From positions 124,001 through 188,000 of the IMG/VR virus record IMGVR_UViG_3300028654_000001: a DNA stretch of 64,000 nucleotides. One strand, 5' to 3'. The position numbers and the translations under genes are program-made. Below the pieces are notes generated by a model. It saw only the letters and a program-made list of their open reading frames with translations, was not told where the DNA came from and searched no databases. Of this stretch, positions 1 through 64,000 are shown piece by piece. Within the stretch, counting starts at the first letter, position 1, and the number at the start of each line of letters is the position of its first letter.

Positions 1-75
1 GTCGTATAATAAGTAGGATGTTGACCCACACCAGTGATTTTGGTTGAACTAGACTACCTTACCAGCTACATTCGA

Positions 76-207
76 ATGGATCTGCATCAGTTATGCGAGA
101 GGTTAGGTGCCACTAAAAGTAAGGCAACCTCTCGCATACTAGCTAGGTCTTTGAAAATTGATATTAATCAATTAGCTAGCAGCTACCAATTGCACGAGTT
201 TAACTGA
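76..207 (+). CDS. putative 43-aa HTH-like micro-protein
   Basis: Manual translation MDLHQLCERLGATKSKATSRILARSLKIDINQLASSYQLHEFN; below the ORF-track cutoff; TTGAAC-N17-TACATT at 44-72 lies upstream. Confidence 0.3.
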   Translation: MDLHQLCERLGATKSKATSRILARSLKIDINQLASSYQLHEFN

Positions 208-283
208 GTTACCTGAAGTTCGAAACGTAGTTCTCGAGATCAATCCTGTAACTGGTTGGACTCTCTAGTTCTATAGGTGACTA
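208..283 (+). promoter_or_regulatory. CRISPR leader (candidate)
   Basis: Non-coding stretch before the first consensus repeat; degenerate repeats are at the opposite end. Confidence 0.5.
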
Positions 284-2719
284 CTGGGGATCCTTGATTG
301 GATCCCCGTTCATTGAAACTCTCGATACAATGCTCCCAGAGGAAGCCTCTCGGTCAGCTGGGGATCCTTGATTGGATCCCCGTTCATTGAAACAGCTTCG
401 CCACGATGACCGTTTGCGCCTCCCCGTCTTCTGGGGATCCTTGATTGGATCCCCGTTCATTGAAACCCGTAAAGGCGTCAACGTCATCTCGATTCCCATT
501 CTTGCTGGGGATCCTTGATTGGATCCCCGTTCATTGAAACCTTTCAGTGCCGGTTCTCAGAGATGGGGAGAAGGACCTGGGGATCCTTGATTGGATCCCC
601 GTTCATTGAAACGATTGTGTGCAGAACGTCGTCGAGCGCGGTGCGTCCTGGGGATCCTTGATTGGATCCCCGTTCATTGAAACACGGAAACTTGCGGAAG
701 GTCGAATAAAGGGTGAGAACTGGGGATCCTTGATTGGATCCCCGTTCATTGAAACAATGTTGCTGTTTTCCCATCGCCACTCGCAGCGGTCTGGGGATCC
801 TTGATTGGATCCCCGTTCATTGAAACCATCTCGTTGACCATGGTCCCACCCACTACGAGTGGCTGGGGATCCTTGATTGGATCCCCGTTCATTGAAACCA
901 CGCTCTGAGAGGGGCATTCGTTACAGCAATGATGGCTGGGGATCCTTGATTGGATCCCCGTTCATTGAAACAAACGAGTCACGGCAATTGCACCGCGTAC
1001 TGGCCCGAGGTCTGGGGATCCTTGATTGGATCCCCGTTCATTGAAACAGGAGCTCTGCGTCTTGACGTAGGAGGCCTTCAGGCTGGGGATCCTTGATTGG
1101 ATCCCCGTTCATTGAAACCAAGTCCTCAAGTTCCTGCGATTCGCTCCGATCATTCTCTGGGGATCCTTGATTGGATCCCCGTTCATTGAAACGTCAATAA
1201 CCTAATGATTCGGTTCGCAGGCTCTGGGCCTGGGGATCCTTGATTGGATCCCCGTTCATTGAAACGAAGAGTATCATCGCTCGAAGTTTCACCTGTAGCA
1301 GGCTGGGGATCCTTGATTGGATCCCCGTTCATTGAAACGATCCACTGAAGACCCTGACTCCTCGGACTTAGGGCTGGGGATCCTTGATTGGATCCCCGTT
1401 CATTGAAACGGAGCCCTACCTAGTCTGTTCAAGAGCGAGGGAGAGCTGGGGATCCTTGATTGGATCCCCGTTCATTGAAACTGGAACCTTCTTCTGCTCT
1501 ACCGACAGACCGTTGAGCAGCTGGGGATCCTTGATTGGATCCCCGTTCATTGAAACGGCCCTCTTGGGCTGACACCCGGACCCATAAAGATCTGGGGATC
1601 CTTGATTGGATCCCCGTTCATTGAAACTTGGGTTTGATTTTGACTATCCGCTCTCCATAGCAGCTGGGGATCCTTGATTGGATCCCCGTTCATTGAAACG
1701 AGACCAAGACAAGGATTATTCCTCCTCGTCCAGTCTGGGGATCCTTGATTGGATCCCCGTTCATTGAAACACGTCCATGAGTCGCTTGGTCTGATTGGCG
1801 CAAAGTAGCTGGGGATCCTTGATTGGATCCCCGTTCATTGAAACTGGTTGAGGTGAAATCGGTTCGGGCAGCTCGTTGGCTGGGGATCCTTGATTGGATC
1901 CCCGTTCATTGAAACACTCAGCTCCCGAACTCGTTCGAGTCGCTCACGGACTGGGGATCCTTGATTGGATCCCCGTTCATTGAAACGACAGTAGCAACGC
2001 GTCCGAGGGCGGGAACTCTTGGCTGGGGATCCTTGATTGGATCCCCGTTCATTGAAACCTAATGATCGTGCCGAGCACCACGCTCGCTTGGATCTGGGGA
2101 TCCTTGATTGGATCCCCGTTCATTGAAACAAACGAGTCGGTCAACGATGTAGTACCAGTGACTGGGGATCCTTGATTGGATCCCCGTTCATTGAAACGAG
2201 TACCGCTATGATGCAACCGAGTGCGGCAGCCGACTGGGGATCCTTGATTGGATCCCCGTTCATTGAAACAAACCATCTCGCACCGTGACAACAGCCGAAC
2301 TGAACAACGGCTGGGGATCTCTCTGATGAGGTCCCCGATCATTGAAACAAACTACCCCCGCCTCACCCTTTGCGATTCGCCACAAGGCGCTGGGGACCCA
2401 TGATTGGGTCCCCGATCATTGAAACAAACTGGGATAACTACCTTCAAATTCTTGAAACCTTCAGGTCTGGGGACCCATGATTGGGTCCCCGATCATTGAA
2501 ACCTGCGAGTTCGGAACTCTACGGCTGTGGGTGGCGATCCCTGGGGACCCAATCATGGATCCCCGATCATTGAAATAAAATTGTGAATTCTATTAGGCTT
2601 ATCTCACAAAGTTTTGGGGGTCCCTAATGGGGGTCCCCGATCATTGAAATGATATTGCTCCGACCCTACCACCAGCAGAATTTCTTTGGGATCCATGATT
2701 GGGTCCCGTTCATTTAAAC
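284..2719 (+). CRISPR. CRISPR array, 34 repeats / 33 spacers, class-1-type hairpin repeat
   Basis: 28 identical 36-nt repeats CTGGGGATCCTTGATTGGATCCCCGTTCATTGAAAC (284-2269) plus 6 variant repeats (2311-2719); spacers about 32-41 nt; 8-bp stem GGGGATCC/GGATCCCC; the 3' ATTGAAAC end and right-hand degeneration indicate + orientation. Confidence 0.99.
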
Positions 2720-2742
2720 AACCATAATCAATGGATTACACT

Positions 2743-3459
2743 TCAGTAGTGAAGCTTCTCGTTGAGCTCGTTGATGAGCTCCTGCTCACGAGGTGAGATA
2801 GTTACCCGTAGTCGGATACCAACCCGCCTTGCTGTTTCGAGTATTGCTGCATCAGTCATGGTCATAAAGTTGGTGGCCTGATCTTCAATCAAGGTCCAGT
2901 TAGGGGTGTTGTTGAGGAACCTGAATGCTATCAGCGTACAGTACTCGGCCTTCTCAGTGGTACTGAGGCTACTTTGAGTCTCAGGGATCTCTTTTGTACC
3001 AGGCTCTCGAGAGGGTCTGATCTCATCCCAACACTCTTCAATTGGTTCGTCAGCCATCAGAAAACACCTCGAGTCACTTGAGCTATGGGATCTTTCAACA
3101 GTAGTCATTTTTTTGTATCCAGGTCGTGACATTTCTCTTACCAGAGCCTCGTCGGAGTACCTCAGCTTCTGAGTCCTCCACGAGTCCTCAACTACGCGTT
3201 GACCTGCAGGCCTCCACCGAGCAGGTGTGTCAGGGTCACCATGGATGTCTTCAACCTCTGGAGGGATCAGGCACTTGGTGAAGAGCCAGTCCAAACAGAA
3301 CTCACATACACTGAACTTGTACTTAGTACAATCATCAAGGGCACCCGCTCCGTTCCCAGGTGTCGAGTGAAAGCTCCCTTGGACCTCAGCGTCGACAAGT
3401 CCTACTCGTGGAGTGTTCGGTTCTAGTTGTAATGAGTGTCCACATACATTACAGGTCAC
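2743..3459 (-). CDS. hypothetical, CxxC zinc-finger N-terminus plus internal IESYW-type tag (possible fusion)
   Basis: ORF track; CNVC...CEFC; internal MADEPIEECWDEIRP from 3057. Confidence 0.75.
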   Translation of the reverse strand: MTCNVCGHSLQLEPNTPRVGLVDAEVQGSFHSTPGNGAGALDDCTKYKFSVCEFCLDWLFTKCLIPPEVEDIHGDPDTPARWRPAGQRVVEDSWRTQKLRYSDEALVREMSRPGYKKMTTVERSHSSSDSRCFLMADEPIEECWDEIRPSREPGTKEIPETQSSLSTTEKAEYCTLIAFRFLNNTPNWTLIEDQATNFMTMTDAAILETARRVGIRLRVTISPREQELINELNEKLHY

Positions 3460-3826
3460 TTAGTAGCCTTTCAAATCGGGTTGGTCGAGAACCTCTATAA
3501 GTCTCAGGACTCTCGTTTAGATAGGTATCGAGAATATCCAGAGCTAGATCACTCCAGTACTTCCTAGAGTTCAACTTCCTCATGGTCGGATCAGGGTTGG
3601 CCCTGTTGAACTTCACTCCAGTACTCTTGCACCCCCAGATACCAGTGTAGGTGACAATATTCGGGTCAGATTTCATATTGCGAAGATAGGCGACAAACCA
3701 AACTCTCTGAGGGTTTCGACCTAAGTCTACTACGATAGTCACCTTGTACAGCTTGGAGGCCTCAGAATCTCTGACGATAATATCCCGAACTTGTTGAATT
3801 CGTTGGTCTAGAACTTCAAGAGGCAT
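3449..3826 (-). CDS. hypothetical with C-terminal PTRFER tag
   Basis: Ends RPTRFERLLSDL; overlaps neighbours by a few nt. Confidence 0.85.
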   Translation of the reverse strand: MPLEVLDQRIQQVRDIIVRDSEASKLYKVTIVVDLGRNPQRVWFVAYLRNMKSDPNIVTYTGIWGCKSTGVKFNRANPDPTMRKLNSRKYWSDLALDILDTYLNESPETYRGSRPTRFERLLSDL

Positions 3827-4322
3827 CACTCTCGTCCTTGATGATCCGCTCGAATCGCGTGGGCCTGGACTCTACAGGTGGACTACCCGTAGCTCTAACT
3901 AAGTGAGCATGACGTAGATCCATATATAGATAGCTTGTTGGTCCACAGTTATCGCAATAACAAGGACCTATGGGTATAATGTAGTTCTCTGCACTCAAGG
4001 GAGTCTCAGTGAGGAATCCCATACCCATAAATGGTTGCAAGTCAGGTGACTCGCTAATCTCGTTCATCATGGTGGTAGACTCCGATTGGATACGCTCGAA
4101 GTCTTCATCAGTATACACTCCCGGATCAGTGGTATCTAATACGTTGGTGGTTACTTGGAAAGGTCCGCAGCGAGTAGTAACCTCCACACGACCCTCTTGA
4201 ACCGTTGAGACTCTTGTAGCCAATTGATTACAGATGCAGCAACGAACGGCGTACTTCTCAAGGAGTTCCTTGGTGGTGAGGATCATCAAGTCAATCATCC
4301 GGATATTGGTAGTAGCCGACAA
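3816..4322 (-). CDS. Cys-rich hypothetical with C-terminal PTRFER tag
   Basis: CCICN...CYCDNC; ends RPTRFERIIKDESDAS. Confidence 0.85.
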   Translation of the reverse strand: MSATTNIRMIDLMILTTKELLEKYAVRCCICNQLATRVSTVQEGRVEVTTRCGPFQVTTNVLDTTDPGVYTDEDFERIQSESTTMMNEISESPDLQPFMGMGFLTETPLSAENYIIPIGPCYCDNCGPTSYLYMDLRHAHLVRATGSPPVESRPTRFERIIKDESDAS

Positions 4323-4824
4323 TGTTGATCAACTTTTCAATGAACTTGTAGGCACCAACAATAACGTCATCACTTTGGCTCACACTCTCAGGGCCACTTA
4401 TCTGATGGTCATCGGTGAAAGTGGTGATCACCTTCTCAAGGGATCTGAGTTGAGCCAGGGTAAGAGACTTTCGCACTCGAGGAACATTAACCCCGAAGTC
4501 CATGGGTTCTAGATCAGAGTTAACAATCGGAATCCCGAGCTCACGAGCTCGTTTGACCTCCCTCTTGACCCCCGATGAGGATTCCCAGCCCGGGACAAGC
4601 ACTAGGAGGTCACAGGTCTCTAGTAGGTCCAGAGCTGCCTCCAACCAGAACTCGTAGTCCTGAGTGTCAGCAAAGGGGCTCCAGAACACGTTTGGACAGA
4701 CCGGTACCCAGCCCGCCTTAAGTACGTCGGAGATCACCAGTCGAGCCTTGGAGATGTTCTCCTCAATCTCATCAGCAGAGCCACTATAAGCACCGGAGAC
4801 GAAAGCACGTCCTTTTGTCTTCAT
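4291..4824 (-). CDS. DUF4406/DUF1937-like (nucleoside 2-deoxyribosyltransferase-fold) protein
   Basis: FVSGAYSG...CPN...W...CDLLVLVPGWESSSGVKREVKRARELGIPI, recognised from memory. Confidence 0.75.
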   Translation of the reverse strand: MKTKGRAFVSGAYSGSADEIEENISKARLVISDVLKAGWVPVCPNVFWSPFADTQDYEFWLEAALDLLETCDLLVLVPGWESSSGVKREVKRARELGIPIVNSDLEPMDFGVNVPRVRKSLTLAQLRSLEKVITTFTDDHQISGPESVSQSDDVIVGAYKFIEKLINIVGYYQYPDD

Positions 4825-4970
4825 AGATCACCGAGCTCCAATACTCATACATTCAGTCACTGAGACGTGTTCTATGGGCCAAAAGAGAATGACGGTAAGA
4901 GTAGCTCTATCACTCGCATTGTCAACTCCTGAGACGTAGGGGTTCGACTAGCTTAGCAGGGTACCCTACC

Positions 4971-5261
4971 TCAAGAAGCCTTGGCCCCTTCGAAGGGCTT
5001 CATCTCCTGGCACTTGGTAGCGATCGGGGGCAGGTTCGGAAGCTGAGTCTGACATGCTTGATAGAGAGTGTACGCAAGATTAGTGAGTTGAGCTAACGCA
5101 ATGACTTGCCCTTCACTCTCGGTTTTTCTGGATTGCCCTTTGATTAAACTTATGAGGTGTAGATAGTAGTTGATCGCATCATCCCCTCTGATGAAGACCC
5201 CACGCCAATCATCACCAAACCTCATGCCACCGGTCTCTGGTCGTTCCTGTTCATCATTCAT
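4971..5261 (-). CDS. hypothetical phage protein (MRFGDDWRGVFIRGDDA motif)
   Basis: 3' part of the track ORF; start chosen at the ATG coupled to the upstream stop. Confidence 0.7.
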   Translation of the reverse strand: MNDEQERPETGGMRFGDDWRGVFIRGDDAINYYLHLISLIKGQSRKTESEGQVIALAQLTNLAYTLYQACQTQLPNLPPIATKCQEMKPFEGAKAS

Positions 5262-5760
5262 TTTCATCATCCTCGAGTATGCGGTCAAAACGAGTAGGCC
5301 TGACCTGCTCGGTAGCAGAGAGTCCAACGTTGGTAGCCCTGCGAACCATAGGGGCAATCTCAAGCTCTTGGTACTGTAGTGCCTCGTAGACCCCAGTGTG
5401 GGTATCACAGAAGAAGGGACCTTGATCGAAGGACCAGGATTGAACCTCAGCCCCAAAACCCAAGTTTGGGATCTCCTCACCTATGGCGGCCAGCTCACGC
5501 TGAATCCAACTTACAGTACGTCTACCAATATCCTCCATAGTCAAGTGATCACTTCTGAAAATCTCTGAGGAGGTCATTCGCTGACGGCTTAGTGCGGCGG
5601 TCGGTGTCCAAGCAAACTTGGACAGCTCACCCATCTTGATTCGTAAAATCTGGATGTCGGGAGCGAGGTCTCGATACCTCCGAGTAGCCATGGCTCCGCA
5701 AACACTGCAATGAGGAGCTATATCAACGAGTAGGTTGTAGAGTGCAAAGGTGTCAGGCAT
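5254..5760 (-). CDS. Cys-rich hypothetical with C-terminal PTRFDR tag
   Basis: CSVCG; ends RPTRFDRILEDDENE; resembles the 3816-4322 architecture. Confidence 0.85.
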   Translation of the reverse strand: MPDTFALYNLLVDIAPHCSVCGAMATRRYRDLAPDIQILRIKMGELSKFAWTPTAALSRQRMTSSEIFRSDHLTMEDIGRRTVSWIQRELAAIGEEIPNLGFGAEVQSWSFDQGPFFCDTHTGVYEALQYQELEIAPMVRRATNVGLSATEQVRPTRFDRILEDDENE

Positions 5761-5778
5761 GTTCGAGTCTTGGGTGTA

Positions 5779-5994
5779 CTAGTCTGTTTTCTGACACTTG
5801 GGGCATTGAGGTACCACCCCCTGACCCGAGTAATTATGGAGCTTACACACCCAACTACGCCAGGGAGCCCTCGCATTGACAGAGTTGTTGATGAAGTAGA
5901 CTAGAGCACATGCTTGATCAGAGTGGTTGCAATTGGCAGCTAGTTTTTTGATCTCATCAAGAAGATCCCTATCACTTACTTCTTTGGTTGGCAT
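5779..5994 (-). CDS. small Cys-rich hypothetical
   Basis: 3' part of the track ORF; CxxxxC and CPKC motifs. Confidence 0.6.
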   Translation of the reverse strand: MPTKEVSDRDLLDEIKKLAANCNHSDQACALVYFINNSVNARAPWRSWVCKLHNYSGQGVVPQCPKCQKTD

Positions 5995-6280
5995 GATCAT
6001 TCTCGTCGGGTGAGGGGCATTTGTATCCTGGGTAGTTGGCGTTTGGTGGCTCATTGCTGAGCCTGAGTAGGTAGAGGGTCTCACTAACCACTTGCTCGAG
6101 ATCTATGGAATCGAAAGGGAATGCACCAGGCTTGGTTCCCTCTCTGTCGAGTCTAGCACCCCAGTCTGGGGCCATTAGTCCTCGCTCGTCTAGGTCATTG
6201 ATGAGCTGGACACCTAGCAAGCGTAGTTGGGACCTCAGGATGATTCGAGCCGTTTCCAAGTCAATTGGCGGTGCTTCCAC
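5972..6280 (-). CDS. hypothetical protein
   Basis: ORF track; fits the minus-strand gene train. Confidence 0.6.
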   Translation of the reverse strand: MEAPPIDLETARIILRSQLRLLGVQLINDLDERGLMAPDWGARLDREGTKPGAFPFDSIDLEQVVSETLYLLRLSNEPPNANYPGYKCPSPDENDHANQRSK

Positions 6281-6361
6281 ACGTGTACCTTACCTGGATT
6301 TGGGCGGGAGTTCAACGAGTAAGTACTTGCTGAGTACCAGAACTTCAGATAATCTTCCTTG

Positions 6362-6640
6362 ATGCTCACTGCTTGGCTGGCCAGACGCCGAAAAGAGAAG
6401 GCAGCTAAACTGGAGAAGGACTGGCTCCTCAAGCGAGATGGTTTTATCTGCTACTGTAGAGAGTGCGGAGCTACTTTGAATAATGCCTGTCAGGTCATCG
6501 ACGAGGATCGATGTCAGTTCAGATGCCCGTGCGGGATGACCAGCATATTCGGGTTCCTTAACTATCCGGTCCCCATACTGTTCTCCTGCTCCCCCGACGA
6601 CCAATTCCCACCCAAAGATGTTGCTCCGATTCTCCCGTGA
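6362..6640 (+). CDS. zinc-ribbon protein
   Basis: CRECG...CPCG; TTGCTG-N17-TAATCT lies 6 nt before the ATG. Confidence 0.7.
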   Translation: MLTAWLARRRKEKAAKLEKDWLLKRDGFICYCRECGATLNNACQVIDEDRCQFRCPCGMTSIFGFLNYPVPILFSCSPDDQFPPKDVAPILP

Positions 6641-6642
6641 GC

Positions 6643-7161
6643 TCACTCATCACTAGGGCCGTACAACCCCTCAATAACCTTCTGGACGTGTATTCCATTC
6701 TCAGTCCTAGGAATGAAGAGTACGATCCGTAACCTATTGAATTTGTATAGAGTATACTGCTCGAGAGTGGTGTCAGCCTTTACAATGTCAGCCTTTGGGT
6801 CAAGGTTCTCCAGGTGATTCACCCGGTCTATGTGGTAGAGTGCCTTGTTTAGGTCAATCACGCTTGCAAATTTGATGATTGTACCCTCGAAGTTACATCG
6901 AACTGGCAACCCAGTAGACGATCCCTTGTAGCACCCAAATAGTTCAGGACTTGTTGGGTAGAATCTCCATTGAGATTCGTGACTCCAAGATTCGAATGCC
7001 CAAGGAGTACCTTCCTGACAGTTGGTAGTTATCCCATTGCTTTGGAGGGTAGTGCAGATGTCCTTAGGTGTGACTTCTATAGTATTAGAGTACCAGCTAA
7101 ATCCTAGGTTGGATAGGCCAATCAGGACGACTGCTAGTAGACTGAGTGCTTTGGTTGCCAT
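6643..7161 (-). CDS. secreted or membrane-anchored hypothetical
   Basis: N-terminal hydrophobic segment ALSLLAVVLIGL; start placed by the promoter motif. Confidence 0.8.
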   Translation of the reverse strand: MATKALSLLAVVLIGLSNLGFSWYSNTIEVTPKDICTTLQSNGITTNCQEGTPWAFESWSHESQWRFYPTSPELFGCYKGSSTGLPVRCNFEGTIIKFASVIDLNKALYHIDRVNHLENLDPKADIVKADTTLEQYTLYKFNRLRIVLFIPRTENGIHVQKVIEGLYGPSDE

Positions 7162-7169
7162 GTCACTCA

Positions 7170-7198
7170 ATACTACATATCGGGGGTTAGGATCTCAC
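7170..7198 (-). promoter_or_regulatory. class-I promoter motif
   Basis: GTGAGA-N17-TAGTAT, ATG 8 nt downstream. Confidence 0.75.
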
Positions 7199-7211
7199 TA
7201 CTTATTCTGGA

Positions 7212-7505
7212 TTAGGCCTCCCCGACAACCGACTTCCCACCAAAGATGTTGTCCCAGTTCTCCCGGTAGGCTCGACTGTTGACCAGGGGAGGTCTACCGA
7301 CGGGCTCCTCTGATATGATCCTGTGAAGAGGACCTTCAACCCTCTCAAGGTGGAGCTTGGCATCAAAAATACCACCAGGGACTGACTCCAAGTCCCGATA
7401 GAGCCTACCTGACTGGACCCCGTTCTCGTCAATATGAAGGGCCTTGCACCCACCCTCAATTTCTGGGCCTAAGACAACATAACCCTTGTCATCGTCATCT
7501 TTCAT
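7212..7505 (-). CDS. hypothetical protein
   Basis: ORF track; ends AYRENWDNIFGGK. Confidence 0.7.
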   Translation of the reverse strand: MKDDDDKGYVVLGPEIEGGCKALHIDENGVQSGRLYRDLESVPGGIFDAKLHLERVEGPLHRIISEEPVGRPPLVNSRAYRENWDNIFGGKSVVGEA

Positions 7506-7552
7506 TGGGATCCGCCACAACAACCCTACGTGAAACAAACAGAGTTGTCAAA

Positions 7553-7876
7553 TTACTTGACGAGTCGAAGTTTACGAGGTTGCTTGACTTCATTTACCCT
7601 CATCCTTCTCGGTCCCTCGTAGTCAGTGCAAACCTCGGAAGACTTCAGATCCCGTCTGACCCAAAGTTGATCAGCGGTGTTGACAGTAATCGATAAGACA
7701 TCGGTTTTATGAAACTTCCCATAGAAGCACCTCACTATGTGGTCCCTGAAGCACTTGCTAACCCAATGGAGGGCAAATTGCTCCTCATCTGGCGACTTAT
7801 CGATGCTCTTCTTAAGATCTTCACCTATGTTGACTCTATAGGGGTGGGGTCGCCACTTGCAGTCGTTGCAATTCAT
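7553..7876 (-). CDS. Cys-rich hypothetical ending in KLRLVK
   Basis: CNDC N-terminus; C-terminal LRLVK. Confidence 0.75.
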   Translation of the reverse strand: MNCNDCKWRPHPYRVNIGEDLKKSIDKSPDEEQFALHWVSKCFRDHIVRCFYGKFHKTDVLSITVNTADQLWVRRDLKSSEVCTDYEGPRRMRVNEVKQPRKLRLVK

Positions 7877-7885
7877 TTGGGTGAC

Positions 7886-8131
7886 TCAGGGCTCCTCGAA
7901 GATGTGGAGCTTGCCAACAGGAACGTCCTCACAACGCACCGTAGCCATCGTCTGGAGACTGGTACCCCAACCAGAGGTAGCGAAGCATATAGGTGCCCCA
8001 GGGTACTTCATGAAGGTAATGCTGTTAGGAGTCGGATTCCTTGACCTGTAGCTCAGGTAGGCCACTAGAATGGAAAGTGTCCCAACAATTACCAAACCAA
8101 CTATCAACTTTACTCTGAACATACTGATCAC
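7886..8131 (-). CDS. small membrane-anchored protein
   Basis: N-terminal hydrophobic helix LIVGLVIVGTLSILVAYL. Confidence 0.75.
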   Translation of the reverse strand: MISMFRVKLIVGLVIVGTLSILVAYLSYRSRNPTPNSITFMKYPGAPICFATSGWGTSLQTMATVRCEDVPVGKLHIFEEP

Positions 8132-8496
8132 ATCCCTAGGTTCTCCAACTCGAGTAAGATCTGGTCAGGCTCATTGGTTAACCTAGTGGCAGTTATACGC
8201 CTACGACTAAGACTCTGAAAGTAACTCCATAACGGACCTGAAGGTGTTTTACTTGCATCCGATCGTTTGATCATGAACAACATACCACAAGAGCACTTGA
8301 ACCATATCTCTTGTTCCACTACGGTGATTTCTCCGTGGCCTTGAAAACTATGGTTAGCAGCTGCACGCAATAAAATAGGAATAGTGGTGAAGGTTGGTAT
8401 CCCAAGATTAGCCTCAGGCACCTTGGGGGATGCTGGTGGGAGTCGACCAGGACGGATCACCATCCACATAGATTCGATGTCATCGTCCTGAGTCAC
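8128..8496 (-). CDS. hypothetical with N-terminal IESYW-type tag
   Basis: MTQDDDIESMWMVIRP; H...CSC zinc-like motif. Confidence 0.85.
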   Translation of the reverse strand: MTQDDDIESMWMVIRPGRLPPASPKVPEANLGIPTFTTIPILLRAAANHSFQGHGEITVVEQEIWFKCSCGMLFMIKRSDASKTPSGPLWSYFQSLSRRRITATRLTNEPDQILLELENLGM

Positions 8497-8603
8497 TTAC
8501 CCCCCAAGTACTCGAGTACGCAGCATCTGTAGTGGTGCGGATCATACCCAGCTTGAAAGCTGAACTGCCTATGACAGTAAGTGTCCTGTACAAGATAGAT
8601 CAT
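8493..8603 (-). CDS. 36-aa micro-ORF
   Basis: Manual translation MIYLVQDTYCHRQFSFQAGYDPHHYRCCVLEYLGGK; stop overlaps the GTG of the next gene. Confidence 0.45.
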   Translation of the reverse strand: MIYLVQDTYCHRQFSFQAGYDPHHYRCCVLEYLGGK

Positions 8604-8653
8604 TAGGCCTATACCTATGCCTAGTATCAAGAATACAAAAGGGTAGTACTTTA

Positions 8654-9430
8654 TCATGGATCAACCCCAATCGCGTGCTTGTGCATCGGAGACAGGTTAT
8701 CTTCCTGCTTGCATCGGTTGCAAGATCCCATTGTGAGAACAGCTTTGGTCAACTCCTCGTTAGAGCTATCGACGGTTCCAATCGGGTAACAGAGTCGACT
8801 CTCACCCGCGACAACTACCCCCTCATGAGTCACTGACGGAGTACAGAACCCTGCTAGCCCAATACATGCTCTAGCCCTCAAGAGCTTGATTGCCATAGGC
8901 ATCGACTTGTACGAACGAGTGAGGGATCTGAGGTTGAAGCTACTGGGGGCCGAGCGAGGACTTAATCCCTTGGGGTCAAACGTGGGTCTTGAGGCTCGAC
9001 CGATGGTGGACAAGACTTGAAGTTTGTCCACGTAGGTTATCTTCGGGTGCTCTAACTTCAGAGGCTTGCGTGGGTAGTACCGATCGTCATTAGTGACTTG
9101 AAAAAGGACATGCTTCCAATCATCTCGAAGGAGAGCATCCCTGAGTTCCTTGTTCTCTAGCCAGAGCCCATGAGTCAGAATACTAAGGATCCAACCTCTC
9201 CTAACTACCTGTGAAGCCATCTCGACGAGAAGTGGGTTATCCGTGCACTCCCCTCCTGATAGCATCATCATCACCGGGATCCCAGCCTTGATAACCTCAC
9301 ACTCTGCTCGTTCGGTGAAATCGAGTGCTCGCATGAACGTGTTCATATCCATGTGCTCTCCGGAAGGGAGAGCATCCTCGAGACAGTGGGTGCAGCCCAT
9401 CGAGCAGGAATTTGTTATTTTGATGATCAT
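8654..9430 (-). CDS. radical SAM domain protein
   Basis: CSMGCTHC (CxxxCxxC), LSGGECT motif, C-terminal C...CNRC cluster. Confidence 0.9.
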   Translation of the reverse strand: MIIKITNSCSMGCTHCLEDALPSGEHMDMNTFMRALDFTERAECEVIKAGIPVMMMLSGGECTDNPLLVEMASQVVRRGWILSILTHGLWLENKELRDALLRDDWKHVLFQVTNDDRYYPRKPLKLEHPKITYVDKLQVLSTIGRASRPTFDPKGLSPRSAPSSFNLRSLTRSYKSMPMAIKLLRARACIGLAGFCTPSVTHEGVVVAGESRLCYPIGTVDSSNEELTKAVLTMGSCNRCKQEDNLSPMHKHAIGVDP

Positions 9431-9435
9431 TTAGT

Positions 9436-9464
9436 GGTTTACAGGATAACCCCACCCGTTTCAA
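9436..9464 (-). promoter_or_regulatory. sigma70-like promoter, leaderless variant
   Basis: TTGAAA-N17-TAAACC, ATG 5 nt downstream. Confidence 0.6.
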
Positions 9465-9473
9465 CAAGCAAGA

Positions 9474-9821
9474 TCATTCGGTTTTAGTGGTTGAACGCCT
9501 CTTAACCATATCGATTCTGGCCTGAAGATTGTCAACAAGGGACTTCAACTCTGGGAAGGGGTCAGCTGTCTGCTCTTCTTCGGGAACCGTGGCCATGAAT
9601 CGATTGTACTCTATCACGTGGCCTTCAGTAATGTAGCCTATATCCCCCCAACTCTTGCTCGTTTCCTCCAAGTAGTCACATGCCAATTTGACCGGATGGA
9701 TCATGCTTGCAGCTATCTTGTTGCGCCCCCTTGAAGTCTTTATATTTGACTTAAGAATCTCTAGTGTACGTGGGTTTTTGTACCTAGATAGAAAGGCCTG
9801 AATCGCGACTTCTTGATTCAT
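9474..9821 (-). CDS. hypothetical protein
   Basis: ORF track; CGGTG-TACTCA 8 nt upstream of the ATG. Confidence 0.75.
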   Translation of the reverse strand: MNQEVAIQAFLSRYKNPRTLEILKSNIKTSRGRNKIAASMIHPVKLACDYLEETSKSWGDIGYITEGHVIEYNRFMATVPEEEQTADPFPELKSLVDNLQARIDMVKRRSTTKTE

Positions 9822-9845
9822 GTTAGGGGTGAGTACACCGATTGA

Positions 9846-10370
9846 TTAGTCGTTCTCGAGTATCCGTTCAAAGCGAGTCGGCCTTGGTCCAGTATACGAT
9901 TCAGAAAGCCTATTCGCCGGCATGTTATCAATCAACCGTCTCAAGTACCCCATCATAAACCCTACGGGTACGGTCATCTCGGATCCATTGAATTGGGGAG
10001 TGAGTTCCATGAGCGAGTAGCTTAGTGAAAGTACCCAAGTCAGGATTAGGTCTCCGGTGGTCGGGTGTTCAACATAGGTTGGCAAGGTGTGTTGCACCAC
10101 ATAGAGGGTGCCGTCCTGAGCTCCTGGGTTGTTAGACCACAGGACTAGATCTGCTAACAGACTCTGAACTTGATCTGCTATCACAAACCTTCTACCCTCG
10201 AAGGTCAGGCGGGGTAGCCGAAGGATATTCCCAATAGCGATCTCATGAGTAGTGGATACAGTTAGGTTTCGATTGATCCAAAGCACCTCATGGACCGTAG
10301 ATTCACGGGTGAAGTCTGCCACTTCCGAGTTCTGGCCACTGAGCACCCATAAACGGAGATTGACGGGCAC
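9846..10370 (-). CDS. hypothetical with C-terminal PTRFER tag
   Basis: Ends RPTRFERILEND. Confidence 0.85.
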   Translation of the reverse strand: MPVNLRLWVLSGQNSEVADFTRESTVHEVLWINRNLTVSTTHEIAIGNILRLPRLTFEGRRFVIADQVQSLLADLVLWSNNPGAQDGTLYVVQHTLPTYVEHPTTGDLILTWVLSLSYSLMELTPQFNGSEMTVPVGFMMGYLRRLIDNMPANRLSESYTGPRPTRFERILEND

Positions 10371-10808
10371 TCAATTACTCTTCCCACCGTCAATGACTCT
10401 GAAGGTTCGATGACGGATCCATTCCCTCTTACTCCCGAGTGGAGCTCTCCTGAACTCCCCATTACAGACATGACACTTACTGAACCACGACCTGGTCTTC
10501 AGTGATAGGGTATTGGTCAGAACCCCTTTGCATCCAGGCGCCGGACAGGGAGGCCCCACGATCTCAAAGAGAGGGTAAGGAACCTTCTCGGTGAACTCCT
10601 CCCCGTTGATCGCCGTGTCCGTGTAGTAGAACTCTTGTCCGCACTGAATACACGCATCCAACCTAACTAGCTTGAAGCTCTTTGGGTCTCTTCGAACCAA
10701 CAGAAGTCCAGTTTTACACACTGGGCATACCGATCGAAAGGCACTATCCCCATCAGCTCTTTCGAGCTCAGCGTGGACAACTCTGATGTGAGTCTTGGAA
10801 GGGTTCAC
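10371..10808 (-). CDS. double zinc-ribbon protein ending in FRVIDGGK
   Basis: CPVC..CIQC and CPAPGC..CHVC. Confidence 0.8.
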   Translation of the reverse strand: MNPSKTHIRVVHAELERADGDSAFRSVCPVCKTGLLLVRRDPKSFKLVRLDACIQCGQEFYYTDTAINGEEFTEKVPYPLFEIVGPPCPAPGCKGVLTNTLSLKTRSWFSKCHVCNGEFRRAPLGSKREWIRHRTFRVIDGGKSN

Positions 10809-10922
10809 TTGAGGGACCTCAGGAACTCGTAGATCTTAGTCAACAAGTCCATCTTGACACGGAAGGGTGGTGTTCGGGTTCTGGATGGGCATTAAAGCCC
10901 ACTACACCGAAACCCAATCGGA

Positions 10923-11174
10923 TCAGTTGGGCTTAGCTTCCTCGAATTGAGCGAGGACGGTGGTCAGCTCTCGAAGAGTCCCGTGAGCTTCTTCTGGGGC
11001 CTCTGGGGTTATCCAGTCCTGTAGTGCGGACAGGTGAAGCTTAGCCTTTTCGACTAGGGCTTGCCTGCGGGAACCTTCAGCCTGCGAGGCTTCCATGAGG
11101 AGTTTACTAGCTACATCGGCGTGGACTTCGGCTCTAGCTTGGGCAGGATCAATTGGATTTCTTGTCTGGGTCAT
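10923..11174 (-). CDS. hypothetical helical protein
   Basis: ORF track; 8 nt from the upstream gene. Confidence 0.7.
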   Translation of the reverse strand: MTQTRNPIDPAQARAEVHADVASKLLMEASQAEGSRRQALVEKAKLHLSALQDWITPEAPEEAHGTLRELTTVLAQFEEAKPN

Positions 11175-11182
11175 GATCAGGA

Positions 11183-11635
11183 TTACGTAGCAGCTTCAGT
11201 TTCCTCACCATCTTCGTTTGGTTTTGGTAGTTGTTCCGAGGACACCAACTCCTCAGCAAGATCACTCATGACCTCTTCACCAGTGATATAGGGTCTTCCG
11301 GTGATGTGTCCGATCAGTTCGGCCACAACTACGGCATCAGGGGTTCTAAGACCTAGTTTCTCCCCTACATAGGCCCAATGTAAGAGTTGACCGTTGTTCG
11401 TTATCAAAGCCGAGGGGCGTGGTTCTTGATTCAGTGACGTCACCAACCAACACTTCTCCGAAACCCCCATCAAGTCCTTAGCCCCATCACTAAAACTCGT
11501 GAGTTCCGTGAACATCAAGTCATATTTTGTACCATTTCCCGGACAGTAACTAACAAATGTACAAGCCCCACTTACCTCCTTGCGCTTGATTCCAGACTCA
11601 ACAGTAGGCATAGTTCGAACATCTAATAGTGGCAT
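11183..11635 (-). CDS. hypothetical protein
   Basis: ORF track; TTGAGT-N17-TAAACT lies 8 nt upstream of the ATG. Confidence 0.8.
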   Translation of the reverse strand: MPLLDVRTMPTVESGIKRKEVSGACTFVSYCPGNGTKYDLMFTELTSFSDGAKDLMGVSEKCWLVTSLNQEPRPSALITNNGQLLHWAYVGEKLGLRTPDAVVVAELIGHITGRPYITGEEVMSDLAEELVSSEQLPKPNEDGEETEAAT

Positions 11636-11772
11636 AACTCAAAAGTTTAGCATAAGTCGGTACTTAACTCAAGATCTCTGTGAGTCTATGGTGTACAAGA
11701 TCAGCGGAAATCTTGTCATCCCATCTGAATCTGCCACAGGTGACATAAACCTTTTATAGAAATACACCGAGT

Positions 11773-12420
11773 ATGGATGACCTGAGGATCATCAGCCAAG
11801 TGGCCAAGCGAGTGTCAGCTGCGAGCGTGCCACCTGGAAAGGGCTTCTATACGGGCAAGGACAATACCTTCCACGTGTTCCGAAGTTCAACTCACCTGCA
11901 GGTCCGAGATCTGACCCTCGCCGGCAAACGCGGTAAGACCGTGCCGGAGGTTACGATCATCCTGAACGACAACTACTACAAGGGTGACACTGATGAGTGG
12001 TTCGAGACTGTGATGGAGCAACTGGCCAAGTGTGACACTTGGGCTGATGTCAAGAAGGTGGCCGCTGATGCCAAAGAGGCCGCCCCCGATCACGCAGTAG
12101 TCCTTCACGAGCAGAGTATCAAGGCTATTGAAGTGGCCCCCGCAGGTTCTGAAATCAAGTTCAAGACCCTAGCAGGTGAAGAGATCACAGCTAGTCCTGT
12201 TGAGTTCTACGTCCTACATCGATTTTGGTTTGGTCGAGTTGAGGGTGACCCGAAGAAGCCTGGGTTTGCCCAAGACACTGGCTACTGGTCGAACAACAAG
12301 CAGAGTGCAGCCATATTCTACGCCTACCTGAAGGATAATATGTCCAAGGTAATGAAGATGGGCATCCGCGAGTTACGAGAGCTTTGGAGTGAGCTGAAGG
12401 TCAGCTACCGTTACCACTGA
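11773..12420 (+). CDS. hypothetical with N-terminal MxDLxIIxxVxxRV tag
   Basis: MDDLRIISQVAKRVSAA; 215-aa ORF. Confidence 0.85.
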   Translation: MDDLRIISQVAKRVSAASVPPGKGFYTGKDNTFHVFRSSTHLQVRDLTLAGKRGKTVPEVTIILNDNYYKGDTDEWFETVMEQLAKCDTWADVKKVAADAKEAAPDHAVVLHEQSIKAIEVAPAGSEIKFKTLAGEEITASPVEFYVLHRFWFGRVEGDPKKPGFAQDTGYWSNNKQSAAIFYAYLKDNMSKVMKMGIRELRELWSELKVSYRYH

Positions 12421-12426
12421 GGCCCC

Positions 12427-12705
12427 ATGAACGATCTAACCCTCATTGCTCGAGTTGTGGAACGTGTGGCGGCCGCCAACATGTGGGGTGTTGATGTCCG
12501 AGCCATCAACACGTGGCTGAAGAAGAATGTCACCTTTCCTGCGAAGGTCCTCCAGAACCGGGCAAACGTGGTCGACATCGGGACCGATGTGAAGAACGAC
12601 CTTGGGCCATACTCGGAGGCTTTCCAGAAGGCTTTCCCGGGAACCAAGGTGACTCAACCTGGGATGAAGAACTACCTACGCGTCGTGTTCCCCGTCAACA
12701 GGTGA
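12427..12705 (+). CDS. hypothetical with N-terminal MxDLxIIxRVxxRV tag
   Basis: MNDLTLIARVVERVAAA. Confidence 0.8.
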   Translation: MNDLTLIARVVERVAAANMWGVDVRAINTWLKKNVTFPAKVLQNRANVVDIGTDVKNDLGPYSEAFQKAFPGTKVTQPGMKNYLRVVFPVNR

Positions 12706-12711
12706 GTCTGA

Positions 12712-13698
12712 TCACTTCCAACCCTTTATGTAGTCATGAAATTGTCTGCATAGAGATTGGTGCCACGTCCAGAAAGTGTAGCGTTTGAAGTGCTCAAAAC
12801 CCAGTGCCTTGAAATGAGGTACCACGACATCCTCAACAAGAGCAATCACGTGCCGTCGCCCGAGTGATTTGTAGTAGTTTGCTGACACCTGAATCAACAA
12901 TGACAAGGCCTCAGGGTCTTCTTGAACCATGAAAACACAGAAGGCATTAGTCAGTTCACTTAGATTCAGACCATGGGATGATACTTCCAGCACTGAGTAC
13001 CCAACCAAAGTACCAGAACGGTAAACCAAAAAGAACTCCTGACGACGTTCAAGGCCAATCTTTTTGTAGTCATCAGAGATACAGTTGAAGTACTCTTTGG
13101 TATCCTTCCCTAATAGGGGTAGGGTTTCAGATGAAGAGTGCCTCACCTCCAGACAAGTAGAGGTTGGGACCTCGAAAGTTGGCCCCGATAGTCTCATGCA
13201 GTTGAAGTACTGAACTATGGACAGCTCTGGACGTGATACACTGGCGGCCAATGCCTCGTACAAGCGAGAAACACGTTTGTTCTCATGCCGGTAGGTTGCT
13301 CGTATCCATTCAATATTTGAACTCTGCTCAAAGTACTCGAGCAAGGCTAAGTTCAGCATCAGTGCATGAGAGACCTTCTCCCTCTTATAGGGTCGACTCG
13401 CCATGTGCTGAACCATCCACACCTTGTCATAGACCCGTACTGCAGAGAGGTGAGCATAAATGGAGGATCCACGAGTTACCACCAAACCCTTGAACACATT
13501 GTTCGTGTTCATCAGCTTCGATAGCGTTTTCTTTGCAGATTCGAAGTCGATCGTCTGACGCTTCTGTGGGTAGATGAACCCGGAATTCTCTAAAAAGCTC
13601 CATAGCTTCTCAACAGACATACCACTTAGGTCTCTTATTACCGGTTGTTCAACCTCATTTAGTTGATCACACACTACAGGTTGGGTATTGGTCATCAC
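12712..13698 (-). CDS. tandem GNAT-like acyltransferase-fold protein
   Basis: 328 aa; AHLSAVRVYDKVWMVQHMA and YKSLGRRHVIALVED...HFKALGF resemble myxobacterial GNAT-like domains (from memory). Confidence 0.6.
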   Translation of the reverse strand: MMTNTQPVVCDQLNEVEQPVIRDLSGMSVEKLWSFLENSGFIYPQKRQTIDFESAKKTLSKLMNTNNVFKGLVVTRGSSIYAHLSAVRVYDKVWMVQHMASRPYKREKVSHALMLNLALLEYFEQSSNIEWIRATYRHENKRVSRLYEALAASVSRPELSIVQYFNCMRLSGPTFEVPTSTCLEVRHSSSETLPLLGKDTKEYFNCISDDYKKIGLERRQEFFLVYRSGTLVGYSVLEVSSHGLNLSELTNAFCVFMVQEDPEALSLLIQVSANYYKSLGRRHVIALVEDVVVPHFKALGFEHFKRYTFWTWHQSLCRQFHDYIKGWK

Positions 13699-14129
13699 AC
13701 TTTACCGCCGTTAGTCAGGTCAACATTTAGACTCTCAACCCTAGTGCGAAGCTCTTCAATGGTCGGAACCACTCGTTGTAGGTGCTTCGGCTTTTCAATT
13801 CCGAGTACGTCTCCTATTCGGAGAAGGATATCAAGATCGGCTTTGCAGCGACCCCTCCAATCGAACTGGTCAAGTACAGCTCTTCGGACTTGTTCTCGAT
13901 AGGCCTCCTCCTCGTACTGTTCGATAGTGTAGAGAAGGGCTGCCGTGGAATAGGCATTGTGTTCTACTCCCGGGATGTTGGTCACATCGAATTGCTTTCC
14001 ACCGTTGATGGTCACATACAATCGACCAACCTTGGTGATGGTTGTCTTGACCACGCGCCCTTTGGGATCGTTGGTGTACGTGTCCGTATAGAGGGCTGGC
14101 ATCCCTACTTTCCAATCAGAGAGGGACAT
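13695..14129 (-). CDS. hypothetical beta-barrel protein
   Basis: TITKVGRLYVTI motif common in phage proteins; coupled on both sides. Confidence 0.75.
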   Translation of the reverse strand: MSLSDWKVGMPALYTDTYTNDPKGRVVKTTITKVGRLYVTINGGKQFDVTNIPGVEHNAYSTAALLYTIEQYEEEAYREQVRRAVLDQFDWRGRCKADLDILLRIGDVLGIEKPKHLQRVVPTIEELRTRVESLNVDLTNGGKV

Positions 14130-14500
14130 CAGTTTTCCTTAGCCTCGAGGGCTGTAACGAGAGTGTTCCGAATCGCATCGAAATCCTTGAGTGGGTGAAC
14201 CTTCATGTGTGATTCGAGGATCATTTCGAACGGGGCGTGGTTTGGATCATTCACCCATTTGACGACTGCACTCACCTTGTAGTAAGCCGTCTTGTCCCCC
14301 AGCTTCGTGTATAGATCGATGGTGAGAGGCACCTTATCATGAGTGCCAGTAATGTGGACCACTTCTCGTTCGTCAACGGTAATCCAGAAGTTGTTCAGAA
14401 GTGGTTTGAAGCACTCTCTGGCGGCAATAAGGGTCACGTTAAGAAAGTAGTTCTTAACTATATCTAACAGTGGGAGAGAGTAATCAAGCGGCATTGCCAT
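14129..14500 (-). CDS. hypothetical protein
   Basis: ORF track; coupled. Confidence 0.75.
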   Translation of the reverse strand: MAMPLDYSLPLLDIVKNYFLNVTLIAARECFKPLLNNFWITVDEREVVHITGTHDKVPLTIDLYTKLGDKTAYYKVSAVVKWVNDPNHAPFEMILESHMKVHPLKDFDAIRNTLVTALEAKEN

Positions 14501-14508
14501 AGTAAGTC

Positions 14509-14907
14509 TCAGGGGTTTGGGTTAGTAGTGAGGAGGGCTCGGACATGACGGGCTCGTGTTTCCCAGGCTTCTTCACTCACCCACCTGTGGTGAATGACAG
14601 AAGCCCCAGAGGAAGGCCCGTGCTTGATCTTAGGAGCATCGGCTACTCGCGCTTGTTGCTCCTTTGCATACTTCCTCCACTTGGCCTCAAATAGGGCTAA
14701 GGTAACTTCAACGTCCTTACCCCGAGCTATGCAGGCGTAGGTATCGGCTAGCATACCGTGAATGGGGGCTTCGGCTACATCCGTTCCCGACCATGACTTG
14801 TAAGCAGCGGTCTCAGCATCCCGTTCATAACGAGCAACTTGTAGGAGATACTCAGCATTCGCGGGTGGGGTAACCTCAGGTAGTGCCTCATATTCAGCTT
14901 GATTCAT
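14509..14907 (-). CDS. hypothetical protein
   Basis: ORF track; AAGGAG SD upstream. Confidence 0.8.
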   Translation of the reverse strand: MNQAEYEALPEVTPPANAEYLLQVARYERDAETAAYKSWSGTDVAEAPIHGMLADTYACIARGKDVEVTLALFEAKWRKYAKEQQARVADAPKIKHGPSSGASVIHHRWVSEEAWETRARHVRALLTTNPNP

Positions 14908-14953
14908 GATAGCTCCTTGAGATTACAACCAGGTAATAAGTTCAGTAAGGAAG

Positions 14954-15034
14954 TTATGGGTTTTTGACCGCTTCGGTACCGGTCATTCCATCGAGGGAGA
15001 GCCTCGATTCCCAGCTGTCTTTCCAGCCCGTCAC
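14954..15034 (-). CDS. 26-aa micro-ORF under a class-I promoter
   Basis: GTG 6 nt after the -10 element; MTGWKDSWESRLSLDGMTGTEAVKNP. Confidence 0.35.
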   Translation of the reverse strand: MTGWKDSWESRLSLDGMTGTEAVKNP

Positions 15035-15040
15035 GCCTTA

Positions 15041-15069
15041 ATATTACGGATGAGAGCTCTGAGTCTCAG
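15041..15069 (-). promoter_or_regulatory. class-I promoter motif
   Basis: CTGAGA-N17-TAATAT. Confidence 0.65.
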
Positions 15070-15139
15070 CACTTATTTTGAGAATTAATTACTCTTTCCC
15101 GTCAGGTACTAAATTCAAGTGAGAGTATAAGGATGAGCC

Positions 15140-15415
15140 TCACGCCTCCGGATTTTCGTACAGTTTAGCTTCACCCCACCTGTAATAGCAACGGACTTTT
15201 TTTCCGTCGGAGCCAGCCGAGCACTGAGTTATCTCAGATACCCCAGCTCGTACCTTCTTGACATCACACGGCCCGAACACTTCTCCAGCTATGAACTGAA
15301 TCAAACTTGGGTCAGCCCAAATCGATGCTACACGCATTATCAGGTGCTGGTGCCTTTCACGAAAGGTTGCCATCTCCTTGTGTGTGGGTTTCCTGTACTC
15401 CTCTTCATTTGGCAT
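15140..15415 (-). CDS. hypothetical protein
   Basis: ORF track; AGGAG SD upstream. Confidence 0.75.
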   Translation of the reverse strand: MPNEEEYRKPTHKEMATFRERHQHLIMRVASIWADPSLIQFIAGEVFGPCDVKKVRAGVSEITQCSAGSDGKKVRCYYRWGEAKLYENPEA

Positions 15416-15446
15416 AGATTGTCTCCTAAGTTCAGATACTTGGGTC

Positions 15447-15776
15447 TCACCAACAAGAACTTGATAGTGCGTCCCCTTTCCACCATATCGGGCTCTGGTG
15501 ACGACGGTTGAATAGAATGCTGTCTTGCACTTTACCGTCGATCACTGTCGAATTCGGCCAGTACTCCTTGAGCACCGCTTCAGCCTCCTCAAGGGTGGTG
15601 TTCTGCAAGGGAATGTAGGCTACCACCGAGACGTGCCCCAACCCGTGAGCCTCCTCCCACCAAGGTCCAAGGGGTGGAGTCTTGACCGGACGGGAATCAT
15701 AACCCTTCACTTCAAGTTCGAAGCACACCCAGTTACGCCCAGGAATGCAACTCTCAGCAGTACTGCAGATGTTCAT
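15447..15776 (-). CDS. hypothetical protein
   Basis: ORF track; ATGA coupling. Confidence 0.75.
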   Translation of the reverse strand: MNICSTAESCIPGRNWVCFELEVKGYDSRPVKTPPLGPWWEEAHGLGHVSVVAYIPLQNTTLEEAEAVLKEYWPNSTVIDGKVQDSILFNRRHQSPIWWKGDALSSSCW

Positions 15777-16228
15777 TGTACCTCAAGTTTCTTACCTCGA
15801 AACCATAGATCATCGACCACTCGTTCTGAGTGCGGGTGCCTGCCAGAGATCAGCTTCAAGTGGTAGTAGAGCTCTTCACCCATGGTAGTGATGTCGACAA
15901 GCTCCCAGACTCGAGGTCCATCCTTCCACCGGGACTTCAGCTCAGGTTCAGGTATCGGTTGGACTTCCTCAACCCCTTGGATGAGAGGGGCCACTACCTT
16001 AAGTCGATGCTCCAGAGTCCTTTGGAGGTCTTGGAACGCTTTGGACTTCAGCTCTTGGTAGAGTTCACTGGCGGTGAAGGCCTCCTCACTCTCAAAGGCC
16101 TCCTCACTCTTGGTGTACCAGTTTGCGAAACCCGTCTCGCCATTCCAGTAAACTGCAACAGCAACCTCTGACTTACCAACGAATTGAGAGAAGGAGACCT
16201 CCTCGAGTCGAAGTTGGCGGAGGTTCAT
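15773..16228 (-). CDS. hypothetical protein
   Basis: ORF track; ATGA coupling. Confidence 0.75.
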   Translation of the reverse strand: MNLRQLRLEEVSFSQFVGKSEVAVAVYWNGETGFANWYTKSEEAFESEEAFTASELYQELKSKAFQDLQRTLEHRLKVVAPLIQGVEEVQPIPEPELKSRWKDGPRVWELVDITTMGEELYYHLKLISGRHPHSERVVDDLWFRGKKLEVQ

Positions 16229-16611
16229 GAGGCCACCGCCTTATCTGAAGAATCATACCACTCCTCTTCTTCATCCTCCCATTTGGTGAGTAGATCGTTT
16301 GGATCTTTCATCCAACCCAGTAGCTCAGCAATCTGTTTGAGAGTCTGAGGACCTGACTTGAAGTTCCCTCTGCGTGTGATTCCTTTCGTGAACCACCGGC
16401 CGATGAACTGATCTAGGGAGGATGCATTCTCCACTTCGTACAGAATGAAGTGAGCATAAGATCCATCCTCGAGCCGCCAACTGAGTGCTGACCGGGGAAG
16501 GGGTAACTTTGAGTAGAACTTACTCGCAGCTTCCTCGATAGTCTCGGCCTGTACTTCAACCCATGGGGAAGCACTCGGCTTGATACTGCGACATTTGAAT
16601 ACTTCAGACAT
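16225..16611 (-). CDS. hypothetical protein
   Basis: ORF track; coupled. Confidence 0.75.
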   Translation of the reverse strand: MSEVFKCRSIKPSASPWVEVQAETIEEAASKFYSKLPLPRSALSWRLEDGSYAHFILYEVENASSLDQFIGRWFTKGITRRGNFKSGPQTLKQIAELLGWMKDPNDLLTKWEDEEEEWYDSSDKAVAS

Positions 16612-16618
16612 GAGGTTT

Positions 16619-16936
16619 CTATTGAACGACAGCGGGTGCCTTCAAGAACTCGATTTCGATGTTCTCGGTGGGGTCCCCATTGTGAAAGCGAGTGAATGGA
16701 TCTGACAGCCGATTGATATGCCGAGCATTGAGGGAAAAGGTGTACTGACCGTAGAATCCACGACCTACCCGAACCTTGAAGGATACCCGAACCTGATGGC
16801 TGTAGTCGGCGCCTAGCGGCCTGACCTCGGTTACCTCAAGAGTGGTACCCTTGGTGATCCCAAAGGCCTTGCACCCCTTGCGGACGTAGACAATGCAACC
16901 AGGGATAATCGTAGGGGAGGTGGTTGAAGTGGTCAT
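16619..16936 (-). CDS. hypothetical SH3-like protein, leaderless
   Basis: ATG 5 nt after the class-I -10 element. Confidence 0.8.
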   Translation of the reverse strand: MTTSTTSPTIIPGCIVYVRKGCKAFGITKGTTLEVTEVRPLGADYSHQVRVSFKVRVGRGFYGQYTFSLNARHINRLSDPFTRFHNGDPTENIEIEFLKAPAVVQ

Positions 16937-16941
16937 GCTCA

Positions 16942-16970
16942 ATACTACGTGTGAGAGGTTAGGATCTCAC
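16942..16970 (-). promoter_or_regulatory. class-I promoter motif
   Basis: GTGAGA-N17-TAGTAT-N5-ATG. Confidence 0.8.
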
Positions 16971-16987
16971 CAATTTATTGATTAACG

Positions 16988-17350
16988 TTAGTGGATGTTG
17001 TACTTTCTGTTGTTTTCACGCCATTCTACCCAATCTCCGTAGGTGGTGACATAGAACTTGTTGGCCGGTATATCATAGATTACCGTGGAAACATAGGGAT
17101 CTCCCATGTTGACGTAGTAGGCAACAGCTTCCCGGTGCTCCCCACCGTTGATCGTCTCTACCCCATGTCCCATGAGCCGGTTGTTGGCGAGCTGCATGGT
17201 CTCATCAGCGGCCAGGTCCGTGTGAAGGTTTATAGCCTTCTGGAAAGCTTCAGCCAATCCTTCAAGGGTCACTCGATCATCATGCCGAATTGCTTCAGCA
17301 AAAGCAGTTTGAAGGTTCTTCCGGTTGGCTATTGGAGATGGGCTAGGCAT
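16988..17350 (-). CDS. hypothetical phage protein
   Basis: GVETI...YYVNMGDPYVSTVIYD; SD upstream. Confidence 0.8.
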   Translation of the reverse strand: MPSPSPIANRKNLQTAFAEAIRHDDRVTLEGLAEAFQKAINLHTDLAADETMQLANNRLMGHGVETINGGEHREAVAYYVNMGDPYVSTVIYDIPANKFYVTTYGDWVEWRENNRKYNIH

Positions 17351-17385
17351 TAGGTGCTTCCTTTGTCAGTGCTCAACAACTTCTG

Positions 17386-17763
17386 TTACCCGTCCCGATC
17401 CATGTCCTCAGCGAGGGACTCTACCCGCTGTGCTTGCAGATTTGACTCGAGGGTGACCAGCTTCTCATCGTCGACGGTGTGCCATCGGAAGTACTTGTGC
17501 TGCTCAGGGTCGAGGGTGACATTCTCGAGCCCACAGATCGGAGTGAGACGGTCACCGTGCTTCTTGAAGATACCCCCGCGGCCCCAGCTCTCCACCAATC
17601 GGTCACCTTGATTCATTCGCTCAACAACCCACAACCGTGCCCTAAAGGACGTCGGGAATGGGCCGACCATGGTGTACTGCTCCTCATCAGGTTGGGGAAC
17701 CTTCGAGATGAAGTACTTGTTGTCGATGGTGAATCCAAGGTAGTTGTTCATGACTGCAGACAC
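17386..17763 (-). CDS. hypothetical protein
   Basis: ORF track. Confidence 0.75.
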   Translation of the reverse strand: MSAVMNNYLGFTIDNKYFISKVPQPDEEQYTMVGPFPTSFRARLWVVERMNQGDRLVESWGRGGIFKKHGDRLTPICGLENVTLDPEQHKYFRWHTVDDEKLVTLESNLQAQRVESLAEDMDRDG

Positions 17764-18056
17764 TTCCGCTGGTACTCCTCAAAGAGGGGCTTCAGAGCTT
17801 CATTGGTTTGATTGATGGCTTCGATTCGATCTCGGTTTCGGTCCTCTGGGTAGCAGTTGACTAAGAACCACTCTGGATCGGCCCAGAACTTCCCACCCTC
17901 ACCAAGCAAACCCATGAACCTGAACTCAGTCGAGTTCCACTTCCGGTCACTCCTCGCCACTTGAGTGAAGTATTCGATGAAGTCCTCACGTCTACCAGGG
18001 GGAGCTTCCGCGAGCTTCTCTAGGACGTCGTAGACACGAGCAAAGAGGTCTTTCAT
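17748..18056 (-). CDS. hypothetical phage protein
   Basis: TEFRFMGLLGEGGKFW motif; coupled. Confidence 0.8.
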   Translation of the reverse strand: MKDLFARVYDVLEKLAEAPPGRREDFIEYFTQVARSDRKWNSTEFRFMGLLGEGGKFWADPEWFLVNCYPEDRNRDRIEAINQTNEALKPLFEEYQRKCLQS

Positions 18057-18367
18057 TGATTACCCTCAGCAGTAACTTTCTTGGGTTTGGCAAACCGATC
18101 AAAGGAATCGACTACGTTGCCATCAGAACCAGTTATCGAGTATCGGCTAAGTCTCGAGTGGGTTTTGAGGCCGTGCTCATCCATCCAAGAGGTTAGTTCT
18201 TCAACGGTGGACCCTCGAGCAATTATCTCTTCGGTGCCACCATAAATTCCGATCCACCCAATGGTCATGAACTCTGGTGCTCTCAGCACCATCTCGAGTT
18301 TGAAGGGGAGACTAGGATCATCCTCGTGATCACTTTCACCTGTGTGCTTGATGAGTTTTACGGTCAT
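18053..18367 (-). CDS. hypothetical protein
   Basis: ORF track; coupled. Confidence 0.75.
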   Translation of the reverse strand: MTVKLIKHTGESDHEDDPSLPFKLEMVLRAPEFMTIGWIGIYGGTEEIIARGSTVEELTSWMDEHGLKTHSRLSRYSITGSDGNVVDSFDRFAKPKKVTAEGNQ

Positions 18368-18369
18368 GA

Positions 18370-18627
18370 CTACAACGCCTCTTCCAGGTAGCCGTCCCCA
18401 GCATCAAACATCTTGGTGATGCGTCTTCCAGAGCCATCGGTTAGGTATATGGTCTCTCCTCGTTCCATGGCCTTCTCAGCATCTTCACATCGTTTGGAGA
18501 ACTCGGATCCATCAAGGACAATTCCCTTGCCCTTTTTGAAGTCGAGAAGGATCCCTTCGGTCCAAGCCATGAAGTATTCTCGGTTGAGCTCAAAAACTTC
18601 TGGTTCTTTGGTTTTGGTTTTAGGCAT
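18370..18627 (-). CDS. hypothetical protein
   Basis: 3' part of the track ORF; start after the upstream stop at 18632. Confidence 0.7.
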   Translation of the reverse strand: MPKTKTKEPEVFELNREYFMAWTEGILLDFKKGKGIVLDGSEFSKRCEDAEKAMERGETIYLTDGSGRRITKMFDAGDGYLEEAL

Positions 18628-18631
18628 GGTT

Positions 18632-18889
18632 CTACCAAGTTTTTGCTCGTACAACCCAGCTCTTGGAGTCGAGCCAGGCTCGAAGCGTGTCCCAGGAGCA
18701 ATTATCAGACTTTGGATTCTCTCTGAAGTAGAGAGCATAGACATCGTCGAAGGTCATGTCCTTATCTCTGACCTTGAGCGGTGGTTGGGGATCGGATAGA
18801 TCAAGGATGCCCTCGGGGGTACGCTTCTCCAGGATGACTTTCTGGTTACCGGTGAAGGGTTGGGCACCTAGGTTTGGGTTTAATGTCAT
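18632..18889 (-). CDS. hypothetical protein
   Basis: ORF track; coupled. Confidence 0.7.
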   Translation of the reverse strand: MTLNPNLGAQPFTGNQKVILEKRTPEGILDLSDPQPPLKVRDKDMTFDDVYALYFRENPKSDNCSWDTLRAWLDSKSWVVRAKTW

Positions 18890-19203
18890 ATAGAATCTAG
18901 CTCAAGGGATAGTAGTGTCATCCGACTTCTGGATGACAGCGGTTGGGGGTCAAACATTGGATCGGCAAGGACTATTGAAGCCTCAGAGGTTGTGCTCCAC
19001 TGGTCCTCAAGTTCACGGGCAACTTGAAGGTAAAGGTGAGCTTCTTGGGGTGCTTGAAGAGCATTATCATAGGCTGCCAAGCATTGTCGGCGAGCCTCGA
19101 TGACTGGATCCTGATCCTCAAAGGGTGTTGCCTCTACGTTCAAATCCCAAGCTTCGGAGCTAAGGCTACGAGCTCGGATGATTAGTTGACTTAGCGACCT
19201 CAT
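18886..19203 (-). CDS. hypothetical helical protein, leaderless
   Basis: ATG 5 nt after the class-I -10 element. Confidence 0.8.
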   Translation of the reverse strand: MRSLSQLIIRARSLSSEAWDLNVEATPFEDQDPVIEARRQCLAAYDNALQAPQEAHLYLQVARELEDQWSTTSEASIVLADPMFDPQPLSSRSRMTLLSLELDSI

Positions 19204-19208
19204 AACCA

Positions 19209-19237
19209 GTACTACAAGTGATAGGGTTGGATCTCAC
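19209..19237 (-). promoter_or_regulatory. class-I promoter motif
   Basis: GTGAGA-N17-TAGTAC-N5-ATG. Confidence 0.8.
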
Positions 19238-19249
19238 CAAAAACCTTGA

Positions 19250-19852
19250 TTATTTGGTCCTAGTAACTTCTACCACCTTGGAGGGGCTTACGGTGACAGT
19301 GAACTTCTTAGGTTTATAGGTTCCGAGGTGAATAGTGTAGCTACCGGGCACGAACTTGTCCGAGAACGTCTCATCGCATATGGACCGATTGGTATTGACG
19401 CGCATACCCTTCCCATGGGCCAGAACGAAGTCGACTGCTACACTCTCTTGAGCCCTCTTCTCACGGTCCTCAACCGTATCCCACAAGTGATAGACCTTCT
19501 TGTCCTGATGGGCAGTCTTGAACTGAGCAGCCGCCTCACAGCAGGCAAGAATGAACTTAATTCGGTTGGTTACTAGATCTAGGTCATCGGATGCTTGACT
19601 CTGGTGACTAACTGTCACCCTTAGGGTGGATTGAAGAAACTCATTCCCAGCCGCATCCTTGATTAGTACCTTCCCAGCACCAAAGGTGACCGTCCACTCA
19701 GCGGTGATAGTGCAATCGGTACCAAACTTTTTGAGAGTAATGTAGGTTGGATAGTCTCGAATCTTCTCAGCTCCATCGATCACTAGTGTTTGGAGTGAGG
19801 TGGCAAGATCAACGTTCGCTTTGGCGAGGTTGTCGAGTTCGAGGTGGGTCAT
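19250..19852 (-). CDS. hypothetical protein, leaderless
   Basis: ATG (MTHLELDN) 5 nt after the class-I -10 element. Confidence 0.8.
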   Translation of the reverse strand: MTHLELDNLAKANVDLATSLQTLVIDGAEKIRDYPTYITLKKFGTDCTITAEWTVTFGAGKVLIKDAAGNEFLQSTLRVTVSHQSQASDDLDLVTNRIKFILACCEAAAQFKTAHQDKKVYHLWDTVEDREKRAQESVAVDFVLAHGKGMRVNTNRSICDETFSDKFVPGSYTIHLGTYKPKKFTVTVSPSKVVEVTRTK

Positions 19853-19857
19853 GTCCT

Positions 19858-19886
19858 GTATTACGTGCAAGTAAGGTTGATCTCAT
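19858..19886 (-). promoter_or_regulatory. class-I promoter motif
   Basis: ATGAGA-N17-TAATAC-N5-ATG. Confidence 0.8.
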
Positions 19887-19972
19887 CAAGTTACCCAATA
19901 AATTAGAACTCCAAAGAAAGTATGTTACGTTTTGGTTATAAGCTGTCACTTTTTACGCGTCAACTCAAGCCC

Positions 19973-20123
19973 TGTCATGGGGTGCTGAGGGGTGTCATGG
20001 GGTGCTGTGAGGCCTGCACGAAATAATACTTTCGGCCTGATTTACTTGGCAACCAGATTTCTTAGGGGTCCTAAAAATCAATGTGCCAAGGTGTGCCGAC
20101 AGGTGCCTGAAATTACTAGGCAC
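19973..20123. repeat. helically phased direct repeats
   Basis: TGTCATGGGGTGCTG at 19973 and 19993; GTGCC at 20083, 20093 and 20103; inverted GGCAC at 20119. Confidence 0.7.
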
Positions 20124-20184
20124 TCTCGATAGCGGGCAACACACCCTAAACCTCTGTATTAACCTTCAACCAATGTAACGAAAC

Positions 20185-20270
20185 GGCCGGCCCTGGGTTA
20201 CAGTCAACGGGAAATCCAAGTACGGATCCTTGGGTACAATAACGAGAACCGCAGATACCCAGGACAGGCC
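20185..20270 (-). ncRNA. candidate structured RNA / long hairpin
   Basis: GGCCGGCCCTGGGT pairs with ACCCAGGACAGGCC; internal CCAAG/CTTGG stem; arms related to 35604-35645. Confidence 0.35.
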
Positions 20271-20371
20271 GCTCATCCTTTTGGCAAAGATCGTCCACCG
20301 ACGTTTGTTTCAATTCACGCCTGTTAGGCGACTATGATCCTATACCCTAAGTAGCCGCAGAGGTCATCATT

Positions 20372-20429
20372 AAAAGAGAACGACCCCTAAGTTCGTGGAT
20401 TTTACCCTGACTTAGAGGTCGTTCAACCT
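20372..20429 (-). terminator. intrinsic terminator, family member 1
   Basis: Minus-strand GAACGACC-U-CUAAGU...ACUUAG-G-GGUCGUUC followed by UCUUUU. Confidence 0.7.
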
Positions 20430-20507
20430 TGCGCTGGGAGCCCTCCCTAACAAGGTATGCTCTCTAACTACAAGAAATCCACAAGAATGGCAAGCGAATA
20501 TTTCTTG

Positions 20508-20536
20508 TTGAGATCCCTCCACTTGAAACGTAGTAT
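20508..20536 (+). promoter_or_regulatory. class-I promoter motif
   Basis: TTGAGA-N17-TAGTAT-N5-ATG. Confidence 0.8.
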
Positions 20537-20541
20537 TGGAC

Positions 20542-20874
20542 ATGAAAATCAAACGAAAGCCACGACAGGTTCTGAGCCCTAAAGAAGGCGACCTTCGGGT
20601 GTGGTGGTGGGTGCCTCAGGTACCTACTAAGTCTTTCACTGTACCTGTTGATTCCATCGAGATGGGTGTATGGATAATGGATATCCTCGCCCAGTATGAT
20701 CTCTTTCAGTACGAGAATCGAATCAAGCCTGACTACAGCAATGCCGGCGGTATTCAACAGTGGTCATTGGACACTGATGGAGAAGGTACCCCAGGATGGG
20801 AAGAGTGGGCAGATCCCGAGACAGGTGAGGATGATCCTCGTAAGTACCTGGAAGATAAGAAAAAGACCAAATAA
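20542..20874 (+). CDS. P22 gp17-like (superinfection-exclusion gene product 17 family) protein
   Basis: LRVWWVPQVP...ILAQYDLFQYENRIKPDYSNAGG matches this family from memory. Confidence 0.8.
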   Translation: MKIKRKPRQVLSPKEGDLRVWWWVPQVPTKSFTVPVDSIEMGVWIMDILAQYDLFQYENRIKPDYSNAGGIQQWSLDTDGEGTPGWEEWADPETGEDDPRKYLEDKKKTK

Positions 20875-20917
20875 CGAAAGGCCTCCTCGGTGTGCGCTGG
20901 CTGCGCGTCAAGGCCAC

Positions 20918-20967
20918 AAAAGGGAACGACCCCCGGAGAAAGGAAAATCCGGAGGTCGCTCGACCTA
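20918..20967 (-). terminator. intrinsic terminator, family member 2
   Basis: GAGCGACC-U-CCGGA...UCCGG-G-GGUCGUUC then CCUUUU; downstream of the 21015-24138 minus-strand train. Confidence 0.75.
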
Positions 20968-21014
20968 TGCCCAAACAACTAACTAACCGATCTTTTGGAG
21001 ATCCGAGTCCCAAC

Positions 21015-21506
21015 CTACTTCAAGTTCAACTGTAAGTCAAGTTCTATTGAGGGGATTGTTACGGGTGGTGGCTCGCCCCAACCAGCATCCACGAAGTCCT
21101 GAACAAAGCTTGAGTCTGGAATGATAGGCTTACCTTTCGTGTTCATGTAGTACTCGCCAGTAACAATTCGGGCTATCGATAACTTGACTGCCTCTTTCAG
21201 GTGTTCGGTAGTCTGTAGTGTAACCCATAAACCCCCGCCCCAAGGCTTCACAAGGCTTCTATGTTGATCAGGAGGATCATAGTCCCCTCGTAAGTCCCAC
21301 TTGGCAAAGTACAACTCGAGGGTTGGTAGATAGACAACCGTGAACATCAAGTACACAGGCTTGGTCTCCACCTTCCCGAACTTAGAGGGCTCTAGTAAGT
21401 CACACAACTTGATCTCACTCGCCAAGCATACCCGGCAGGGTATGTTCTCATCAAGTTTGATCCCTCCTGATCCGATCCCACTCATATGTAAGTCTGCTGT
21501 GTTCAT
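21015..21506 (-). CDS. hypothetical protein
   Basis: ORF track; coupled. Confidence 0.75.
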   Translation of the reverse strand: MNTADLHMSGIGSGGIKLDENIPCRVCLASEIKLCDLLEPSKFGKVETKPVYLMFTVVYLPTLELYFAKWDLRGDYDPPDQHRSLVKPWGGGLWVTLQTTEHLKEAVKLSIARIVTGEYYMNTKGKPIIPDSSFVQDFVDAGWGEPPPVTIPSIELDLQLNLK

Positions 21507-21799
21507 TTTCTACCCTTCTGTGCTTCTTGGAATAAATCGAGTAGGAAGCGCCTGAATCTAGCCCCTTCTTCGTCTGAGATCTCCTCTTGCTCTTGATAGG
21601 AGTCGATTAGTCTGATGAGGCCGGCAAGCAACGGCTCATTCTTCAGAGCTGCCCGCTTGATACTTACGGCTTCCTGAACCCATTGAATGTTGTGTACGGC
21701 AAGAACATTACCGTTTTCATGGGCTTTTAGGCCACGTTCCCAGTCATCAACAGCAACTTCAGCGGCCTTCACAATTTCAGCATCATGGTTGTGTAACAT
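21503..21799 (-). CDS. hypothetical protein
   Basis: ORF track; coupled. Confidence 0.75.
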   Translation of the reverse strand: MLHNHDAEIVKAAEVAVDDWERGLKAHENGNVLAVHNIQWVQEAVSIKRAALKNEPLLAGLIRLIDSYQEQEEISDEEGARFRRFLLDLFQEAQKGRK

Positions 21800-22055
21800 T
21801 TAAAGTCTCCACGAAAGGGATCTCTGGGAAGTAGTAGATCGTGTCACGCCCCAAAGAATCCTCTTTGACGCCTCTAACAGCCTCACAGATGTCTTCTGAG
21901 TTGAGTTCTGTCGTACAGGCCACAGCGGCCATCAACTCACCTAGCGGGGCTACTACGGCCAAGCAAGCCTTACCATACATGTTGCGGCCAGAGTAGGATC
22001 GACACTGAAGACCATCGGCCTCGAGGAGTTGTTGGAGTAGATGTTTTTCACCCAT
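21783..22055 (-). CDS. hypothetical phage protein
   Basis: RSYSGRNMYGKACLAV...DSLGRDTIYYFP motif. Confidence 0.8.
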   Translation of the reverse strand: MGEKHLLQQLLEADGLQCRSYSGRNMYGKACLAVVAPLGELMAAVACTTELNSEDICEAVRGVKEDSLGRDTIYYFPEIPFVETLNVTQP

Positions 22056-22603
22056 TAGGTTCTCCGCTTGTTGGTTTGTTCAAGTTCCCTAGTATCCCCC
22101 TCAAGATCTGGATCTTCCTGCTGGCTTAGTACGGCCTCCCGAGTACCCAAAGACCAAAGAGCTACAATCCCACTCAAGTACCACTCAACTTGATCCCTTG
22201 AATCGTCAAGAATGTCCCCGCAACCGCTTAGAAGGGGTCCTACATAGACACTGGAACAATATGAGGGTACTCTTCTACAGATCTCTTGAAGTTTATCTTC
22301 AAACCCAGCACTTACTTTCTCAGAGGTTAGTACTGTTATACGGCCCTCTCGTTCTCCAATGAATAGGACATTGTGTAGTAATAGTCTAACATATAACTGC
22401 TCGATAATCCAAATGATTTTCTGGTCGTGGTCCTTAGTCCAGATAACAGCGAAGTCATGAAAACTCATCAACGGAACCCAGACAAAAGCTCGAAGAATAG
22501 AGTAGTGAGCCCCACTAGCCAGACCCTCAACTGATGAACTCTCATCATACAGGGTGTTGAAAAACTCAGAGTACTTATGCATGTAGGTAGCGACCTTATA
22601 CAA
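22055..22603 (-). CDS. hypothetical protein
   Basis: ORF track; coupled. Confidence 0.75.
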   Translation of the reverse strand: MYKVATYMHKYSEFFNTLYDESSSVEGLASGAHYSILRAFVWVPLMSFHDFAVIWTKDHDQKIIWIIEQLYVRLLLHNVLFIGEREGRITVLTSEKVSAGFEDKLQEICRRVPSYCSSVYVGPLLSGCGDILDDSRDQVEWYLSGIVALWSLGTREAVLSQQEDPDLEGDTRELEQTNKRRT

Positions 22604-22825
22604 TCAGGTCTCTGCTCGTGGGATTGACCAACTCACCTGTAATTGCCCTTCTTCGGGCTCCCAAACTGTGAGGGTCAGGTTCACACTATCCGCACTCTTC
22701 ACTTGGTAGGCCCCACCGGGGCTGAGCTCAATCTTCGGTGCAAAACCTTGAACGATGAGTCTCTTGGCCGCGGCCGTTGCCTTTTCTTGAGCTTTTTGAG
22801 CCATAACTAGACTGCTGTATGCCAT
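22604..22825 (-). CDS. hypothetical protein
   Basis: ORF track; abuts neighbours. Confidence 0.7.
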   Translation of the reverse strand: MAYSSLVMAQKAQEKATAAAKRLIVQGFAPKIELSPGGAYQVKSADSVNLTLTVWEPEEGQLQVSWSIPRAET

Positions 22826-22827
22826 GA

Positions 22828-23139
22828 TTACCCTCTACCTGTAAGCTTCTTGTACTCAGCAACGCAGTGTGTACAGCAGTGGTCTAGGTGTTGGTTTGTG
22901 ATCTTAACGTTGACATCCCAGCCGCCAGTGGCCTTTCGTTCTGTTCCAAACGGCTTGACGCTTCCACAAAGGCTTGCAGTGTCAATCCCACCTGACCTAA
23001 ACAACTTGGTAGCGACCTTTCGGATGTGCCACCGAGCGTTAGCCCCAGCAACTGTACTCTCACAGAAGCTGTACTCCGGAGTTTCATCTGGAGCATAAGT
23101 TCCTGGTTGAATTCGCGGGTTTTTGGTGAACTTGAACAT
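22828..23139 (-). CDS. hypothetical zinc-binding protein
   Basis: WHIR...SLCG...CCTHC; class-I promoter upstream. Confidence 0.8.
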   Translation of the reverse strand: MFKFTKNPRIQPGTYAPDETPEYSFCESTVAGANARWHIRKVATKLFRSGGIDTASLCGSVKPFGTERKATGGWDVNVKITNQHLDHCCTHCVAEYKKLTGRG

Positions 23140-23147
23140 GATGCTTA

Positions 23148-23176
23148 GTACTACACTTGAGAGTGCTAGATCTCAC
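23148..23176 (-). promoter_or_regulatory. class-I promoter motif
   Basis: GTGAGA-N17-TAGTAC-N8-ATG. Confidence 0.8.
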
Positions 23177-23397
23177 TACTTTGATCTAACCAAGAATACA
23201 CCCCAGAATACACGGCATCCGGAGTCCTCGAGGGCCTTTCCGACCACTTCGGCCGCCCGCTGCCTACGTGATAGCGTGGGGACGTAGGGATCCTCCTTAC
23301 GAGTACACTTCTCCTTGAGCTCTTCGTACGAGTTGAAGGAGGTACAAGCCTTGGTGCACCGGTCTAACTCAGCGATGGGTGGTAGGTCGACTGCCAT
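23176..23397 (-). CDS. hypothetical protein
   Basis: ORF track. Confidence 0.7.
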   Translation of the reverse strand: MAVDLPPIAELDRCTKACTSFNSYEELKEKCTRKEDPYVPTLSRRQRAAEVVGKALEDSGCRVFWGVFLVRSK

Positions 23398-23405
23398 GTT
23401 AGTTC

Positions 23406-23708
23406 CTAGGGTAGTAGGGTTCGGGTCTCGTTCTTTAGTCTTACAAGTTGAGCTCTTCGAAGAACTTTCGGGGTGGCCGGATAAAAGCGAACTCGGTCAG
23501 CTAGTTTTCCGGGTCGGTGCCCAGTTTCCTTGCTGAGAGTAATTCCATTGTTCAAGGTGAGGGTGCGCTGAGTAGTTGAAACTACAGTGAACTCCCATAC
23601 CAAGCCGGGCTCGAATCGAAAGAAAATATCCCTAATCTTGACATTTTTGAAGGCGTATACTTGATCTGGTGTCATTCTGCTATCGTCTTGGGGTTTACAC
23701 TCAGGCAA
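23406..23708 (-). CDS. hypothetical protein
   Basis: ORF track; start uncertain. Confidence 0.6.
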   Translation of the reverse strand: MPECKPQDDSRMTPDQVYAFKNVKIRDIFFRFEPGLVWEFTVVSTTQRTLTLNNGITLSKETGHRPGKLADRVRFYPATPKVLRRAQLVRLKNETRTLLP

Positions 23709-23875
23709 CCATTGTTCGGCAACTTTGACTCAAAGCTGGGACCAATGTGCTCATGGGTCTCATAAATGCGGAGTCTAGCCTCTTCAGGTGATTCCGCCTC
23801 AACCTCAACCTCATGATCTGAGCCTACCCCAATAGCACCAATCGGACGCCCATGGAATCTTAGAATGAACTTCAT
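23672..23875 (-). CDS. hypothetical protein
   Basis: EVEVEAESPEEARLRIYETHEH motif; ATGA coupling. Confidence 0.7.
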   Translation of the reverse strand: MKFILRFHGRPIGAIGVGSDHEVEVEAESPEEARLRIYETHEHIGPSFESKLPNNGCLSVNPKTIAE

Positions 23876-24138
23876 GGTTTCATCTTCGCTGGTATCGAGG
23901 GAAGGGTCTTCCTAGTCTGCTGCTGATGTCGTCGGTGCTCCGACAGCCACCCGCGGGCAAATGCCTTATCGGGCTCTCGGAGGACTTCAGTAGTACTAGC
24001 CAACTTGACCATGGCGTCTAGGCTACCTGCTCGCTGCTGCTCGGACATATCCCAGAATCGCTCTCGGCCAAGAGCTTCGTGGTCGTAAGGACCCGTTGCT
24101 TTAAGAAGGGGTCCACATTGGACTGATGAACGTGCCAT
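23872..24138 (-). CDS. hypothetical protein, leaderless
   Basis: ATG 5 nt after the class-I -10 element. Confidence 0.75.
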   Translation of the reverse strand: MARSSVQCGPLLKATGPYDHEALGRERFWDMSEQQRAGSLDAMVKLASTTEVLREPDKAFARGWLSEHRRHQQQTRKTLPSIPAKMKP

Positions 24139-24143
24139 GACCT

Positions 24144-24172
24144 AGACTACACATGAGGTAGGTAGATCTCAC
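24144..24172 (-). promoter_or_regulatory. class-I promoter motif
   Basis: GTGAGA-N17-TAGTCT-N5-ATG. Confidence 0.75.
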
Positions 24173-24180
24173 CAAAAAAA

Positions 24181-24321
24181 TCAACAACCATCTCCCTCCT
24201 CTAGTTCTGGTTGCTCCATGATGTTTGGCGAGTACTCCGAATCATCTGGCTCTAAGACCAAACCCACCGTCGTGGTTAGGATGAGGGATACGGCCAACGG
24301 GAAGAATACATCAATCAGCAT
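24181..24321 (-). CDS. 46-aa membrane micro-protein
   Basis: Manual translation MLIDVFFPLAVSLILTTTVGLVLEPDDSEYSPNIMEQPELEEGDGC: hydrophobic helix plus acidic tail. Confidence 0.5.
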   Translation of the reverse strand: MLIDVFFPLAVSLILTTTVGLVLEPDDSEYSPNIMEQPELEEGDGC

Positions 24322-24376
24322 TTCAGTGGCTTTCTGTCGAGTTCCTGGTTAGAGTCGTTCAACTCGAGAGACCCTA

Positions 24377-24946
24377 ATGACTATCGTCTACAATAACACC
24401 GTCTCGGATTACCCAACCCACTTCTTGTCGGCAGTCCCCCTCATTGTAGAAGCTCGAGAGAAGTTTATAGTCCCCTCAGAGAACTATACATACCCCACCG
24501 ATTACCGCTTGGGTAGCCCAACCGACTTCTACTATGCTGAGGTGTGGGTCGACGGGATGAACTGGCAACAGAGCTTTTGGGTGATTGAGAGTGCTTCATT
24601 CAATACCCCGCAAGTCTTCCCCCTCGTAGTCTTCGAGGATGACAGTGTTCGAATCAATTACCAAGATCTAAGACATTTGATGCTAGCCCTCATCACGTAC
24701 CGCCGGAGCGTTCTGTGGACTCACCAGGATGACCAGAGTCGGTATAGGGACATCATATGGCCCTACCTAAAGACACTTGGGATCGCCCCTACCGGAGAAT
24801 GGGGCCAACTCTGTGAGTTCGAACACGGATCTCAACCACTGGTTAAGTTCTTAGCAAACAAGGAGTTCCTTCCACCCCATAAGATGCAACCAGTGCTCGA
24901 GTATCACGGAAAAGGCTTCATGAAGCTAAGTGGAGCCGCCACTTAG
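24377..24946 (+). CDS. hypothetical protein
   Basis: 189-aa ORF with no competing long frame. Confidence 0.8.
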   Translation: MTIVYNNTVSDYPTHFLSAVPLIVEAREKFIVPSENYTYPTDYRLGSPTDFYYAEVWVDGMNWQQSFWVIESASFNTPQVFPLVVFEDDSVRINYQDLRHLMLALITYRRSVLWTHQDDQSRYRDIIWPYLKTLGIAPTGEWGQLCEFEHGSQPLVKFLANKEFLPPHKMQPVLEYHGKGFMKLSGAAT

Positions 24947-24956
24947 CTTCACGTGA

Positions 24957-25229
24957 CTAGCCGTCAGAGCCTCCTGAGGCGATGATGAGGAAGTAGGGAG
25001 TTCCTTCTTTCATCCCACAGAATTGCTCCAGTGCCCCATCGACTAACCTACGCTTGACACTCACGATGGGTCTGAAGTCAGTATCTGGATGATTCTCGAC
25101 AAGGACTTCAAGGTTCCCATGTCTACCTCGTATCTTGGTGAGATGGGAGATCAGATCATCAATTTTGTCGAGCTTCACTTTCCTGCTCCTGCGGCCTGGA
25201 GGAGGACCAAAACTTCCATATGGTTCCAT
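24957..25229 (-). CDS. hypothetical protein
   Basis: ORF track. Confidence 0.65.
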   Translation of the reverse strand: MEPYGSFGPPPGRRSRKVKLDKIDDLISHLTKIRGRHGNLEVLVENHPDTDFRPIVSVKRRLVDGALEQFCGMKEGTPYFLIIASGGSDG

Positions 25230-25717
25230 CTGCTCCCTGGGTCGAGTATCGAAACATAATCATGTTCCGTGACACTGATCACCGGGGGTCTCTTGTTGAG
25301 CATGTACTTGACGAGTTCGGTACATCCATTCTCACAAGCTTGGATCATGGCTAGAGGGTAGTCAGCATCGGATCGATGTTCTAGGTCCTGGAACATCTGG
25401 TACTGACCGTCTCGAGCAGCCATCTCGAGTGGAGAAAGAGGAGTACCTTTCCCTCCACCAAATACTGGAACAAAACCTCCCATGCGAGAGACCAAGAGAA
25501 TCTCTTCAGGGGTCCTGATAGCAGGGGCATCCTTGAGACGGGTGACGAGGATCGGGAACCCACGGCTGATAGCCCAGGCTAAGAAGATCCCTTCAGCGTT
25601 CGGGTGCTTCAAAGCCCCCTGAACAGCTTTCTTCGTACCCTTTTTCTCCTTTTCCACGTAGGAGGCGACGATCTCTTGCCAGGTAAGGTCCCTCCAGTCC
25701 TTAGGGCCAGGGGTCAT
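25175..25717 (-). CDS. protein with ankyrin-like C-terminal repeats
   Basis: TPLSPLEMAARDG...AMIQACENGCTELVKYML...HMEVLVLL. Confidence 0.6.
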   Translation of the reverse strand: MTPGPKDWRDLTWQEIVASYVEKEKKGTKKAVQGALKHPNAEGIFLAWAISRGFPILVTRLKDAPAIRTPEEILLVSRMGGFVPVFGGGKGTPLSPLEMAARDGQYQMFQDLEHRSDADYPLAMIQACENGCTELVKYMLNKRPPVISVTEHDYVSILDPGSRWNHMEVLVLLQAAGAGK

Positions 25718-26562
25718 AGAGCGATCTCAGGCCTGAGTTGAAGCTGTCCCTTTTTCACCACTTCGAAGAAGACGTAAGGCTCCTTCTTTGCGTAAGGCCG
25801 AGACCTCTCCTCTTCGAGCTCTCCAAGGAAGGCATAGAGCACTTCGCGATCGGTGGTAACCCAATGCTCGAACGAGTCATAGTTCTCAGTATGCTCAGGG
25901 TAACCGTGCCCAGGTGCCTCCCTAGAACGTTGGTCTCCTGGCACAAGTATGCTGTTCCTTGAGTAGATGAGCACTGCGTAGTGATGTCCCTCAGGGACAT
26001 CACCTGGACCTTTCACCCGAATCATCCCTTCAGAAGGTGTAGACCTAAGGTTGTTTGTGATTGCTCTATCAATGGCTGGACTAAAGTGATAGTAGTCCAT
26101 GTTGATGTCCCAAGGATTCTCGTAAAGAACTGGAGCTGGTCCATCCGGATCATCAATTACCCAGGCACGACTTATGATTCCTGGTCTGCTGACTCTGAAA
26201 CTGAGTTGGTACCCCTGAGTGTGACTGACGATGATCGGCCCACCAAAGTCCATGCTGGCTACAGGGGTGTCATCCTCCGGATGTATGAATAGACTTAGTC
26301 CATCAACTGTTACTGATTCCTTAGGCAGGTAACACCCTCTGAAGACAACAAACTTACGAGTCCAGATGCTGTACTCACCTCGTAGGTTGCGCTCCCTGCA
26401 ACTGATAGGCTCTGGCACTTTGATGCAGAGCCTATCATGGGATTCTCCAGCAAAAGTCAACCCAGCCCAAACGTAGGACTTGGGTGGATCTGGGTCTCGT
26501 CGGGAGCTTCGGTCAGGCCTGACATCACTCCAATACTCTTCGATGGGATCTTCATTGCTCAT
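25714..26562 (-). CDS. hypothetical with N-terminal IESYW-type tag
   Basis: MSNEDPIEEYWSDVRP. Confidence 0.85.
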   Translation of the reverse strand: MSNEDPIEEYWSDVRPDRSSRRDPDPPKSYVWAGLTFAGESHDRLCIKVPEPISCRERNLRGEYSIWTRKFVVFRGCYLPKESVTVDGLSLFIHPEDDTPVASMDFGGPIIVSHTQGYQLSFRVSRPGIISRAWVIDDPDGPAPVLYENPWDINMDYYHFSPAIDRAITNNLRSTPSEGMIRVKGPGDVPEGHHYAVLIYSRNSILVPGDQRSREAPGHGYPEHTENYDSFEHWVTTDREVLYAFLGELEEERSRPYAKKEPYVFFEVVKKGQLQLRPEIAL

Positions 26563-26577
26563 ATGGGGCCACCCAGG

Positions 26578-27045
26578 TCAGGGATCTCTCGCTCCAAAGC
26601 TCTCTCTATCGTGCACTAGAGTTGGTATTGATTCTGAAGTCTTGGTAAGCCAACATGCATTGAGGTATCCAAAACCCGTGATACGAAACCAAAGGTTGAG
26701 AGGTTCGTGTTTGGAAACCGTTCTCCTATAGAGGATTAGTCTAGCTATCGGCTCGTTTCCAACTTCTGATAGGTACAGGTGGAGGGCTTCAACCTCGTGC
26801 GACTCATTAGGTGCATAGTTGAGCTGGAAGACTTGGATCTCTTGTTCCCTTTCAGTCTCCTCAATGATAACTCTCATCGGGGCAGGGATCGGGATCATGA
26901 TGCGAGTCCCAACAGTCTTCCTCCTGGATATGAACCCTACCCAAGCGAAACCCCTTCCCTCTTGTTCGACCTTGGCGATCTCCTCTGCTGAGCGCCGGTT
27001 GGGTCTTATTAGCCCCCAATCAGATTCAATGCTGTCGTCGACCAT
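26578..27045 (-). CDS. hypothetical with N-terminal IESYW-type tag
   Basis: MVDDSIESDWGLIRP; body partly resembles the N-terminal half of 25714-26562. Confidence 0.85.
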   Translation of the reverse strand: MVDDSIESDWGLIRPNRRSAEEIAKVEQEGRGFAWVGFISRRKTVGTRIMIPIPAPMRVIIEETEREQEIQVFQLNYAPNESHEVEALHLYLSEVGNEPIARLILYRRTVSKHEPLNLWFRITGFGYLNACWLTKTSESIPTLVHDRESFGARDP

Positions 27046-27298
27046 GGATGTAGTCTTTCGGATCCCCTACGAAACCAGGTCCATCTATTGCCTGGAACTT
27101 CCCGTGCTCATCATTTACCCCAATGAATAGCTGACCGTGTGGGAGGTGGGTTGAAGAGAAAGCCTCGAGAGCCGGATTTGGCTCATCTAGATCCCTATCA
27201 ATCTCAAAGGACAACTGACACTTGTAACATCTGAGAATAGGCGTCTTACCAGGCTCAACTTGGATAAAAGTAACTGAATCTGCATCTTTTTTCGTCAA
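27026..27298 (-). CDS. small zinc-finger hypothetical
   Basis: CYKC...HLPH. Confidence 0.65.
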   Translation of the reverse strand: MTKKDADSVTFIQVEPGKTPILRCYKCQLSFEIDRDLDEPNPALEAFSSTHLPHGQLFIGVNDEHGKFQAIDGPGFVGDPKDYIHGRRQH

Positions 27299-27443
27299 AT
27301 TATAAAACCTCTCAGATATTCAGTGGTTTTTACCATGTAACTTGGACTTTATACCACTTCTCAATTAGTTTGGAAGACATTTTGATGTACCTTGAGTGAC
27401 AACCTGGGTTTGTTAGCTGTTATTTGGCTGGAATTACTTGAGT

Positions 27444-27659
27444 ATGGCCTCCAAAGAGGAACTCCTGAGAAGGATGAAAGTCAACCGTTGCGGCTCCTGC
27501 ACCCACTACCTAGGGCACCTTGACTCCGAACAACACTGCTATCTCGAGAAGGACACTTGGCAGTACATCACAACATGGCAATCGGATGCCCCTCGATGCC
27601 CCAAGTGGGAACACGTCGGGGGAGTCCTAACTCGCTTAGAGAAAGTTAGCAGACGATAA
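27444..27659 (+). CDS. small Cys-rich hypothetical
   Basis: CGSCTHY...C...CPKW. Confidence 0.7.
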   Translation: MASKEELLRRMKVNRCGSCTHYLGHLDSEQHCYLEKDTWQYITTWQSDAPRCPKWEHVGGVLTRLEKVSRR

Positions 27660-27676
27660 TCTAGGTTTTCCTTGAC
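27658..27676 (+). promoter_or_regulatory. duplicated 19-bp upstream element containing -35 TTGAC
   Basis: AATCTAGGTTTTCCTTGAC, identical to 28993-29011. Confidence 0.7.
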
Positions 27677-27748
27677 CGATCATTAGGACTCTGATTAGAT
27701 ACTCATGAATTGCTGGAGTTCTAATGAATACAAAATGAAGGACATTTA

Positions 27749-28153
27749 ATGACGAGTAAAAACGCAACTACTCTCACGGTAAACATGACTAGGGAGCCTG
27801 GTGAGAGGGGGTACGTCAAGGAATTGATTGAAAAGACGTGGGATTGGTCTATCAGCGATACAATTGCCTTTGCAAAGTCTCAGGGGAAGACCTTGAAAAG
27901 AGGACATGTCTACAATATCCGAACCCTAGTGAAGCATAAAGGTAAACCCACTAAACCAGCCCGCCTGGTTAGCTCAAAACCTCTCCTCACAGAAGATGGT
28001 TCCAGGTTGATTCCTGGGTACTCAACCGAACTCTACATCAAACCAACTGCCAACCCTGAGCAGGCAATGATCAATATCGTAGTTGAACTCGGTGCGTTGG
28101 GGGCCATGCAACTACTATACAAGACCCTTAGCAAAACCCGAAGACTGGGTTAA
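27749..28153 (+). CDS. putative DNA-binding protein, paralog 1 of 4
   Basis: MTREPGERGYVKELIEKT...IAFAKSQG...VYNIR...ELGALGA. Confidence 0.8.
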   Translation: MTSKNATTLTVNMTREPGERGYVKELIEKTWDWSISDTIAFAKSQGKTLKRGHVYNIRTLVKHKGKPTKPARLVSSKPLLTEDGSRLIPGYSTELYIKPTANPEQAMINIVVELGALGAMQLLYKTLSKTRRLG

Positions 28154-28168
28154 GAGATTGAGAACTCT

Positions 28169-28975
28169 ATGAGTAAGATGACAGGAAAACCTCTGGTTAA
28201 CTTGCATGAAGCTGGATTCAAGAGCCAACTAGCAGCGGACTACTTCCACGAAAGCATCCCCAAAACTGTACGGCTATATAGAAGTCGGGGAATCAAGGAT
28301 GCTGATAAGAAAATGGTGGTTAGGGGTAAGTATCTTATCCGAAAGTACCTAGAGATCATCCAGAATAAGGCCCGTCGCGGCGTCGGGGTGAGCCCGTGGC
28401 AGTTCAGTTACGATACTTTGGATCTGTCTGAAGAAGAAGCTCTGACCAGATCTTCTAGGTTGGGGGTAAGTATTAGCAACCCCTCATTAGTACATCACCG
28501 GAAGTTCATCATTAGGATGAGTAACCTCCCAGCAAGTATGCTGAGATCTCTCCGGAATAAACCAGAGAAAATCCGGAATGGTAAGCCCAAGCCTCAGACC
28601 TCTGTGAATACCTCTTCTCAGATCCAACCCTGCAATCTCGAAAGTTACCCCATCCTCACATCGGAGGACAAGAAGCGGTTCGCTCGTGAAACCCTTGGTA
28701 TGAATAAAGAAGAGGCCTTTCAACTAGCCCTGGCTCGAGGGTGGAACACTACCAGAAGGTACTTCTCCAAGCGGCGATTAATAGCCAGTAAAGAAGAAAT
28801 AGGGTTACGGTTTGTACCTGCAAGGCACACTTCACCAGTGGCTGTTGCGCCAAACTCACAGAATCCGTTGAGTATTCTCAGAGACTTGTACCGGAACTAC
28901 GGAGTTCCTCAACTCAAGGCTTGGGTTGATGACCTGATCCACGAGGCGGATAACGAACTAAACATCTTGTCATGA
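28169..28975 (+). CDS. putative DNA-binding protein, divergent multi-repeat paralog 2
   Basis: KKRFARETLGMNKEEAFQLALARG...; C-terminal LRDLYRNYGVPQLKAWVD. Confidence 0.75.
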   Translation: MSKMTGKPLVNLHEAGFKSQLAADYFHESIPKTVRLYRSRGIKDADKKMVVRGKYLIRKYLEIIQNKARRGVGVSPWQFSYDTLDLSEEEALTRSSRLGVSISNPSLVHHRKFIIRMSNLPASMLRSLRNKPEKIRNGKPKPQTSVNTSSQIQPCNLESYPILTSEDKKRFARETLGMNKEEAFQLALARGWNTTRRYFSKRRLIASKEEIGLRFVPARHTSPVAVAPNSQNPLSILRDLYRNYGVPQLKAWVDDLIHEADNELNILS

Positions 28976-28992
28976 ACGGATCAATGGTCAAC

Positions 28993-29011
28993 AATCTAGG
29001 TTTTCCTTGAC
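28993..29011 (+). promoter_or_regulatory. duplicated 19-bp upstream element
   Basis: AATCTAGGTTTTCCTTGAC. Confidence 0.7.
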
Positions 29012-29087
29012 TTCTAATGAACCGTCTGATTGAATCCTTGGTGATCCCCGTTGGTTACGGGTACTAACCGATTGAAAAGGAAGTCAA

Positions 29088-29513
29088 ATGGCAAAGAAGA
29101 TTCAAGTTCAGATGACCAACAAGCCCACGGAATCGGGCTATCGAAAGGAGTTGATCCGGAAGACCACTGCTTACCCTATTGAGGACGTCATCGCCTATGC
29201 CAAGGAGCTCGGCATCGAGTTGACGAAGAAGTACGTCTATACGACCCGTTGGTCACTCAAACACCCAAAGAAGTCGAAGAGAGCTTCGACGAAACGAGCT
29301 TTGAAGAAGGCTCCCGTTGTAGCCATCATAAAGGCAGAATCTACATCGGAATTCAAGAAGTCAGGTCGACAAGCGATACCCCCTCAAGGTGGGACTAACC
29401 ACCTGGTCTCTGAAAGGGCTATGGCCAAACTCATCCTCCAGTTGGGCACCCTCAGAGCTCGAGAGTTGATCGATCGAACAGAAGAGACCTTTCATAAAAA
29501 CCTAGGGATCTGA
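29088..29513 (+). CDS. putative DNA-binding protein, paralog 3
   Basis: MTNKPTESGYRKELIRKT...IAYAKELGIELTKKYVYTTR...LQLGTLRARELID. Confidence 0.85.
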   Translation: MAKKIQVQMTNKPTESGYRKELIRKTTAYPIEDVIAYAKELGIELTKKYVYTTRWSLKHPKKSKRASTKRALKKAPVVAIIKAESTSEFKKSGRQAIPPQGGTNHLVSERAMAKLILQLGTLRARELIDRTEETFHKNLGI

Positions 29514-29518
29514 GTCTC

Positions 29519-29923
29519 ATGCCCAAGAGAAAAGTTCAGATCGACATCCAAATGACTCGAAGACCCGGGGAATCTGGGTACAAGACCGAATTCATTCGGA
29601 AAACCTATCACTTGCCTGTGAAGGATATCCTAATCTTCGCCAGAGCGAGACATATAAAAGTCACCCCGGCAGAGATCTATACTACTCGATCCAACGATAG
29701 GAAAAAGGCTGCAGAGGGAAGGAGTCCTCAGCTCTTACCACCTTCAGCTCTGAAGTTACTCCCTGCAAAGGGTGCTCCGAAGACGGTTGTGAGGTTTGAC
29801 GCTTTTGAGAGCCCTCAACCTGAACGTGACTTCTTAAAACTTGTGCTTAGACTTGGAATCGTTCGATCCAAGGAAATAACTGACAACGCTCGAGAGCTCA
29901 TTCGAAAAGAGTTTGGGATCTGA
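29519..29923 (+). CDS. putative DNA-binding protein, paralog 4
   Basis: MTRRPGESGYKTEFIRKT...IYTTR...LRLGIVRSKEI. Confidence 0.85.
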   Translation: MPKRKVQIDIQMTRRPGESGYKTEFIRKTYHLPVKDILIFARARHIKVTPAEIYTTRSNDRKKAAEGRSPQLLPPSALKLLPAKGAPKTVVRFDAFESPQPERDFLKLVLRLGIVRSKEITDNARELIRKEFGI

Positions 29924-30172
29924 TACCCACTTGAGGCCCAAGCTCTAGGTTTGAGCCTTCTGAGCTTCCCGATTCCCGGCGGCGACCCCTTTATGACAGC
30001 GGGTCCCGTCGGGCTTGTTGTGGTCATAAATGGGTTTGGGGCTCGTGTGGACTGATGGCTCCCACTATCCCATCTTCCTACAGTTACAGTAAGGGCACGC
30101 CCACCGGCTACGTGAGGGCGGCCTGAGATCGATGTGGTAGGTCGAATCAATAAGTTGGAAGCTCATCATGAT

Positions 30173-30424
30173 TCAGAATTTTCTCACGGTTCTCGGAAGA
30201 GACTTTTTGTACTCCTCAACGCGTGACTGTCCCTTTGAGGTCACCGAAAGCAGCCCTTCTTGGCAATCAATGCAACCAGTCAAGGCCAAGCCAAGAAGAG
30301 CGCTGTCAAGCTCCTCACCAGTGTAGTTGTCGAAGGCCCTATCAATGTCTGACCGCACGGTGTTCTCACCCATTGCAATGAAGTACAGCACCTCATTGTT
30401 GATCTCTGCTTGTCGTTCGCTCAT
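30173..30424 (-). CDS. small winged-helix-like hypothetical
   Basis: ELDSALLGLALTGCI...LSVTSKG. Confidence 0.65.
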   Translation of the reverse strand: MSERQAEINNEVLYFIAMGENTVRSDIDRAFDNYTGEELDSALLGLALTGCIDCQEGLLSVTSKGQSRVEEYKKSLPRTVRKF

Positions 30425-30717
30425 GGGTTGTTCAATATCCTGTCAGCTTTGCCCGAGATGTAGAGGCTCTTTATCGCGATCCTGAGAGCATCAGGGCTGA
30501 GTACCTGCTGGGTTCGCTTACTGAACTCTGTCATCTTGGAGAAGTCAACGTCTGGCCACGAAGTGCCTATTTGATTGAGGTGAGGGAAGTCATTCAGGAT
30601 CGGAACTCCCATGTGGAAGAGAGCCACAGCAACCTGCTCTGACACTCGAGCCTTCTCGGTGTTGTTCACCAGGCACCAGGTTCCTTCACGGTCATAGGGT
30701 TGAGTCACGAAGAGCAT
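30421..30717 (-). CDS. hypothetical protein
   Basis: Start at the TAATG overlap with the upstream stop. Confidence 0.7.
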   Translation of the reverse strand: MLFVTQPYDREGTWCLVNNTEKARVSEQVAVALFHMGVPILNDFPHLNQIGTSWPDVDFSKMTEFSKRTQQVLSPDALRIAIKSLYISGKADRILNNP

Positions 30718-31238
30718 TAGGCGGCCTTCTTTCGGCGAGTATTCTTCGCTGGCTTCCGTAGGTATTCTATTTCCTTGATCCGAGCAGACACTGACGTTAG
30801 CCATGCCCGCTGAGAGATGGACGTCTTCATTCGATTCGACTTGGCGTACCTCAAAGCTCTCCTGACGGCCTCGAGCCAATCAGGTTGGATGTCACCTGGT
30901 AGGTTGCAGATGTTGCTGCTGCTACCAAACATAGTGTCCATCCTTCTTCCAATGTGACCGGATCTCATCGGAAAGTAGACACACCCATAACCCGTGTACT
31001 TCGAGCACGACTCTCGGTCTTCCCTAAGTTCAAGGCGGGTTTTCCATGGATCTGCTCGCCTCTCCTCGAGCCCAGGACTCGGAGGATAGTTAAGATCAAT
31101 ATCAACCAACTGGCCATTTTTCCATTCATACCCGCAACCAACCGTGAAGAACATCTGGTCTAAGACATCGTCTTCATTCAGGTAAAGGCTTGGCCACTCT
31201 ATGAGGGATTGGACTAGGGTGTCTCGATAGGTTGCCAT
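30717..31238 (-). CDS. hypothetical protein, leaderless
   Basis: ATG 5 nt after the class-I -10 element. Confidence 0.85.
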   Translation of the reverse strand: MATYRDTLVQSLIEWPSLYLNEDDVLDQMFFTVGCGYEWKNGQLVDIDLNYPPSPGLEERRADPWKTRLELREDRESCSKYTGYGCVYFPMRSGHIGRRMDTMFGSSSNICNLPGDIQPDWLEAVRRALRYAKSNRMKTSISQRAWLTSVSARIKEIEYLRKPAKNTRRKKAA

Positions 31239-31243
31239 GATTA

Positions 31244-31272
31244 GTACTACGTGTGAAAGGTCCGGATCTCAC
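31244..31272 (-). promoter_or_regulatory. class-I promoter motif
   Basis: GTGAGA-N17-TAGTAC-N5-ATG. Confidence 0.8.
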
Positions 31273-31281
31273 CTTAGATAG

Positions 31282-32226
31282 TTAGCTTCGAGCCTTATCT
31301 ACGATGTACTGATAGAGACTTGATCCATAACAGCCGTAGTTCTTGGCCAACCAGGTTTGGGCTTCTTCGAGGGTGACCGGATTCTCCGCTAGTCTCTGTT
31401 CGTACAGGACGTTTAGAGCTTCGTCCGTTCCCCAAATGTAATCCCGTTGGTCATCGTACATCGAGATCATTTCAGGGTAAACAACCAATCCGCTCTCGAG
31501 TTCGATCTTGGTGATGTACACCATGTGACCAAAGCCGTTCTTGTAGGATCCAACCTGAGTGCGAGTTCCTTTGGGTGCCGAGAGGCTGTCACTCTTGGTC
31601 AGACCTTCCAAAGGGGCGCGTGCTGTATTCATTGCCGCTTCAAGAGCTTGCTTGGCTGCTTGAGCCGCGTTGTCCTTGGCTGCCTTCTTGGTCTCTTCTT
31701 CCGTTGCCAGATCTTTAGCTTCTTGCTCGGTGGCATCTCGGTACCACATCTGAGTGTAGTACCCTTCATCCATCGGCAGACCAAATGAAAGTCCGTCTTC
31801 TTTGCAGTAATCGGTTTCCCAGCCTACAACTACCACTGGGATTCGCTTGCCTTGACTCTTGAGGTAACAGACCCGACCAACCGTGTCACCCTCATCACCT
31901 TCACGAGAGGAGCAGTACTTGCCTTCTTTGACACCCTCATGTTTAGGCTCCCGTCGACTCCGCCGACGGCCGCCGCTACCGGAAGATGATCTGCGAGTGG
32001 TGTTGGTTGGAGTTGATTGGCTTGAACTCGAACGAGGAGCACCCGTAGTTACTATGGAAGCATAGCAAAGACCATTGGATCCACGCCACACGATAGCAGC
32101 TACAGTCTCACTCTTGGTCTCCCCAGACCTCTTCGTTACGGTAACGGTTTGGCCAACCGTAAGGTTGCGCCCTGAGATACCCCAACTAGCATCACTCAGC
32201 TTCTTGTATGAGATTTCGTCGGCCAT
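31282..32226 (-). CDS. multi-domain hypothetical, leaderless
   Basis: N-terminal GQTVTVTKRSGETK domain, S/R-rich linker. Confidence 0.85.
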   Translation of the reverse strand: MADEISYKKLSDASWGISGRNLTVGQTVTVTKRSGETKSETVAAIVWRGSNGLCYASIVTTGAPRSSSSQSTPTNTTRRSSSGSGGRRRSRREPKHEGVKEGKYCSSREGDEGDTVGRVCYLKSQGKRIPVVVVGWETDYCKEDGLSFGLPMDEGYYTQMWYRDATEQEAKDLATEEETKKAAKDNAAQAAKQALEAAMNTARAPLEGLTKSDSLSAPKGTRTQVGSYKNGFGHMVYITKIELESGLVVYPEMISMYDDQRDYIWGTDEALNVLYEQRLAENPVTLEEAQTWLAKNYGCYGSSLYQYIVDKARS

Positions 32227-32231
32227 GCTCA

Positions 32232-32260
32232 ATATTACGCGTGAGGGGTTAGAATCTCAA
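32232..32260 (-). promoter_or_regulatory. class-I promoter motif
   Basis: TTGAGA-N17-TAATAT-N5-ATG. Confidence 0.8.
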
Positions 32261-32314
32261 CTTTTTCTTCAAAATATATGACTAGGCCATCAAGTCGGTG
32301 TACCCCTAGGTATC

Positions 32315-32590
32315 ATGGATGACCTAGACGATGATGACGATGACGACTTGGATGAAGACGACTTGGATGAAGACGATGACGAGGAAGACGATGAGGTCGA
32401 AGACTATGAACAGGACGTCCTTACCTTGCAGAGTAAGTGCCGAGAGTGCGCTCCTAACTACCCAGAGTGGCTCAAGAGGGATGTAGTCAAGTACATTAAT
32501 TCCTCCAGGTCAGACCTCAATAGACTATCGGAATTCCTTGGGGTTCATATGGGGGACCTTGTTGTTTGGAAGCGGAAGTTCGGGGTTTGA
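32315..32590 (+). CDS. protein with poly-acidic N-terminus
   Basis: First ~30 aa almost entirely Asp/Glu. Confidence 0.75.
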   Translation: MDDLDDDDDDDLDEDDLDEDDDEEDDEVEDYEQDVLTLQSKCRECAPNYPEWLKRDVVKYINSSRSDLNRLSEFLGVHMGDLVVWKRKFGV

Positions 32591-32602
32591 CCTCAACCGT
32601 TG

Positions 32603-33235
32603 CTACTCAGGCTTCACTAGCCGGAGAATAGGAGGCCCACTGATCCGCGCTGGTTGCTTGAAACACGCTGAAAAGCAACCAGCATTCCTATCGTTGGCTA
32701 GTACCCCACGAGACAGGTCGTTCAATCTCTTCAGGTTGACTCGGTACACCTTGTTGTCAGGATCAAGGCGGGAGGCCTCTTCCCAGGCCTCCTTGGCTCT
32801 CAGAGGTTCGTCTCTGTACAGGGTTAGACCTAGCTCGAACAACTCCAAAGCCCTGCCTGTATCCAGCTGAGGGGTCCCTATCAACACCGGTCGTAAGGAG
32901 GCTACCTTGAGAGGCCGGATTGATCGCTTTATGGTCGGACTGAACCGTTTCCAGATGCCTGGGACCTCACTAATCCTCTTTCCATGCTGGGCATTAGCAA
33001 CTTTGGCGATAAGCTCTCGAATGTTTGGTTTACTCTCAACGTCAGCATAACTACGCTCTACTCGGTCAATGACCTGACCTTCGTAGAGAACACAGGTAAC
33101 AATCAGCTTCTTGGGCTTCACTTCTTCCGTCTGAACGTGGACCCTAACATCAGCTATGCTAACGTTAGTATTCAGAACTACTATGTCCACTCCTTGATCG
33201 CTCGGAATCTGTACAAGGTTACCTGGGTTTGACAT
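32603..33235 (-). CDS. HVQTE-motif domain plus TPR-like protein
   Basis: VHVQTEE...SYAD...QH; LFELGLTLY...AKEAWEEASRLDPDNKVYRVNL; ends ILRLVKPE. Confidence 0.8.
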   Translation of the reverse strand: MSNPGNLVQIPSDQGVDIVVLNTNVSIADVRVHVQTEEVKPKKLIVTCVLYEGQVIDRVERSYADVESKPNIRELIAKVANAQHGKRISEVPGIWKRFSPTIKRSIRPLKVASLRPVLIGTPQLDTGRALELFELGLTLYRDEPLRAKEAWEEASRLDPDNKVYRVNLKRLNDLSRGVLANDRNAGCFSACFKQPARISGPPILRLVKPE

Positions 33236-33253
33236 AGTCCCTTCTTCAATGTA

Positions 33254-33282
33254 GTATTACGTATGAAGGGTACAATTCTCAA
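33254..33282 (-). promoter_or_regulatory. class-I promoter motif (leadered)
   Basis: TTGAGA-N17-TAATAC, then SD-like AAGAAGGGA before the ATG. Confidence 0.7.
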
Positions 33283-33480
33283 CTAAATACTTCAGAATTC
33301 TGGTTTTTGGTGAGAGCTCAGAGCCAATTGGTGTACATTGTGAAGTTTCTGGGTAATGCACAAGCTCTAAGGCTTACCTCAAGCAGGCGGAGATCATCGA
33401 GGGTCAGATCGAGGTTATGAAGAACACCCTCTACGCTCTTTTCGACCGAACTGTAATTAACTCAATGCTTCAGGAAAATG

Positions 33481-33509
33481 GTGAGATCCAAACGGCTCAA
33501 GCGTAGTAC
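33481..33509 (+). promoter_or_regulatory. class-I promoter motif
   Basis: GTGAGA-N17-TAGTAC-N5-ATG. Confidence 0.8.
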
Positions 33510-33514
33510 TGATC

Positions 33515-33682
33515 ATGAGTGGTTCATTGGTTACCCCAGATCAGAGGTCAGTGACGGAACAACTCAAGGACTTGATTGTCCTGGCTAATCAACATGGCCT
33601 GTATGACGCCGCTGATTGGGTTAAAACCCAATTGGAATCCGTGAGCCAAGTAGTAGAAAGTAGAACCAAGAGCCTAACATGA
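33515..33682 (+). CDS. 55-aa protein missed by the ORF track
   Basis: MSGSLVTPDQRSVTEQLKDLIVLANQHGLYDAADWVKTQLES...; ATGA coupling to the next gene. Confidence 0.75.
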   Translation: MSGSLVTPDQRSVTEQLKDLIVLANQHGLYDAADWVKTQLESVSQVVESRTKSLT

Positions 33683-33933
33683 ACTCCAAACAAGTAGCCC
33701 TCAAAGCCGCCAAACATCTCATGGATCTGGCAAGTATCCAAGATCAGGTAGCCAGGATATCTATAGGCTCTGATGGAAGGATTGATTCCAAGCGGTACGA
33801 TCGGAACAAGTTGGAGCTCACCGAGGTCTTCACCGAGGTCATCTTAGGTGTTCTGGACTCCAAAACAAGGTCCGCCGCCCTAGAGGCTTCAAAGAAAAAG
33901 TCCAATGGCACTACGCGCAAAAGTAAAGACTGA
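33679..33933 (+). CDS. hypothetical protein
   Basis: ORF track; coupled. Confidence 0.7.
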   Translation: MNSKQVALKAAKHLMDLASIQDQVARISIGSDGRIDSKRYDRNKLELTEVFTEVILGVLDSKTRSAALEASKKKSNGTTRKSKD

Positions 33934-33934
33934 G

Positions 33935-34066
33935 ATGAAAGGCAAAACATCCCGCTGGGTTACCCGCGAGGAGGCAAAGGTCGGCTCCAAGAAGGCTCGC
34001 CGACTTAACAGCAAGATTGAGGTCAAGGAGCGGTTGAAGGAAACTGACAAGAAGTCACAGACCTAG
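33935..34066 (+). CDS. 43-aa basic micro-protein
   Basis: MKGKTSRWVTREEAKVGSKKARRLNSKIEVKERLKETDKKSQT; 1 nt after the upstream stop. Confidence 0.55.
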   Translation: MKGKTSRWVTREEAKVGSKKARRLNSKIEVKERLKETDKKSQT

Positions 34067-34095
34067 CTGAGGTAACTGGTTTCCATATCACTAAT

Positions 34096-34172
34096 CCTAG
34101 ATGACAAGTTTCAACGACCCAAGGATCTCTACTTGGATGTCCCACGTAGGTAGTTCGAATCTACCGGCTAGT
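34096..34172 (+). ncRNA. tRNA-like element (degenerate)
   Basis: Perfect T-arm GGTAG-TTCGAAT-CTACC, CCAAG/CTTGG stem with 8-nt loop, partial acceptor pairing; no clean D-arm. Confidence 0.25.
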
Positions 34173-34290
34173 TACCTCAGCTAAGTCTGTGACTTGAAGG
34201 CAACAAGATGTGGGAAACTCCACTCGAGAGCCCTCTGAGCCCTCCTCTGTGGGGTTACCTTGGGCCTATTGACTTGGTACGTGAAACTTG

Positions 34291-34319
34291 GTGAGATCTA
34301 AACACCTCAAACGTAGTAC
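34291..34319 (+). promoter_or_regulatory. class-I promoter motif
   Basis: GTGAGA-N17-TAGTAC-N5-ATG. Confidence 0.8.
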
Positions 34320-34324
34320 TGTGC

Positions 34325-34585
34325 ATGAAGGCCAACCACACCCCTGTCAAGTACCGCCTCCGGCAACGAATCGGCAAGCTGCAAGGCAGGTTGGACGGGT
34401 GCTTCATTCGTAAGAGGGGCCGATTCTACGAGTTCTGCCGTGAATGTGAGAGAACCAACATTGAAGTCAACATGCACGACGGTCGGCACCGGCAGGGATG
34501 CTCCTTTGATGGACTCGAAGCTCAGATCGCCTACTACACGAGGCTCCTGAACGAGGTCACCGGCGGTCACCCCTGGAACGATTGA
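34325..34585 (+). CDS. zinc-finger hypothetical, leaderless
   Basis: CRECE...HRQGC. Confidence 0.8.
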   Translation: MKANHTPVKYRLRQRIGKLQGRLDGCFIRKRGRFYEFCRECERTNIEVNMHDGRHRQGCSFDGLEAQIAYYTRLLNEVTGGHPWND

Positions 34586-34607
34586 ACCGCTTGTGCGAAG
34601 GTCAGGT

Positions 34608-34823
34608 ATGCCGAACAAGCAAGTTGACTTCCGTGATGCTCACTACCAATGTGTCTCTTGCAACTTCCGGTGGACCGGAAGTCCAGGGGCCGTTACGTGC
34701 ATCAAATGCAACCACCTCTATGTAGATTGGTTAAATTACAAGACTTGTGCAGAAGCTTACCCAGCATTATGCCATGGGCCTATTGAGATGAATGCTTTTG
34801 GAGGATCAGCAGACCTCGCTTAG
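34608..34823 (+). CDS. zinc-ribbon protein
   Basis: CVSC...CIKCNHLYVDW. Confidence 0.7.
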   Translation: MPNKQVDFRDAHYQCVSCNFRWTGSPGAVTCIKCNHLYVDWLNYKTCAEAYPALCHGPIEMNAFGGSADLA

Positions 34824-34951
34824 GGCAGATAGACACGGCCCCATAGAATGGCAAAAAACTACAGGGTCGTGTCCACCCCCCTATTACGATCAAGTAGGGG
34901 TTTTGGTCAAGCTGTCGCACATATGGCCCGGTTTTTGCTGTTAAACTGAAC

Positions 34952-35302
34952 ATGCCGTCAAAGTCCCAGTTAGTGCGACGTAGCAATTCCAGCCTGACTA
35001 CCTCGAAGAGACTCAATCCACTCTATGTGGTCCCAGTCCCGAGGCTCTCTCCAGTCCTCCGTATCTGGGTGAACCCGGAGAACACAAGTGACATCCTAAC
35101 CTTCTCCATTATCTTCGGAGAGGGTAATGTAATCCTTTTACCGTATCCCAGTAAGGGAGTCATCGCATTGGAGTCAGGATGTGAGTACCGATTAAACCCT
35201 CGTATTCCGGTAGGTTATGTGTACGTCTCGAGCTCAGACGCCGGTGATGAAGATCTAGAACCGGGGTTTATACCCCCTGAAGGAGACTTATTTAGTCTGT
35301 AG
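34952..35302 (+). CDS. hypothetical protein
   Basis: ORF track; start uncertain. Confidence 0.45.
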   Translation: MPSKSQLVRRSNSSLTTSKRLNPLYVVPVPRLSPVLRIWVNPENTSDILTFSIIFGEGNVILLPYPSKGVIALESGCEYRLNPRIPVGYVYVSSSDAGDEDLEPGFIPPEGDLFSL

Positions 35303-35603
35303 CTTGAATACAGACTTCCTATTTTGGATCAGTTGACTCACGACAAATAACTCGTAGCAACTGATCCAATACCCACTCTGTTTCTCTGATATCTCGCTTT
35401 CAATCCGGTGTGGCCGGGGGCGAGGCACTACTATTCTTCTTGGCTAAGTCAGGAAACCCCTTGAACTTTGTTTCAGTTCGGTGTATACATAATGACAAGA
35501 CTTTCTCAAAATGCCAAAAGTTGGTGAGGTGGACAGGCCTTGTGATAGGTAGATCTCTGGCAGAGTTCTGTTGAAGATTCAACTCTTCAACCTTCCTATC
35601 ACA

Positions 35604-35645
35604 GGCCCGTCCCCTCGTTTTGGGTTGGCCAACCCTGGACAGGCC
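35604..35645 (-). ncRNA. hairpin related to 20185-20270
   Basis: GGCCCGTCC...GGACAGGCC enclosing GGGTT-GGCC-AACCC. Confidence 0.35.
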
Positions 35646-35726
35646 ATTTACACCAACCGTGCTTGTGTGTCAAGGATTAAGCAGGTTGCCCTAAAAATGC
35701 TACATTGTGGCATTTCCCTACAGTGC

Positions 35727-36042
35727 TTAGGCCCTAGCTAGGATACCCCGAACGTAAGCTTCACAAGACTTTTTGGCTTCCTCGAGTTCGTTGGTTGGAG
35801 TCTTGTAGGTGTTGGTTAGGGGGATCGGCGGGATAGACTTGTCATCTGAGGCAAGGCTCCCGTAGACCGCAGTCCAGTACCACCCATTGTACTCATTCCA
35901 TCCAGATGAGTTTGCGTACACCCGTCCAACATCAAAGCCATTGACCTTGAGAATAGCACCTCGAGGGGATTGGGTAATGCGTGCCCAACCCTTGCTCATT
36001 GGGCTGCTTTCTCCAAGTGAGCCGGTACTTCTTCTTTGCCAT
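35727..36042 (-). pseudogene. frameshifted paralog of the 36549-37103 C-terminal domain
   Basis: ATG at 36042 gives MAKKKYRLTWRKQPNEQGL; removing one G in GGGTTGGGCACG joins it to ARITQSPRGAILKVNG..., aligning with LVWRPERHEEGLARVIEPPRGANLFANG. Confidence 0.7.
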
Positions 36043-36047
36043 GCTAG

Positions 36048-36076
36048 ATAGTACGCGTAAGTGGCTCTGATCTCAT
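36048..36076 (-). promoter_or_regulatory. class-I promoter motif
   Basis: ATGAGA-N17-TACTAT-N5-ATG. Confidence 0.75.
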
Positions 36077-36164
36077 AAACTTTTTGTACCCCTGGGGTAT
36101 TTTGACTACAATACCCACGAATCTTGCTTGACAGGGTGGGTTTTATTCTGGTAACTTCGGCGGC

Positions 36165-36299
36165 ATGAGAGACCCTCAGTCCTGCAACTGCTTACTCAGA
36201 AGCGGGATGGTCTGTGTTTCTCAATCCATACCGAAGGATCTTGACTGCAGGTACCCGTGGCAGTTAAGCGGTAGTAAGACTCGGTCTGGAAATCCGTAG
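36165..36299 (+). CDS. 44-aa Cys-rich micro-protein
   Basis: TTGACA-N18-TAACTT-N7-ATG; MRDPQSCNCLLRSGMVCVSQSIPKDLDCRYPWQ... Confidence 0.5.
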   Translation: MRDPQSCNCLLRSGMVCVSQSIPKDLDCRYPWQLSGSKTRSGNP

Positions 36300-36384
36300 A
36301 GGTGATCGCTCAATGGCGATTCGGTAGGCTGGAGTTGTCATGAGCTCCAGCCCCCACCTCCTATTTTGTCCGAAAGGATCTACT

Positions 36385-36552
36385 ATGAGAGGTGATTGCC
36401 CGCATTGTGGAGGATCTGGAATTGAACCACACCCAGAAGATCCCAACTACGTCCGACCCAACCCATCTCACGAGTGGGACCCTCAACAGCCGGCTTGCCG
36501 TATCTGTGAAGGTCATGGGGAGGAACCGGACCCGTGCGAGTGGGACCCTTAG
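36385..36552 (+). CDS. CxxCxGxG zinc-finger micro-protein
   Basis: CPHCGGSG...CRICEGHG. Confidence 0.7.
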   Translation: MRGDCPHCGGSGIEPHPEDPNYVRPNPSHEWDPQQPACRICEGHGEEPDPCEWDP

Positions 36553-37103
36553 ACTTCTGAGGTCTGACTCGTTGATGTAGCAGCGAGGGCAGGTTTCTGA
36601 ACTGAAGCTGCCCTCGCTTCTTCGAGCTTCTTCTTGACCCAAGCCTTGCACTTAGCCTTGGCAACCTCGAGGTCATCGACCGGGTTTCTACAGGTGTTTG
36701 CTCTGGGGATCCTGAAGGGGAGCTTCTCCGATGGTTCGTTGCCAGCACTCCAGACCCAACCCTTATACTGCGGTGGCTCATCGGCGCCAGACGGGGGCAA
36801 TCGGTAGGAGATGATATTGGCAACCTCCACGCCGTTGGCGAATAGGTTAGCCCCTCGAGGAGGTTCAATGACTCGGGCCAGCCCTTCTTCGTGTCTCTCG
36901 GGTCTCCAAACCAGGAGGATCTTGACGAAGGTAGGAGCCCCTACTCCCCGCTTGCAAGTCCCGCATAGGTCAGGGTCATCCAAGTCGACCTCATCCTTAC
37001 TCACGGGGTGCTCTACATTAACGAGTAATCTCCCACAGAAGGTTCGATTGGCTGTTCGTGGGACGTGCTTCAAGTTCGGGTTGAGGGTCTTCGGCTGGGT
37101 CAT
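36549..37103 (-). CDS. hypothetical two-domain protein
   Basis: N-terminal H...CG...CGTC; C-terminal domain paralogous to 35727-36042. Confidence 0.8.
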   Translation of the reverse strand: MTQPKTLNPNLKHVPRTANRTFCGRLLVNVEHPVSKDEVDLDDPDLCGTCKRGVGAPTFVKILLVWRPERHEEGLARVIEPPRGANLFANGVEVANIISYRLPPSGADEPPQYKGWVWSAGNEPSEKLPFRIPRANTCRNPVDDLEVAKAKCKAWVKKKLEEARAASVQKPALAATSTSQTSEV

Positions 37104-37456
37104 GGATCACTCGAGAGGTTCAAGCCTTGGGCAATAAGCAGGGGGCTTATCGTCGCATCAAGACCAAAGGCATGTCGGTAGGGGACTCCACTAGGGTCCG
37201 ATCTCAGATTCGACCCTAGTTGTTCTTGAATCGTTGCCCGAAGTGCCACAAAAGGACGCTGAATACTCCAGCTCTCGCGTCCCTTATTTTTAACCATCTC
37301 GACAAAAGCTAGAACGGCTTCGTTTACAGTCGGTCTCCACGGACCATGCATGTTGTACAGCTTACCAGCATCATTGAGTATTCCTGACTTTACGCTATAG
37401 ATGTTCTTTGACCTTGGTCCGAGGTGACGCTGGGGCATAACTTGACGAGGATCCAT
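37100..37456 (-). CDS. hypothetical protein, leaderless
   Basis: ATG (MDPRQV) 5 nt after the class-I -10 element. Confidence 0.8.
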   Translation of the reverse strand: MDPRQVMPQRHLGPRSKNIYSVKSGILNDAGKLYNMHGPWRPTVNEAVLAFVEMVKNKGRESWSIQRPFVALRATIQEQLGSNLRSDPSGVPYRHAFGLDATISPLLIAQGLNLSSDP

Positions 37457-37461
37457 ACTTA

Positions 37462-37490
37462 GTACTACCAATGAGACCCTCTAATATCAC
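37462..37490 (-). promoter_or_regulatory. class-I promoter motif
   Basis: GTGATA-N17-TAGTAC-N5-ATG. Confidence 0.75.
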
Positions 37491-37574
37491 CATAGTATAT
37501 GCGGATTGTCAAGTATCTTACAGGCAAAACCAAGGTTGATCTCTCGTTGTCCTACCTGGTAGTACACAGAGGTA

Positions 37575-37907
37575 TCAGCTATCAGATAACTGCTCTTTCT
37601 TACTTTGACGATATGCTCTCTTGTACGCCCTAGATCTAGTGTTTGAGTCAACTGAGCATCTCCAATTACCATTATCCCTCGAAGTTATCTTTACCACACC
37701 ACAGTTAGTACAAGTGGCAGTTCTAGCTTCAGTGTCTATGTTTGATAAACGATGCTTCCACCGCTTGGTTTGAGATCCAGACTTTAGAGTACCTCGGCGA
37801 AGATATCTATAGTAGCAAGCTACACAAAACCCTCGAGCTCGGACGATCTTACCACACCCTGGGGTTTGGCACACTTCACTGGTTAGTTCAGTTGGTTCTG
37901 ATGGCAC
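37575..37907 (-). pseudogene. truncated HNH-endonuclease-like zinc-binding protein
   Basis: CQTPGC...ARGFCVACY and HRLSNID..ARTATCTNCG...WRC modules typical of phage HNH N-termini; stops before any HNH core. Confidence 0.55.
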
Positions 37908-38061
37908 TCAGTCTTCTTCCTCGAAGTCAAACTTCGATCGGGGTGAGGACTTGAGCTCTTCGTTCTTCGTCCGCCCCTCTTCTTAGCCCTTCGTCTGGGC
38001 TCCCCCATCTCTGGTTCAGGTTCAAAGCTAGTGGGGCCCTGGACGGCCTATATAAACATCA
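37908..38061 (-). pseudogene. decayed copy of the 39016-39195 small gene
   Basis: PTSFEPEPEMGEPRRRAKKRG in one frame, EELKSSPRSKFDFEEED in another; in-frame TAG near the start. Confidence 0.75.
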
Positions 38062-38118
38062 TAGGCTGATCGCTTGCAGTGGACAACAAAGGTGAGCACT
38101 AGAGTAGATACATCAAGG

Positions 38119-38787
38119 TCATAACGGAAAGTCTAGTGGTTCGTCAAGCATCCCAATTGTTGGGGTCTCTGGTGTCACCTGGGTGTTTTGGATTACCTCA
38201 GCGTTACCAGAGACTTGAACCCAATTGATTGTACCATTAAAGTCCAGGTTATTTGATATAGCTTGTAGTCCGACTACCAGGAACATTGGCAGGAATAAAC
38301 CGGACTCAACTCCAGGGGAGATCGCCCAAGGTTGAGCTACCGAATCTCCGACTTGAAGAGCAGCGGTCAGAGCACCTTGAATAGGGCTCTTCAAATTGTA
38401 CGAAAGTCTGATCTTGAGTTGAGTTCCTTGTAGGTTAGCTGGTCCGGAGGGGAGACCCTCTCCAAGTACAGTCCCAGCCCCATCAACGGATAGGTAACCG
38501 AAAGGTCTGTTGATATCATCAAGTGCAATCCCAACAAACTTTGTAGGGTTTGGCCAACAATCCACTAGGAAAGCTACAGAACGGTTTGATCCTGTAGCCC
38601 CTAGAGTGAGTAGGACCTCGAGAGTACCGATGTCAGACAGGGCTAGAGACTGAATAGAGTTAGCTTCAAACACCCCACTGATGAGGAGTCCTGGATTAAC
38701 CAGTGGTCGTACTAGATCCATACTCGACCTAGCATAGTTTATTATGGATACCAGACCAGTTGGATAGTAAATCTTGAATTCAGTCAT
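38119..38787 (-). CDS. beta-rich hypothetical (possible virion protein)
   Basis: 222 aa, MTEFKIYYPTG..., G/S/L/V-rich. Confidence 0.8.
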   Translation of the reverse strand: MTEFKIYYPTGLVSIINYARSSMDLVRPLVNPGLLISGVFEANSIQSLALSDIGTLEVLLTLGATGSNRSVAFLVDCWPNPTKFVGIALDDINRPFGYLSVDGAGTVLGEGLPSGPANLQGTQLKIRLSYNLKSPIQGALTAALQVGDSVAQPWAISPGVESGLFLPMFLVVGLQAISNNLDFNGTINWVQVSGNAEVIQNTQVTPETPTIGMLDEPLDFPL

Positions 38788-38808
38788 GGGTTACTCCTGC
38801 ACCAAACA

Positions 38809-38931
38809 TTAATCACCAACTGGTTGAGTCGGAAAGTTGGTGACACTCTGAACCTAGATGCTAGAATCACCTAACCCAACTGGGGAAGCTAGGGTTGTTG
38901 AAGCTTGATTTGAAAACCGCTCCGTAGTCAT
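38809..38931 (-). pseudogene. N-terminal fragment of the 40453-41979 gene
   Basis: MTTERFSNQASTTLASPVGLGDSSI*VQSVTNFPTQP vs MTTERFSNQASTTLATSVGSGDLSISVQVTTHFPNQP. Confidence 0.85.
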
Positions 38932-38967
38932 ACTTGGAACGGTTCAATAAGAGATTCACCAGGAACT

Positions 38968-39022
38968 AAGTTGAAGGGGACTGATTTTTTTAGTACTCAC
39001 CTGGGAATCAAAAAATCAGTCC
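38968..39022. terminator. 13-bp inverted repeat
   Basis: GGACTGATTTTTT...AAAAAATCAGTCC. Confidence 0.5.
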
Positions 39023-39195
39023 TCTTCTTCGAAGTCTTCGAAGTCAAGCTTTGATCGGATGGATGACTTGAGCTCCCCATCCTCCGTCTCACCCTTTTTC
39101 GGCCGCCCTCGCTTCCTTGCCCTTCGTCTGGGCTCTCCAGTCTCGGGTTCAGGTTCAAAGCTAGTAGGGCACTCTGAAGAAAAGGTGATGCTCAT
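39016..39195 (-). CDS. 59-aa basic/acidic small protein
   Basis: MSITFSSECPTSFEPEPETGEPRRRARKRGRPKKGETEDGELKSSIRSKLDFEDFEEED; AGGAGG-like SD. Confidence 0.75.
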   Translation of the reverse strand: MSITFSSECPTSFEPEPETGEPRRRARKRGRPKKGETEDGELKSSIRSKLDFEDFEEED

Positions 39196-39230
39196 AAGAG
39201 CCTCCTTCTCCTATCTACACCTCATAAAAC

Positions 39231-39280
39231 AAAAAGGGAACGACCCCGGGTAATGCCAAAACCCAGGGTCGTTCAACCTA
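39231..39280 (-). terminator. intrinsic terminator, family member 3
   Basis: GAACGACCC-U-GGGU...ACCC-G-GGGUCGUUC then CCUUUUU. Confidence 0.75.
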
Positions 39281-39538
39281 CTTAGAACAGTCCGCAAGAA
39301 ATGTGACGAAATGACTAACAATCACCAAACAAGACTGTAGCCTACACCACCCTCCAAATCGTGTCAACAGTCAAATTGGATGGTTGACTACCCATGGGTT
39401 CCTCTGTAACTTTATGATCACTCTTTCTTACTTTTTGGATGAGTTCGACTGCAGAGAAGCCCGCCGGTAGTAGTTCCCTGGTGGGCTTCGCCTATTAGGG
39501 CTTTGCACTCCAGAAGCGAAGTAGGTTCTTCACCTCTG

Positions 39539-39634
39539 TCAGATCTGTTGGGGACATGTCGTTGACCAGCAGCTAGTCCAGTAGCTAACCATTGATATCA
39601 GACCCGTAGGGTAGTAGATTTTTAGTTCTGTCAT
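39539..39634 (-). pseudogene. N-terminal fragment of the 38119-38787 gene
   Basis: MTELKIYYPTGLISMVSY vs MTEFKIYYPTGLVSIINY. Confidence 0.8.
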
Positions 39635-39707
39635 GATCACCCTATAGTTTTTGAAAGAAAATTGCGGCCTAGAACAGAGTCTGTGGCTCGGGTGATTGGT
39701 TGTGCTC

Positions 39708-40451
39708 TCACAAACTCACAACACGTGACTTAATGTCAGACGCCACCAACCGAGCCTGTCTATCGAGATCATACTGGCTTAGGTGTATATTACTTGTTAC
39801 TGTGGTGACGTCTAGAGATCCACCGACAATCGATGCATGGGCATCAGCGGCAACCATAGATGCTTGTGCTGCCCGTGCAGCTGGTAGGTAGGTTACATCC
39901 GGTCCAGGTGTATAGCTGTTGCAGAGCTGAATCACAGTCAGATGCAGTGAGGGTATCCCAAGTGCAGATCTGATCGTGGCAACACTGGTAGCAGTATCCG
40001 CCTGCCAAGTACTGGGTGTCCCCTCGTAGAGCATCGCCTCCCCTTGTGACCACACTAGGGTTATACTGCGAGGAGAAATCATGGCCGTCATCCGAGCCGA
40101 GATATATGCTGCCCAGGTGCTTACGACTTCTGCACGAAGATCAGCTGCGTTTATCCCGGGTCGACTGATGGTGCAAATGGACGGCCGAAGCCCAGTATAT
40201 CTCATTTGCGCCGCCAATGACGTAGCCAAATAACCACAAGGGAGCCCGGCTCCAGAAAGTCCCGGTGGGTACTCTTGCCCAGTATGCCACGAGTCGTCTA
40301 TTGAGTAGTTTTGTTGTGACCAGTTCCTATCGTGCTGCTCTCGACTCGGCCACTTCGTTAGCAAATCCCCATAAGGTCCGCAGTTAGACTGACCCACAAC
40401 AAAAACAACGTCACGGTAGTGGTATAGCTCTGAAGCTAGTGCAGTCATCAA
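39708..40451 (-). CDS. SASA/SGNH-family (sialate O-acetylesterase-like) esterase
   Basis: VVGQSN nucleophile motif, LVWSQGE, C-terminal NIH. Confidence 0.8.
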   Translation of the reverse strand: MMTALASELYHYRDVVFVVGQSNCGPYGDLLTKWPSREQHDRNWSQQNYSIDDSWHTGQEYPPGLSGAGLPCGYLATSLAAQMRYTGLRPSICTISRPGINAADLRAEVVSTWAAYISARMTAMISPRSITLVWSQGEAMLYEGTPSTWQADTATSVATIRSALGIPSLHLTVIQLCNSYTPGPDVTYLPAARAAQASMVAADAHASIVGGSLDVTTVTSNIHLSQYDLDRQARLVASDIKSRVVSL

Positions 40452-40452
40452 A

Positions 40453-41979
40453 TCACCAAGCTATCCCTGACATTGTTAGCCAGTGCTGCATTTGTGTGTC
40501 ATCTCCAACTGAGGCCTGAACGCACCATCCGTGCAACACACAGTTGAGATAGTAGCTACCGAACCCAATACCCCACGGATTAGTCAAGATAGCTTGCGCT
40601 ACTCCAGTCACCAAGGACCCAGCCACACCATCGACATAAAGAATCACAGTTGAATTTGTACGACTGACGCGCAGCTCATAATTATGCTTTCCAACGACGC
40701 ATAAACCAACGGGACCCCCGCCAGGTGCAGCCTGCGAGTAACCAACGTTACTCCCGGCTGAGTTGAATCCTGTGGCACAATGAATGCCTACATATTGATT
40801 GGTCCCTGGGCATAAGAACAATAGCTCCCCGGCACCACTAGCCGAAGAAAGTGTCATTGTCCAACGCAAGGTGAAATCTGAAGTAGCTCCCGCTGCTCCC
40901 GCTGCCACACCAGTTACAGCTAAAGCTGTAGTACACGTAACACCTTTCAAAGCGGATGAGTAGGTCCCCTGATGACCAGCAGCAAAAGATAAGTTACGAC
41001 TAGCACCAGATGCATCAGGCCACGTCGGAACCAGGGCACCATCTGCCAGCCCCAGAGTGTCAGCGTAATACAGCTGTTCAGGGCTATCTGCTAGTATAGC
41101 AGCTCTAGCCACAAGCAGCCCGTCCGGTGTCTGGTCATCTGCGGACACGTCTGTCGTGTAAATACGAACATGACCTCGCACATTGAACTTGTATAGTGGG
41201 TCACCACTAATCTGTAGCTCAAGTGAGTTACCATTGGCGACCCATATAGGGTTCCACGTAATGTCCGTGACTTCAAGGGGTATGCCAAGAGATTGCGAGG
41301 TCACAATGAGAGAAGCAGACCCGATTCGATGAGCTGTACAAACCAGTGTGCCAGTCAAGAATTTTTGACCGGCGGCCGAGCACATAAGGTCCACCTCAGC
41401 TCTCACCACTGTGGACGGAGGCACCGGAAACGGAAGACCAGGATTTGACCCAACAACTGTTGTTATAGATACAGGGCCAGATCCGGCGGCGATAAAGGTC
41501 GTGGCCAATGACGCCCCTGAGGGGGTCTCCCAATCAGCAGCAGTCCCACTCGTAGCAGTCAGGACCTGTCCAGGGGTTGGAGCTGCTGCTGAAGAGACTG
41601 AGACTACTGTAGTGGCCGTTCTAATTCCAGAGGCTGTTCGATCATTGGAGAGACGAGAGTCACTGGTCTGAACCGTGTTCTGAGGGATCTCAGCTTCGAT
41701 CTCGGTCCTCAACTCATCGATACCACCTGCGGTCAGCACCCCAATTACTACCGATCCTGCCGCATGAGAGGAATCTGTTGTTCCCTCTACCCCTCTAAGC
41801 ACAGTCCAAGTTGTTCCTGAGATCCCAGTCACCAGCATTAGTTCCTGACCTATTCTGATCCGAAACTCTGGTTGATTAGGGAAATGAGTTGTGACTTGAA
41901 CCGAGATGCTCAAGTCACCAGATCCAACTGAGGTAGCTAATGTGGTTGAGGCTTGATTGGAGAATCTCTCAGTCGTCAT
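40453..41979 (-). CDS. virion-associated/adhesin-like protein with LamG/lectin-like C-terminus
   Basis: 508 aa; N-terminal FRIRIGQELMLVTG..TWTVLRG repeat-like module, T/S/A-rich linker, C-terminal beta-sandwich (VILYVDG). Confidence 0.7.
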   Translation of the reverse strand: MTTERFSNQASTTLATSVGSGDLSISVQVTTHFPNQPEFRIRIGQELMLVTGISGTTWTVLRGVEGTTDSSHAAGSVVIGVLTAGGIDELRTEIEAEIPQNTVQTSDSRLSNDRTASGIRTATTVVSVSSAAAPTPGQVLTATSGTAADWETPSGASLATTFIAAGSGPVSITTVVGSNPGLPFPVPPSTVVRAEVDLMCSAAGQKFLTGTLVCTAHRIGSASLIVTSQSLGIPLEVTDITWNPIWVANGNSLELQISGDPLYKFNVRGHVRIYTTDVSADDQTPDGLLVARAAILADSPEQLYYADTLGLADGALVPTWPDASGASRNLSFAAGHQGTYSSALKGVTCTTALAVTGVAAGAAGATSDFTLRWTMTLSSASGAGELLFLCPGTNQYVGIHCATGFNSAGSNVGYSQAAPGGGPVGLCVVGKHNYELRVSRTNSTVILYVDGVAGSLVTGVAQAILTNPWGIGFGSYYLNCVLHGWCVQASVGDDTQMQHWLTMSGIAW

Positions 41980-42061
41980 GCTGAAGATTCTTTCATAGGA
42001 ACATTATTAGTACTCATCCCTGTGTAAACCACTTCAGTAGTGGTCCGGTGTAGTAGCTTGA

Positions 42062-42316
42062 GTGTCACACTTAGAAGACTACCGCCGAGAGATGCTTGAG
42101 CTCCACCTGGCTCGTGTAGAAGCTGGTGGGACCCTCACTCAAGATAAAGAGTCCGAGTTCGTTGAACGATTGGATCATCATTGGATGGCCATGTCCGAAG
42201 AGGACCAGAGTACAATCGAAGAGGCATTGGCGGGGTTGAAGGTATCGGGAGAACCTAAACTATTAGATCGGGAAGTTTTCATTGGGAGTCAGACAACTCC
42301 ACGAACCTCCCTTTGA
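42062..42316 (+). CDS. hypothetical protein
   Basis: CCGGTG-TAGTAG-N5-GTG start. Confidence 0.7.
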   Translation: MSHLEDYRREMLELHLARVEAGGTLTQDKESEFVERLDHHWMAMSEEDQSTIEEALAGLKVSGEPKLLDREVFIGSQTTPRTSL

Positions 42317-42323
42317 GGACCCT

Positions 42324-42584
42324 ATGGAACCGAAGAGAGACTTCCCAGACACTGATGAATACGGGAACCGAAAGGCCGTCTGCAAGCGGTGCCATGTCCC
42401 AATGCCGGACTGTGAGCCGATGTCAAGACGTGGTGAGTTCTATCATCCACGGGAAGACAAGGAGGGGAAGCCTCACTGGTGTCGAAACTCTGGCAAGACA
42501 TTCACCATGGATGACATGGAAGTTGAGCCCTTCCAACGAAAGGGTAGACGTAGGGCACAAAAGAGGCTAGGGATCAGAGCGTGA
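42324..42584 (+). CDS. zinc-ribbon protein
   Basis: CKRC...H...C. Confidence 0.75.
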   Translation: MEPKRDFPDTDEYGNRKAVCKRCHVPMPDCEPMSRRGEFYHPREDKEGKPHWCRNSGKTFTMDDMEVEPFQRKGRRRAQKRLGIRA

Positions 42585-42904
42585 TCCGATTAGAACTGAA
42601 GGTTGATACCTCAACACACTACTTCCAACCTACTTGGGTTAGACACGGGATATTCCTGAAGCTCAAGGGGGCCGAACAGGAACCCTACCCGAGACTTTGG
42701 GTTCAATGCCTCAAGATGTATGGATCGGCTGAGACAACCAAGGTACGGCTCATTCAGGTTCCTCGAGGTCCGGCAATCGTCATGAGCATGGCTGAGCTAG
42801 AAGAGAAGTATGAGTCCGCTGGATCTCGTACTATCTATGATCCAATCCCTGAAGTAGAAGATACTTCAGTCTTCAATGCGACTGAGTTCTATCAAGGTAA
42901 GTAA
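42581..42904 (+). CDS. hypothetical protein
   Basis: GTGA coupling. Confidence 0.75.
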   Translation: MIRLELKVDTSTHYFQPTWVRHGIFLKLKGAEQEPYPRLWVQCLKMYGSAETTKVRLIQVPRGPAIVMSMAELEEKYESAGSRTIYDPIPEVEDTSVFNATEFYQGK

Positions 42905-42906
42905 GT

Positions 42907-42933
42907 TCAGGTGATTTGAATCACCTGACTTTT
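42907..42933 (+). terminator. intrinsic terminator
   Basis: TCAGGTGATT-TG-AATCACCTGA followed by CTTTT. Confidence 0.6.
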
Positions 42934-43030
42934 GAGTGCATGAGTTGTGGAGCAAGCCAATCAGATAGCTGGACTCGAGTTTGCAGATTAGTAGGACCAG
43001 GGGCCTGTTGTTAGTTTATGAATTATTTAG

Positions 43031-43059
43031 GTGAGAATCAGAGGTCCCACCCGTAGTAT
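43031..43059 (+). promoter_or_regulatory. class-I promoter motif (leadered)
   Basis: GTGAGA-N17-TAGTAT. Confidence 0.7.
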
Positions 43060-43118
43060 CAGGTGTTCAGAATGCTAAAAACCTGATATAGGATGGATTT
43101 ATGCAGAGGACCCACTAA

Positions 43119-43688
43119 ATGGAACTACCAAAAGGCTACTCAGAAGAGTCCATTGCGCATCGAGCTCATGATGCTATCGCCCTGATACAGGCCAAGCTCA
43201 CCGGAATGGGCATTGAATCGAGCGTGAGTATCAACTGGTACTGGTACACGCTGATGATCAGCACCCCAGAGACCTACAGGGCAATTGAGGTTCGTGAGCA
43301 GGCAGAACCCGGTCTGACCCCGTCGAAGTTGCTCTACATCTTTGAGACCATTCGCGTCAACCGAGATGGGGAGATACTCTACCGTGGCCCAACCATTGAG
43401 GAAGATCTCCCAAACTTGGAAGAAGAGCTCATAGTCGAAGTCGAGAGGCAACACGATTGGGTAAAGAGTTCCATCCAGAGAAGAGAGGCTCTCAAAGAAG
43501 AAGAGGACACTCGGCGCCAGACACTCGAAAAACTCAACGAGGACTTCCCAAGATACCGGAAAGGGATCAGCTGCTACAACAAGATTGGTAAGGGAACTCG
43601 CTTCGCGGTGACCATTCAAGATCTTACTGAGGAGCAACTTCGAATAGTCCTCCAGATGTTCCCAGGAGAATCTAGTGAAGAAGTCTAA
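43119..43688 (+). CDS. hypothetical with coiled-coil segment
   Basis: 189-aa ORF; SD upstream. Confidence 0.8.
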   Translation: MELPKGYSEESIAHRAHDAIALIQAKLTGMGIESSVSINWYWYTLMISTPETYRAIEVREQAEPGLTPSKLLYIFETIRVNRDGEILYRGPTIEEDLPNLEEELIVEVERQHDWVKSSIQRREALKEEEDTRRQTLEKLNEDFPRYRKGISCYNKIGKGTRFAVTIQDLTEEQLRIVLQMFPGESSEEV

Positions 43689-44019
43689 AAAACATAGGGC
43701 AGCAATCAACCCCATCAACTACTTCAAGGAAGCTCTCGAGTCCCTCACCGGCAAGAAGCTCCCCATGCGGGTTCCTCGCTTCAAGGCTAGCCGTATGAGT
43801 GATGAGAACCAGTACAAGCTTCAGGAGTGGTGCGTCGATAATGCCCAACCCCCTTGGGCTACTGGTCTCTCAATGATTGAAGCGGCCGAACTCATTGTCC
43901 AGGGTGCCATCGAGAACGGTAATATCGAAGGACCACCACGTAATGCTAAGTTCAGCGGTGGTGGGGTCCTAAGTGAGAGGGAAGATGGGACCTTCACGAA
44001 CTACAGCAAGAATCTATAG
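43675..44019 (+). CDS. hypothetical protein
   Basis: ORF track. Confidence 0.7.
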   Translation: MKKSKKHRAAINPINYFKEALESLTGKKLPMRVPRFKASRMSDENQYKLQEWCVDNAQPPWATGLSMIEAAELIVQGAIENGNIEGPPRNAKFSGGGVLSEREDGTFTNYSKNL

Positions 44020-44066
44020 TACTTAACTAACTTAACTTGTAACTGTAAAACCAACAGGAAGAGAAA

Positions 44067-44924
44067 ATGATATCTAAATTGGTAGCAATTCTGGCACTAT
44101 TAGCAATTTCATGCGGAGCAACACACTCAGAATCTGAAGGAACTTCAGAAAACCAAAGCCTGGGCGAAGTTAGGGCAAGTATACAACTTTCGCCTGGAAT
44201 AACCATCACCCAAATTTCCTATGCACTATCGTGCACTCCAATACCGGTGCCAAGTCAAGTAGCCACTGGTGTTTGGCAAGTAACTGCAGATTCCACTGGT
44301 CAAGCAAAAGTAGATGGATCTATTGGCGGGCTTGACCCAAGTGATACTTGTACTCTTGTACTTACAGCACAGGATTCATGGGGCGCAGCCAATGGCAACA
44401 TTCAAAATTGCCGGGTTAAAGCCGACGGGTTGCCAGTCGGTGGGGGTAAGGTTCAAGTTAACCTAGTGTGTACCGATAATGATGTAGTCGGTTCAAACTC
44501 AGGGAACATTACGGCGGCTGTCACAGTAACCCAAGGGGCGCCTTACCAATGTAGTAGGGTTGCATGGTATTCGAGTTCAGAGTATATGTCGCCAATTCAG
44601 TACGTGGGTGATGCATTTGCTTTGGACATGGCAGTTACTGTTCCAACATCGCCGCAGACTGTCACCTGGACCAGCAACGATGGTGCCGCCTATTGGTACC
44701 AAGGGGCTATATACTCGAACGTCTTTACGCTAACCGGGAATCCTGCAACGGACCCAGCCACCTCTGGAAATCCAGGGAGCCCAGCTCAGGTGATGTACTG
44801 CTACACAAGTGGCAACTTCACCCTCACCCTAACAGTTCAAGATACAACTCCAGGGCTGCTAATTAATGGTCAGCCTGGTTTTTGTCCGGCTTTCAGCAAT
44901 ACCTTCCAGATTACCTGTAATTAG
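44067..44924 (+). CDS. secreted lipoprotein-like, Cys-rich Ig-like protein
   Basis: Signal peptide MISKLVAILALLAISC (lipobox-like), T/S/G-rich beta repeats, paired Cys. Confidence 0.8.
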   Translation: MISKLVAILALLAISCGATHSESEGTSENQSLGEVRASIQLSPGITITQISYALSCTPIPVPSQVATGVWQVTADSTGQAKVDGSIGGLDPSDTCTLVLTAQDSWGAANGNIQNCRVKADGLPVGGGKVQVNLVCTDNDVVGSNSGNITAAVTVTQGAPYQCSRVAWYSSSEYMSPIQYVGDAFALDMAVTVPTSPQTVTWTSNDGAAYWYQGAIYSNVFTLTGNPATDPATSGNPGSPAQVMYCYTSGNFTLTLTVQDTTPGLLINGQPGFCPAFSNTFQITCN

Positions 44925-44940
44925 TCAATCTCCGGAACGA

Positions 44941-44981
44941 AAACGATGTTGGGTAATGAAGAGTTATCCAACATCGTTTTT
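44941..44981 (+). terminator. intrinsic terminator
   Basis: AAACGATGTTGG...CCAACATCGTTT plus T-tract. Confidence 0.75.
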
Positions 44982-45060
44982 GCGTTTCAATAATCTGATT
45001 CATACTCAAGTTAACTGTGCTACGAAGCCATAGTTAATCTTCTTTTGACCCTGCTTCTAT

Positions 45061-45399
45061 ATGAAGCTTTCGTCAGATCCGGCTCAAAGAGTAGTCCGAA
45101 GGGTACTCAATGCCAACAAGAGCCCCATGGTGTCTGTTCTCTACGGAACCATGGGGCTCAAAAATAGTTATCAGGGTCCATTCTCTGAGACTACTAAGTG
45201 TGTGAAGTGTGGTAAGACTGCCCGCATTGCGATGGTAGTCATGGAAGAGGGGACTGGTCAGGATGAGGGTCCCTATGTAGCGGACGTTCACCAAAACGAG
45301 CTAGGAAAGTTTTGGGTTCATGATGTGATATCCGCCGCCACTTACCTGTGTACTGACGGGGACTGTGCAACGGCCACGACGCTCTGGAACCAGAGTTAG
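45061..45399 (+). CDS. Cys-rich hypothetical with RVVRRV N-terminal segment
   Basis: PAQRVVRRVLNA; CVKC...C..GDC. Confidence 0.75.
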   Translation: MKLSSDPAQRVVRRVLNANKSPMVSVLYGTMGLKNSYQGPFSETTKCVKCGKTARIAMVVMEEGTGQDEGPYVADVHQNELGKFWVHDVISAATYLCTDGDCATATTLWNQS

Positions 45400-45405
45400 C
45401 TAGCA

Positions 45406-45864
45406 TTACCACTTGACATCTTCAAGTGCTGCTTCTGCCCAATACCCTCCTGGGCCTGCCCAAATAACCTTAGGTGGGTCTGGGCGGTGAAAAATAGAAC
45501 TACCCATAGCTTTCCAAGCTGTAGATCCTTCGTTAACGTGGTGAGCTATCACCTTGTAAGTCTTTCCAGCTGGTTTCTCAGGTTTACCAACCACCTTAAC
45601 GAGGGTTCCCTTAGGGATAAGGATCTCTTTCCCCTTAAGATTAGGGATAGGCTCTCCAACTCCATACTTAGGTGGTTTTACACCACGACGTCGATCTTCA
45701 TCCCCTACTAACCAACCTTCATTATAGTCAGAATCAACCCACTCAGATAACTTTGGGTCTGGATCTTTTCCTTGAAGGCCATCCATATACCCCTCGTGAG
45801 TCCAATTACTAGTTCTAGATACTACCCTTCGAACTACTCTGGTTATGATTCCTAGATCGTTCAT
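45406..45864 (-). CDS. hypothetical, tagged paralog of 59738-60172
   Basis: MNDLGIITRVVRRVVS plus IPKGT.VKVVGK..KPAG...GGYWAEA. Confidence 0.85.
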   Translation of the reverse strand: MNDLGIITRVVRRVVSRTSNWTHEGYMDGLQGKDPDPKLSEWVDSDYNEGWLVGDEDRRRGVKPPKYGVGEPIPNLKGKEILIPKGTLVKVVGKPEKPAGKTYKVIAHHVNEGSTAWKAMGSSIFHRPDPPKVIWAGPGGYWAEAALEDVKW

Positions 45865-45964
45865 ACTCGATACTAGTTCATAAGTAAGTTATACCCCTGA
45901 TTGTTTCATTGGAAAGGTACTACCATTCAGGGGTACTCCAAACCGAGACGCTCTGAAACCAGAG

Positions 45965-46687
45965 TTAGATCTTAGTATCCATCCAAACACAAGTCTTCCC
46001 AGGTACCATCCCCTGCTTGGTGAAGAACTGGACTGCTCCACTTGTAGGGCATGCCCAAGCATAGAGGTAGGTCACACCCTGCTTCTTGAGTTCGTCAACA
46101 ACGCCTCGATACAATCTGACTGCTAGACTCGAACCCCGCCACTTCTCAGCTACAGCAATGTACACAAGACAGGCTTGAGTTGGATCATCACAGTGATCAG
46201 GATCTCCAGTTTGACCCAAGCAGAAGCCTTGAATCTCACCTTCCTTATCACACGCCAAGAAAACAACAGCACAGGGATTCTCAAGTGTAACCCTGAGTTC
46301 ATCTTCGCTCATGAATTCCACTTGGGAGCTTACTTTTATCTCAGGGATAGTAATCCCAAAAGAGTGGATACTCTCAGCATCTTTCGCGGTTGCTCGATGA
46401 ATTGTAAGGTCGAAGTCGTCTTCTGATCTGATCCTAGTATTCTGAGCTAACCTGTCTTTTACTGTGCCCTTAGACCGATTCTTGTTATACTCGAGGATAT
46501 CCTCGTAGACCTCTCGTGGCATCATTAGGTGCACGACACCATTATCATCCGTGAGTGCTACAGCACCGTCAGGATCGTTCTCATCCATGAGTCGGGCCTG
46601 AATGCACTTACCCGAAAAGGCAAACGGGATGCGGTCGAGTTCCTCAAAGGCAGCCTTGACGGCGGCTAGGTCAATATCATCAGCCAT
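45965..46687 (-). CDS. GNAT N-acetyltransferase with extra N-terminal domain
   Basis: YIAVAEKWRGSSLA acetyl-CoA-binding motif; AVQFFTKQGM. Confidence 0.8.
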   Translation of the reverse strand: MADDIDLAAVKAAFEELDRIPFAFSGKCIQARLMDENDPDGAVALTDDNGVVHLMMPREVYEDILEYNKNRSKGTVKDRLAQNTRIRSEDDFDLTIHRATAKDAESIHSFGITIPEIKVSSQVEFMSEDELRVTLENPCAVVFLACDKEGEIQGFCLGQTGDPDHCDDPTQACLVYIAVAEKWRGSSLAVRLYRGVVDELKKQGVTYLYAWACPTSGAVQFFTKQGMVPGKTCVWMDTKI

Positions 46688-46709
46688 GAGCTAAGCTACA
46701 CCGGAGACG

Positions 46710-47192
46710 TCAGATCACTTCTTCTCGGTGAAACCTATCTGGGGGCCATTGCTTGGACTTGGTGTGGTCCTCCTCGCACTCCTCAAGAAGTAGATCCCTT
46801 ATGCGTGAATCAGCAAAGTACAGACTAGTATCCCAGGGTGGTGTTCCTTCCAGGTAATTAGTCCACTGAGATTTCGAGACTGGATCGAACTTTCCCTCAA
46901 TCCAATACTCCACCTCGTCCCCTTCGAAGCTGGTATGCTCCACCACCTGTCCAGTCCAGATATAGAGCCCGTCAGAGGGGATCTGAACCTCCATATCTTC
47001 TTCGAAGTGGTCCTGCATGTACCCATCTTCATAAAGGAAGTCGAGCCCTGGTCCGATATACAACAAAACCTTGGGCATCCCAAATACGATCACAACAAGG
47101 GCCTTCTCAGGAGGCAAATCTCTCCTACCCTTGTAAACCAAACCTCTCACCGAGATGAAAGGCTCTGTTTCATCAGAGGGGTAGAAACTCAA
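46710..47192 (-). CDS. hypothetical with variant C-terminal tag
   Basis: Ends PPDRFHREEVI. Confidence 0.8.
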   Translation of the reverse strand: MSFYPSDETEPFISVRGLVYKGRRDLPPEKALVVIVFGMPKVLLYIGPGLDFLYEDGYMQDHFEEDMEVQIPSDGLYIWTGQVVEHTSFEGDEVEYWIEGKFDPVSKSQWTNYLEGTPPWDTSLYFADSRIRDLLLEECEEDHTKSKQWPPDRFHREEVI

Positions 47193-47631
47193 TGGGTACG
47201 CTCAAATCCCTTCCGTGAGTAGTGAGCTCCACGCCCATGAAACCCATCTCGTGGATGGTCGCCAAAGGCAGCAATTTCTTCAAGTTGTCAAGGCTTTTTT
47301 GGATTGAGGTCCTAGTACTCTCTGTGAGTCCTTCAACCAAAGGGCTGATAATAGAGAACTCCATTATTGGAAAGGGGTGGTCATTGTCAGCTTCAACCCG
47401 AATCTTGTTCAAGACACCAATCTGATCACCCCCAACGAATACCCTAGCCTTGGGGACACATCGAGCAGGCTTACCCGAGGGTGTGTCAGTCAGTAAGCTT
47501 CCCTGTTGAACAAATACCAACAGGTCATCTTCGGATACCTCTACTACCTGTTGAAACACTTTTGATAACTGAGCTTCTGTACGTCGTACAACGAACACTT
47601 TATCAAACTCTCCGACTTCGATTGTTGGCAT
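47173..47631 (-). CDS. hypothetical protein
   Basis: ORF track. Confidence 0.75.
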   Translation of the reverse strand: MPTIEVGEFDKVFVVRRTEAQLSKVFQQVVEVSEDDLLVFVQQGSLLTDTPSGKPARCVPKARVFVGGDQIGVLNKIRVEADNDHPFPIMEFSIISPLVEGLTESTRTSIQKSLDNLKKLLPLATIHEMGFMGVELTTHGRDLSVPIEFLPL

Positions 47632-47659
47632 GGGTCTCCTTGAGGGTAGCTACACCAAA

Positions 47660-47953
47660 TCAGCTAGGTCGATCCATAATGGTTGCAATGTTTTCTGGCC
47701 CGAACTCTACAAGCTCTCCGCACTCAGGAGCCCCTACGAAGAATGAAACGTTATCCAGGGTACCTTTGAATCGAGGTCCTGGTAGAACTTCCATAACCTT
47801 AACCCACATCCGGTCACAGCTCCCCGATGGGTAGTGGAAGTGAAGCTTGACGTAATCCCCTACTTGTAGTGCCTCCCGTTCAGTACGCTGAACAATATGG
47901 AAGGTTGTAGGATACTTCTGATTCATCTCTTCAACATTGGCTAGCGTGTACAT
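47660..47953 (-). CDS. DUF2314-like protein
   Basis: GDYVKLHF...DRMWVKV...GTLDN...VEFGPENI (from memory). Confidence 0.65.
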   Translation of the reverse strand: MYTLANVEEMNQKYPTTFHIVQRTEREALQVGDYVKLHFHYPSGSCDRMWVKVMEVLPGPRFKGTLDNVSFFVGAPECGELVEFGPENIATIMDRPS

Positions 47954-48393
47954 TAGATCACTGGCTCCCTCTCGAATCGAGTTGGGTGGGTGATGTCAAG
48001 AGACTTCAAATTGACTGGAGATACGAGCTTGTATCTCGGGTTGAACTCTGGAAGGTTCATCTCCACGTGGTGTCCACGGAAGTAGATGGTAACGTGCCAT
48101 ATCAAATGAGAGTGGAGGTCATCACCCAGGATGATCTGAACATTATCCTCGAAGGGGAATTCCAATACCCAGGAAGTGGCCATCCGATTCCTTTTTGGAA
48201 TTAGACGGTACAGCCCTGGCTCTAACCGATCTACTCGGCGTCCCTCAATATACTCTTCCTTAATGTGGCACTTGACAACTGCGTAGTTTGGGACATCAAT
48301 GACCAGAGCCTCTTGGTACTTAAGAGGGTTGAACTCTAGCTTGAACTTCATGCATGTGATGTCCTTGCCAGTCCGGTTGAACTTGATGATCAT
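47953..48393 (-). CDS. hypothetical with C-terminal PTRFER tag
   Basis: Ends HPTRFEREPVI; TTGACA-N17-TATGGT 8 nt upstream. Confidence 0.8.
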   Translation of the reverse strand: MIIKFNRTGKDITCMKFKLEFNPLKYQEALVIDVPNYAVVKCHIKEEYIEGRRVDRLEPGLYRLIPKRNRMATSWVLEFPFEDNVQIILGDDLHSHLIWHVTIYFRGHHVEMNLPEFNPRYKLVSPVNLKSLDITHPTRFEREPVI

Positions 48394-48496
48394 CCACAAG
48401 AACCATAAACCACGGTAATCTAGCTGTCAACGAATAACCAGGTTGTATCGGCCGTATAGCCTATTGTGAACTCCTCAAGATACGTTGGGTAACCAT

Positions 48497-48847
48497 TCAG
48501 TCAAGCCATCCTCGCTTTCGGCGGTAGGCCTTCTGAACGCTTCCGTATACCACCGTAAAGGTCCACTCATATGAAGAGAAAATACCCCCTGTGATGAACA
48601 GCCACCAGACCCAGCGGTGCAGCTTGTACCACCTGGGTCTGAACACAACACAGGTCTCTCCCTCGTAGTCAGATGCAGAAGCTCCGTCGACTGGTTCCTC
48701 GAGCAAGTACAAGGCCTCTTCAGAGATAGAGTAACCTTCGATCTTGGTCGGATTGATGTGGTCACATACACCGCCCTTGGGTGGCTCCTTCCCTGGTTTA
48801 CGCGGCGGGCGGAGACCTTCCCAGTAGGACTCGATGTCATCAGTCAT
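48497..48847 (-). CDS. membrane protein with N-terminal IESYW tag
   Basis: MTDDIESYWEGLRP; hydrophobic WVWWLFITGGIFSSY. Confidence 0.85.
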   Translation of the reverse strand: MTDDIESYWEGLRPPRKPGKEPPKGGVCDHINPTKIEGYSISEEALYLLEEPVDGASASDYEGETCVVFRPRWYKLHRWVWWLFITGGIFSSYEWTFTVVYGSVQKAYRRKRGWLD

Positions 48848-49182
48848 CAAAGCACATCCGGCCACATACGGGAAATTTCGTCAAGACGATTGAGCACCTC
48901 CTTGTTTTCATGAGGTTTATCGAAGTCATAATCAGTCAAGATTCCCTGAAAGTGCTCTCTGATTGTCCCGAAGCTGACTTCAACTCCAAAAGTGTTAAAT
49001 ACCGTAGAGATGTACTCCCGGATCTTCAAGTCAGCCGCAAAGGTGGGTACCAAAACCCTTCGGCTAATCCTAATCAAAGCCTTCAGCAAGACCATGGAAT
49101 TGATAGACTTTTCGACTATCAACTGAGGACGAACCACCTCCCAATAGGACTCGATGCTATCAGTCCTTGATCCTGTAGCCAT
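48847..49182 (-). CDS. hypothetical with N-terminal IESYW tag
   Basis: MATGSRTDSIESYWEVVRP. Confidence 0.85.
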   Translation of the reverse strand: MATGSRTDSIESYWEVVRPQLIVEKSINSMVLLKALIRISRRVLVPTFAADLKIREYISTVFNTFGVEVSFGTIREHFQGILTDYDFDKPHENKEVLNRLDEISRMWPDVL

Positions 49183-49258
49183 CTAACCAACCTAAATCTT
49201 TGTAATTAGGGCGAACCACTTCCCAATAGGACTCGATGCTGTCTTCAGGTTTAGTCAC
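49160..49258 (-). CDS. 32-aa tag-only micro-protein
   Basis: GTG 1 nt after the upstream stop; MTKPEDSIESYWEVVRPNYKDLGWLDGYRIKD. Confidence 0.6.
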   Translation of the reverse strand: MTKPEDSIESYWEVVRPNYKDLGWLDGYRIKD

Positions 49259-49259
49259 T

Positions 49260-50735
49260 CTAGGCTGGATCCTCTAAAGAGAAGTCATCCTCAGAAGGCT
49301 CCTGGTTCCTACCCTCTATTGAATCCCTCGGAGGCTGGTAGGCACGTCTCTCGGTTGGGTAGAGCTCCTCTGGGCGAGGGAACGTGCCTGGGGCACTCAT
49401 AGGTAGGAACTCCACTCGGAAGTTAAGTAGTACTCTCCTACGCCAGTCATCCTCCCCATAGTGGTTGAAGGTTCTCCTTCCTAACTCATCAAGAGAGGTC
49501 TGTAGATTAGTGAGAACCCGCCTGTTGAGGGGTTCTGCCATGTTATCGGATGTCTCAATGATTCCATTGAGCAGTAGGGCAACTCGCCTGAGGTTGATAC
49601 GGGTGTCATACTCCCGCTCATCATCGGAACGTCTCTCAGGTAACTCTAGGTCTGCTGTATTATGGCCTAGAAACATGGTACCAGCAGCAGCCATTCGTCT
49701 CTCATGTTGGGGTACCTCGTTCCTATTGATCTCCGACAATCTTGTTAGAGCATGACCATCATTCTCGCTTGTGAAGTATCTGCGAATCTCATCCTGAGTT
49801 GGTAGGTGTCCTACCATCCCCATGTACTGCTCAGTGTACGCTAGGATCCTACGATCTGCAGCAGTACTGTCATGGGCATGAGTCCCCTGTCGATGAACAC
49901 TCCCTCGACGAATATGGTAGGTCACCTCAAAGGTGTTGAGGGTATCTTGCCACCAATTAGTACGCATGTTGTGGGCAGCACCTTGAGCTTCAACCCAAGT
50001 GAACAACTCGGTGATGATCGAATCAATGTGCTCATCGTCCCCAACCCTGTCGACGAGTTCTTGAAGGTTGCTCAGTAGTAGGGCCAATCTTCGCATATCA
50101 AGAATGGATTGGCTTTGGGACTCGCCCACTTCCTGAGGGGCTGCTACTTCTTGGGGTAAACTTGGAGACTGGATATCATCATCGAGACCCCCTACACGAA
50201 CAATCAAGTCTAGGATTCGTTCCTGAACCCTCATGCTCGAGATGAAGTGCCCACGCATAATGGATATCGGTGGGTATGAGCGGTTCTCCTTGCAGTACTC
50301 TAGAACGTAGTCACTGATCTGCTTATCTATCTCAGAAATGTTTTGAGTAGGAGTGTTTTGGTGCAGCCTTCTCAAGTACGCCCAGAGCTCACCCCCAGTC
50401 AGTGTTCGACTGTACAACTGACCCTGCACCACTCGGTCTAGCAGACTAACACACCCAGGTTTTGACCACTCTTCGAAGGTTATACGAATATCCTCGTAGT
50501 CAGGGTACTCATCCGTATTCCGGTGTTGCCGATTCAAATGAGTAATGATCTGGTTAGCATTCTCAGTCTGGGAAATGTACTCAGGGGGCGGATTTGCAAA
50601 CACTCGAGTCAGAATGTTGAGTATCTGTTGCCCACTAGGGTTCCATTGGTCCCGAGCCTCTTGGGGTACCCCTGGGGAGGATCGCAGTCCCTGTCGATGA
50701 TCCCAGTAGGATTCAACTTCATTATCGTCTGGCAT
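49260..50735 (-). CDS. large helical repeat protein with N-terminal IESYW-type tag
   Basis: MPDDNEVESYWD; internal repeat MRRLALLLSNL / LRRVALLLNGI. Confidence 0.85.
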   Translation of the reverse strand: MPDDNEVESYWDHRQGLRSSPGVPQEARDQWNPSGQQILNILTRVFANPPPEYISQTENANQIITHLNRQHRNTDEYPDYEDIRITFEEWSKPGCVSLLDRVVQGQLYSRTLTGGELWAYLRRLHQNTPTQNISEIDKQISDYVLEYCKENRSYPPISIMRGHFISSMRVQERILDLIVRVGGLDDDIQSPSLPQEVAAPQEVGESQSQSILDMRRLALLLSNLQELVDRVGDDEHIDSIITELFTWVEAQGAAHNMRTNWWQDTLNTFEVTYHIRRGSVHRQGTHAHDSTAADRRILAYTEQYMGMVGHLPTQDEIRRYFTSENDGHALTRLSEINRNEVPQHERRMAAAGTMFLGHNTADLELPERRSDDEREYDTRINLRRVALLLNGIIETSDNMAEPLNRRVLTNLQTSLDELGRRTFNHYGEDDWRRRVLLNFRVEFLPMSAPGTFPRPEELYPTERRAYQPPRDSIEGRNQEPSEDDFSLEDPA

Positions 50736-51213
50736 GATCATCCTCAGAATTAGACAAGAGATCACTCATCTCTTGAAAGTAACTCAAGCGTGGATCTTCA
50801 GGCCCAATGTTGAGGTCTTGGACTCTACTATCAATCACGTCTATCAACCTGGTGAAGTTGTAGCGGATCCCAGCTGAGTTCAAGAGATTACGTAATCGAA
50901 CCGTTGTATATACAAGCTCTCGAAAGAGAGACCCGTTTGATCTCTCTGTCCCGCTTAAGTGGTGCGAGTAGGGTGGGTCTGTAACGACGGAAGTGAAGGT
51001 TACGTTTGATTCTTCAACTTCAACAGGGGAGTCATCACCATAATCAATGGTGTAACGAGTCACGTAGGGGGTTGACTCCTCATCGGACTCAACTGGGTCT
51101 TCTAAAGCAACCACGTCGACAATAGGCACATTGGTTAGGGTACTCAGATCCCGCTGGGGTCGAAGTCCTTCCCAAAAGGACTCGATGTCATCAGTGTCAG
51201 TTGAGGTACCCAT
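50722..51213 (-). CDS. hypothetical with N-terminal IESYW tag
   Basis: MGTSTDTDDIESFWEGLRP. Confidence 0.85.
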   Translation of the reverse strand: MGTSTDTDDIESFWEGLRPQRDLSTLTNVPIVDVVALEDPVESDEESTPYVTRYTIDYGDDSPVEVEESNVTFTSVVTDPPYSHHLSGTERSNGSLFRELVYTTVRLRNLLNSAGIRYNFTRLIDVIDSRVQDLNIGPEDPRLSYFQEMSDLLSNSEDDHARR

Positions 51214-51297
51214 GCCTTCTTCTTGGCCGGCTTCGGGCCTACTGCATAGTACACCGGAAGATTGACTTTACAAGCCATTTTGGTGTAACTAAGGCCT

Positions 51298-51660
51298 ATG
51301 CCAACCGAGGAAAAGAATCTTGAGCTGACACTCTTAGGAATCAAGGTGGCTCGAAGGCCATTTGATCAGTCACGACCCGGGCTCTATTGGTACACAACCC
51401 GTGGCGGCTACAACATGAATATTTTCAAGAATCTGGCTAATATTGACAACCAGAAACCCTATGAGTGGTATTGCAGTACCGTTGGTTGCTCCTTCACAGC
51501 TAGTGGTAAAGAGTCATCGTTAGATGAAGCTATTAAAGAAGCTCATGTGCGTCTTGCTAACCACATTCTAGAGAAGTCCAATGTGGAGCAGACTGCCATA
51601 AACTTTCTCCCGAATAGTACCTCACGACCAACTCGATTTGAACGAGAACCGGTACTGTAG
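51298..51660 (+). CDS. hypothetical with C-terminal PTRFER tag
   Basis: Ends SRPTRFEREPVL; TTGACT-N18-TAACTA-N6-ATG. Confidence 0.85.
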   Translation: MPTEEKNLELTLLGIKVARRPFDQSRPGLYWYTTRGGYNMNIFKNLANIDNQKPYEWYCSTVGCSFTASGKESSLDEAIKEAHVRLANHILEKSNVEQTAINFLPNSTSRPTRFEREPVL

Positions 51661-51778
51661 TAGGCCCTACCTAGAAGTTCAGCTTATTGCAGTTGCAAGA
51701 TGACCCCTTAACAATCACCCCACTCCGTTGACCTCATCAACCTTTTTCTGAAGTTTCTTCAGTTTATTAACGGTTGAA

Positions 51779-52309
51779 CTAAAGGTACCGGATCATCTTC
51801 GTGAGAAGATCGAAGATCATCGGAGACTCAAAGGAAACCAGGATCACGTCATCCAAAGTTTCGTCCGTTTTCAGGAAAGCCTTGCACTCTCTTACTGCTA
51901 TCTCACAGGCTTTGTCTATTGGGTAACCGTAAGCTCCAGCACTGATGCTTGGGAAAGCAATCGAAGTACCGTACTGAGCTGCAAGCTTCAAACACTCTCG
52001 GTAACAAGAGGCTAAAAGATCAGCCTCTTGGTTAAACCCGCCCTTCCAGATGGGACCAACGGTATGAATCACGTGCCTGCAAGGCAGGCTGAAGGCTGGG
52101 GTGATGCGTGCTTCTCCGGTTGGGCACCTTACCCCAGGCTTCACTGGTATGACCGCCTTGCAAGCTTCTAGGAGCCTTGGACCTGCTGCAGCATGGATTG
52201 CATGGTCTACTCCACCACCTCCAAGCATTGCCTCATTGGCAGCATTGACAATAGTATCGACGTTAAGTTTTGTGATGTCAGCTTCGAGAGCCCTGAGTAT
52301 ACTAGGCAT
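51779..52309 (-). CDS. macro-domain O-acetyl-ADP-ribose deacetylase / ADP-ribosyl hydrolase (YmdB-like)
   Basis: DITKLNVDTIVNAANEAMLGGGGVDHAIHAAAGP...HVIHTVGP...FPSISAGAYGYP. Confidence 0.95.
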   Translation of the reverse strand: MPSILRALEADITKLNVDTIVNAANEAMLGGGGVDHAIHAAAGPRLLEACKAVIPVKPGVRCPTGEARITPAFSLPCRHVIHTVGPIWKGGFNQEADLLASCYRECLKLAAQYGTSIAFPSISAGAYGYPIDKACEIAVRECKAFLKTDETLDDVILVSFESPMIFDLLTKMIRYL

Positions 52310-52345
52310 TGAAACCTTCTAGGCATACTACCTAATGAAAGTCAA

Positions 52346-53242
52346 CTAGACCTTCTTCCATCTCGTTCCAGATGGGAAGAAAGACGGGTTTTTTGGATCA
52401 TTATCTGATTCAGTTAACTTGGTCTCGGATACAGGAGGGGGCTCCTCAACGACCTCATCCGTAGCTCTCCTCAGTACGTCAAAGATGTCCTCCTCTTCAG
52501 GTTCAGTGGTTTCAACTTCCACTACAGGAGGGGGCTCCTCAATCATCATCTCACTGATAATGTCGTCAACCTCTAGCTCTGTCGGCTCTGGTTGACGTAT
52601 AGAGACTACTTTGGAAAGTCGGTCGTAGGTAAACCTGCCAGATTGGGTCAGGAGTGACCTTAGTAGAGGCTTGGGGTCTTTGCCGCCTGGTACTTGATCT
52701 CGTACTCTAAGTATGGAGAACAACTCATCAAGACTCTTAGGCCCGGAAGTTAGGACCTTTTCAGCTTCTGTAATGATGCGAACGTGTTTTGACTCGTACT
52801 TGGCTCTTTCCTTTTTGGCAGCCTTCAGCCCAGGCTTAGCCGTTGGGTCGATCTTCGTGTAGACCCGAGTCCTTCGAGGTCTTTTAGCTTCATTCTTTGA
52901 ACCCTTTGGGCAATTTGCCAAGAACTCAAAGACAACAGCTTCGAATCGTAGTGGGTAGGTCAGGTCACGTCTGGTGGCATCGTTGACGCAGCACCCAGGT
53001 ACTAACTCCTGAAGGTCCTTTAACCTAGCAAGTTGACGTGTTGTGATGTGGAGTCTTACTCTGGTTTCCTCAATAACTTCTACGATACCAACAGCTAGAG
53101 CTGGGTGAAGACGTAGCTGCTCAGCTAAGAAGCCTCTAGCTAATCGTTCAGTTAGTTGTGTACGAGTTAGCCGTAAGTCTGCAGCTAAAACACTGAATTG
53201 TCTATGTTCTTGATCGCTTAGATTACCGCGGATGGTAGGCAT
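52346..53242 (-). CDS. putative DNA-binding protein (RHH-like N-terminus, winged-helix middle, acidic tail)
   Basis: HRQFSVLAADLRLTRTQL; KVLTSGPKSLDELFSIL...LLRSLL. Confidence 0.65.
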   Translation of the reverse strand: MPTIRGNLSDQEHRQFSVLAADLRLTRTQLTERLARGFLAEQLRLHPALAVGIVEVIEETRVRLHITTRQLARLKDLQELVPGCCVNDATRRDLTYPLRFEAVVFEFLANCPKGSKNEAKRPRRTRVYTKIDPTAKPGLKAAKKERAKYESKHVRIITEAEKVLTSGPKSLDELFSILRVRDQVPGGKDPKPLLRSLLTQSGRFTYDRLSKVVSIRQPEPTELEVDDIISEMMIEEPPPVVEVETTEPEEEDIFDVLRRATDEVVEEPPPVSETKLTESDNDPKNPSFFPSGTRWKKV

Positions 53243-53269
53243 AGGGGTAACTACACCAGCGCAATGACG

Positions 53270-53881
53270 CTACCCATACAAAACTCTACCACCGTGTTTT
53301 CCACGAAGGATTCTGTTGGTTAGCGTACTTGACGGGATGCCAAGTTTCCGCCCCCACCTTGCCGCTGTCATTCGGACCCCTTGGAAAGTAATCAAGCATG
53401 ACTTGCGACGGTTATTTGCGCTCTCTTCCATTGTTACCCATAAGGTATTTTTCTTAGTATACCCCTTAGTGACATTCTTGCGTCCCAGTCGCTTACCTTC
53501 GGGCCTTTTTCCCATGTCTTCGATGAAATTTTCGAATTGGTACCACCTCCTGCAGACAGTGATTCCAACCCCACCGTACCGAGGCCAGTTAGCATCGTTC
53601 TGGTTTCTGCACCGTGATAGCATCGAAGACCAGACTTTGTACTCAGGCGCCCTTTTACGTCGGGAGTACCCATGGCGTACTGGTCTACCTCTACCTTCTT
53701 TTAAAAGGCATCCGCATGACCGGCTACGGTTAGACTTGATCGAAGATTCCTGAACGTAACGGACAGTACCGCATTGGCACCGGCACCGAACAAACTTACG
53801 ATTCCGACCGCTCAGTGACTTGACACAAGTTGGCCCAATGACTTTCCAACGAGATATCGTCATTCCTCTTCTTTGTGGCAA
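53270..53881 (-). CDS. phage HNH-type homing-endonuclease-like protein
   Basis: VRCRCQCG...SRSCGC; EYKVWSSMLSRC...YGGVGITVC..W..FENFIEDMG.RP; C-terminal TxAxWxRKLGI HTH. Confidence 0.85.
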   Translation of the reverse strand: MPQRRGMTISRWKVIGPTCVKSLSGRNRKFVRCRCQCGTVRYVQESSIKSNRSRSCGCLLKEGRGRPVRHGYSRRKRAPEYKVWSSMLSRCRNQNDANWPRYGGVGITVCRRWYQFENFIEDMGKRPEGKRLGRKNVTKGYTKKNTLWVTMEESANNRRKSCLITFQGVRMTAARWGRKLGIPSSTLTNRILRGKHGGRVLYG

Positions 53882-54936
53882 GCTTGGTAAGCCAAGATAT
53901 TGAGCTTGTTAGTGACATTCTTCAGGTTAGTCTCAGCCTTTTTCCTGGCTAAGTGGCGCTTAGTAGCCTCCCCAACGAAGATCATATCCATCTCAGCAAA
54001 ATAGATCTTACAGGTCCAGGTGTCATCTTTTTGCTGTTCAGTCAGCCGTATGCCAACACCATCGAAGGTAGCCTTGTCGGCAACCGTCTGAACCATTTGG
54101 TAACCCAACCAGCTCAGGTAGATGGGTTTGATCACCAAAGGCTTCACCTTGACTGGTTTCTTAGCCTTGACTGGTTTCTTAGCCTTGACTGGCTTAATCT
54201 TGGCACTGCTTGGTTGGACCACCGCCGATGCGGGATTCTTCTTGGCTTTCTTCTTCTTTTCCTGCACAGGCTTCCAGGCTTGACCAAAGTACGGACTGTC
54301 CTCAGTCAAACTAACACTATCTCGGGTAGGTCTCTCAAACAACGGGCGGTGCTGAGATAGCTGAAACCTGATGTAGTGAACCTCATCATCGGATGCTGGC
54401 ATCAACCCAGCCTCCTTCAGTCTCGTATGGACCTCCACCAGTGACAGAGTTTCATTTCCGATCACTCGCTGAATATTCCGTATGAAGTTCGACGGACTTG
54501 CCGGATTGCCTCCAATGCTCTCCTCAGGTTTAGTAACAGGCAGCTCGGGTTCAATGTCCAGTACCCTAGGGTTATCCTCAACCTCTATGGTTACGGTGTC
54601 TTGTGGAGCAGAAACCAAAACAAGAGTTGGAGTCTGAGCTTGAAGCTCTTCTGTTTCGGGGTTTGAGTCCATTGAGTTGATCATCTGTTGAATCTCTTTC
54701 CGTCTTTTACGCTTGGCTTCGGCATCCTCGATCCGAAGCCGCTCAGCTTCCAAGCTAGCAGTTTCATGGTCTTCAAATAGGACATCTCTACTAGCAACGA
54801 AACAATAGCGCTCTTTGACCAACTCTACAACTACTGGATTACGTGGGACAACTTTCAGCTCTTCCCCATCCGTACCATCCCGGAGGATGTTCACCTGGTC
54901 GACTGTCCCTGGTCCCGCGAGGTAACAAGATTGCAT
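53860..54936 (-). CDS. multi-domain protein with winged-helix and K/A/P-rich linker
   Basis: LSLVEVHTRLKEAGL; KPVKAK x3. Confidence 0.8.
   Translation of the reverse strand: MQSCYLAGPGTVDQVNILRDGTDGEELKVVPRNPVVVELVKERYCFVASRDVLFEDHETASLEAERLRIEDAEAKRKRRKEIQQMINSMDSNPETEELQAQTPTLVLVSAPQDTVTIEVEDNPRVLDIEPELPVTKPEESIGGNPASPSNFIRNIQRVIGNETLSLVEVHTRLKEAGLMPASDDEVHYIRFQLSQHRPLFERPTRDSVSLTEDSPYFGQAWKPVQEKKKKAKKNPASAVVQPSSAKIKPVKAKKPVKAKKPVKVKPLVIKPIYLSWLGYQMVQTVADKATFDGVGIRLTEQQKDDTWTCKIYFAEMDMIFVGEATKRHLARKKAETNLKNVTNKLNILAYQACHKEEE
54147..54195 (-). repeat. 18-nt tandem coding repeat (KPVKAK)
   Basis: CCTTGACTGGTTTCTTAG x2.7 on the + strand. Confidence 0.9.
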
Positions 54937-54942
54937 GATGCA

Positions 54943-54971
54943 GTACTACGCATGGGAGCAGCAAAACTCAA
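54943..54971 (-). promoter_or_regulatory. class-I promoter motif
   Basis: TTGAGT-N17-TAGTAC-N6-ATG. Confidence 0.75.
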
Positions 54972-55153
54972 CTATTTTGTTGAAATAGTTTGTGGCCCCA
55001 ACCTACCTACAAGGGTTGAATTATACCCAGTTTTCTCAACATTGGGTACCCAAAATCGAACAAGTGGCCTACTAGGGTTATTCCAATCTTGTGGTGAAAA
55101 TTGAAATAAGGATCTATCAGGAAAGGTGTTGCTACAACGCCCTGAAATAAGAC

Positions 55154-55465
55154 CTACCGACCTGGTGGCCTGAGTCTTTTTGGACCCAAGGTACCAAGAA
55201 ACCCCTTGAGGTCTTCTCGCTCTGCTTCGGTTACCCTGAGTTGACCCGAACTGACTAGATTCGCCGCTCCAGGATCTAACCCTAGTCGTTTGTGGGTCCA
55301 CTCAGCCCAATCACGCTGCCTCTTCGTCAGCTTCTGGAACTTTCCTGCAAGGAGATCCCCCAACATCCGGGAGAAAGCTGCCTCTTCTTCCCCCTCAAGC
55401 TTTTCGCTCTCAACAAGGTCCTCCAACAGTTTCAAGTCCGGAAGGGTGACTTTGAACTCTAACAT
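55154..55465 (-). CDS. hypothetical protein
   Basis: GGTG-TATTAC-N6-ATG; LTKRQRDWAE motif. Confidence 0.75.
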   Translation of the reverse strand: MLEFKVTLPDLKLLEDLVESEKLEGEEEAAFSRMLGDLLAGKFQKLTKRQRDWAEWTHKRLGLDPGAANLVSSGQLRVTEAEREDLKGFLGTLGPKRLRPPGR

Positions 55466-55555
55466 CTGAAAGTAATACACCCCAACTCAAGTCTGGAATT
55501 CAATACTTAGTAGATTTTGGCAGGTTGTCCAACCATCCCCGGTGTACTGAGAGTC

Positions 55556-55756
55556 ATGCCATCAGATACCAAGAAAAACAAGCACGAGCATACGTTCAAA
55601 GATGGAGCAACCTTGAATTTAACTGCTAGTTCCAAGGGTCTGAAGATTGGTTGGCAGGAAGTTGGTAAGAGTAAGCATCCTGCAGTTACCTTGACTTGGA
55701 AGACAGTGAATCGTCTGAGTCGTCACCGCATGAAGCCAAAGACCGTTGTGGGGTGA
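55556..55756 (+). CDS. small basic hypothetical
   Basis: CCGGTG-TACTGA-N5-ATG. Confidence 0.7.
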   Translation: MPSDTKKNKHEHTFKDGATLNLTASSKGLKIGWQEVGKSKHPAVTLTWKTVNRLSRHRMKPKTVVG

Positions 55757-55757
55757 T

Positions 55758-56177
55758 ATGTCCGATATCATCTGGATGCCCGTCACCAGAATTCTATCAA
55801 CAGACCTTATGGTGTTGGGGGTAAAGTATCTCTTCGATTGGGATCGAAGGGTCTGGGTAGAGCATCAAGATGGTTGCTATGATGGTATACAATGGCACAC
55901 CATGTTCCTCTGTCGCGAAGTCGACGGTAAGAGTCAGTTCTGGCTTGAGGTTGTCCCAGCTACCGCCAAGTTACTGAGTGACTGTGGTCTTCGTGATGAG
56001 CATCTACTCAGAGCTATTGAACCAATACCACCTTGGCCGTCCAAGGTGGTGATGTTCTACATGGAGACCCAAGTAGCCGCTGCTCTGGTTGAATACCAAC
56101 CCGTGAAGAGTGTCTCGCCCTCTTGGTGGTTCAAGGATCTCCCTCCAACTCGGTTCGAGCGCGAAGATGTTATCTAG
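55758..56177 (+). CDS. hypothetical with C-terminal PTRFER tag
   Basis: Ends PPTRFEREDVI. Confidence 0.85.
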   Translation: MSDIIWMPVTRILSTDLMVLGVKYLFDWDRRVWVEHQDGCYDGIQWHTMFLCREVDGKSQFWLEVVPATAKLLSDCGLRDEHLLRAIEPIPPWPSKVVMFYMETQVAAALVEYQPVKSVSPSWWFKDLPPTRFEREDVI

Positions 56178-56791
56178 GCAGCAGTGGGGGGTGAGAACTC
56201 AGCCTTCCACCGAGTGAGTAACCTACTGCAGGCCTCACGATCTTCAGGGTCAGGCTTCTTGAAGAACTTGGTACTTGAGGTTACAGGCCACTCTTCAAGC
56301 TCGCAGCTGTCACTCAAGCGATATAGGAGGAGCTCACCTTTCCAGAACAGACCCTCATTTGATACATAGTAGCTACCATCACGAAGTGACAGACCCTCGT
56401 CAAGTGCAAAGGTCTCGTACCAACTTCGACTCAGCCTTCTGCAGATATCTGAATCTTCTTTCATCTCACGAACTTCTTGGAGTCGTTCGAACCCGAACGG
56501 GCCTTTATCCTTATCAACGAAGGCGATCTCTAGATTACCTCTAAAGATGACCCCACCCCTGGTAACGCTGTACCCCGAATCATACAGTCGATTTATAGCA
56601 CCAGTCCCGAATTTCTCCCTTGGTGGTAGGTCCTCGGGATCTTTGATGGTTTCCTTCTCCTTGGGTGGAGACGAGGGCTTATTGAAGGCCTCACTGAGCT
56701 CAATTCCCTTCTTATGACCAAGCCGGTAGACAAGGAGGTAAGATGCTAGTAGGAGTAACCCAACAGTAACTGATAGTGGAAACATAATCAC
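56174..56791 (-). CDS. membrane-anchored hypothetical
   Basis: N-terminal TM VTVGLLLLASYLLVY. Confidence 0.8.
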   Translation of the reverse strand: MIMFPLSVTVGLLLLASYLLVYRLGHKKGIELSEAFNKPSSPPKEKETIKDPEDLPPREKFGTGAINRLYDSGYSVTRGGVIFRGNLEIAFVDKDKGPFGFERLQEVREMKEDSDICRRLSRSWYETFALDEGLSLRDGSYYVSNEGLFWKGELLLYRLSDSCELEEWPVTSSTKFFKKPDPEDREACSRLLTRWKAEFSPPTAA

Positions 56792-57579
56792 TCCGGTAGT
56801 TCAAGCATCCAACTCTCCCAACCTGGGAGCGATAGGAACAAGTGGAGACCCAACAGCTCTTCGGCTGCTGGTACCTCCCAATCATGCACGCAAATGGGTT
56901 GGTTACGATCGAGATCGAACAGGGTTCGATTGCTCTTTGGGGACCTCTCCACCTTCGTTCGAGAGGTCAACAAGTAGCGACGGCCAGTGTCCTGGCCCAC
57001 GGTGACAAATTGGTTTGTCCTTCTAAAGTCTTCCAGCTGCCCCGGGTTCAAGAAGGTCTCTAGAACCTTCGTAGCTCGAATCTCAGCCTTGACGAATTCA
57101 GGGACGGGACAACCTCTATCAGGGACGGCTACGGTCGTAGCGGCTACAGCAAGGGCTGGCAACCTGATGGCATCCCAGTACTCTTCGATGCTCGCGGGTG
57201 AGGCACTAGGAGCCCTCGCGGGTAGTGGGTTGATCTTGTATTCTTGGAGGGTCCCGTTGGATAGCTTCACTACCGATACTTGATTTCTACCGGGCTTCAG
57301 TCTGGAAGTAAGGTGCTTAGCCACCTTGGTGATAGGTGCTTGCAGTTGGACAGTCACCCCCCTCTCTGTCCTACAGATTGACTCTAGAATCTGTGGGAAA
57401 GATTCAGGTGTTGCCCATGGTTTGAAGATCATCCCGCCCCTCAGAGCTCTTTTCCGGAAGGATTCCATAACCCTCAGCTCCTCGTTTGACAGGCTGTACA
57501 TGCGAAGGGAGGTCTCCGTTTGACTTACTGCTTCCAGTTGCAGATCTCCGTGAAAACTCGGAATGTACCACATCACCAT
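56788..57579 (-). CDS. hypothetical with internal IEEYW tag
   Basis: MWYIPSFHGD N-terminus; internal SIEEYWDAIRLP. Confidence 0.85.
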   Translation of the reverse strand: MVMWYIPSFHGDLQLEAVSQTETSLRMYSLSNEELRVMESFRKRALRGGMIFKPWATPESFPQILESICRTERGVTVQLQAPITKVAKHLTSRLKPGRNQVSVVKLSNGTLQEYKINPLPARAPSASPASIEEYWDAIRLPALAVAATTVAVPDRGCPVPEFVKAEIRATKVLETFLNPGQLEDFRRTNQFVTVGQDTGRRYLLTSRTKVERSPKSNRTLFDLDRNQPICVHDWEVPAAEELLGLHLFLSLPGWESWMLELPE

Positions 57580-58054
57580 CTTGATTTCTTTCCTCTAGGT
57601 TGCAAAATAACTTATCCACGCGGGCCTTGAGTATACCCTTTCTTTCAGGGAACTCAGTCAAATCCTGCAAAGCTATCAGGTCTTTCAGCTCCTGGGCTTC
57701 TGCTGCAGCTAACTGGGATCGTTGGGCTTCAAGGTGGATCTGGGATAGGGTGCTCATCTGAACATCCATATTCCGTTTTTGTTGTCTTGGATCTTGATAC
57801 TGGGTGACCCCGTTAAAGGTGATATCTCCAACAAACTCAACACCCCCATCATCACCCTCTTCAAAGCGAGCTCGCTTGATATCGTCCCTCGGAACACGCG
57901 GGGAGGCCTCGGCTCTCATAAGGGACTTTGCCACTTCACATAGACTGGCTACTGAAGCGAATCGAGTCCGCTTATCTGAGTTCAGCTTCTCAATCATCAG
58001 TTGACGGAGAGCATCGAGTGCGGTCTTCAAGTAACCACTTTCCTCAACTTCCAT
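57404..58054 (-). CDS. hypothetical helical protein
   Basis: ORF track; tail overlaps the next gene by 176 nt. Confidence 0.7.
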   Translation of the reverse strand: MEVEESGYLKTALDALRQLMIEKLNSDKRTRFASVASLCEVAKSLMRAEASPRVPRDDIKRARFEEGDDGGVEFVGDITFNGVTQYQDPRQQKRNMDVQMSTLSQIHLEAQRSQLAAAEAQELKDLIALQDLTEFPERKGILKARVDKLFCNLEERNQDGDVVHSEFSRRSATGSSKSNGDLPSHVQPVKRGAEGYGILPEKSSEGRDDLQTMGNT

Positions 58055-58160
58055 GAAGTCCAGCTCAGAATCAGCTTTTTTGTACACCGGTTACCCATTA
58101 CACCGAATGCCCCAAGAACGCAAGATATTGGGCTTCGGTGTAAACAGCCTGCTGTAAACA

Positions 58161-58751
58161 ATGGAGGACGACTTCGAAGAGTACTGGGCGGCTATCAGGC
58201 CTGAACGAAAACCGTCTATGAAGGATCTCCGGGACGAGCTCCTCAAGATTGCCAAACTTCGTGAAGAAGAGTGGGACTTGATGACCCATAGGAACTACCC
58301 TTCACCTCCCGAGAGCTTGTTCGAGGAGTCGCGTGAGGAACCCTTCTTCAATGGTCCAGGCGAGAGTATTCCGGCAGATTTACCACTGGTTGTCAATATT
58401 GGGAACCCTGATCTGGGAGATGTAGCAACCAGAGAGTACATCGAGTCTATTCTCCACACTTACTCTGAGGTGCATCAATTTCATATAGATGGAGGCGGAT
58501 CTGTTCGAGTTGACTACCCTCCATCAATTATTGGCGACGGTCCGATCTCTGGGGGTGGATCGCTTCTCATCACTACAGGTGAGGGTTTACAAGCTTCTAG
58601 CTGGGGTAGTACCAATGAGCTCAGGCTTGAACTACAGAATAACTCAGAATTCAGAGTTTTACAGGATCGAGTTACCAGACTCGAACAAGAAAATCGAGAA
58701 CTGCGATCTCGTGTGAATACCCTAGCATTAGCCATAAGGAATCGACGATGA
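58161..58751 (+). CDS. hypothetical with N-terminal IESYW-type tag and C-terminal coiled coil
   Basis: MEDDFEEYWAAIRP; LQDRVTRLEQENRELRSRV. Confidence 0.85.
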   Translation: MEDDFEEYWAAIRPERKPSMKDLRDELLKIAKLREEEWDLMTHRNYPSPPESLFEESREEPFFNGPGESIPADLPLVVNIGNPDLGDVATREYIESILHTYSEVHQFHIDGGGSVRVDYPPSIIGDGPISGGGSLLITTGEGLQASSWGSTNELRLELQNNSEFRVLQDRVTRLEQENRELRSRVNTLALAIRNRR

Positions 58752-58966
58752 CCAAACAAGTACTGTGGCCTGCTAAGCAGGATTTTGAATCACCCTACGG
58801 GTGCGACCTTCCTGAACGAGATGAACCGGGAGGCCTACGAAGAACCGGAGCTACGGTGTGCAAGCACGGAGTTTACCCGTGTGGTACCTGCGGAACTACC
58901 ACGCATCTGGATACCGTCCACACGACTGTCAAGGGGGAAGGGATAGTCGGAAGCATTCCCCGATAG
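58748..58966 (+). CDS. small Cys/His-rich hypothetical
   Basis: CKHGVYPCGTC; ATGA coupling. Confidence 0.7.
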   Translation: MTKQVLWPAKQDFESPYGCDLPERDEPGGLRRTGATVCKHGVYPCGTCGTTTHLDTVHTTVKGEGIVGSIPR

Positions 58967-59021
58967 ACCACCTCGATCTATCTCCAGCAGAAACCATCAG
59001 GGTGGTGGGCAACTGGTGGCA

Positions 59022-59741
59022 TCACATTCCCCAGAAGTTGATGTCCATGATTCCGCCACGTTTGCTGAGCTTAATGCCAAATGGCCTCTCACAAATGATG
59101 ATATTCTTGCTGTTCACCACGTAGAGAGCATAGGCTGACTTCAGGAACTTGACAGCTGCCGCTAGGATCTCCGAGTCGTGCTCGCTGTACTTGACCCCTT
59201 CGAGACCCTGGCAGAAGTGGTAGTGGGCAATGAAGGGCAGTGAGGACATCGCTGACAGGATGGACACCTTTGCTGAGTCACATAGCGGTCGGCACATCTC
59301 AAATGGCATGTCCGAGATCAGCAGAGGAGACATCCAATTAACCATTCTGCTCATGACCATTTGATGATTGGCAGCCCCAATTGCCTGAATGATTGCAGGT
59401 TCGACACTGATGGATAGCTTATTAGCTATGGTATCCGGAGTCCCCTGCACACTCTGATCTTTCATGGCTTCGTAAGCACTAAGTGGATTGGACTTCCAAG
59501 TGATCTGATACCCAGAGTCCAGAATGTCCCTCATGAGAACAACAGCCGCTTCCTCTGCTAGCTGGATGTCTTCGGTATCAAGAACCTCAGAGGTGGCGTA
59601 ACCCATGAACTCGGCTCTGACTACCTCCAAGCGTGCTTCCTCCGAAGCAGGTAGGTTGGGTCGGTAGTCTCCAATGACGTTTGGGTACTGCTGAGAGTAA
59701 GGGAGATTGTAGGGTTTCACTTTAATAGTAACGTTTTTCAT
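59022..59741 (-). CDS. hypothetical protein
   Basis: 239-aa ORF; coupled. Confidence 0.8.
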   Translation of the reverse strand: MKNVTIKVKPYNLPYSQQYPNVIGDYRPNLPASEEARLEVVRAEFMGYATSEVLDTEDIQLAEEAAVVLMRDILDSGYQITWKSNPLSAYEAMKDQSVQGTPDTIANKLSISVEPAIIQAIGAANHQMVMSRMVNWMSPLLISDMPFEMCRPLCDSAKVSILSAMSSLPFIAHYHFCQGLEGVKYSEHDSEILAAAVKFLKSAYALYVVNSKNIIICERPFGIKLSKRGGIMDINFWGM

Positions 59742-60172
59742 GAGTTTGCCTTCAGGATATCATTCAAGTCGGCTTCTGCCCAGTAGCCACCAGCACCTGG
59801 CCACACAACCTTCGGAGATGTGGGTCGGACGTAATCCTTCCGAAATGCACTCCCTTGAGTATAGAAGGTGCTTCCAGCGTTAACGTGATCTACCGTAATA
59901 CTGTAAGTCCTACCAGCGGGCTTCGGGTCTTTCCCTACCACCTTGACAATGGTCCCCTTGGGAATGACAATGGTCTGCCCCTTCTTGATTGGAAGGTCCT
60001 CTTCCCGGTAGTACCCTAGGAACTGAGGGGGCCGCGTGCCAACTTTGAGCTCGTCTCTGTCATACAAGCCTACGAGGTAACCCTCTTCATACTCAGGGCT
60101 GGTCTGCTCTGGGTCTTGATCTTTCCCGTAGAAGGCATCCATGTAACCTTGGTGAATTGGGCTTGTGTACAT
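59738..60172 (-). CDS. hypothetical, untagged leaderless paralog of 45406-45864
   Basis: IPKGTIVKVVGKDPKPAG...GGYWAEA. Confidence 0.85.
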   Translation of the reverse strand: MYTSPIHQGYMDAFYGKDQDPEQTSPEYEEGYLVGLYDRDELKVGTRPPQFLGYYREEDLPIKKGQTIVIPKGTIVKVVGKDPKPAGRTYSITVDHVNAGSTFYTQGSAFRKDYVRPTSPKVVWPGAGGYWAEADLNDILKANS

Positions 60173-60177
60173 GCCTA

Positions 60178-60206
60178 GTATTACGCACCAGAGTCCTGAT
60201 TCTCAC
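60178..60206 (-). promoter_or_regulatory. class-I promoter motif
   Basis: GTGAGA-N17-TAATAC-N5-ATG. Confidence 0.8.
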
Positions 60207-60213
60207 TTAACTC

Positions 60214-60462
60214 ATGAGTTTTCCTATCAATAACTCTCCAAAACTCTCCAAAATGATACCCGAGCCGGTAGGTTGGACTAGCATCCGGAGGGCATGGGAA
60301 GCCCATAGTGCTCCGATCTCGGCCCAGGCGGTAGATCGAGATAGCCCAGTTGGATTCAGGACACCCTGGGGAATGACTGTCTTCATGGTGACCAGGCCCG
60401 AATGTATTCGCGTTGACTCTGAGCTTCCAGCTCCTCTAGTTTTAACCGATGAGGGCATGTGA
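60214..60462 (+). CDS. hypothetical protein
   Basis: ORF track. Confidence 0.5.
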   Translation: MSFPINNSPKLSKMIPEPVGWTSIRRAWEAHSAPISAQAVDRDSPVGFRTPWGMTVFMVTRPECIRVDSELPAPLVLTDEGM

Positions 60463-60568
60463 GTCTCTCTCCTTCGGTACAGTTCGTCTTTCTGCAGTCG
60501 AACTCGCAGTACCGTATATCTTCAGGTACCTCTTGGGTCGTGAACCACCTTTTGAACCATTGGAACAT
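60383..60568 (-). CDS. small Cys-rich hypothetical
   Basis: EVPEDIRYCEFDCRKTNC...CPHRL. Confidence 0.55.
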   Translation of the reverse strand: MFQWFKRWFTTQEVPEDIRYCEFDCRKTNCTEGERLTCPHRLKLEELEAQSQREYIRAWSP

Positions 60569-61155
60569 AATGATCTCCAATCTCGGGTGAGGTAACGTTC
60601 GAGACCCTCTACCCTACCAGGGTGGTTTTCATAAACACCCTCTTCACCGGCTAACTTATACCGGAAGAACACTTCATAACGAGAGTTCAAGATCCCTACC
60701 AACCAATGGGGAACGGGTTTCCAGGTGGGCTCTGGACCTAGCTCGAGAAGATAAAGTTGAGTCTCTTTCCGAACTCGGTTCCGAGACTTATCCGATAATC
60801 CAGAGGGGTTGAGAAGCCGATCAACTGCACCCCTGTGAGCTAGGTCATGGGATTCTTTTGTGAGCCGCATTTTCCACGTAAGGGGTGTTGGCTGCACTCC
60901 TGGAACCCCACACCATCTCCATACTGATGGGATTATAGGTAGGATTTCGTAGTCCAAACCCAAGTTTCTATCAGTCTGGTGCGGAACCTTGTAGAAGTGC
61001 CGATAGTACATCATTCCGGTGGTGAAGTCGACCAACCATCGCTCGAGACCCTCGTTTACGATGAACACAGCTGACCGACGGCTGGTATCAATCCTGTGCT
61101 TCCAGACCCTAAGTCCAGCAAGCAGCACCCCACCGAGGATGCAGGCAGTGATCAT
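60442..61155 (-). CDS. membrane-anchored hypothetical
   Basis: MITACILGGVLLAGL; ATGA coupling with the upstream gene. Confidence 0.7.
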   Translation of the reverse strand: MITACILGGVLLAGLRVWKHRIDTSRRSAVFIVNEGLERWLVDFTTGMMYYRHFYKVPHQTDRNLGLDYEILPIIPSVWRWCGVPGVQPTPLTWKMRLTKESHDLAHRGAVDRLLNPSGLSDKSRNRVRKETQLYLLELGPEPTWKPVPHWLVGILNSRYEVFFRYKLAGEEGVYENHPGRVEGLERYLTRDWRSLCSNGSKGGSRPKRYLKIYGTASSTAERRTVPKERDSHALIG

Positions 61156-61421
61156 GCGGCGACCGTTCCCGGATGATCCTTGAGCCACTCATTGGCTTCA
61201 CCCTCGTCACAGAAGTTGGCGTAGGCAAACCCGCTCTGGTCACCAAAGACACAGAAAGTCTCGTATCCTTCGTCCCACTCCACATACCGGCCCTCGCCGG
61301 CAATGGGCTTCAAGTCCTTCAGCTTCGATTCCTCACGAAGTTCTTGGATGCTCTCCCCGGCCTTTTTGTAGGAACGCCCTCTCCAAGCTCTCTTTTCAGG
61401 GTTGTGGGTTCTACTTGCCAT
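61152..61421 (-). CDS. hypothetical protein
   Basis: VFGDQSGFAYANF motif. Confidence 0.75.
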   Translation of the reverse strand: MASRTHNPEKRAWRGRSYKKAGESIQELREESKLKDLKPIAGEGRYVEWDEGYETFCVFGDQSGFAYANFCDEGEANEWLKDHPGTVAA

Positions 61422-61761
61422 GATGATTCCTTGACACTTTCTTGTAATTTGCTACTAAACGAAGATGAAGTCTAGTCATCCTATCCCCGTTGCTACAGCC
61501 AAACCGCTTGGCCGTATACTGAGCGGCGATACTTGAAGGACACCCGCTAGCAGAGATCAGGTGGCACTCGCACCCTGACGTCCAAGCTATCGGGGTCGGG
61601 ATTTCACACTTGGGGTCTCCGTCAAAGACAACCCCACTGAAAGCCAGACCAGGCCTTCCGTCGTCCAGTATCCACTGTTTTCCAGTCCAACGCTCAACTC
61701 GTTGCGCATTAGCTGGGGGGCGGCCGATCCAGTGACTTTGATTGATTTTCAGTGCGTGCAT
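61411..61761 (-). CDS. hypothetical protein
   Basis: AGAGGA SD before the ATG. Confidence 0.65.
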   Translation of the reverse strand: MHALKINQSHWIGRPPANAQRVERWTGKQWILDDGRPGLAFSGVVFDGDPKCEIPTPIAWTSGCECHLISASGCPSSIAAQYTAKRFGCSNGDRMTRLHLRLVANYKKVSRNHHGK

Positions 61762-61798
61762 GGATCCTCTAGAGGTCAAACTTATGAGGTTCTGTTAG

Positions 61799-61827
61799 GT
61801 ATTACAAGCCACTCACACGAAACTCAC
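61799..61827 (-). promoter_or_regulatory. class-I promoter motif (leadered)
   Basis: GTGAGT-N17-TAATAC. Confidence 0.7.
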
Positions 61828-61907
61828 CAAAGTATTTAGGATCACAAACCAGAGTCAATCCTACTGAAGTTACTTGTAAGAATTGTATTACTTAGAAGGT
61901 GTTTATC

Positions 61908-62327
61908 ATGCCTCAAGGAAGATCTTCCTATAAAAGGCGGGGGCGGTCAGTCCCCCTTAGAGCTCGAGTTATCGACTTAGATCCAGCCGGCTGTGGTGAG
62001 GTTCAGGTGGGTAGTGTGGTGATCCATCAGGATAATCGGGGGGAGCATATCGCGATCCTACTCGACCTGGATGCTCAGTACGCGATGGCACTATTCTTCA
62101 GCTCAGTGGCCTATGGGCTTTGCTCCCGTGAGGCCGCTCTTGAAGAATTAGCTTTAGCCGGATTCGTTTATACCAAGCAGACCTTCTTGTGCTTGGTTCA
62201 CCGCCAGGCCAATGAGTTCTACCCTCACCAGGGGCTTGAGTTCCCAGCTCATAGAGTTCAAGCTCTCCGAAAGGAATTCGGGATTGACCGAGAGGCAATC
62301 AGTGGGGTTAGGCCTCTTCAGCCTTGA
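61908..62327 (+). CDS. hypothetical protein
   Basis: ORF track; SD upstream. Confidence 0.75.
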   Translation: MPQGRSSYKRRGRSVPLRARVIDLDPAGCGEVQVGSVVIHQDNRGEHIAILLDLDAQYAMALFFSSVAYGLCSREAALEELALAGFVYTKQTFLCLVHRQANEFYPHQGLEFPAHRVQALRKEFGIDREAISGVRPLQP

Positions 62328-62850
62328 TGCGTGCTAAGTAGGCCGCGGCATTCTCAGGGGGTTCAGCTTCGTGGCTCTCGGAGATTACCTTCTTAGCCAT
62401 AATGAGGGCCTCATTTTGGGTATCATATGGGATATCATCCCATAATGAGGTTCCGTCAATCTCATCAACGGTCTGAATGTAGATCTTACCTTGGTCATCG
62501 TGGACAAGCCGTACTTCAACGTCAATGGCCGCTGGGTGTCCCTGATCTATCTGTTCTTGGTTGCAAGCATAAACGTAAGACCCAACTGTCGACCATTCAC
62601 TCTCGATGATGACGGGTTCAGAGCCCTCTTCCTCAATAGTCTCCTCTTGGTACTCTAGGCTGGACTCTGGGACGAACAGACCCCGTTGCGGGCCGTTGTC
62701 GGTCTCTATGGTTTCCTCCAGTTCAACAACATAGAACCAGAGGGGTACCAGGAACTGGATACCGAGAACGGTTCCAGGAAATAGTTGCCCTCCGTTGATA
62801 ACATTCACGGGCTCATCAATTTCAAACTTTGGGTCGGCCATTAAATCCAT
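62308..62850 (-). CDS. acidic two-domain hypothetical (SH3-like N-terminus)
   Basis: PKFEIDEPV...PGTV...YVVELE. Confidence 0.75.
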   Translation of the reverse strand: MDLMADPKFEIDEPVNVINGGQLFPGTVLGIQFLVPLWFYVVELEETIETDNGPQRGLFVPESSLEYQEETIEEEGSEPVIIESEWSTVGSYVYACNQEQIDQGHPAAIDVEVRLVHDDQGKIYIQTVDEIDGTSLWDDIPYDTQNEALIMAKKVISESHEAEPPENAAAYLARIKAEEA

Positions 62851-63070
62851 ATTACGAATGAGGAGGAAGCATCTCAACCACTTTTTGATCTTTGATCGCG
62901 TTTTCGTCTCCAAGGACTAATGTCAATGAAGGGCCAAAGTGGTATGGCCCCCTCTTCAATACCAACCCTCTCCGCGAATATGCAAGCATTCTCAGAGTAT
63001 ACTTCGTTCACAACCCTTGAAAACTTAGTGTTATCACTGCGTTGGAAGTTAATCTTGAAGGTTCTTATCC

Positions 63071-63292
63071 TCAACATTTGACAATCCTAGAGAATACAAA
63101 TCCGTCGGTTGATTCTGACAGTAGGAGCTTTTGACCAACAACCAGCTCAGGGTACTTCCGAACATCATCCTCAGTTATGGTGAAACTATATACATTATCC
63201 TCTTGGTTATCGGCTAAGCCCTGAAGGGCTCTGTCCCAAAATTCTGGGACATACCCTGGCTCACCTTCGAACTTACCTGACTCGCTACTCAT
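63071..63292 (-). CDS. hypothetical phage protein
   Basis: GKFEGEPGYVPEFWD...STDGFV motif; AGGAG SD. Confidence 0.8.
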   Translation of the reverse strand: MSSESGKFEGEPGYVPEFWDRALQGLADNQEDNVYSFTITEDDVRKYPELVVGQKLLLSESTDGFVFSRIVKC

Positions 63293-63309
63293 TTCTAGCT
63301 CCTACCCAA

Positions 63310-63338
63310 GTATTACGTGTAGAAGATACTTTTCTCAA
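63310..63338 (-). promoter_or_regulatory. class-I promoter motif (leadered)
   Basis: TTGAGA-N17-TAATAC. Confidence 0.7.
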
Positions 63339-63372
63339 CATTTTTCTCAACTTACCGGTGTTATGAGACACC

Positions 63373-63603
63373 ATGGCTGACCTAGACGATGACGAAGATG
63401 TGGTACTCAAGGTTGGTGATCGGGTAAACCTCAACACAGAGGAGGGTCCCGATATGGTGGTCTCCAAAATAGAGATTGTTAATGGAGTATCAGCAGTATC
63501 CTGTATTTGGTTTGAAGATCATAGACCTGGCGGGAATGAGAGCCCAATCTGGGTTCTAAAAAAAGAAGTCTTCCCTCTTGAGGTATTGAGTATCCTAGAT
63601 TAG
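63373..63603 (+). CDS. YodC/DUF2158-like protein
   Basis: LKVGDRVNL..GPDMVV...CIWF...KEVFPLEVL. Confidence 0.8.
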   Translation: MADLDDDEDVVLKVGDRVNLNTEEGPDMVVSKIEIVNGVSAVSCIWFEDHRPGGNESPIWVLKKEVFPLEVLSILD

Positions 63604-63945
63604 TTAGGGTTTCCATCCTTTCGGCGGTTTCCACCCGGCGGCGAGCGCTGTCTTAGCTACAGCCTTGATCCTTGTGAGAGCTGTTCGAGCCCCTGATTGA
63701 CTCTCCCACCAGAAACCGGTAGAATCATGGCCTTGAGTGTCCTGATCTCCTTCTTTGATGACCTGGAAACCGGCCTTCTCATAGGCCCAGTATTCACGGG
63801 AGTCTTGATCCTTCGGGACCTTATTAGAGGGCTCCCTCTTTGATTGACCAAGAAAACCTCCTGTATCAAATATATCATCATCCAATTGCCATTGGATTCG
63901 GAACTCTGCCTGTCGGTCCTCAACAACAACTAACTTATCAGCCAT
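63604..63945 (-). CDS. hypothetical protein, leaderless
   Basis: ATG 5 nt after the -10 element; ends AGWKPPKGWKP. Confidence 0.8.
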   Translation of the reverse strand: MADKLVVVEDRQAEFRIQWQLDDDIFDTGGFLGQSKREPSNKVPKDQDSREYWAYEKAGFQVIKEGDQDTQGHDSTGFWWESQSGARTALTRIKAVAKTALAAGWKPPKGWKP

Positions 63946-63950
63946 AACCA

Positions 63951-63979
63951 GTATTACACGCTAGAAGCACGATCCCCAC
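63951..63979 (-). promoter_or_regulatory. class-I promoter motif (variant -35)
   Basis: GTGGGG-N17-TAATAC-N5-ATG. Confidence 0.7.
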
Positions 63980-64000
63980 CAAAGTTTGCCAATAAAGTGT

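What the first reader, a model, noticed from the sequence alone, without database searches (positions are those of the whole stretch)
37908..41979. Tandem duplication of a three-gene unit resolved by reciprocal gene loss
Seen, reading the minus strand: copy 1 is T (intact, 40453-41979), SASA esterase, K (fragment, 39539-39634), S (intact, 39016-39195). Copy 2 is T (fragment with internal TAG, 38809-38931), K (intact, 38119-38787), S (frameshifted, 37908-38061). Exactly one intact copy of each gene survives. Inference: duplication-degeneration caught in progress in a probable host-recognition module, with the esterase gained in copy 1 or lost from copy 2.
Basis: partly seen in the sequence, partly recalled or inferred. 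Interest (0 to 1): 0.7.

Follow-up and report, generated by a model that had tools for sequence, protein, structure and literature searches.

The report
Patchwork tail-fibre locus with gene stubs
In a 512-kb phage genome, a host-recognition locus carries broken second copies of three genes; these are leftover ends of already-diverged genes pasted in by recombination, not a fresh tandem duplication decaying in place, which is the ordinary way phage tail-fibre regions evolve.

Summary
The paired segments are real. T 5' ends are 74% identical, S 75%, and K 5' ends about 63-70% over roughly 60 nt. Independent assemblies reproduce the copy-2 junctions and the E-K' and K'-S1 joins.

The tandem-duplication reading is not supported.
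- A syntenic relative (L021) carries only S-K-D between the same flanking genes.
- Against it, the window has three extra pieces:
  - a clean 2.54-kb indel (T1, esterase E, K' stub) inside the intergenic region upstream of S;
  - a T' stub between S1 and K2;
- an S' fragment plus an HNH-like ORF joined, out of frame, to a 22-codon stub of a fourth gene, D (DUF4326).
- All fragments differ from the intact copies mostly at synonymous sites (dN/dS 0.05-0.15). They diverged as working genes and were cut later.
- K' is closer to K of other phages (79-88%) than to K2 next door (63%). A third K stub, 91% identical to K', lies 140 kb away.
- T has five more intact paralogs in the genome.
- S is not linked to T or K in three of its four relatives with context.
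- T1's C-terminal part and E travel together in other phages.

Verdict: an ordinary recombination mosaic of a tail-fibre region, in an unusually large phage.

The parts
40453..41979 (-). T1, intact tail-fibre-like protein (508 aa). Residues 1-~168 are the conserved T-family anchor and linker. Residues ~170-508 are the variable receptor-binding part, with a ConA/LamG-like lead.
   Evidence: ORF. PHROG tail-fibre N-terminal hits. Five further paralogs share the N-terminus. C-terminal lead. Residues 117-508 recur with E in L012 and L013.
39708..40451 (-). E, SASA/SGNH-like carbohydrate acetyl-esterase (247 aa). Unique in the genome.
   Evidence: Pfam PF03629, E 2.6e-4, 21.1 bits, below the 24.8 cut-off. 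A GQSN motif is visible near the N-terminus. Homologs P0010 (71%, carries PF03629) and P0011 (42%) each lie directly after a homolog of T1's C-terminal part.
39578..39641 (-). K' stub: 7 nt upstream plus about 19 codons of a K gene of the L008/P0003 lineage. The ORF then runs on, unrelated, to 39539.
   Evidence: 79% to L008 K and 50/57 to L018 K, against 63% to K2. 42/46 identical to a third stub at genome 22302-22347.
39496..39536 (-). 41-nt element at the inner end of the 2.54-kb extra segment. It is 38/41 identical to a stretch that lies upstream of K in the unrelated 443-kb phage contig L001.
39506..42046 (-). Extra segment 1 (about 2.54 kb: T upstream box, T1, E, K' stub, 41-nt element). 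It is absent from syntenic relative L021 and splits the p84-S intergenic region.
   Evidence: blastn colinearity L021 4195-4457 = window 42303-42047, and L021 4456-4871 = window 39500-39089. Junction alignment.
39196..39505 (-). Ancestral intergenic region upstream of S (homologous to L021 4459-4752). Includes a terminator-like hairpin at 39242-39263.
39016..39195 (-). S1, intact small acidic/basic protein (59 aa) with an AT-hook-like RGRPKK core. This is the resident, syntenic copy.
   Evidence: Homologs P0013-P0015 at 54-64%. L021 S at 65-76% in the same position.
38809..38960 (-). T' stub: the T-family upstream box plus 37 homologous codons. TAG at 38854-38856, TAA at 38809-38811. It is in the same frame as K2 but separated from it by three stops.
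   Evidence: Identical in independent contig L011.
38119..38787 (-). K2, intact K (222 aa). Conserved beta-rich protein with a ConA-like lectin lead. This is the resident, syntenic copy.
   Evidence: Eight full-length homologs at 59-65%. L021 K in the same position. Fold lead only; the AlphaFold model failed with pLDDT 34.
38034..38099 (-). D' stub: the first 22 codons of a DUF4326 gene, 22/22 aa identical to L021 D, with about 12 synonymous differences by my count of the alignment. Cut at ~38036-38040, where S' begins.
37908..38036 (-). S' fragment: S from codon ~10 to its stop. Out of frame with D'. Has a 16-nt deletion that removes the AT-hook and shifts the frame, and a 9-nt deletion.
37575..37907 (-). 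HNH-like zinc-finger ORF (110 aa). Its start overlaps the S' stop. Together with S' it replaces the D body and two further ORFs of L021.
   Evidence: Weak PHROG HNH-endonuclease hits, E 2e-4. No paralog in the genome. No homolog in L021.

Best explanation
The locus is a recombination mosaic of a phage host-recognition region.

The resident, syntenic unit is S1 - (T, now a 37-codon stub) - K2 - (D, now a 22-codon stub).

Two foreign or ectopic pieces that had already diverged as working genes were joined to it by illegitimate recombination:
- A 2.54-kb cassette was inserted into the intergenic region upstream of S1. It carries a fibre gene (T1) and its partner esterase (E), and ends in the first ~19 codons of another K lineage.
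- A piece that starts inside an S gene and carries an HNH-like ORF replaced most of D and two downstream genes.

The resident T was deleted down to its upstream box and 5' end, as happened independently in relatives.

Functional output today: T1 fibre + E esterase, S1, K2. The stubs are inert scars. The T' stub may still supply initiation signals for K2.

Shown: homologies, breakpoints, synteny, substitution patterns.
Inferred: the direction of each event (insertion here rather than deletion in L021) and the protein functions.
For: Synteny and the three extra segments:
-. The joint at D codon 22 | S codon ~10 shows 3-4 nt of microhomology.
- The D stub is 22/22 aa identical to L021 D, with about 12 synonymous changes counted from the alignment. 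Its truncation is therefore recent.

Substitution pattern:
- dN/dS is 0.05 for T', 0.13-0.15 for S', and dN 0.13 with saturated dS for K'.
- Binomial deficit of non-synonymous changes: P 1e-6, 0.013 and 0.006 respectively.

Lineage of the stubs:
- K' is closer to foreign K genes than to K2.
- A twin K stub, 91% identical, lies behind another T paralog.

The T1 C-terminal part + E pair recurs behind different N-termini in L012 and L013.

Recurrent T loss next to K in relatives:
- L021 keeps only the T-type upstream box directly before K.
- L005-7 keep 8 T codons.
- L001-4 keep a frameshifted T.

The relative whose K is closest to K2 (L025, 75% over the first 110 residues, at a contig end) has an intact T followed by K.

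An L001-type phage co-occurs in the same samples, which gives the opportunity for recombination.
Against: - Polarity rests on one syntenic relative. L021 could have lost T1-E-K' by a precise deletion.
- The fragments are short (13-37 codons), so lineage and dN/dS tests have limited power. p values run from 0.006 to 0.013, except for T'.
- S1 and S' are each other's nearest known relatives, which fits a local origin for S'.
- No donor carrying T1-E followed by an intact K, or S followed by the HNH-like ORF, was found.
Confidence: 0.6

Rival explanations
1. Old in-situ tandem array of S-T-K (= T-K-S) units. Both copies stayed functional for a long time, diverged under purifying selection, and were then reduced recently by complementary deletions.
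For: - The colinear order T, K, S / T, K, S.
- S1 and S' are nearest relatives.
- T-K adjacency is conserved in relatives, and the T box before K in L021 suggests an S-T-K ancestor.
- A joint of the form D(1-22)|S(10-end) is formally what a tandem duplication of S..D would create.
Against: - T1-E-K' sits inside, and splits, the intergenic region upstream of S. It is not preceded by a duplicated copy of that region.
- Nothing T-, K- or D-like follows S'.
- S' is promoterless and out of frame from the moment of such a joint, yet shows dN/dS 0.13-0.15 against S1.
- K' and K2 belong to different K lineages.
- Synonymous divergence of the S pair is lower than that of the T and K pairs (p 0.02-0.06).
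Confidence: 0.22
2. Recent tandem duplication now decaying neutrally ('caught in progress'), exactly.
For: The gene order, and the complementary intact and broken states.
Against: - The copies are 25-37% diverged at the nucleotide level, with saturated synonymous sites and dN/dS 0.05-0.15.
- A single S-K-D sits at this site in the syntenic relative.
- The D'|S' joint.
- A strain from another sample is 99.9% identical and carries the same lesions, so there is no polymorphism for intact copies.
Confidence: 0.03
3. The stubs are kept because they work. The T' stub and T box act as promoter or initiation region for K2. The K 5' stubs and T 5' ends serve as conserved homology arms for exchanging fibre cassettes among the T loci.
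For: - A T-type upstream box precedes K in three lineages, with 0, 8 or 37 T codons left.
- Two K stubs at different T loci share 42/46 nt, including 7 nt upstream of the ATG.
Against: - The stub ORFs are not conserved beyond the homologous part, and they end at different codons.
- An invariant Gly of K is changed in the second stub.
- The CTYTATR box is not enriched before other long ORFs.
- No expression data are available.
Confidence: 0.12
4. Assembly artefact: repeats collapsed or chimeric joins in a metagenome assembly.
For: The T 5' end is a six-copy repeat, and Logan contigs break there (41938-41980).
Against: - An independent ENA contig reproduces S1-T'-K2-D'|S'-HNH at 1626/1628.
- Contigs from three other samples span the E-K' and K'-S1 joins and most copy-2 junctions, with 0-4 differences and no alternative joints. 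Depth is an even 60x in the source sample.
Confidence: 0.02

Closest known systems
Mosaic tail-fibre genes of tailed phages: exchange of C-terminal receptor-binding modules behind a conserved N-terminal anchor, as described for P2, Mu, P1, lambda and the T-even phages. This rests on my own knowledge of the classic literature (Haggard-Ljungquist 1992; Sandmeier 1994; Tetart 1998). Recombination hotspots at tail-fibre RBPs in large-genome vibrio phages are reported in PMC12028318.
   Same: - A conserved N-terminal anchor shared by six paralogs, with variable C-terminal parts.
- The C-terminal part plus a partner gene are found behind other anchors in other phages.
- Recombination scars are present.
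   Different: - The scars here are unusually legible: four 5' or 3' stubs from four gene families within 2 kb.
- The genome is 512 kb.
- The partner genes (K, S) have no assigned function.
Fibre plus separately encoded adhesin or chaperone pairs (T4 gp37/gp38; Mu S/U). My own knowledge.
   Same: A small gene (K) is always adjacent to a T-family fibre gene in relatives. K gives a lectin-like fold lead.
   Different: - No sequence or reliable structural match to gp38, Tfa or U.
- The order and orientation of T and K vary.
- The role of K is untested.
Receptor-modifying esterase tailspikes (SGNH/SASA-type deacetylases, as in phage G7C gp63.1). My own knowledge.
   Same: E has a SASA-like match and a GQSN motif, and it is genetically tied to a fibre's receptor-binding part.
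   Different: - E is a free-standing 247-aa protein without a fibre anchor.
- The Pfam score is below the gathering cut-off.
- Activity is untested.
Duplication-degeneration and reciprocal gene loss after duplication (Force 1999; Scannell 2006). My own knowledge.
   Same: Complementary intact and broken copies of paralogs.
   Different: - The copies are not each other's nearest relatives (K).
- The divergence arose under purifying selection.
- The copies are bounded by illegitimate joints, and one lies inside an intergenic region.

Membership tests
Tandem segmental duplication with reciprocal gene loss | Two colinear copies of the same multi-gene unit | tested here: met
   The order T, (E), K, S / T, K, S on the minus strand.
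Tandem segmental duplication with reciprocal gene loss | The two copies of each gene are each other's closest relatives | tested here: not met
   - K' is 79-88% identical to K of L008/L018 and 63% to K2 (12:2 sites, p=0.013).
- T' is 71% to T1 and 74% to paralog g61132.
- Only the S pair meets this.
Tandem segmental duplication with reciprocal gene loss | Relaxed constraint on the decaying copies since the duplication (dN/dS near 1) | tested here: not met
   dN/dS is 0.05-0.15. Deficit of non-synonymous changes: P 1e-6 (T), 0.006 (K), 0.013 (S).
Tandem segmental duplication with reciprocal gene loss | Syntenic relatives carry one copy of the same unit, and the duplication junction is unit-end to unit-start | tested here: not met
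   - L021 carries S-K-D without T or E.
- T1-E-K' splits the intergenic region upstream of S.
- S' (from codon 10) is joined to D codon 22, and nothing T- or K-like follows it.
Mosaic tail-fibre locus (modular exchange by recombination) | A conserved N-terminal anchor with variable C-terminal parts among paralogs | tested here: met
   Six full-length T genes share HMM positions 1-~168 and differ beyond that.
Mosaic tail-fibre locus (modular exchange by recombination) | The same C-terminal module is found behind a different N-terminus in another phage | tested here: met
   L012 (54% over T1 residues 117-508) and L013 (32%), each followed by an E homolog.
Mosaic tail-fibre locus (modular exchange by recombination) | Breakpoints and gene remnants relative to a syntenic relative | tested here: met
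   Three indels with stubs of K, T, D and S. Remnants also occur in relatives.
Mosaic tail-fibre locus (modular exchange by recombination) | The proteins are virion fibre components that bind host receptors | not testable with these tools
   Only homology (PHROG tail-fibre N-terminus) and fold leads.
SASA / SGNH carbohydrate esterase (PF03629), for E | Profile match above the curated cut-off | tested here: inconclusive
   21.1 bits against a cut-off of 24.8, E 2.6e-4. The 71%-identical homolog P0010 carries a precomputed PF03629 hit.
SASA / SGNH carbohydrate esterase (PF03629), for E | A catalytic Ser in a GQSN/GDS-type block near the N-terminus | tested here: met
   GQSN is seen in the translation at about residues 20-23. 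The His/Asp partners were not checked.
AT-hook small DNA-binding proteins, for S | An R-G-R-P core flanked by basic residues | tested here: met
   RKRGRPKKG in S1, and GRGRPRK or PGRPRK in P0013-P0015. The core is removed by the 16-nt deletion in S'. DNA binding is untested.
Invertible tail-fibre segments (Mu G, P1 C, shufflons) | Inverted repeats flanking alternative 3' exons, plus a site-specific invertase | tested here: not met
   T1 and T' are direct repeats, not inverted. No recombinase-family hit among the 9 ORFs of 36.5-42.9 kb that were scanned.

The most novel reading that the evidence does not exclude
The short conserved 5' ends are the ends of a movable fibre cassette. These are the T upstream box plus the first T codons, and the first ~13-19 codons of K with 7 nt upstream. 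In this megaphage group, fibre genes with their partner (E, or a 49-aa ORF) would move between the several T loci and between co-infecting phages as units bounded by these two homology arms. That would be a recombination-based host-range diversification system. The stubs would be its footprints where a cassette landed outside a T-K site.
Probability: 0.1. Interest if true: 0.6.

Novelty: new member of a known kind. Interest (0 to 1): 0.3.

Why it matters
The locus is a clear, breakpoint-level example of how host-recognition regions are rebuilt in very large environmental phages. A fibre-plus-esterase cassette is dropped in whole. Resident genes are trimmed to stubs. The same T-next-to-K decay recurs in several relatives.

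The practical lessons:
- Stubs in such loci should not be annotated as micro-genes, nor read as decaying tandem duplicates.
- K (always beside a T fibre gene) and the T1-C-terminus/E pair are good candidates for experimental work on receptor binding in uncultivated megaphages.

It does not open a new question.

Tried and rejected
- **Alternative genetic code or amber suppression rescuing T'.** A tRNA(CTA) exists at genome 498602-498674. But TAG ends 62 of 276 long ORFs with no excess of downstream open frame. T' has two further in-frame TAA stops before K2.
- **T'-K2 fusion.** They share a frame but are separated by three stops.
- **RNA genes in the gaps.** Nothing credible in Rfam.
- **Searches of the 'phages' collection and IMG/VR with the region or with K.** No match. 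T gives only distant N-terminal hits.
- **AlphaFold model of K from 9 sequences.** It failed (pLDDT 34), so no fold search was run. A profile search of PDB sequences found nothing.
- **CTYTATR box as a general promoter.** It is not enriched before long ORFs.
- **Searching the 443-kb relative as a whole genome.** Not available.
- **Misassembly.** Rejected.
- **Paralogs of the HNH-like ORF near other T loci.** None found.

Full report
**Setting.** The window is bases 124001-188000 of a single 512,571-bp contig. The contig is 49% G+C and has 42 tRNA genes plus a tmRNA clustered at 458-480 kb. This is a very large phage-like genome from a rhizosphere metagenome. ORF statistics give no sign of stop-codon recoding.

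**Observation.** Reading the minus strand, the order is as follows.

| Feature | Window coordinates | Note |
|---|---|---|
| T1 | 41979-40453 | 508 aa, intact |
| E | 40451-39708 | 247 aa, intact |
| K' | ATG at 39634 | stub |
| S1 | 39195-39016 | 59 aa, intact |
| T' | 38931-38809 | stub |
| K2 | 38787-38119 | 222 aa, intact |
| S' | to 37908 | fragment |
| HNH-like ORF | 37907-37575 | intact ORF |

- Self-comparison confirms the paired segments. S is 75% identical (E 5e-22) and the T 5' end 74% (E 7e-14). The K 5' end is homologous for about 19 codons.
- T' has TAG at codon 26, loses homology after codon 37 and ends at a TAA.
- S' has a 16-nt frameshifting deletion that removes its AT-hook, and a 9-nt deletion.
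- An independently assembled contig from another sample is 1626/1628 identical over S1-T'-K2-S'-HNH.
- Contigs from three more samples span the E-K' and K'-S1 joins and most copy-2 junctions, without alternative joints. Only short overlaps bridge the T1-side edge of the 2.54-kb insert, because contigs break at the repeated T 5' end.
- So the sequence is real.

**What the genes are.**
- *T.* It carries a tail-fibre N-terminal domain (PHROGs). It belongs to a family with five further intact members in this genome. These share about 168 N-terminal residues and differ beyond that. T1's C-terminal part gives ConA/LamG-like leads.
- *E.* It is SASA-like, just below the Pfam cut-off, and has a GQSN motif.
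- *K.* It is a conserved 222-226-aa protein with eight homologs at 59-65%. It gives only a lectin-like fold lead; the structure model failed. In the seven distinct relative loci with readable flanks, a T-family gene, T stub or T-type upstream box lies next to K, in varying order and orientation.
- *S.* It is a conserved small protein with an RGRP AT-hook core. In three of its four relatives with context it is not next to T or K.

**Tests of the tandem-duplication reading.**
1. *Substitution pattern.* Against the intact copies, the fragments differ mostly at synonymous sites.
   - T' has dN/dS 0.05, with saturated dS.
   - K' has dN 0.13, with saturated dS.
   - S' has dN/dS 0.13-0.15.
   - The deficit of non-synonymous changes against a neutral expectation has P about 1e-6, 0.006 and 0.013.
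   - The divergence therefore arose while both partners were working genes. Inactivation came late.
2. *Lineage.*
   - K' is 79% identical to K of L008 and 50/57 identical to K of L018, but 63% identical to K2 (12 versus 2 discordant sites, p=0.013).
   - A third K stub lies at genome 22302-22347, behind another T paralog. It is 42/46 identical to K' and is cut at a different codon.
   - T' is as close to paralog g61132 (74%) as to T1 (71%).
3. *The esterase.* Homologs of T1 residues 117-508 and of E lie side by side in two other phage contigs, behind different N-termini and without K or S. E therefore belongs to T1's receptor-binding module.

**The syntenic relative.** A metagenome scan with the K alignment found L021, on a 50,980-nt contig. 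Its flanking genes match those of the window at 70-88% nucleotide identity.

| Locus | Gene order |
|---|---|
| L021 | p107, p84 (opposite strand) \| intergenic region \| S, 50 nt, K, D (DUF4326, 93 aa), two small ORFs, o123-like, o184-like |
| Window | p107, p84 (opposite strand) \| [T1, E, K', 41-nt element] intergenic region, S1, [T'], K2, D' \| [S', HNH-like], o123, o184 |

Relative to L021, the window has three extra segments (in brackets above).
- *(i) Window ~39506-42046.* It holds T1, E, the K' stub and a 41-nt element. It is a clean indel that splits the intergenic region: L021 4458 adjoins 4459, while the window jumps from 42047 to about 39505.
- *(ii) The T' stub between S1 and K2*.
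  - In L021, K sits directly behind a T-type upstream box.
  - L005-7 keep that box plus 8 T codons before K.
  - L001-4 keep a frameshifted T after K.
  - Loss of T next to K has therefore happened repeatedly.
- *(iii) Window 38099-38034, the first 22 codons of D.*
  - It is 22/22 amino acids identical to L021 D, with about a dozen synonymous differences by my count of the alignment.
  - At about 38036-38040 it is joined, through 3-4 nt of microhomology and in another frame, to S' starting at S codon ~10.
  - S' plus the HNH-like ORF replace the D body and two ORFs.

**Interpretation.**
- The resident unit is S1-(T)-K2-(D).
- T1-E-K' and S'-HNH are pieces of already-diverged homologs. They were brought in by illegitimate or ectopic recombination, from other T loci or from co-infecting relatives. 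An L001-type phage is present in the same samples.
- K' and S' were probably never full-length at this site. T' and D' are resident genes that were cut down.
- The apparent T-K-S/T-K-S periodicity results from where these pieces landed.
- The direction of event (i) rests on one relative and on parsimony: one insertion, against a deletion in L021 plus a separate truncation of K here.
- An old array of S-T-K units with long functional coexistence remains possible (about 0.2). It fits the split intergenic region and the out-of-frame, promoterless S' poorly.

**Comparison and novelty.**
- Modular exchange behind a conserved fibre anchor, fibre-partner gene pairs and esterase receptor-modifying enzymes are all established themes. 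This rests on my own knowledge.
- Recombination hotspots at fibre genes of large phages are reported in PMC12028318.
- This locus is a new, well-resolved example of a known kind, in an uncultivated megaphage.
- The only less ordinary possibility is that the conserved T and K 5' ends act as arms of a movable fibre cassette. This is suggested by the twin K stubs and the recurrent T box. It is untested.

Noticed in passing
It is 22/22 aa identical to the intact 93-aa gene after K in L021. The genome has no other copy.
   Followed up: yes
genome 22302-22347 (+), outside the window (about 101.7 kb before its start): A third K 5' stub (13 codons), 42/46 identical to the window's K' stub. It lies after T paralog 19699-22167 and a 49-aa ORF.
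   Followed up: yes
window 39496-39536 (minus strand); L001:7869-7909: A 41-nt element, 38/41 identical between this genome and a 443-kb phage contig whose K protein is only 60% identical.
- In L001 it lies 92-132 nt upstream of K. Here it lies about 98 nt downstream of the K' start.
- It reads as a C-terminal peptide ending ...NLLRFWSAKP, followed by a stop.
- Its nature is unknown.
   Followed up: partly
window 39242-39263 (minus strand); genome 84219-84270: A terminator-like hairpin upstream of S1. It lies in a 52-nt repeat, 87% identical to a second copy elsewhere in the genome, and is also conserved in L021.
   Followed up: partly
upstream of T genes: window 41980-42005 and 38932-38960; L021:4966-5000; L005:7923-7947: A conserved upstream box (CTTATG, about 6-8 nt, CTTCAGC/CAAGT, then ATG) precedes most T-family genes of this genome, the T' stub, the T stub of L005-7 and K of L021. 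A related CTCTTATG overlaps the S start codon. It is not enriched before other long ORFs.
   Followed up: partly
genome 498602-498674 (minus), outside the window: A tRNA with anticodon CTA (amber-reading; ARAGORN calls it Pyl). TAG nevertheless behaves as an ordinary stop in 62 of 276 long ORFs.
   Followed up: partly
L001:8724-9280 (also L002-L004, L024): In the 443-kb relative, the T gene after K is a pseudogene. It is frameshifted near codon 22 and ends near residue 185. The same state is seen in contigs from several samples.
   Followed up: yes
genome about 308.5-315.0 kb and 319.4-323.6 kb (minus): The T N-terminal domain also occurs embedded inside two very long ORFs (2152 and 1410 aa).
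   Followed up: no
window 36549-37103 and 35730-35993: The 184-aa ORF downstream of the locus has a 37%-identical partial paralog about 600 nt further on. L021 shows the same pair.
   Followed up: no
L015:5918-8195 versus genome 59326-64110: A 445-aa gene (73% identical) is followed by an S homolog in relative L015 but by T paralog g61132 in this genome. S and T genes thus occupy the same variable neighbourhoods.
   Followed up: partly
L018:1-22: The public contig starts with Illumina adaptor sequence, so trimming was incomplete.
   Followed up: no

What the first reader, a model, noticed from the sequence alone, without database searches (positions are those of the whole stretch)
48497..51213. 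Five consecutive tagged genes, a DNA-level tag duplication and a 32-aa tag-only peptide
Seen: five coupled minus-strand ORFs all start with the IESYW tag. The tag-coding DNA at 49126-49161 and 49208-49243 is 33/36 identical, and ACTGATGACATCGAGTCCT is shared by the 48847 and 51213 genes. The ORF at 49160-49258 is essentially the tag alone. Inference: the tag is a mobile coding cassette that captures new cargo by recombination, and the tag-only peptide could be a competitive decoy or a fresh duplication awaiting cargo.
Basis: partly seen in the sequence, partly recalled or inferred. Interest (0 to 1): 0.75.

Follow-up and report, generated by a model that had tools for sequence, protein, structure and literature searches.

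The report
Protein address tags in a megaphage
Five neighbouring genes of a 512-kb soil phage start with the same short peptide, which marks at least 25 unrelated proteins of this phage; it is probably an address label that brings them to one phage-made destination, and the 32-residue "tag-only" gene is the leftover of a longer gene.

Summary
Five translationally coupled minus-strand ORFs (window 51213-48497) each begin with M-x(1-7)-D-(D/S)-I-E-S-(Y/F)-W-E. The 33/36 match and the shared 19-mer are both exact.

The tag is not local. At least 25 genes of this complete 512,571-bp tailed megaphage carry it, always at the N-terminus, on bodies that are mostly unrelated. A profile search of 1.84 billion proteins finds only about 55 more, all from a small clade of soil and rhizosphere megaphage contigs.

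- **Selection acts on the peptide.** Synonymous sites are largely scrambled. Between homologues the tag is 81% identical and the body 52%.
- **Architecture.** A two-turn amphipathic helix, an R-P-x-R cap, a proline-rich disordered linker, then the cargo. In the DUF7448 family only this clade's members carry the tag and linker.
- **A second tag.** At least 49 other genes end in P-T-R-F-E-R, and no protein carries both tags.
- **The 32-aa ORF.** It is an in-frame 111-nt deletion derivative of a 68-110-aa tagged gene kept at this position in relatives. It is not a fresh duplication.
- **No cargo swapping.** Related genomes keep the same tag-body pairs.

Best reading: a docking or targeting peptide for one phage-encoded receptor. 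My best guess for the destination is virion loading, as with the T4 capsid targeting sequence. The destination is unproven.

The parts
50722..51213 (-). Gene 1, 163 aa, N-terminal tag (tag core D8-R21 = 51151-51192)
   Evidence: Orthologues are 68% identical in G002 and 27% in G001, with the tag conserved.
49260..50735 (-). Gene 2, 491 aa, degenerate tag NEVESYWDHR (50694-50723). No known family.
   Evidence: Orthologues are 80% identical in G002 and 38% in G001.
49160..49258 (-). Gene 3 remnant, 32 aa: tag (49208-49243) plus the last ~15 residues. An in-frame 111-nt internal deletion of a 68-110-aa tagged gene.
   Evidence: Alignment A3. Orthologues are listed. The sequence is identical in contigs from several runs.
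48847..49182 (-). Gene 4, 111 aa, tag at 49126-49161. Its start overlaps the end of gene 3 by 23 nt.
   Evidence: Orthologue 84% identical in G002. L051 has a 196-aa version.
48497..48847 (-). Gene 5, 116 aa, consensus tag (48800-48841), proline-rich linker, and an aromatic-rich hydrophobic C-terminal segment (a possible membrane anchor, but below the usual hydropathy threshold).
   Evidence: Orthologue 85% identical in G002.
51250..51256 (-). CGGTGTA motif 43 nt upstream of the gene 1 start; probable transcription or translation start signal of the operon.
2746..3057 (-). Other N-tagged gene in the window (MADEPIEECWDEIRPSR)
8131..8496 (-). Other N-tagged gene (DDDIESMWMVIRPGR)
25717..26562 (-). 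Other N-tagged gene (EDPIEEYWSDVRPDR); paralogue of the next gene
26581..27045 (-). Other N-tagged gene (DDSIESDWGLIRPNR)
58161..58751 (+). Other N-tagged gene (MEDDFEEYWAAIRPERK)
47953..48399 (-). Flanking gene with the C-terminal tag ...HPTRFEREPVI; absent at this position in G002
51298..51660 (+). Flanking divergent gene with the C-terminal tag ...RPTRFEREPVL; conserved in G002 and G001

Best explanation
The IESYW motif is an N-terminal addressing (docking) peptide.

Its form is a two-turn amphipathic helix, D-D-I-E-S-(Y/F)-W-E-G-(I/L), with hydrophobic residues at positions i, i+3, i+4 and i+7. R-P-x-R closes the helix, and a proline-rich disordered linker of about 20-30 residues joins it to the cargo.

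At least 25 otherwise unrelated small, mostly acidic accessory proteins of this 512-kb soil megaphage carry it. Five of them form one coupled operon in this window. A second tag at the C-terminus, P-T-R-F-E-R-(IL../E[DP]VI), marks at least 49 further proteins.

- Shown: the tag is real, strictly N-terminal, selected as a peptide, modular, specific to this clade, and stably attached to each cargo. The 32-aa ORF is an internally deleted remnant of a longer tagged gene.
- Inferred (about 0.7): all the tags bind one common receptor encoded by the phage itself.
- Best guess for the destination (about 0.35): the assembling procapsid or virion, so that pre-made accessory and anti-defence proteins are packaged and injected with the DNA. 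This is what the T4 capsid targeting sequence does for the diverse internal proteins, and what the first 30 residues of P1 DarB do.
For: - Distribution and position: 25 tagged genes, with the tag 1-8 residues after the start. All 25 lie outside the 250-480 kb structural and replication block.
- Peptide-level selection: codons are largely scrambled. Tag identity between homologues is 81% against 52% for the bodies. Gene 1 of G001 is 27% identical overall yet keeps the tag.
- Modularity: the bodies are unrelated. DUF7448 homologues outside the clade lack the tag and linker.
- Structure: the AlphaFold2 model gives helix 7-15, then residues 16-45 with almost no secondary structure and lower confidence (10-residue block pLDDT means 57-79), then a confident beta domain. 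The linker is 19.6% proline against 6.1% in the rest of the proteins.
- A phage-encoded rather than a host receptor: the profile search of 1.84e9 proteins gives 56 hits, essentially all N-terminal. The contigs examined are large phage-like ones. Both tags co-occur on every larger related contig.
- The capsid as destination: the only phage-built protein compartment I could detect is an HK97-type head module of portal, protease, Q-rich scaffold and MCP. I found no BMC shell, tubulin, ClpP or Lon.
- Cargo type: Pfam matches among the tagged proteins include a Tad2-like domain (anti-Thoeris family), an HTH/HNH-repeat match and a RecA-like ATPase. This resembles the T-even internal proteins, described as a highly diverse set of defence proteins sharing only a conserved CTS (PMC3012670).
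- Precedent: the first 30 residues of P1 DarB are enough for capsid targeting (PMC9024508).
Against: - No direct evidence of any receptor or destination. The one complex prediction gave no answer.
- About 75-85 tagged species (roughly 10% of the genes) is many for virion cargo.
- The tagged genes sit in the small-gene accessory half of the genome, which may be expressed early.
- There is no T4-type protease (Peptidase_S77) or Gp23, and no L/I-x-E or S/A/G-x-E cleavage motif follows the tag.
- One C-tagged cargo is a RecA-like ATPase, which would more naturally work in the cell than in a capsid.
- T4 internal proteins are basic, whereas these cargoes are acidic.
Confidence: 0.5

Rival explanations
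1. The tags dock cargo to a hub inside the cell rather than to the virion. The hub could be a phage replication or transcription factory, an adaptor or a chaperone, working the way PIP-box or clamp-binding motifs at protein termini recruit many partners to one ring. Alternatively, the acidic N-tag helix could pair with the more basic C-tag, joining N-tagged and C-tagged proteins.
For: - Terminal short motifs on many partners are the hallmark of hub binding.
- The tagged genes lie in the accessory, probably early, half of the genome.
- Cargo includes a RecA-like ATPase and HTH proteins.
- N-tags and C-tags never share a protein, and their genes are interspersed.
Against: - Core replication proteins (PolA, SNF2, UvrD) are untagged.
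- N-tag and C-tag genes are adjacent 7 times against 3.8 expected, P = 0.08, which is not significant.
- No candidate hub was identified.
Confidence: 0.3
2. The tags are degrons or timers: terminal signals that hand a whole class of accessory proteins to a protease, so that they are removed at a set stage of infection.
For: - Bacterial AAA+ proteases read both N-terminal and C-terminal motifs (established knowledge of ClpXP substrate classes).
- The tags sit on disordered linkers, which suit the start of unfolding.
Against: - The phage encodes no ClpP or Lon.
- A host-protease degron should also occur on host proteins, yet the profile search found the tag only on this clade's proteins.
- The sequence resembles no known degron class.
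Confidence: 0.08
3. One reading: the tag is a mobile coding cassette that keeps capturing new cargo by recombination, and the 32-mer is a decoy or a fresh duplicate awaiting cargo.
For: - Unrelated cargo share the tag, and the tag is an add-on in DUF7448.
- Double-tag and tandem forms exist in relatives.
- There are hints of local conversion between the gene 3 and gene 4 tags.
Against: - Tag-body pairs are fixed across four related genomes and 26 homologue pairs.
- Synonymous sites are scrambled.
- The 32-mer is a deletion remnant.
- This model describes how the family grew, not what the tag does.
Confidence: 0.1
4. The conservation reflects a nucleic-acid element at gene starts, such as a promoter, ribosome-binding signal or downstream box, and not a peptide.
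For: - The genome lacks Shine-Dalgarno sequences and has a fixed-distance YGGTGTA motif before many starts. Unusual initiation signals therefore do exist here.
Against: - Codons at identical residues differ freely in both tags, including CGN/AGR arginine switches in the C-tag.
- The conservation pattern follows helix periodicity.
- The same peptide is kept at 27% overall identity.
Confidence: 0.02

Closest known systems
T4 capsid targeting sequence (CTS) on internal proteins IPI, IPII, IPIII and Alt
   Same: A short N-terminal peptide directly after the start, with acidic-aromatic amphipathic character. It is shared by otherwise diverse small accessory and anti-defence proteins, and the genes sit in variable accessory loci (PMC3012670).
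   Different: - No sequence similarity.
- No T4-type protease or Gp23 head.
- No L/I-x-E cleavage site.
- A proline-rich linker is present.
- Ten times more cargo species.
- The cargo is acidic, not basic.
- A parallel C-terminal tag exists.
- Virion location is untested.
P1 DarB N-terminal packaging signal
   Same: About 30 N-terminal residues are enough to send a protein into the capsid of a myophage; the cargo is anti-restriction (PMC9024508).
   Different: It serves a single 250-kDa cargo, not a conserved motif shared by many genes.
Bacterial microcompartment encapsulation peptides and encapsulin cargo-loading peptides
   Same: A short amphipathic helix at either the N- or the C-terminus, joined to diverse cargo by a disordered linker, binding the inner face of a protein shell (PMC12339742, PMC4594438). 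Encapsulin shells share the HK97 fold with phage capsids (established knowledge).
   Different: The phage has no BMC shell gene. The sequences are unrelated. The shell here would be a DNA-filled capsid.
N-terminal signal peptides of PVC/Afp (eCIS) payloads; MIX-type N-terminal markers of T6SS effectors
   Same: N-terminal markers on diverse payloads that load them into a contractile, phage-tail-like injection device (PMC11495950). This phage has a contractile-tail baseplate gene.
   Different: eCIS signals are about 50 residues long and poorly conserved, and they need a dedicated AAA ATPase. Nothing here points to the tail lumen.
PIP-box and clamp-binding motifs; peroxisomal PTS1/PTS2
   Same: One destination or hub is read through short terminal motifs on many unrelated proteins, with distinct N-terminal and C-terminal signal classes.
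   Different: These are analogies of logic only. There is no sequence or component homology, and the replication enzymes here are untagged.

Membership tests
T4-type capsid targeting sequence | Short peptide at the extreme N-terminus shared by diverse cargo | tested here: met
   25 genes, tag 1-8 residues after the start, bodies unrelated
T4-type capsid targeting sequence | Removed by the prohead protease at an L/I-x-E site (T4 gp21, Peptidase_S77) | tested here: not met
   No Peptidase_S77 and no Gp23 in the genome, although neither family rang in any control genome, so absence is not proven. No conserved L/I-x-E after the tag. The phage has a different head maturation protease (phrog_18299) whose specificity is unknown.
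T4-type capsid targeting sequence | Cargo present in the virion; tag sufficient to package a foreign protein | not testable with these tools
   Uncultivated phage with no proteome. The complex prediction gave no answer.
Compartment encapsulation peptide (BMC / encapsulin type) | Amphipathic helix plus disordered linker at either terminus of the cargo | tested here: met
   AF2 gives helix 7-15 and a largely unstructured stretch at 16-45. Hydrophobic residues fall at i, i+3, i+4, i+7. The linker is 19.6% proline. A C-terminal counterpart tag exists.
Compartment encapsulation peptide (BMC / encapsulin type) | Cognate shell protein encoded nearby | tested here: inconclusive
   No BMC shell. The only shell-forming protein found is the HK97-type MCP at genome 403.6-404.4 kb, far from the tagged genes.
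Sec/Tat signal peptide | Basic n-region, hydrophobic h-region of 10-15 residues (Tat: S/T-R-R-x-F-L-K) | tested here: not met
   The tag is acidic, has no hydrophobic core and no twin arginine.
   All 26 homologue pairs keep the tag. The locus is collinear in four genomes. Codon identity is only 45% against 36% expected. Tag gain is seen only at deep divergence, in DUF7448.

The most novel reading that the evidence does not exclude
A clade of uncultivated soil megaphages runs its own two-signal protein-addressing system. An N-terminal helix tag (DDIESYWEGIRPxR) and a C-terminal tag (PTRFER...) together route about 10% of the phage's genes' products, mostly small accessory and counter-defence proteins, to a phage-built destination. 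That destination would be the capsid interior for co-injection, or some other viral compartment. This would be a viral counterpart of PTS1/PTS2 or of microcompartment encapsulation peptides, on a scale not described for any phage.
Probability: 0.3. Interest if true: 0.85.

Novelty: new variant of a known kind. Interest (0 to 1): 0.72.

Why it matters
If the tags are addresses, they define at a stroke a functional class of about 75-85 otherwise unannotatable proteins in a huge phage. They also point to an unknown receptor.

- If the destination is the virion, this would be the largest known set of co-injected phage proteins. It would also give a ready-made, sequence-defined handle of about 15 residues plus a linker for loading foreign proteins into giant capsids.
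- The motif is a cheap marker for this phage clade in soil metagenomes.
- The finding shows that terminal short linear motifs can be found systematically in phage genomes by looking for shared N- and C-terminal words.

Tried and rejected
- **Family searches.** Pfam and PHROGs on the five cluster proteins found no family. The ESM Atlas gave nothing usable for genes 2 and 4.
- **Phage collection.** Megablast of the region against the phage collection gave no match.
- **Complex prediction.** I folded the tag (residues 1-26 of gene 5) with the MCP, scaffold residues 1-140 and protease residues 285-556. The result was "no answer", score 0.00. It is evidence neither for nor against binding.
- **Fold search.** Foldseek of the DUF7448 cargo model against the PDB gave nothing significant.
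- **Promoters.** The sigma-70 promoter scan was not clearly above shuffles (12 against 6.6 ± 2.6) and did not help with timing. The YGGTGTA motif occurs before accessory and structural genes alike, so it cannot separate early from late classes.
- **Tag pairing.** N-tag and C-tag gene adjacency as a sign of pairing was not significant.
- **Double-tag origin.** I tested whether the L051 double tag descends from a unit like the 32-mer. The DNA alignment was too weak to decide.
- **Literature.** Searching for the motif strings returned nothing relevant.
- **Ideas considered and dropped.**
  - A SecM/RAPP-like arrest peptide: the W-to-P spacing is wrong and the second proline is not conserved.
  - Mimicry of the FtsZ C-terminal peptide: the resemblance is superficial and the terminus is wrong.
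  - A PDZ ligand for the C-tag: only the ...VI subtype ends at a fixed distance from the C-terminus.
Full report
**What the window is.** The window is bases 124,001-188,000 of a single 512,571-bp contig with 49% GC. The record is classed as a complete virus genome with direct terminal repeats. It is a tailed phage.
- It encodes family-A DNA polymerase and SNF2 helicase, both carrying inteins, plus UvrD and Baseplate_J.
- It has an HK97-type head module: portal, head maturation protease, a 479-aa acidic Q-rich scaffold-like protein and a 289-aa major head protein.
- Near-identical DNA occurs in rhizosphere and soil metagenomes.

**Check of the observation.**
- They overlap or abut at every junction, so they form one coupled unit.
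- The two 36-nt stretches match at 33 of 36 positions. All three differences are synonymous third positions.
- The 19-mer is shared exactly and occurs nowhere else in the genome.
- The 32-aa ORF is as described.
- Contigs from four sequencing runs are identical over the region, including contigs that span the 32-aa ORF, so it is not an assembly error.

**The tag is genome-wide and strictly N-terminal.**
- A regular-expression scan, then an HMM built from the tags, were run over all six-frame fragments of the genome. They find 16 strong and about 9 weaker members.
- In each case a start codon lies 1-8 residues upstream of the motif.
- The consensus is M-(A/P)-x-D-D-I-E-(S/E)-(Y/F)-W-x-x-(I/L/V)-R-P-x-R-x-P. 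W is invariant and E and R nearly so.
- All 25 lie at 18-234 kb or at 508 kb, outside the 250-480 kb structural and replication block.
- The bodies behind the tag are unrelated by BLASTP except for two pairs.
- Few bodies match any family: DUF7448, an HNH-repeat/HTH match and a weak DUF7128 match.
- The proteins are small (32-491 aa) and mostly acidic.

**Selection is on the peptide, not the DNA.**
- At residues that are identical between two tags, the codon is also identical in 818 of 1829 comparisons, against 662 expected from codon usage. The excess is modest and most synonymous sites are scrambled.
- Across 26 homologue pairs drawn from related contigs and metagenomic proteins, the 14-residue tag is 81% identical while the aligned bodies are 52% identical. 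Every homologue keeps the tag.
- Gene 1 of the distant relative G001 is only 27% identical overall but retains DTDIESFWEWIRPPRE.

**Architecture.**
- The hydrophobic residues fall at i, i+3, i+4 and i+7, flanked by an acidic N-cap and G-(I/L)-R-P.
- The 20 residues after the core are 19.6% proline, against 6.1% in the rest of the proteins.
- An AlphaFold2 model of the tagged DUF7448 protein was built on 37 sequences (mean pLDDT 87.6). It gives a helix at residues 7-15, almost no secondary structure and lower confidence from 16 to 45, and a confident beta domain from 46 to 165.
- Of the 120 best of 508 DUF7448 homologues, only the ~10 closest (153-169 aa) carry the tag and linker. The others start at the domain, with a median length of 127 aa. 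The tag and linker are therefore a clade-specific add-on to a pre-existing domain.

**Distribution outside this genome.**
- A degenerate DNA pattern for the tag finds two related IMG/VR contigs. These carry 15 tags in 145 kb and 8 tags in 71 kb.
- The tag profile searched against 1.84 billion representative proteins gives 56 hits at E ≤ 0.001. One is a spurious repeat protein.
- In nearly all of the rest the tag lies within the first 30 residues. Four have an evident miscalled upstream start, and P0001 carries a second, internal tag as well.
- The ten looked up are rare metagenomic singletons, some on contigs of 297 and 304 kb full of small unannotated genes.
- The motif strings appear nowhere in the searchable literature.
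- I take the absence of the motif from ordinary bacterial proteins as an argument that its receptor is encoded by the phage and is not a mimicked host hub.

**The cluster in related genomes.**
- G002 is collinear with window 43-57.5 kb. Genes 1, 2, 4 and 5 are 68%, 80%, 84% and 85% identical.
- G001 is more distant (genes 1 and 2 at 27% and 38%) but keeps genes 1-2-3.
- A fourth relative, L051, keeps genes 2-3-4-5.
- Cargo bodies are therefore fixed, not shuffled, on this time scale.
- Gene 3 is the unstable member: 110 aa with two tandem tags in L051 and P0004, 74 aa in G001, 68 aa in G002 and 32 aa here.
- The DNA alignment shows that the window copy has lost 111 nt in frame. It retains the start, the tag and the last residues, which overlap the start of gene 4.
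- Keeping an open frame that ends inside the start of gene 4 may simply preserve translational coupling. That is inference.
- In G001 a different 47-aa tagged ORF follows gene 3.
- The window has two extra genes (47660-48399) that G002 lacks. There is gene turnover, but not tag swapping.

**DNA-level exchange between tags.**
- The tags of genes 3 and 4 are each other's closest relatives, sharing DSIESYWEVVRP. In G002 they share a further 31 identical bases.
- The window's gene 4 tag differs from gene 3 tags at 2-3 of 36 positions, but from its own G002 orthologue's tag at 7 of 36.
- Both window copies share GTG where the three other tags compared (G002 genes 3 and 4, G001 gene 3) have GTA.
- This suggests tandem origin and perhaps local conversion, but it rests on a handful of sites.
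- Double-tag proteins (P0002, P0004) and a tag-cargo-tag-cargo fusion (P0001) show that duplications involving the tag recur.
- N-tagged genes are adjacent to each other more often than chance: 5 against 0.84 expected, P = 0.0014.

**A second tag.**
- While checking the flanks I found that both neighbours of the cluster end in PTRFEREPV(I/L).
- Genome-wide, the core [TS]R[FLYM][ED]R lies within 16 residues of a stop in 67 six-frame fragments, against 18 elsewhere. It is present in 49 genes of my crude gene list.
- There are two subtypes: ...PTRFER(I/V)L-x-(D/E)(D/E).. and ...PTRFERE(D/P)VI-stop.
- Its codons are fully scrambled, including all six arginine codons.
- N-tags and C-tags never occur on the same protein. 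They co-occur on every larger related contig.
- Among 27 C-tagged proteins, one matches RecA/KaiC-like ATPases and one matches the Tad2-like (anti-Thoeris) domain.
- Together the two tags mark roughly a tenth of the phage's genes.

**Mechanism.**
- The anatomy is that of a targeting or docking peptide: a short amphipathic helix, a flexible linker, any cargo, at either terminus, mutually exclusive, clade-specific and under purifying selection.
- Known systems with this logic are:
  - the T4 capsid targeting sequence on the diverse internal proteins (PMC3012670);
  - the P1 DarB N-terminal signal (PMC9024508);
  - eCIS payload signal peptides (PMC11495950).
- In this genome the only protein shell I can find is the capsid. 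BMC shell, tubulin, ClpP and Lon searches were all negative, with positive controls.
- I therefore favour loading into the procapsid or virion for co-injection, at about 0.35.
- The points against are real:
  - there are many cargo species;
  - the tagged genes lie in the accessory half of the genome;
  - the cargo is acidic;
  - no recognisable cleavage site follows the tag;
  - a RecA-like cargo fits poorly.
- A cytoplasmic hub, or pairing between the N-tag and the C-tag, is nearly as likely (0.3). A degron is less so (0.08). A nucleic-acid explanation is effectively excluded by codon scrambling.
- The single complex prediction allowed returned no answer and counts for nothing either way.

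**Verdict.**
- The reading is wrong in its specifics: there is no ongoing cargo capture, and the 32-mer is a deletion remnant.
- The function is inferred only by analogy.

Noticed in passing
window 47953-48399(-), 51298-51660(+), 55746-56177(+), 3449-3829(-), 3816-4322(-), 9846-10370(-); genome-wide 10-290 kb and 502 kb: A second, larger tag family. At least 49 genes end in P-T-R-F-E-R-(I/V)-L-x-acidic or P-T-R-F-E-R-E-(D/P)-V-I. It is conserved as a peptide (codons scrambled), never combined with the N-tag, and co-occurs with it on related contigs.
   Followed up: partly
genome-wide; window 51250-51256(-) and 51281-51287(+): The DNA motif YGGTGTA starts 16-20 nt upstream of the start codon of many genes, roughly 45-60. 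It is enriched 15-fold in upstream regions, and Shine-Dalgarno sequences are absent. It is probably a phage promoter giving near-leaderless mRNAs, or an unusual initiation signal.
   Followed up: partly
window 47660-48399: Two genes, a 97-aa ORF and the C-tagged 148-aa ORF, are present here but absent between gene 5 and the MPTIEVGEF gene in relative G002. This is an insertion/deletion difference right next to the cluster.
   Followed up: no
window 281-2049 and genome 113.6-116.1 kb: Twelve small tandem paralogues share an N-terminal ...(C/R)FNERG... word. This is another repeated family of unknown function.
   Followed up: no
L001:847-5112(-) and L001:8561-11662(-) (genome 295.8-306.7 kb): DNA polymerase A and an SNF2-family helicase each carry an intein with a LAGLIDADG domain.
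   Followed up: no
L006:13389-14138(-) (genome 408.4-409.1 kb, between portal and protease): A 249-aa head-module protein starts MEREPNLIDYWSLVKE, which faintly resembles the tag, and ends in paired CxxC motifs. It is not picked up by the tag HMM.
   Followed up: no
one of the 27 C-tagged proteins of alignment A5; probably L018:10105-10578(-), though the scan does not report which member matched: A C-tagged protein matches the Tad2-like (Thoeris anti-defence) Pfam domain at E = 1.7e-4. This hints that the tagged cargo includes counter-defence proteins.
   Followed up: no
L029:505-1945(-) (G001): The gene 2 orthologue in G001 appears split into two overlapping ORFs (713-1945 and 505-747). This may be a frameshift or a sequencing error.
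   Followed up: no
window 51779-52309(-): A macro-domain protein (E = 1e-42) lies just upstream of the cluster region and is conserved in G002 (86%) and G001 (74%).
   Followed up: no
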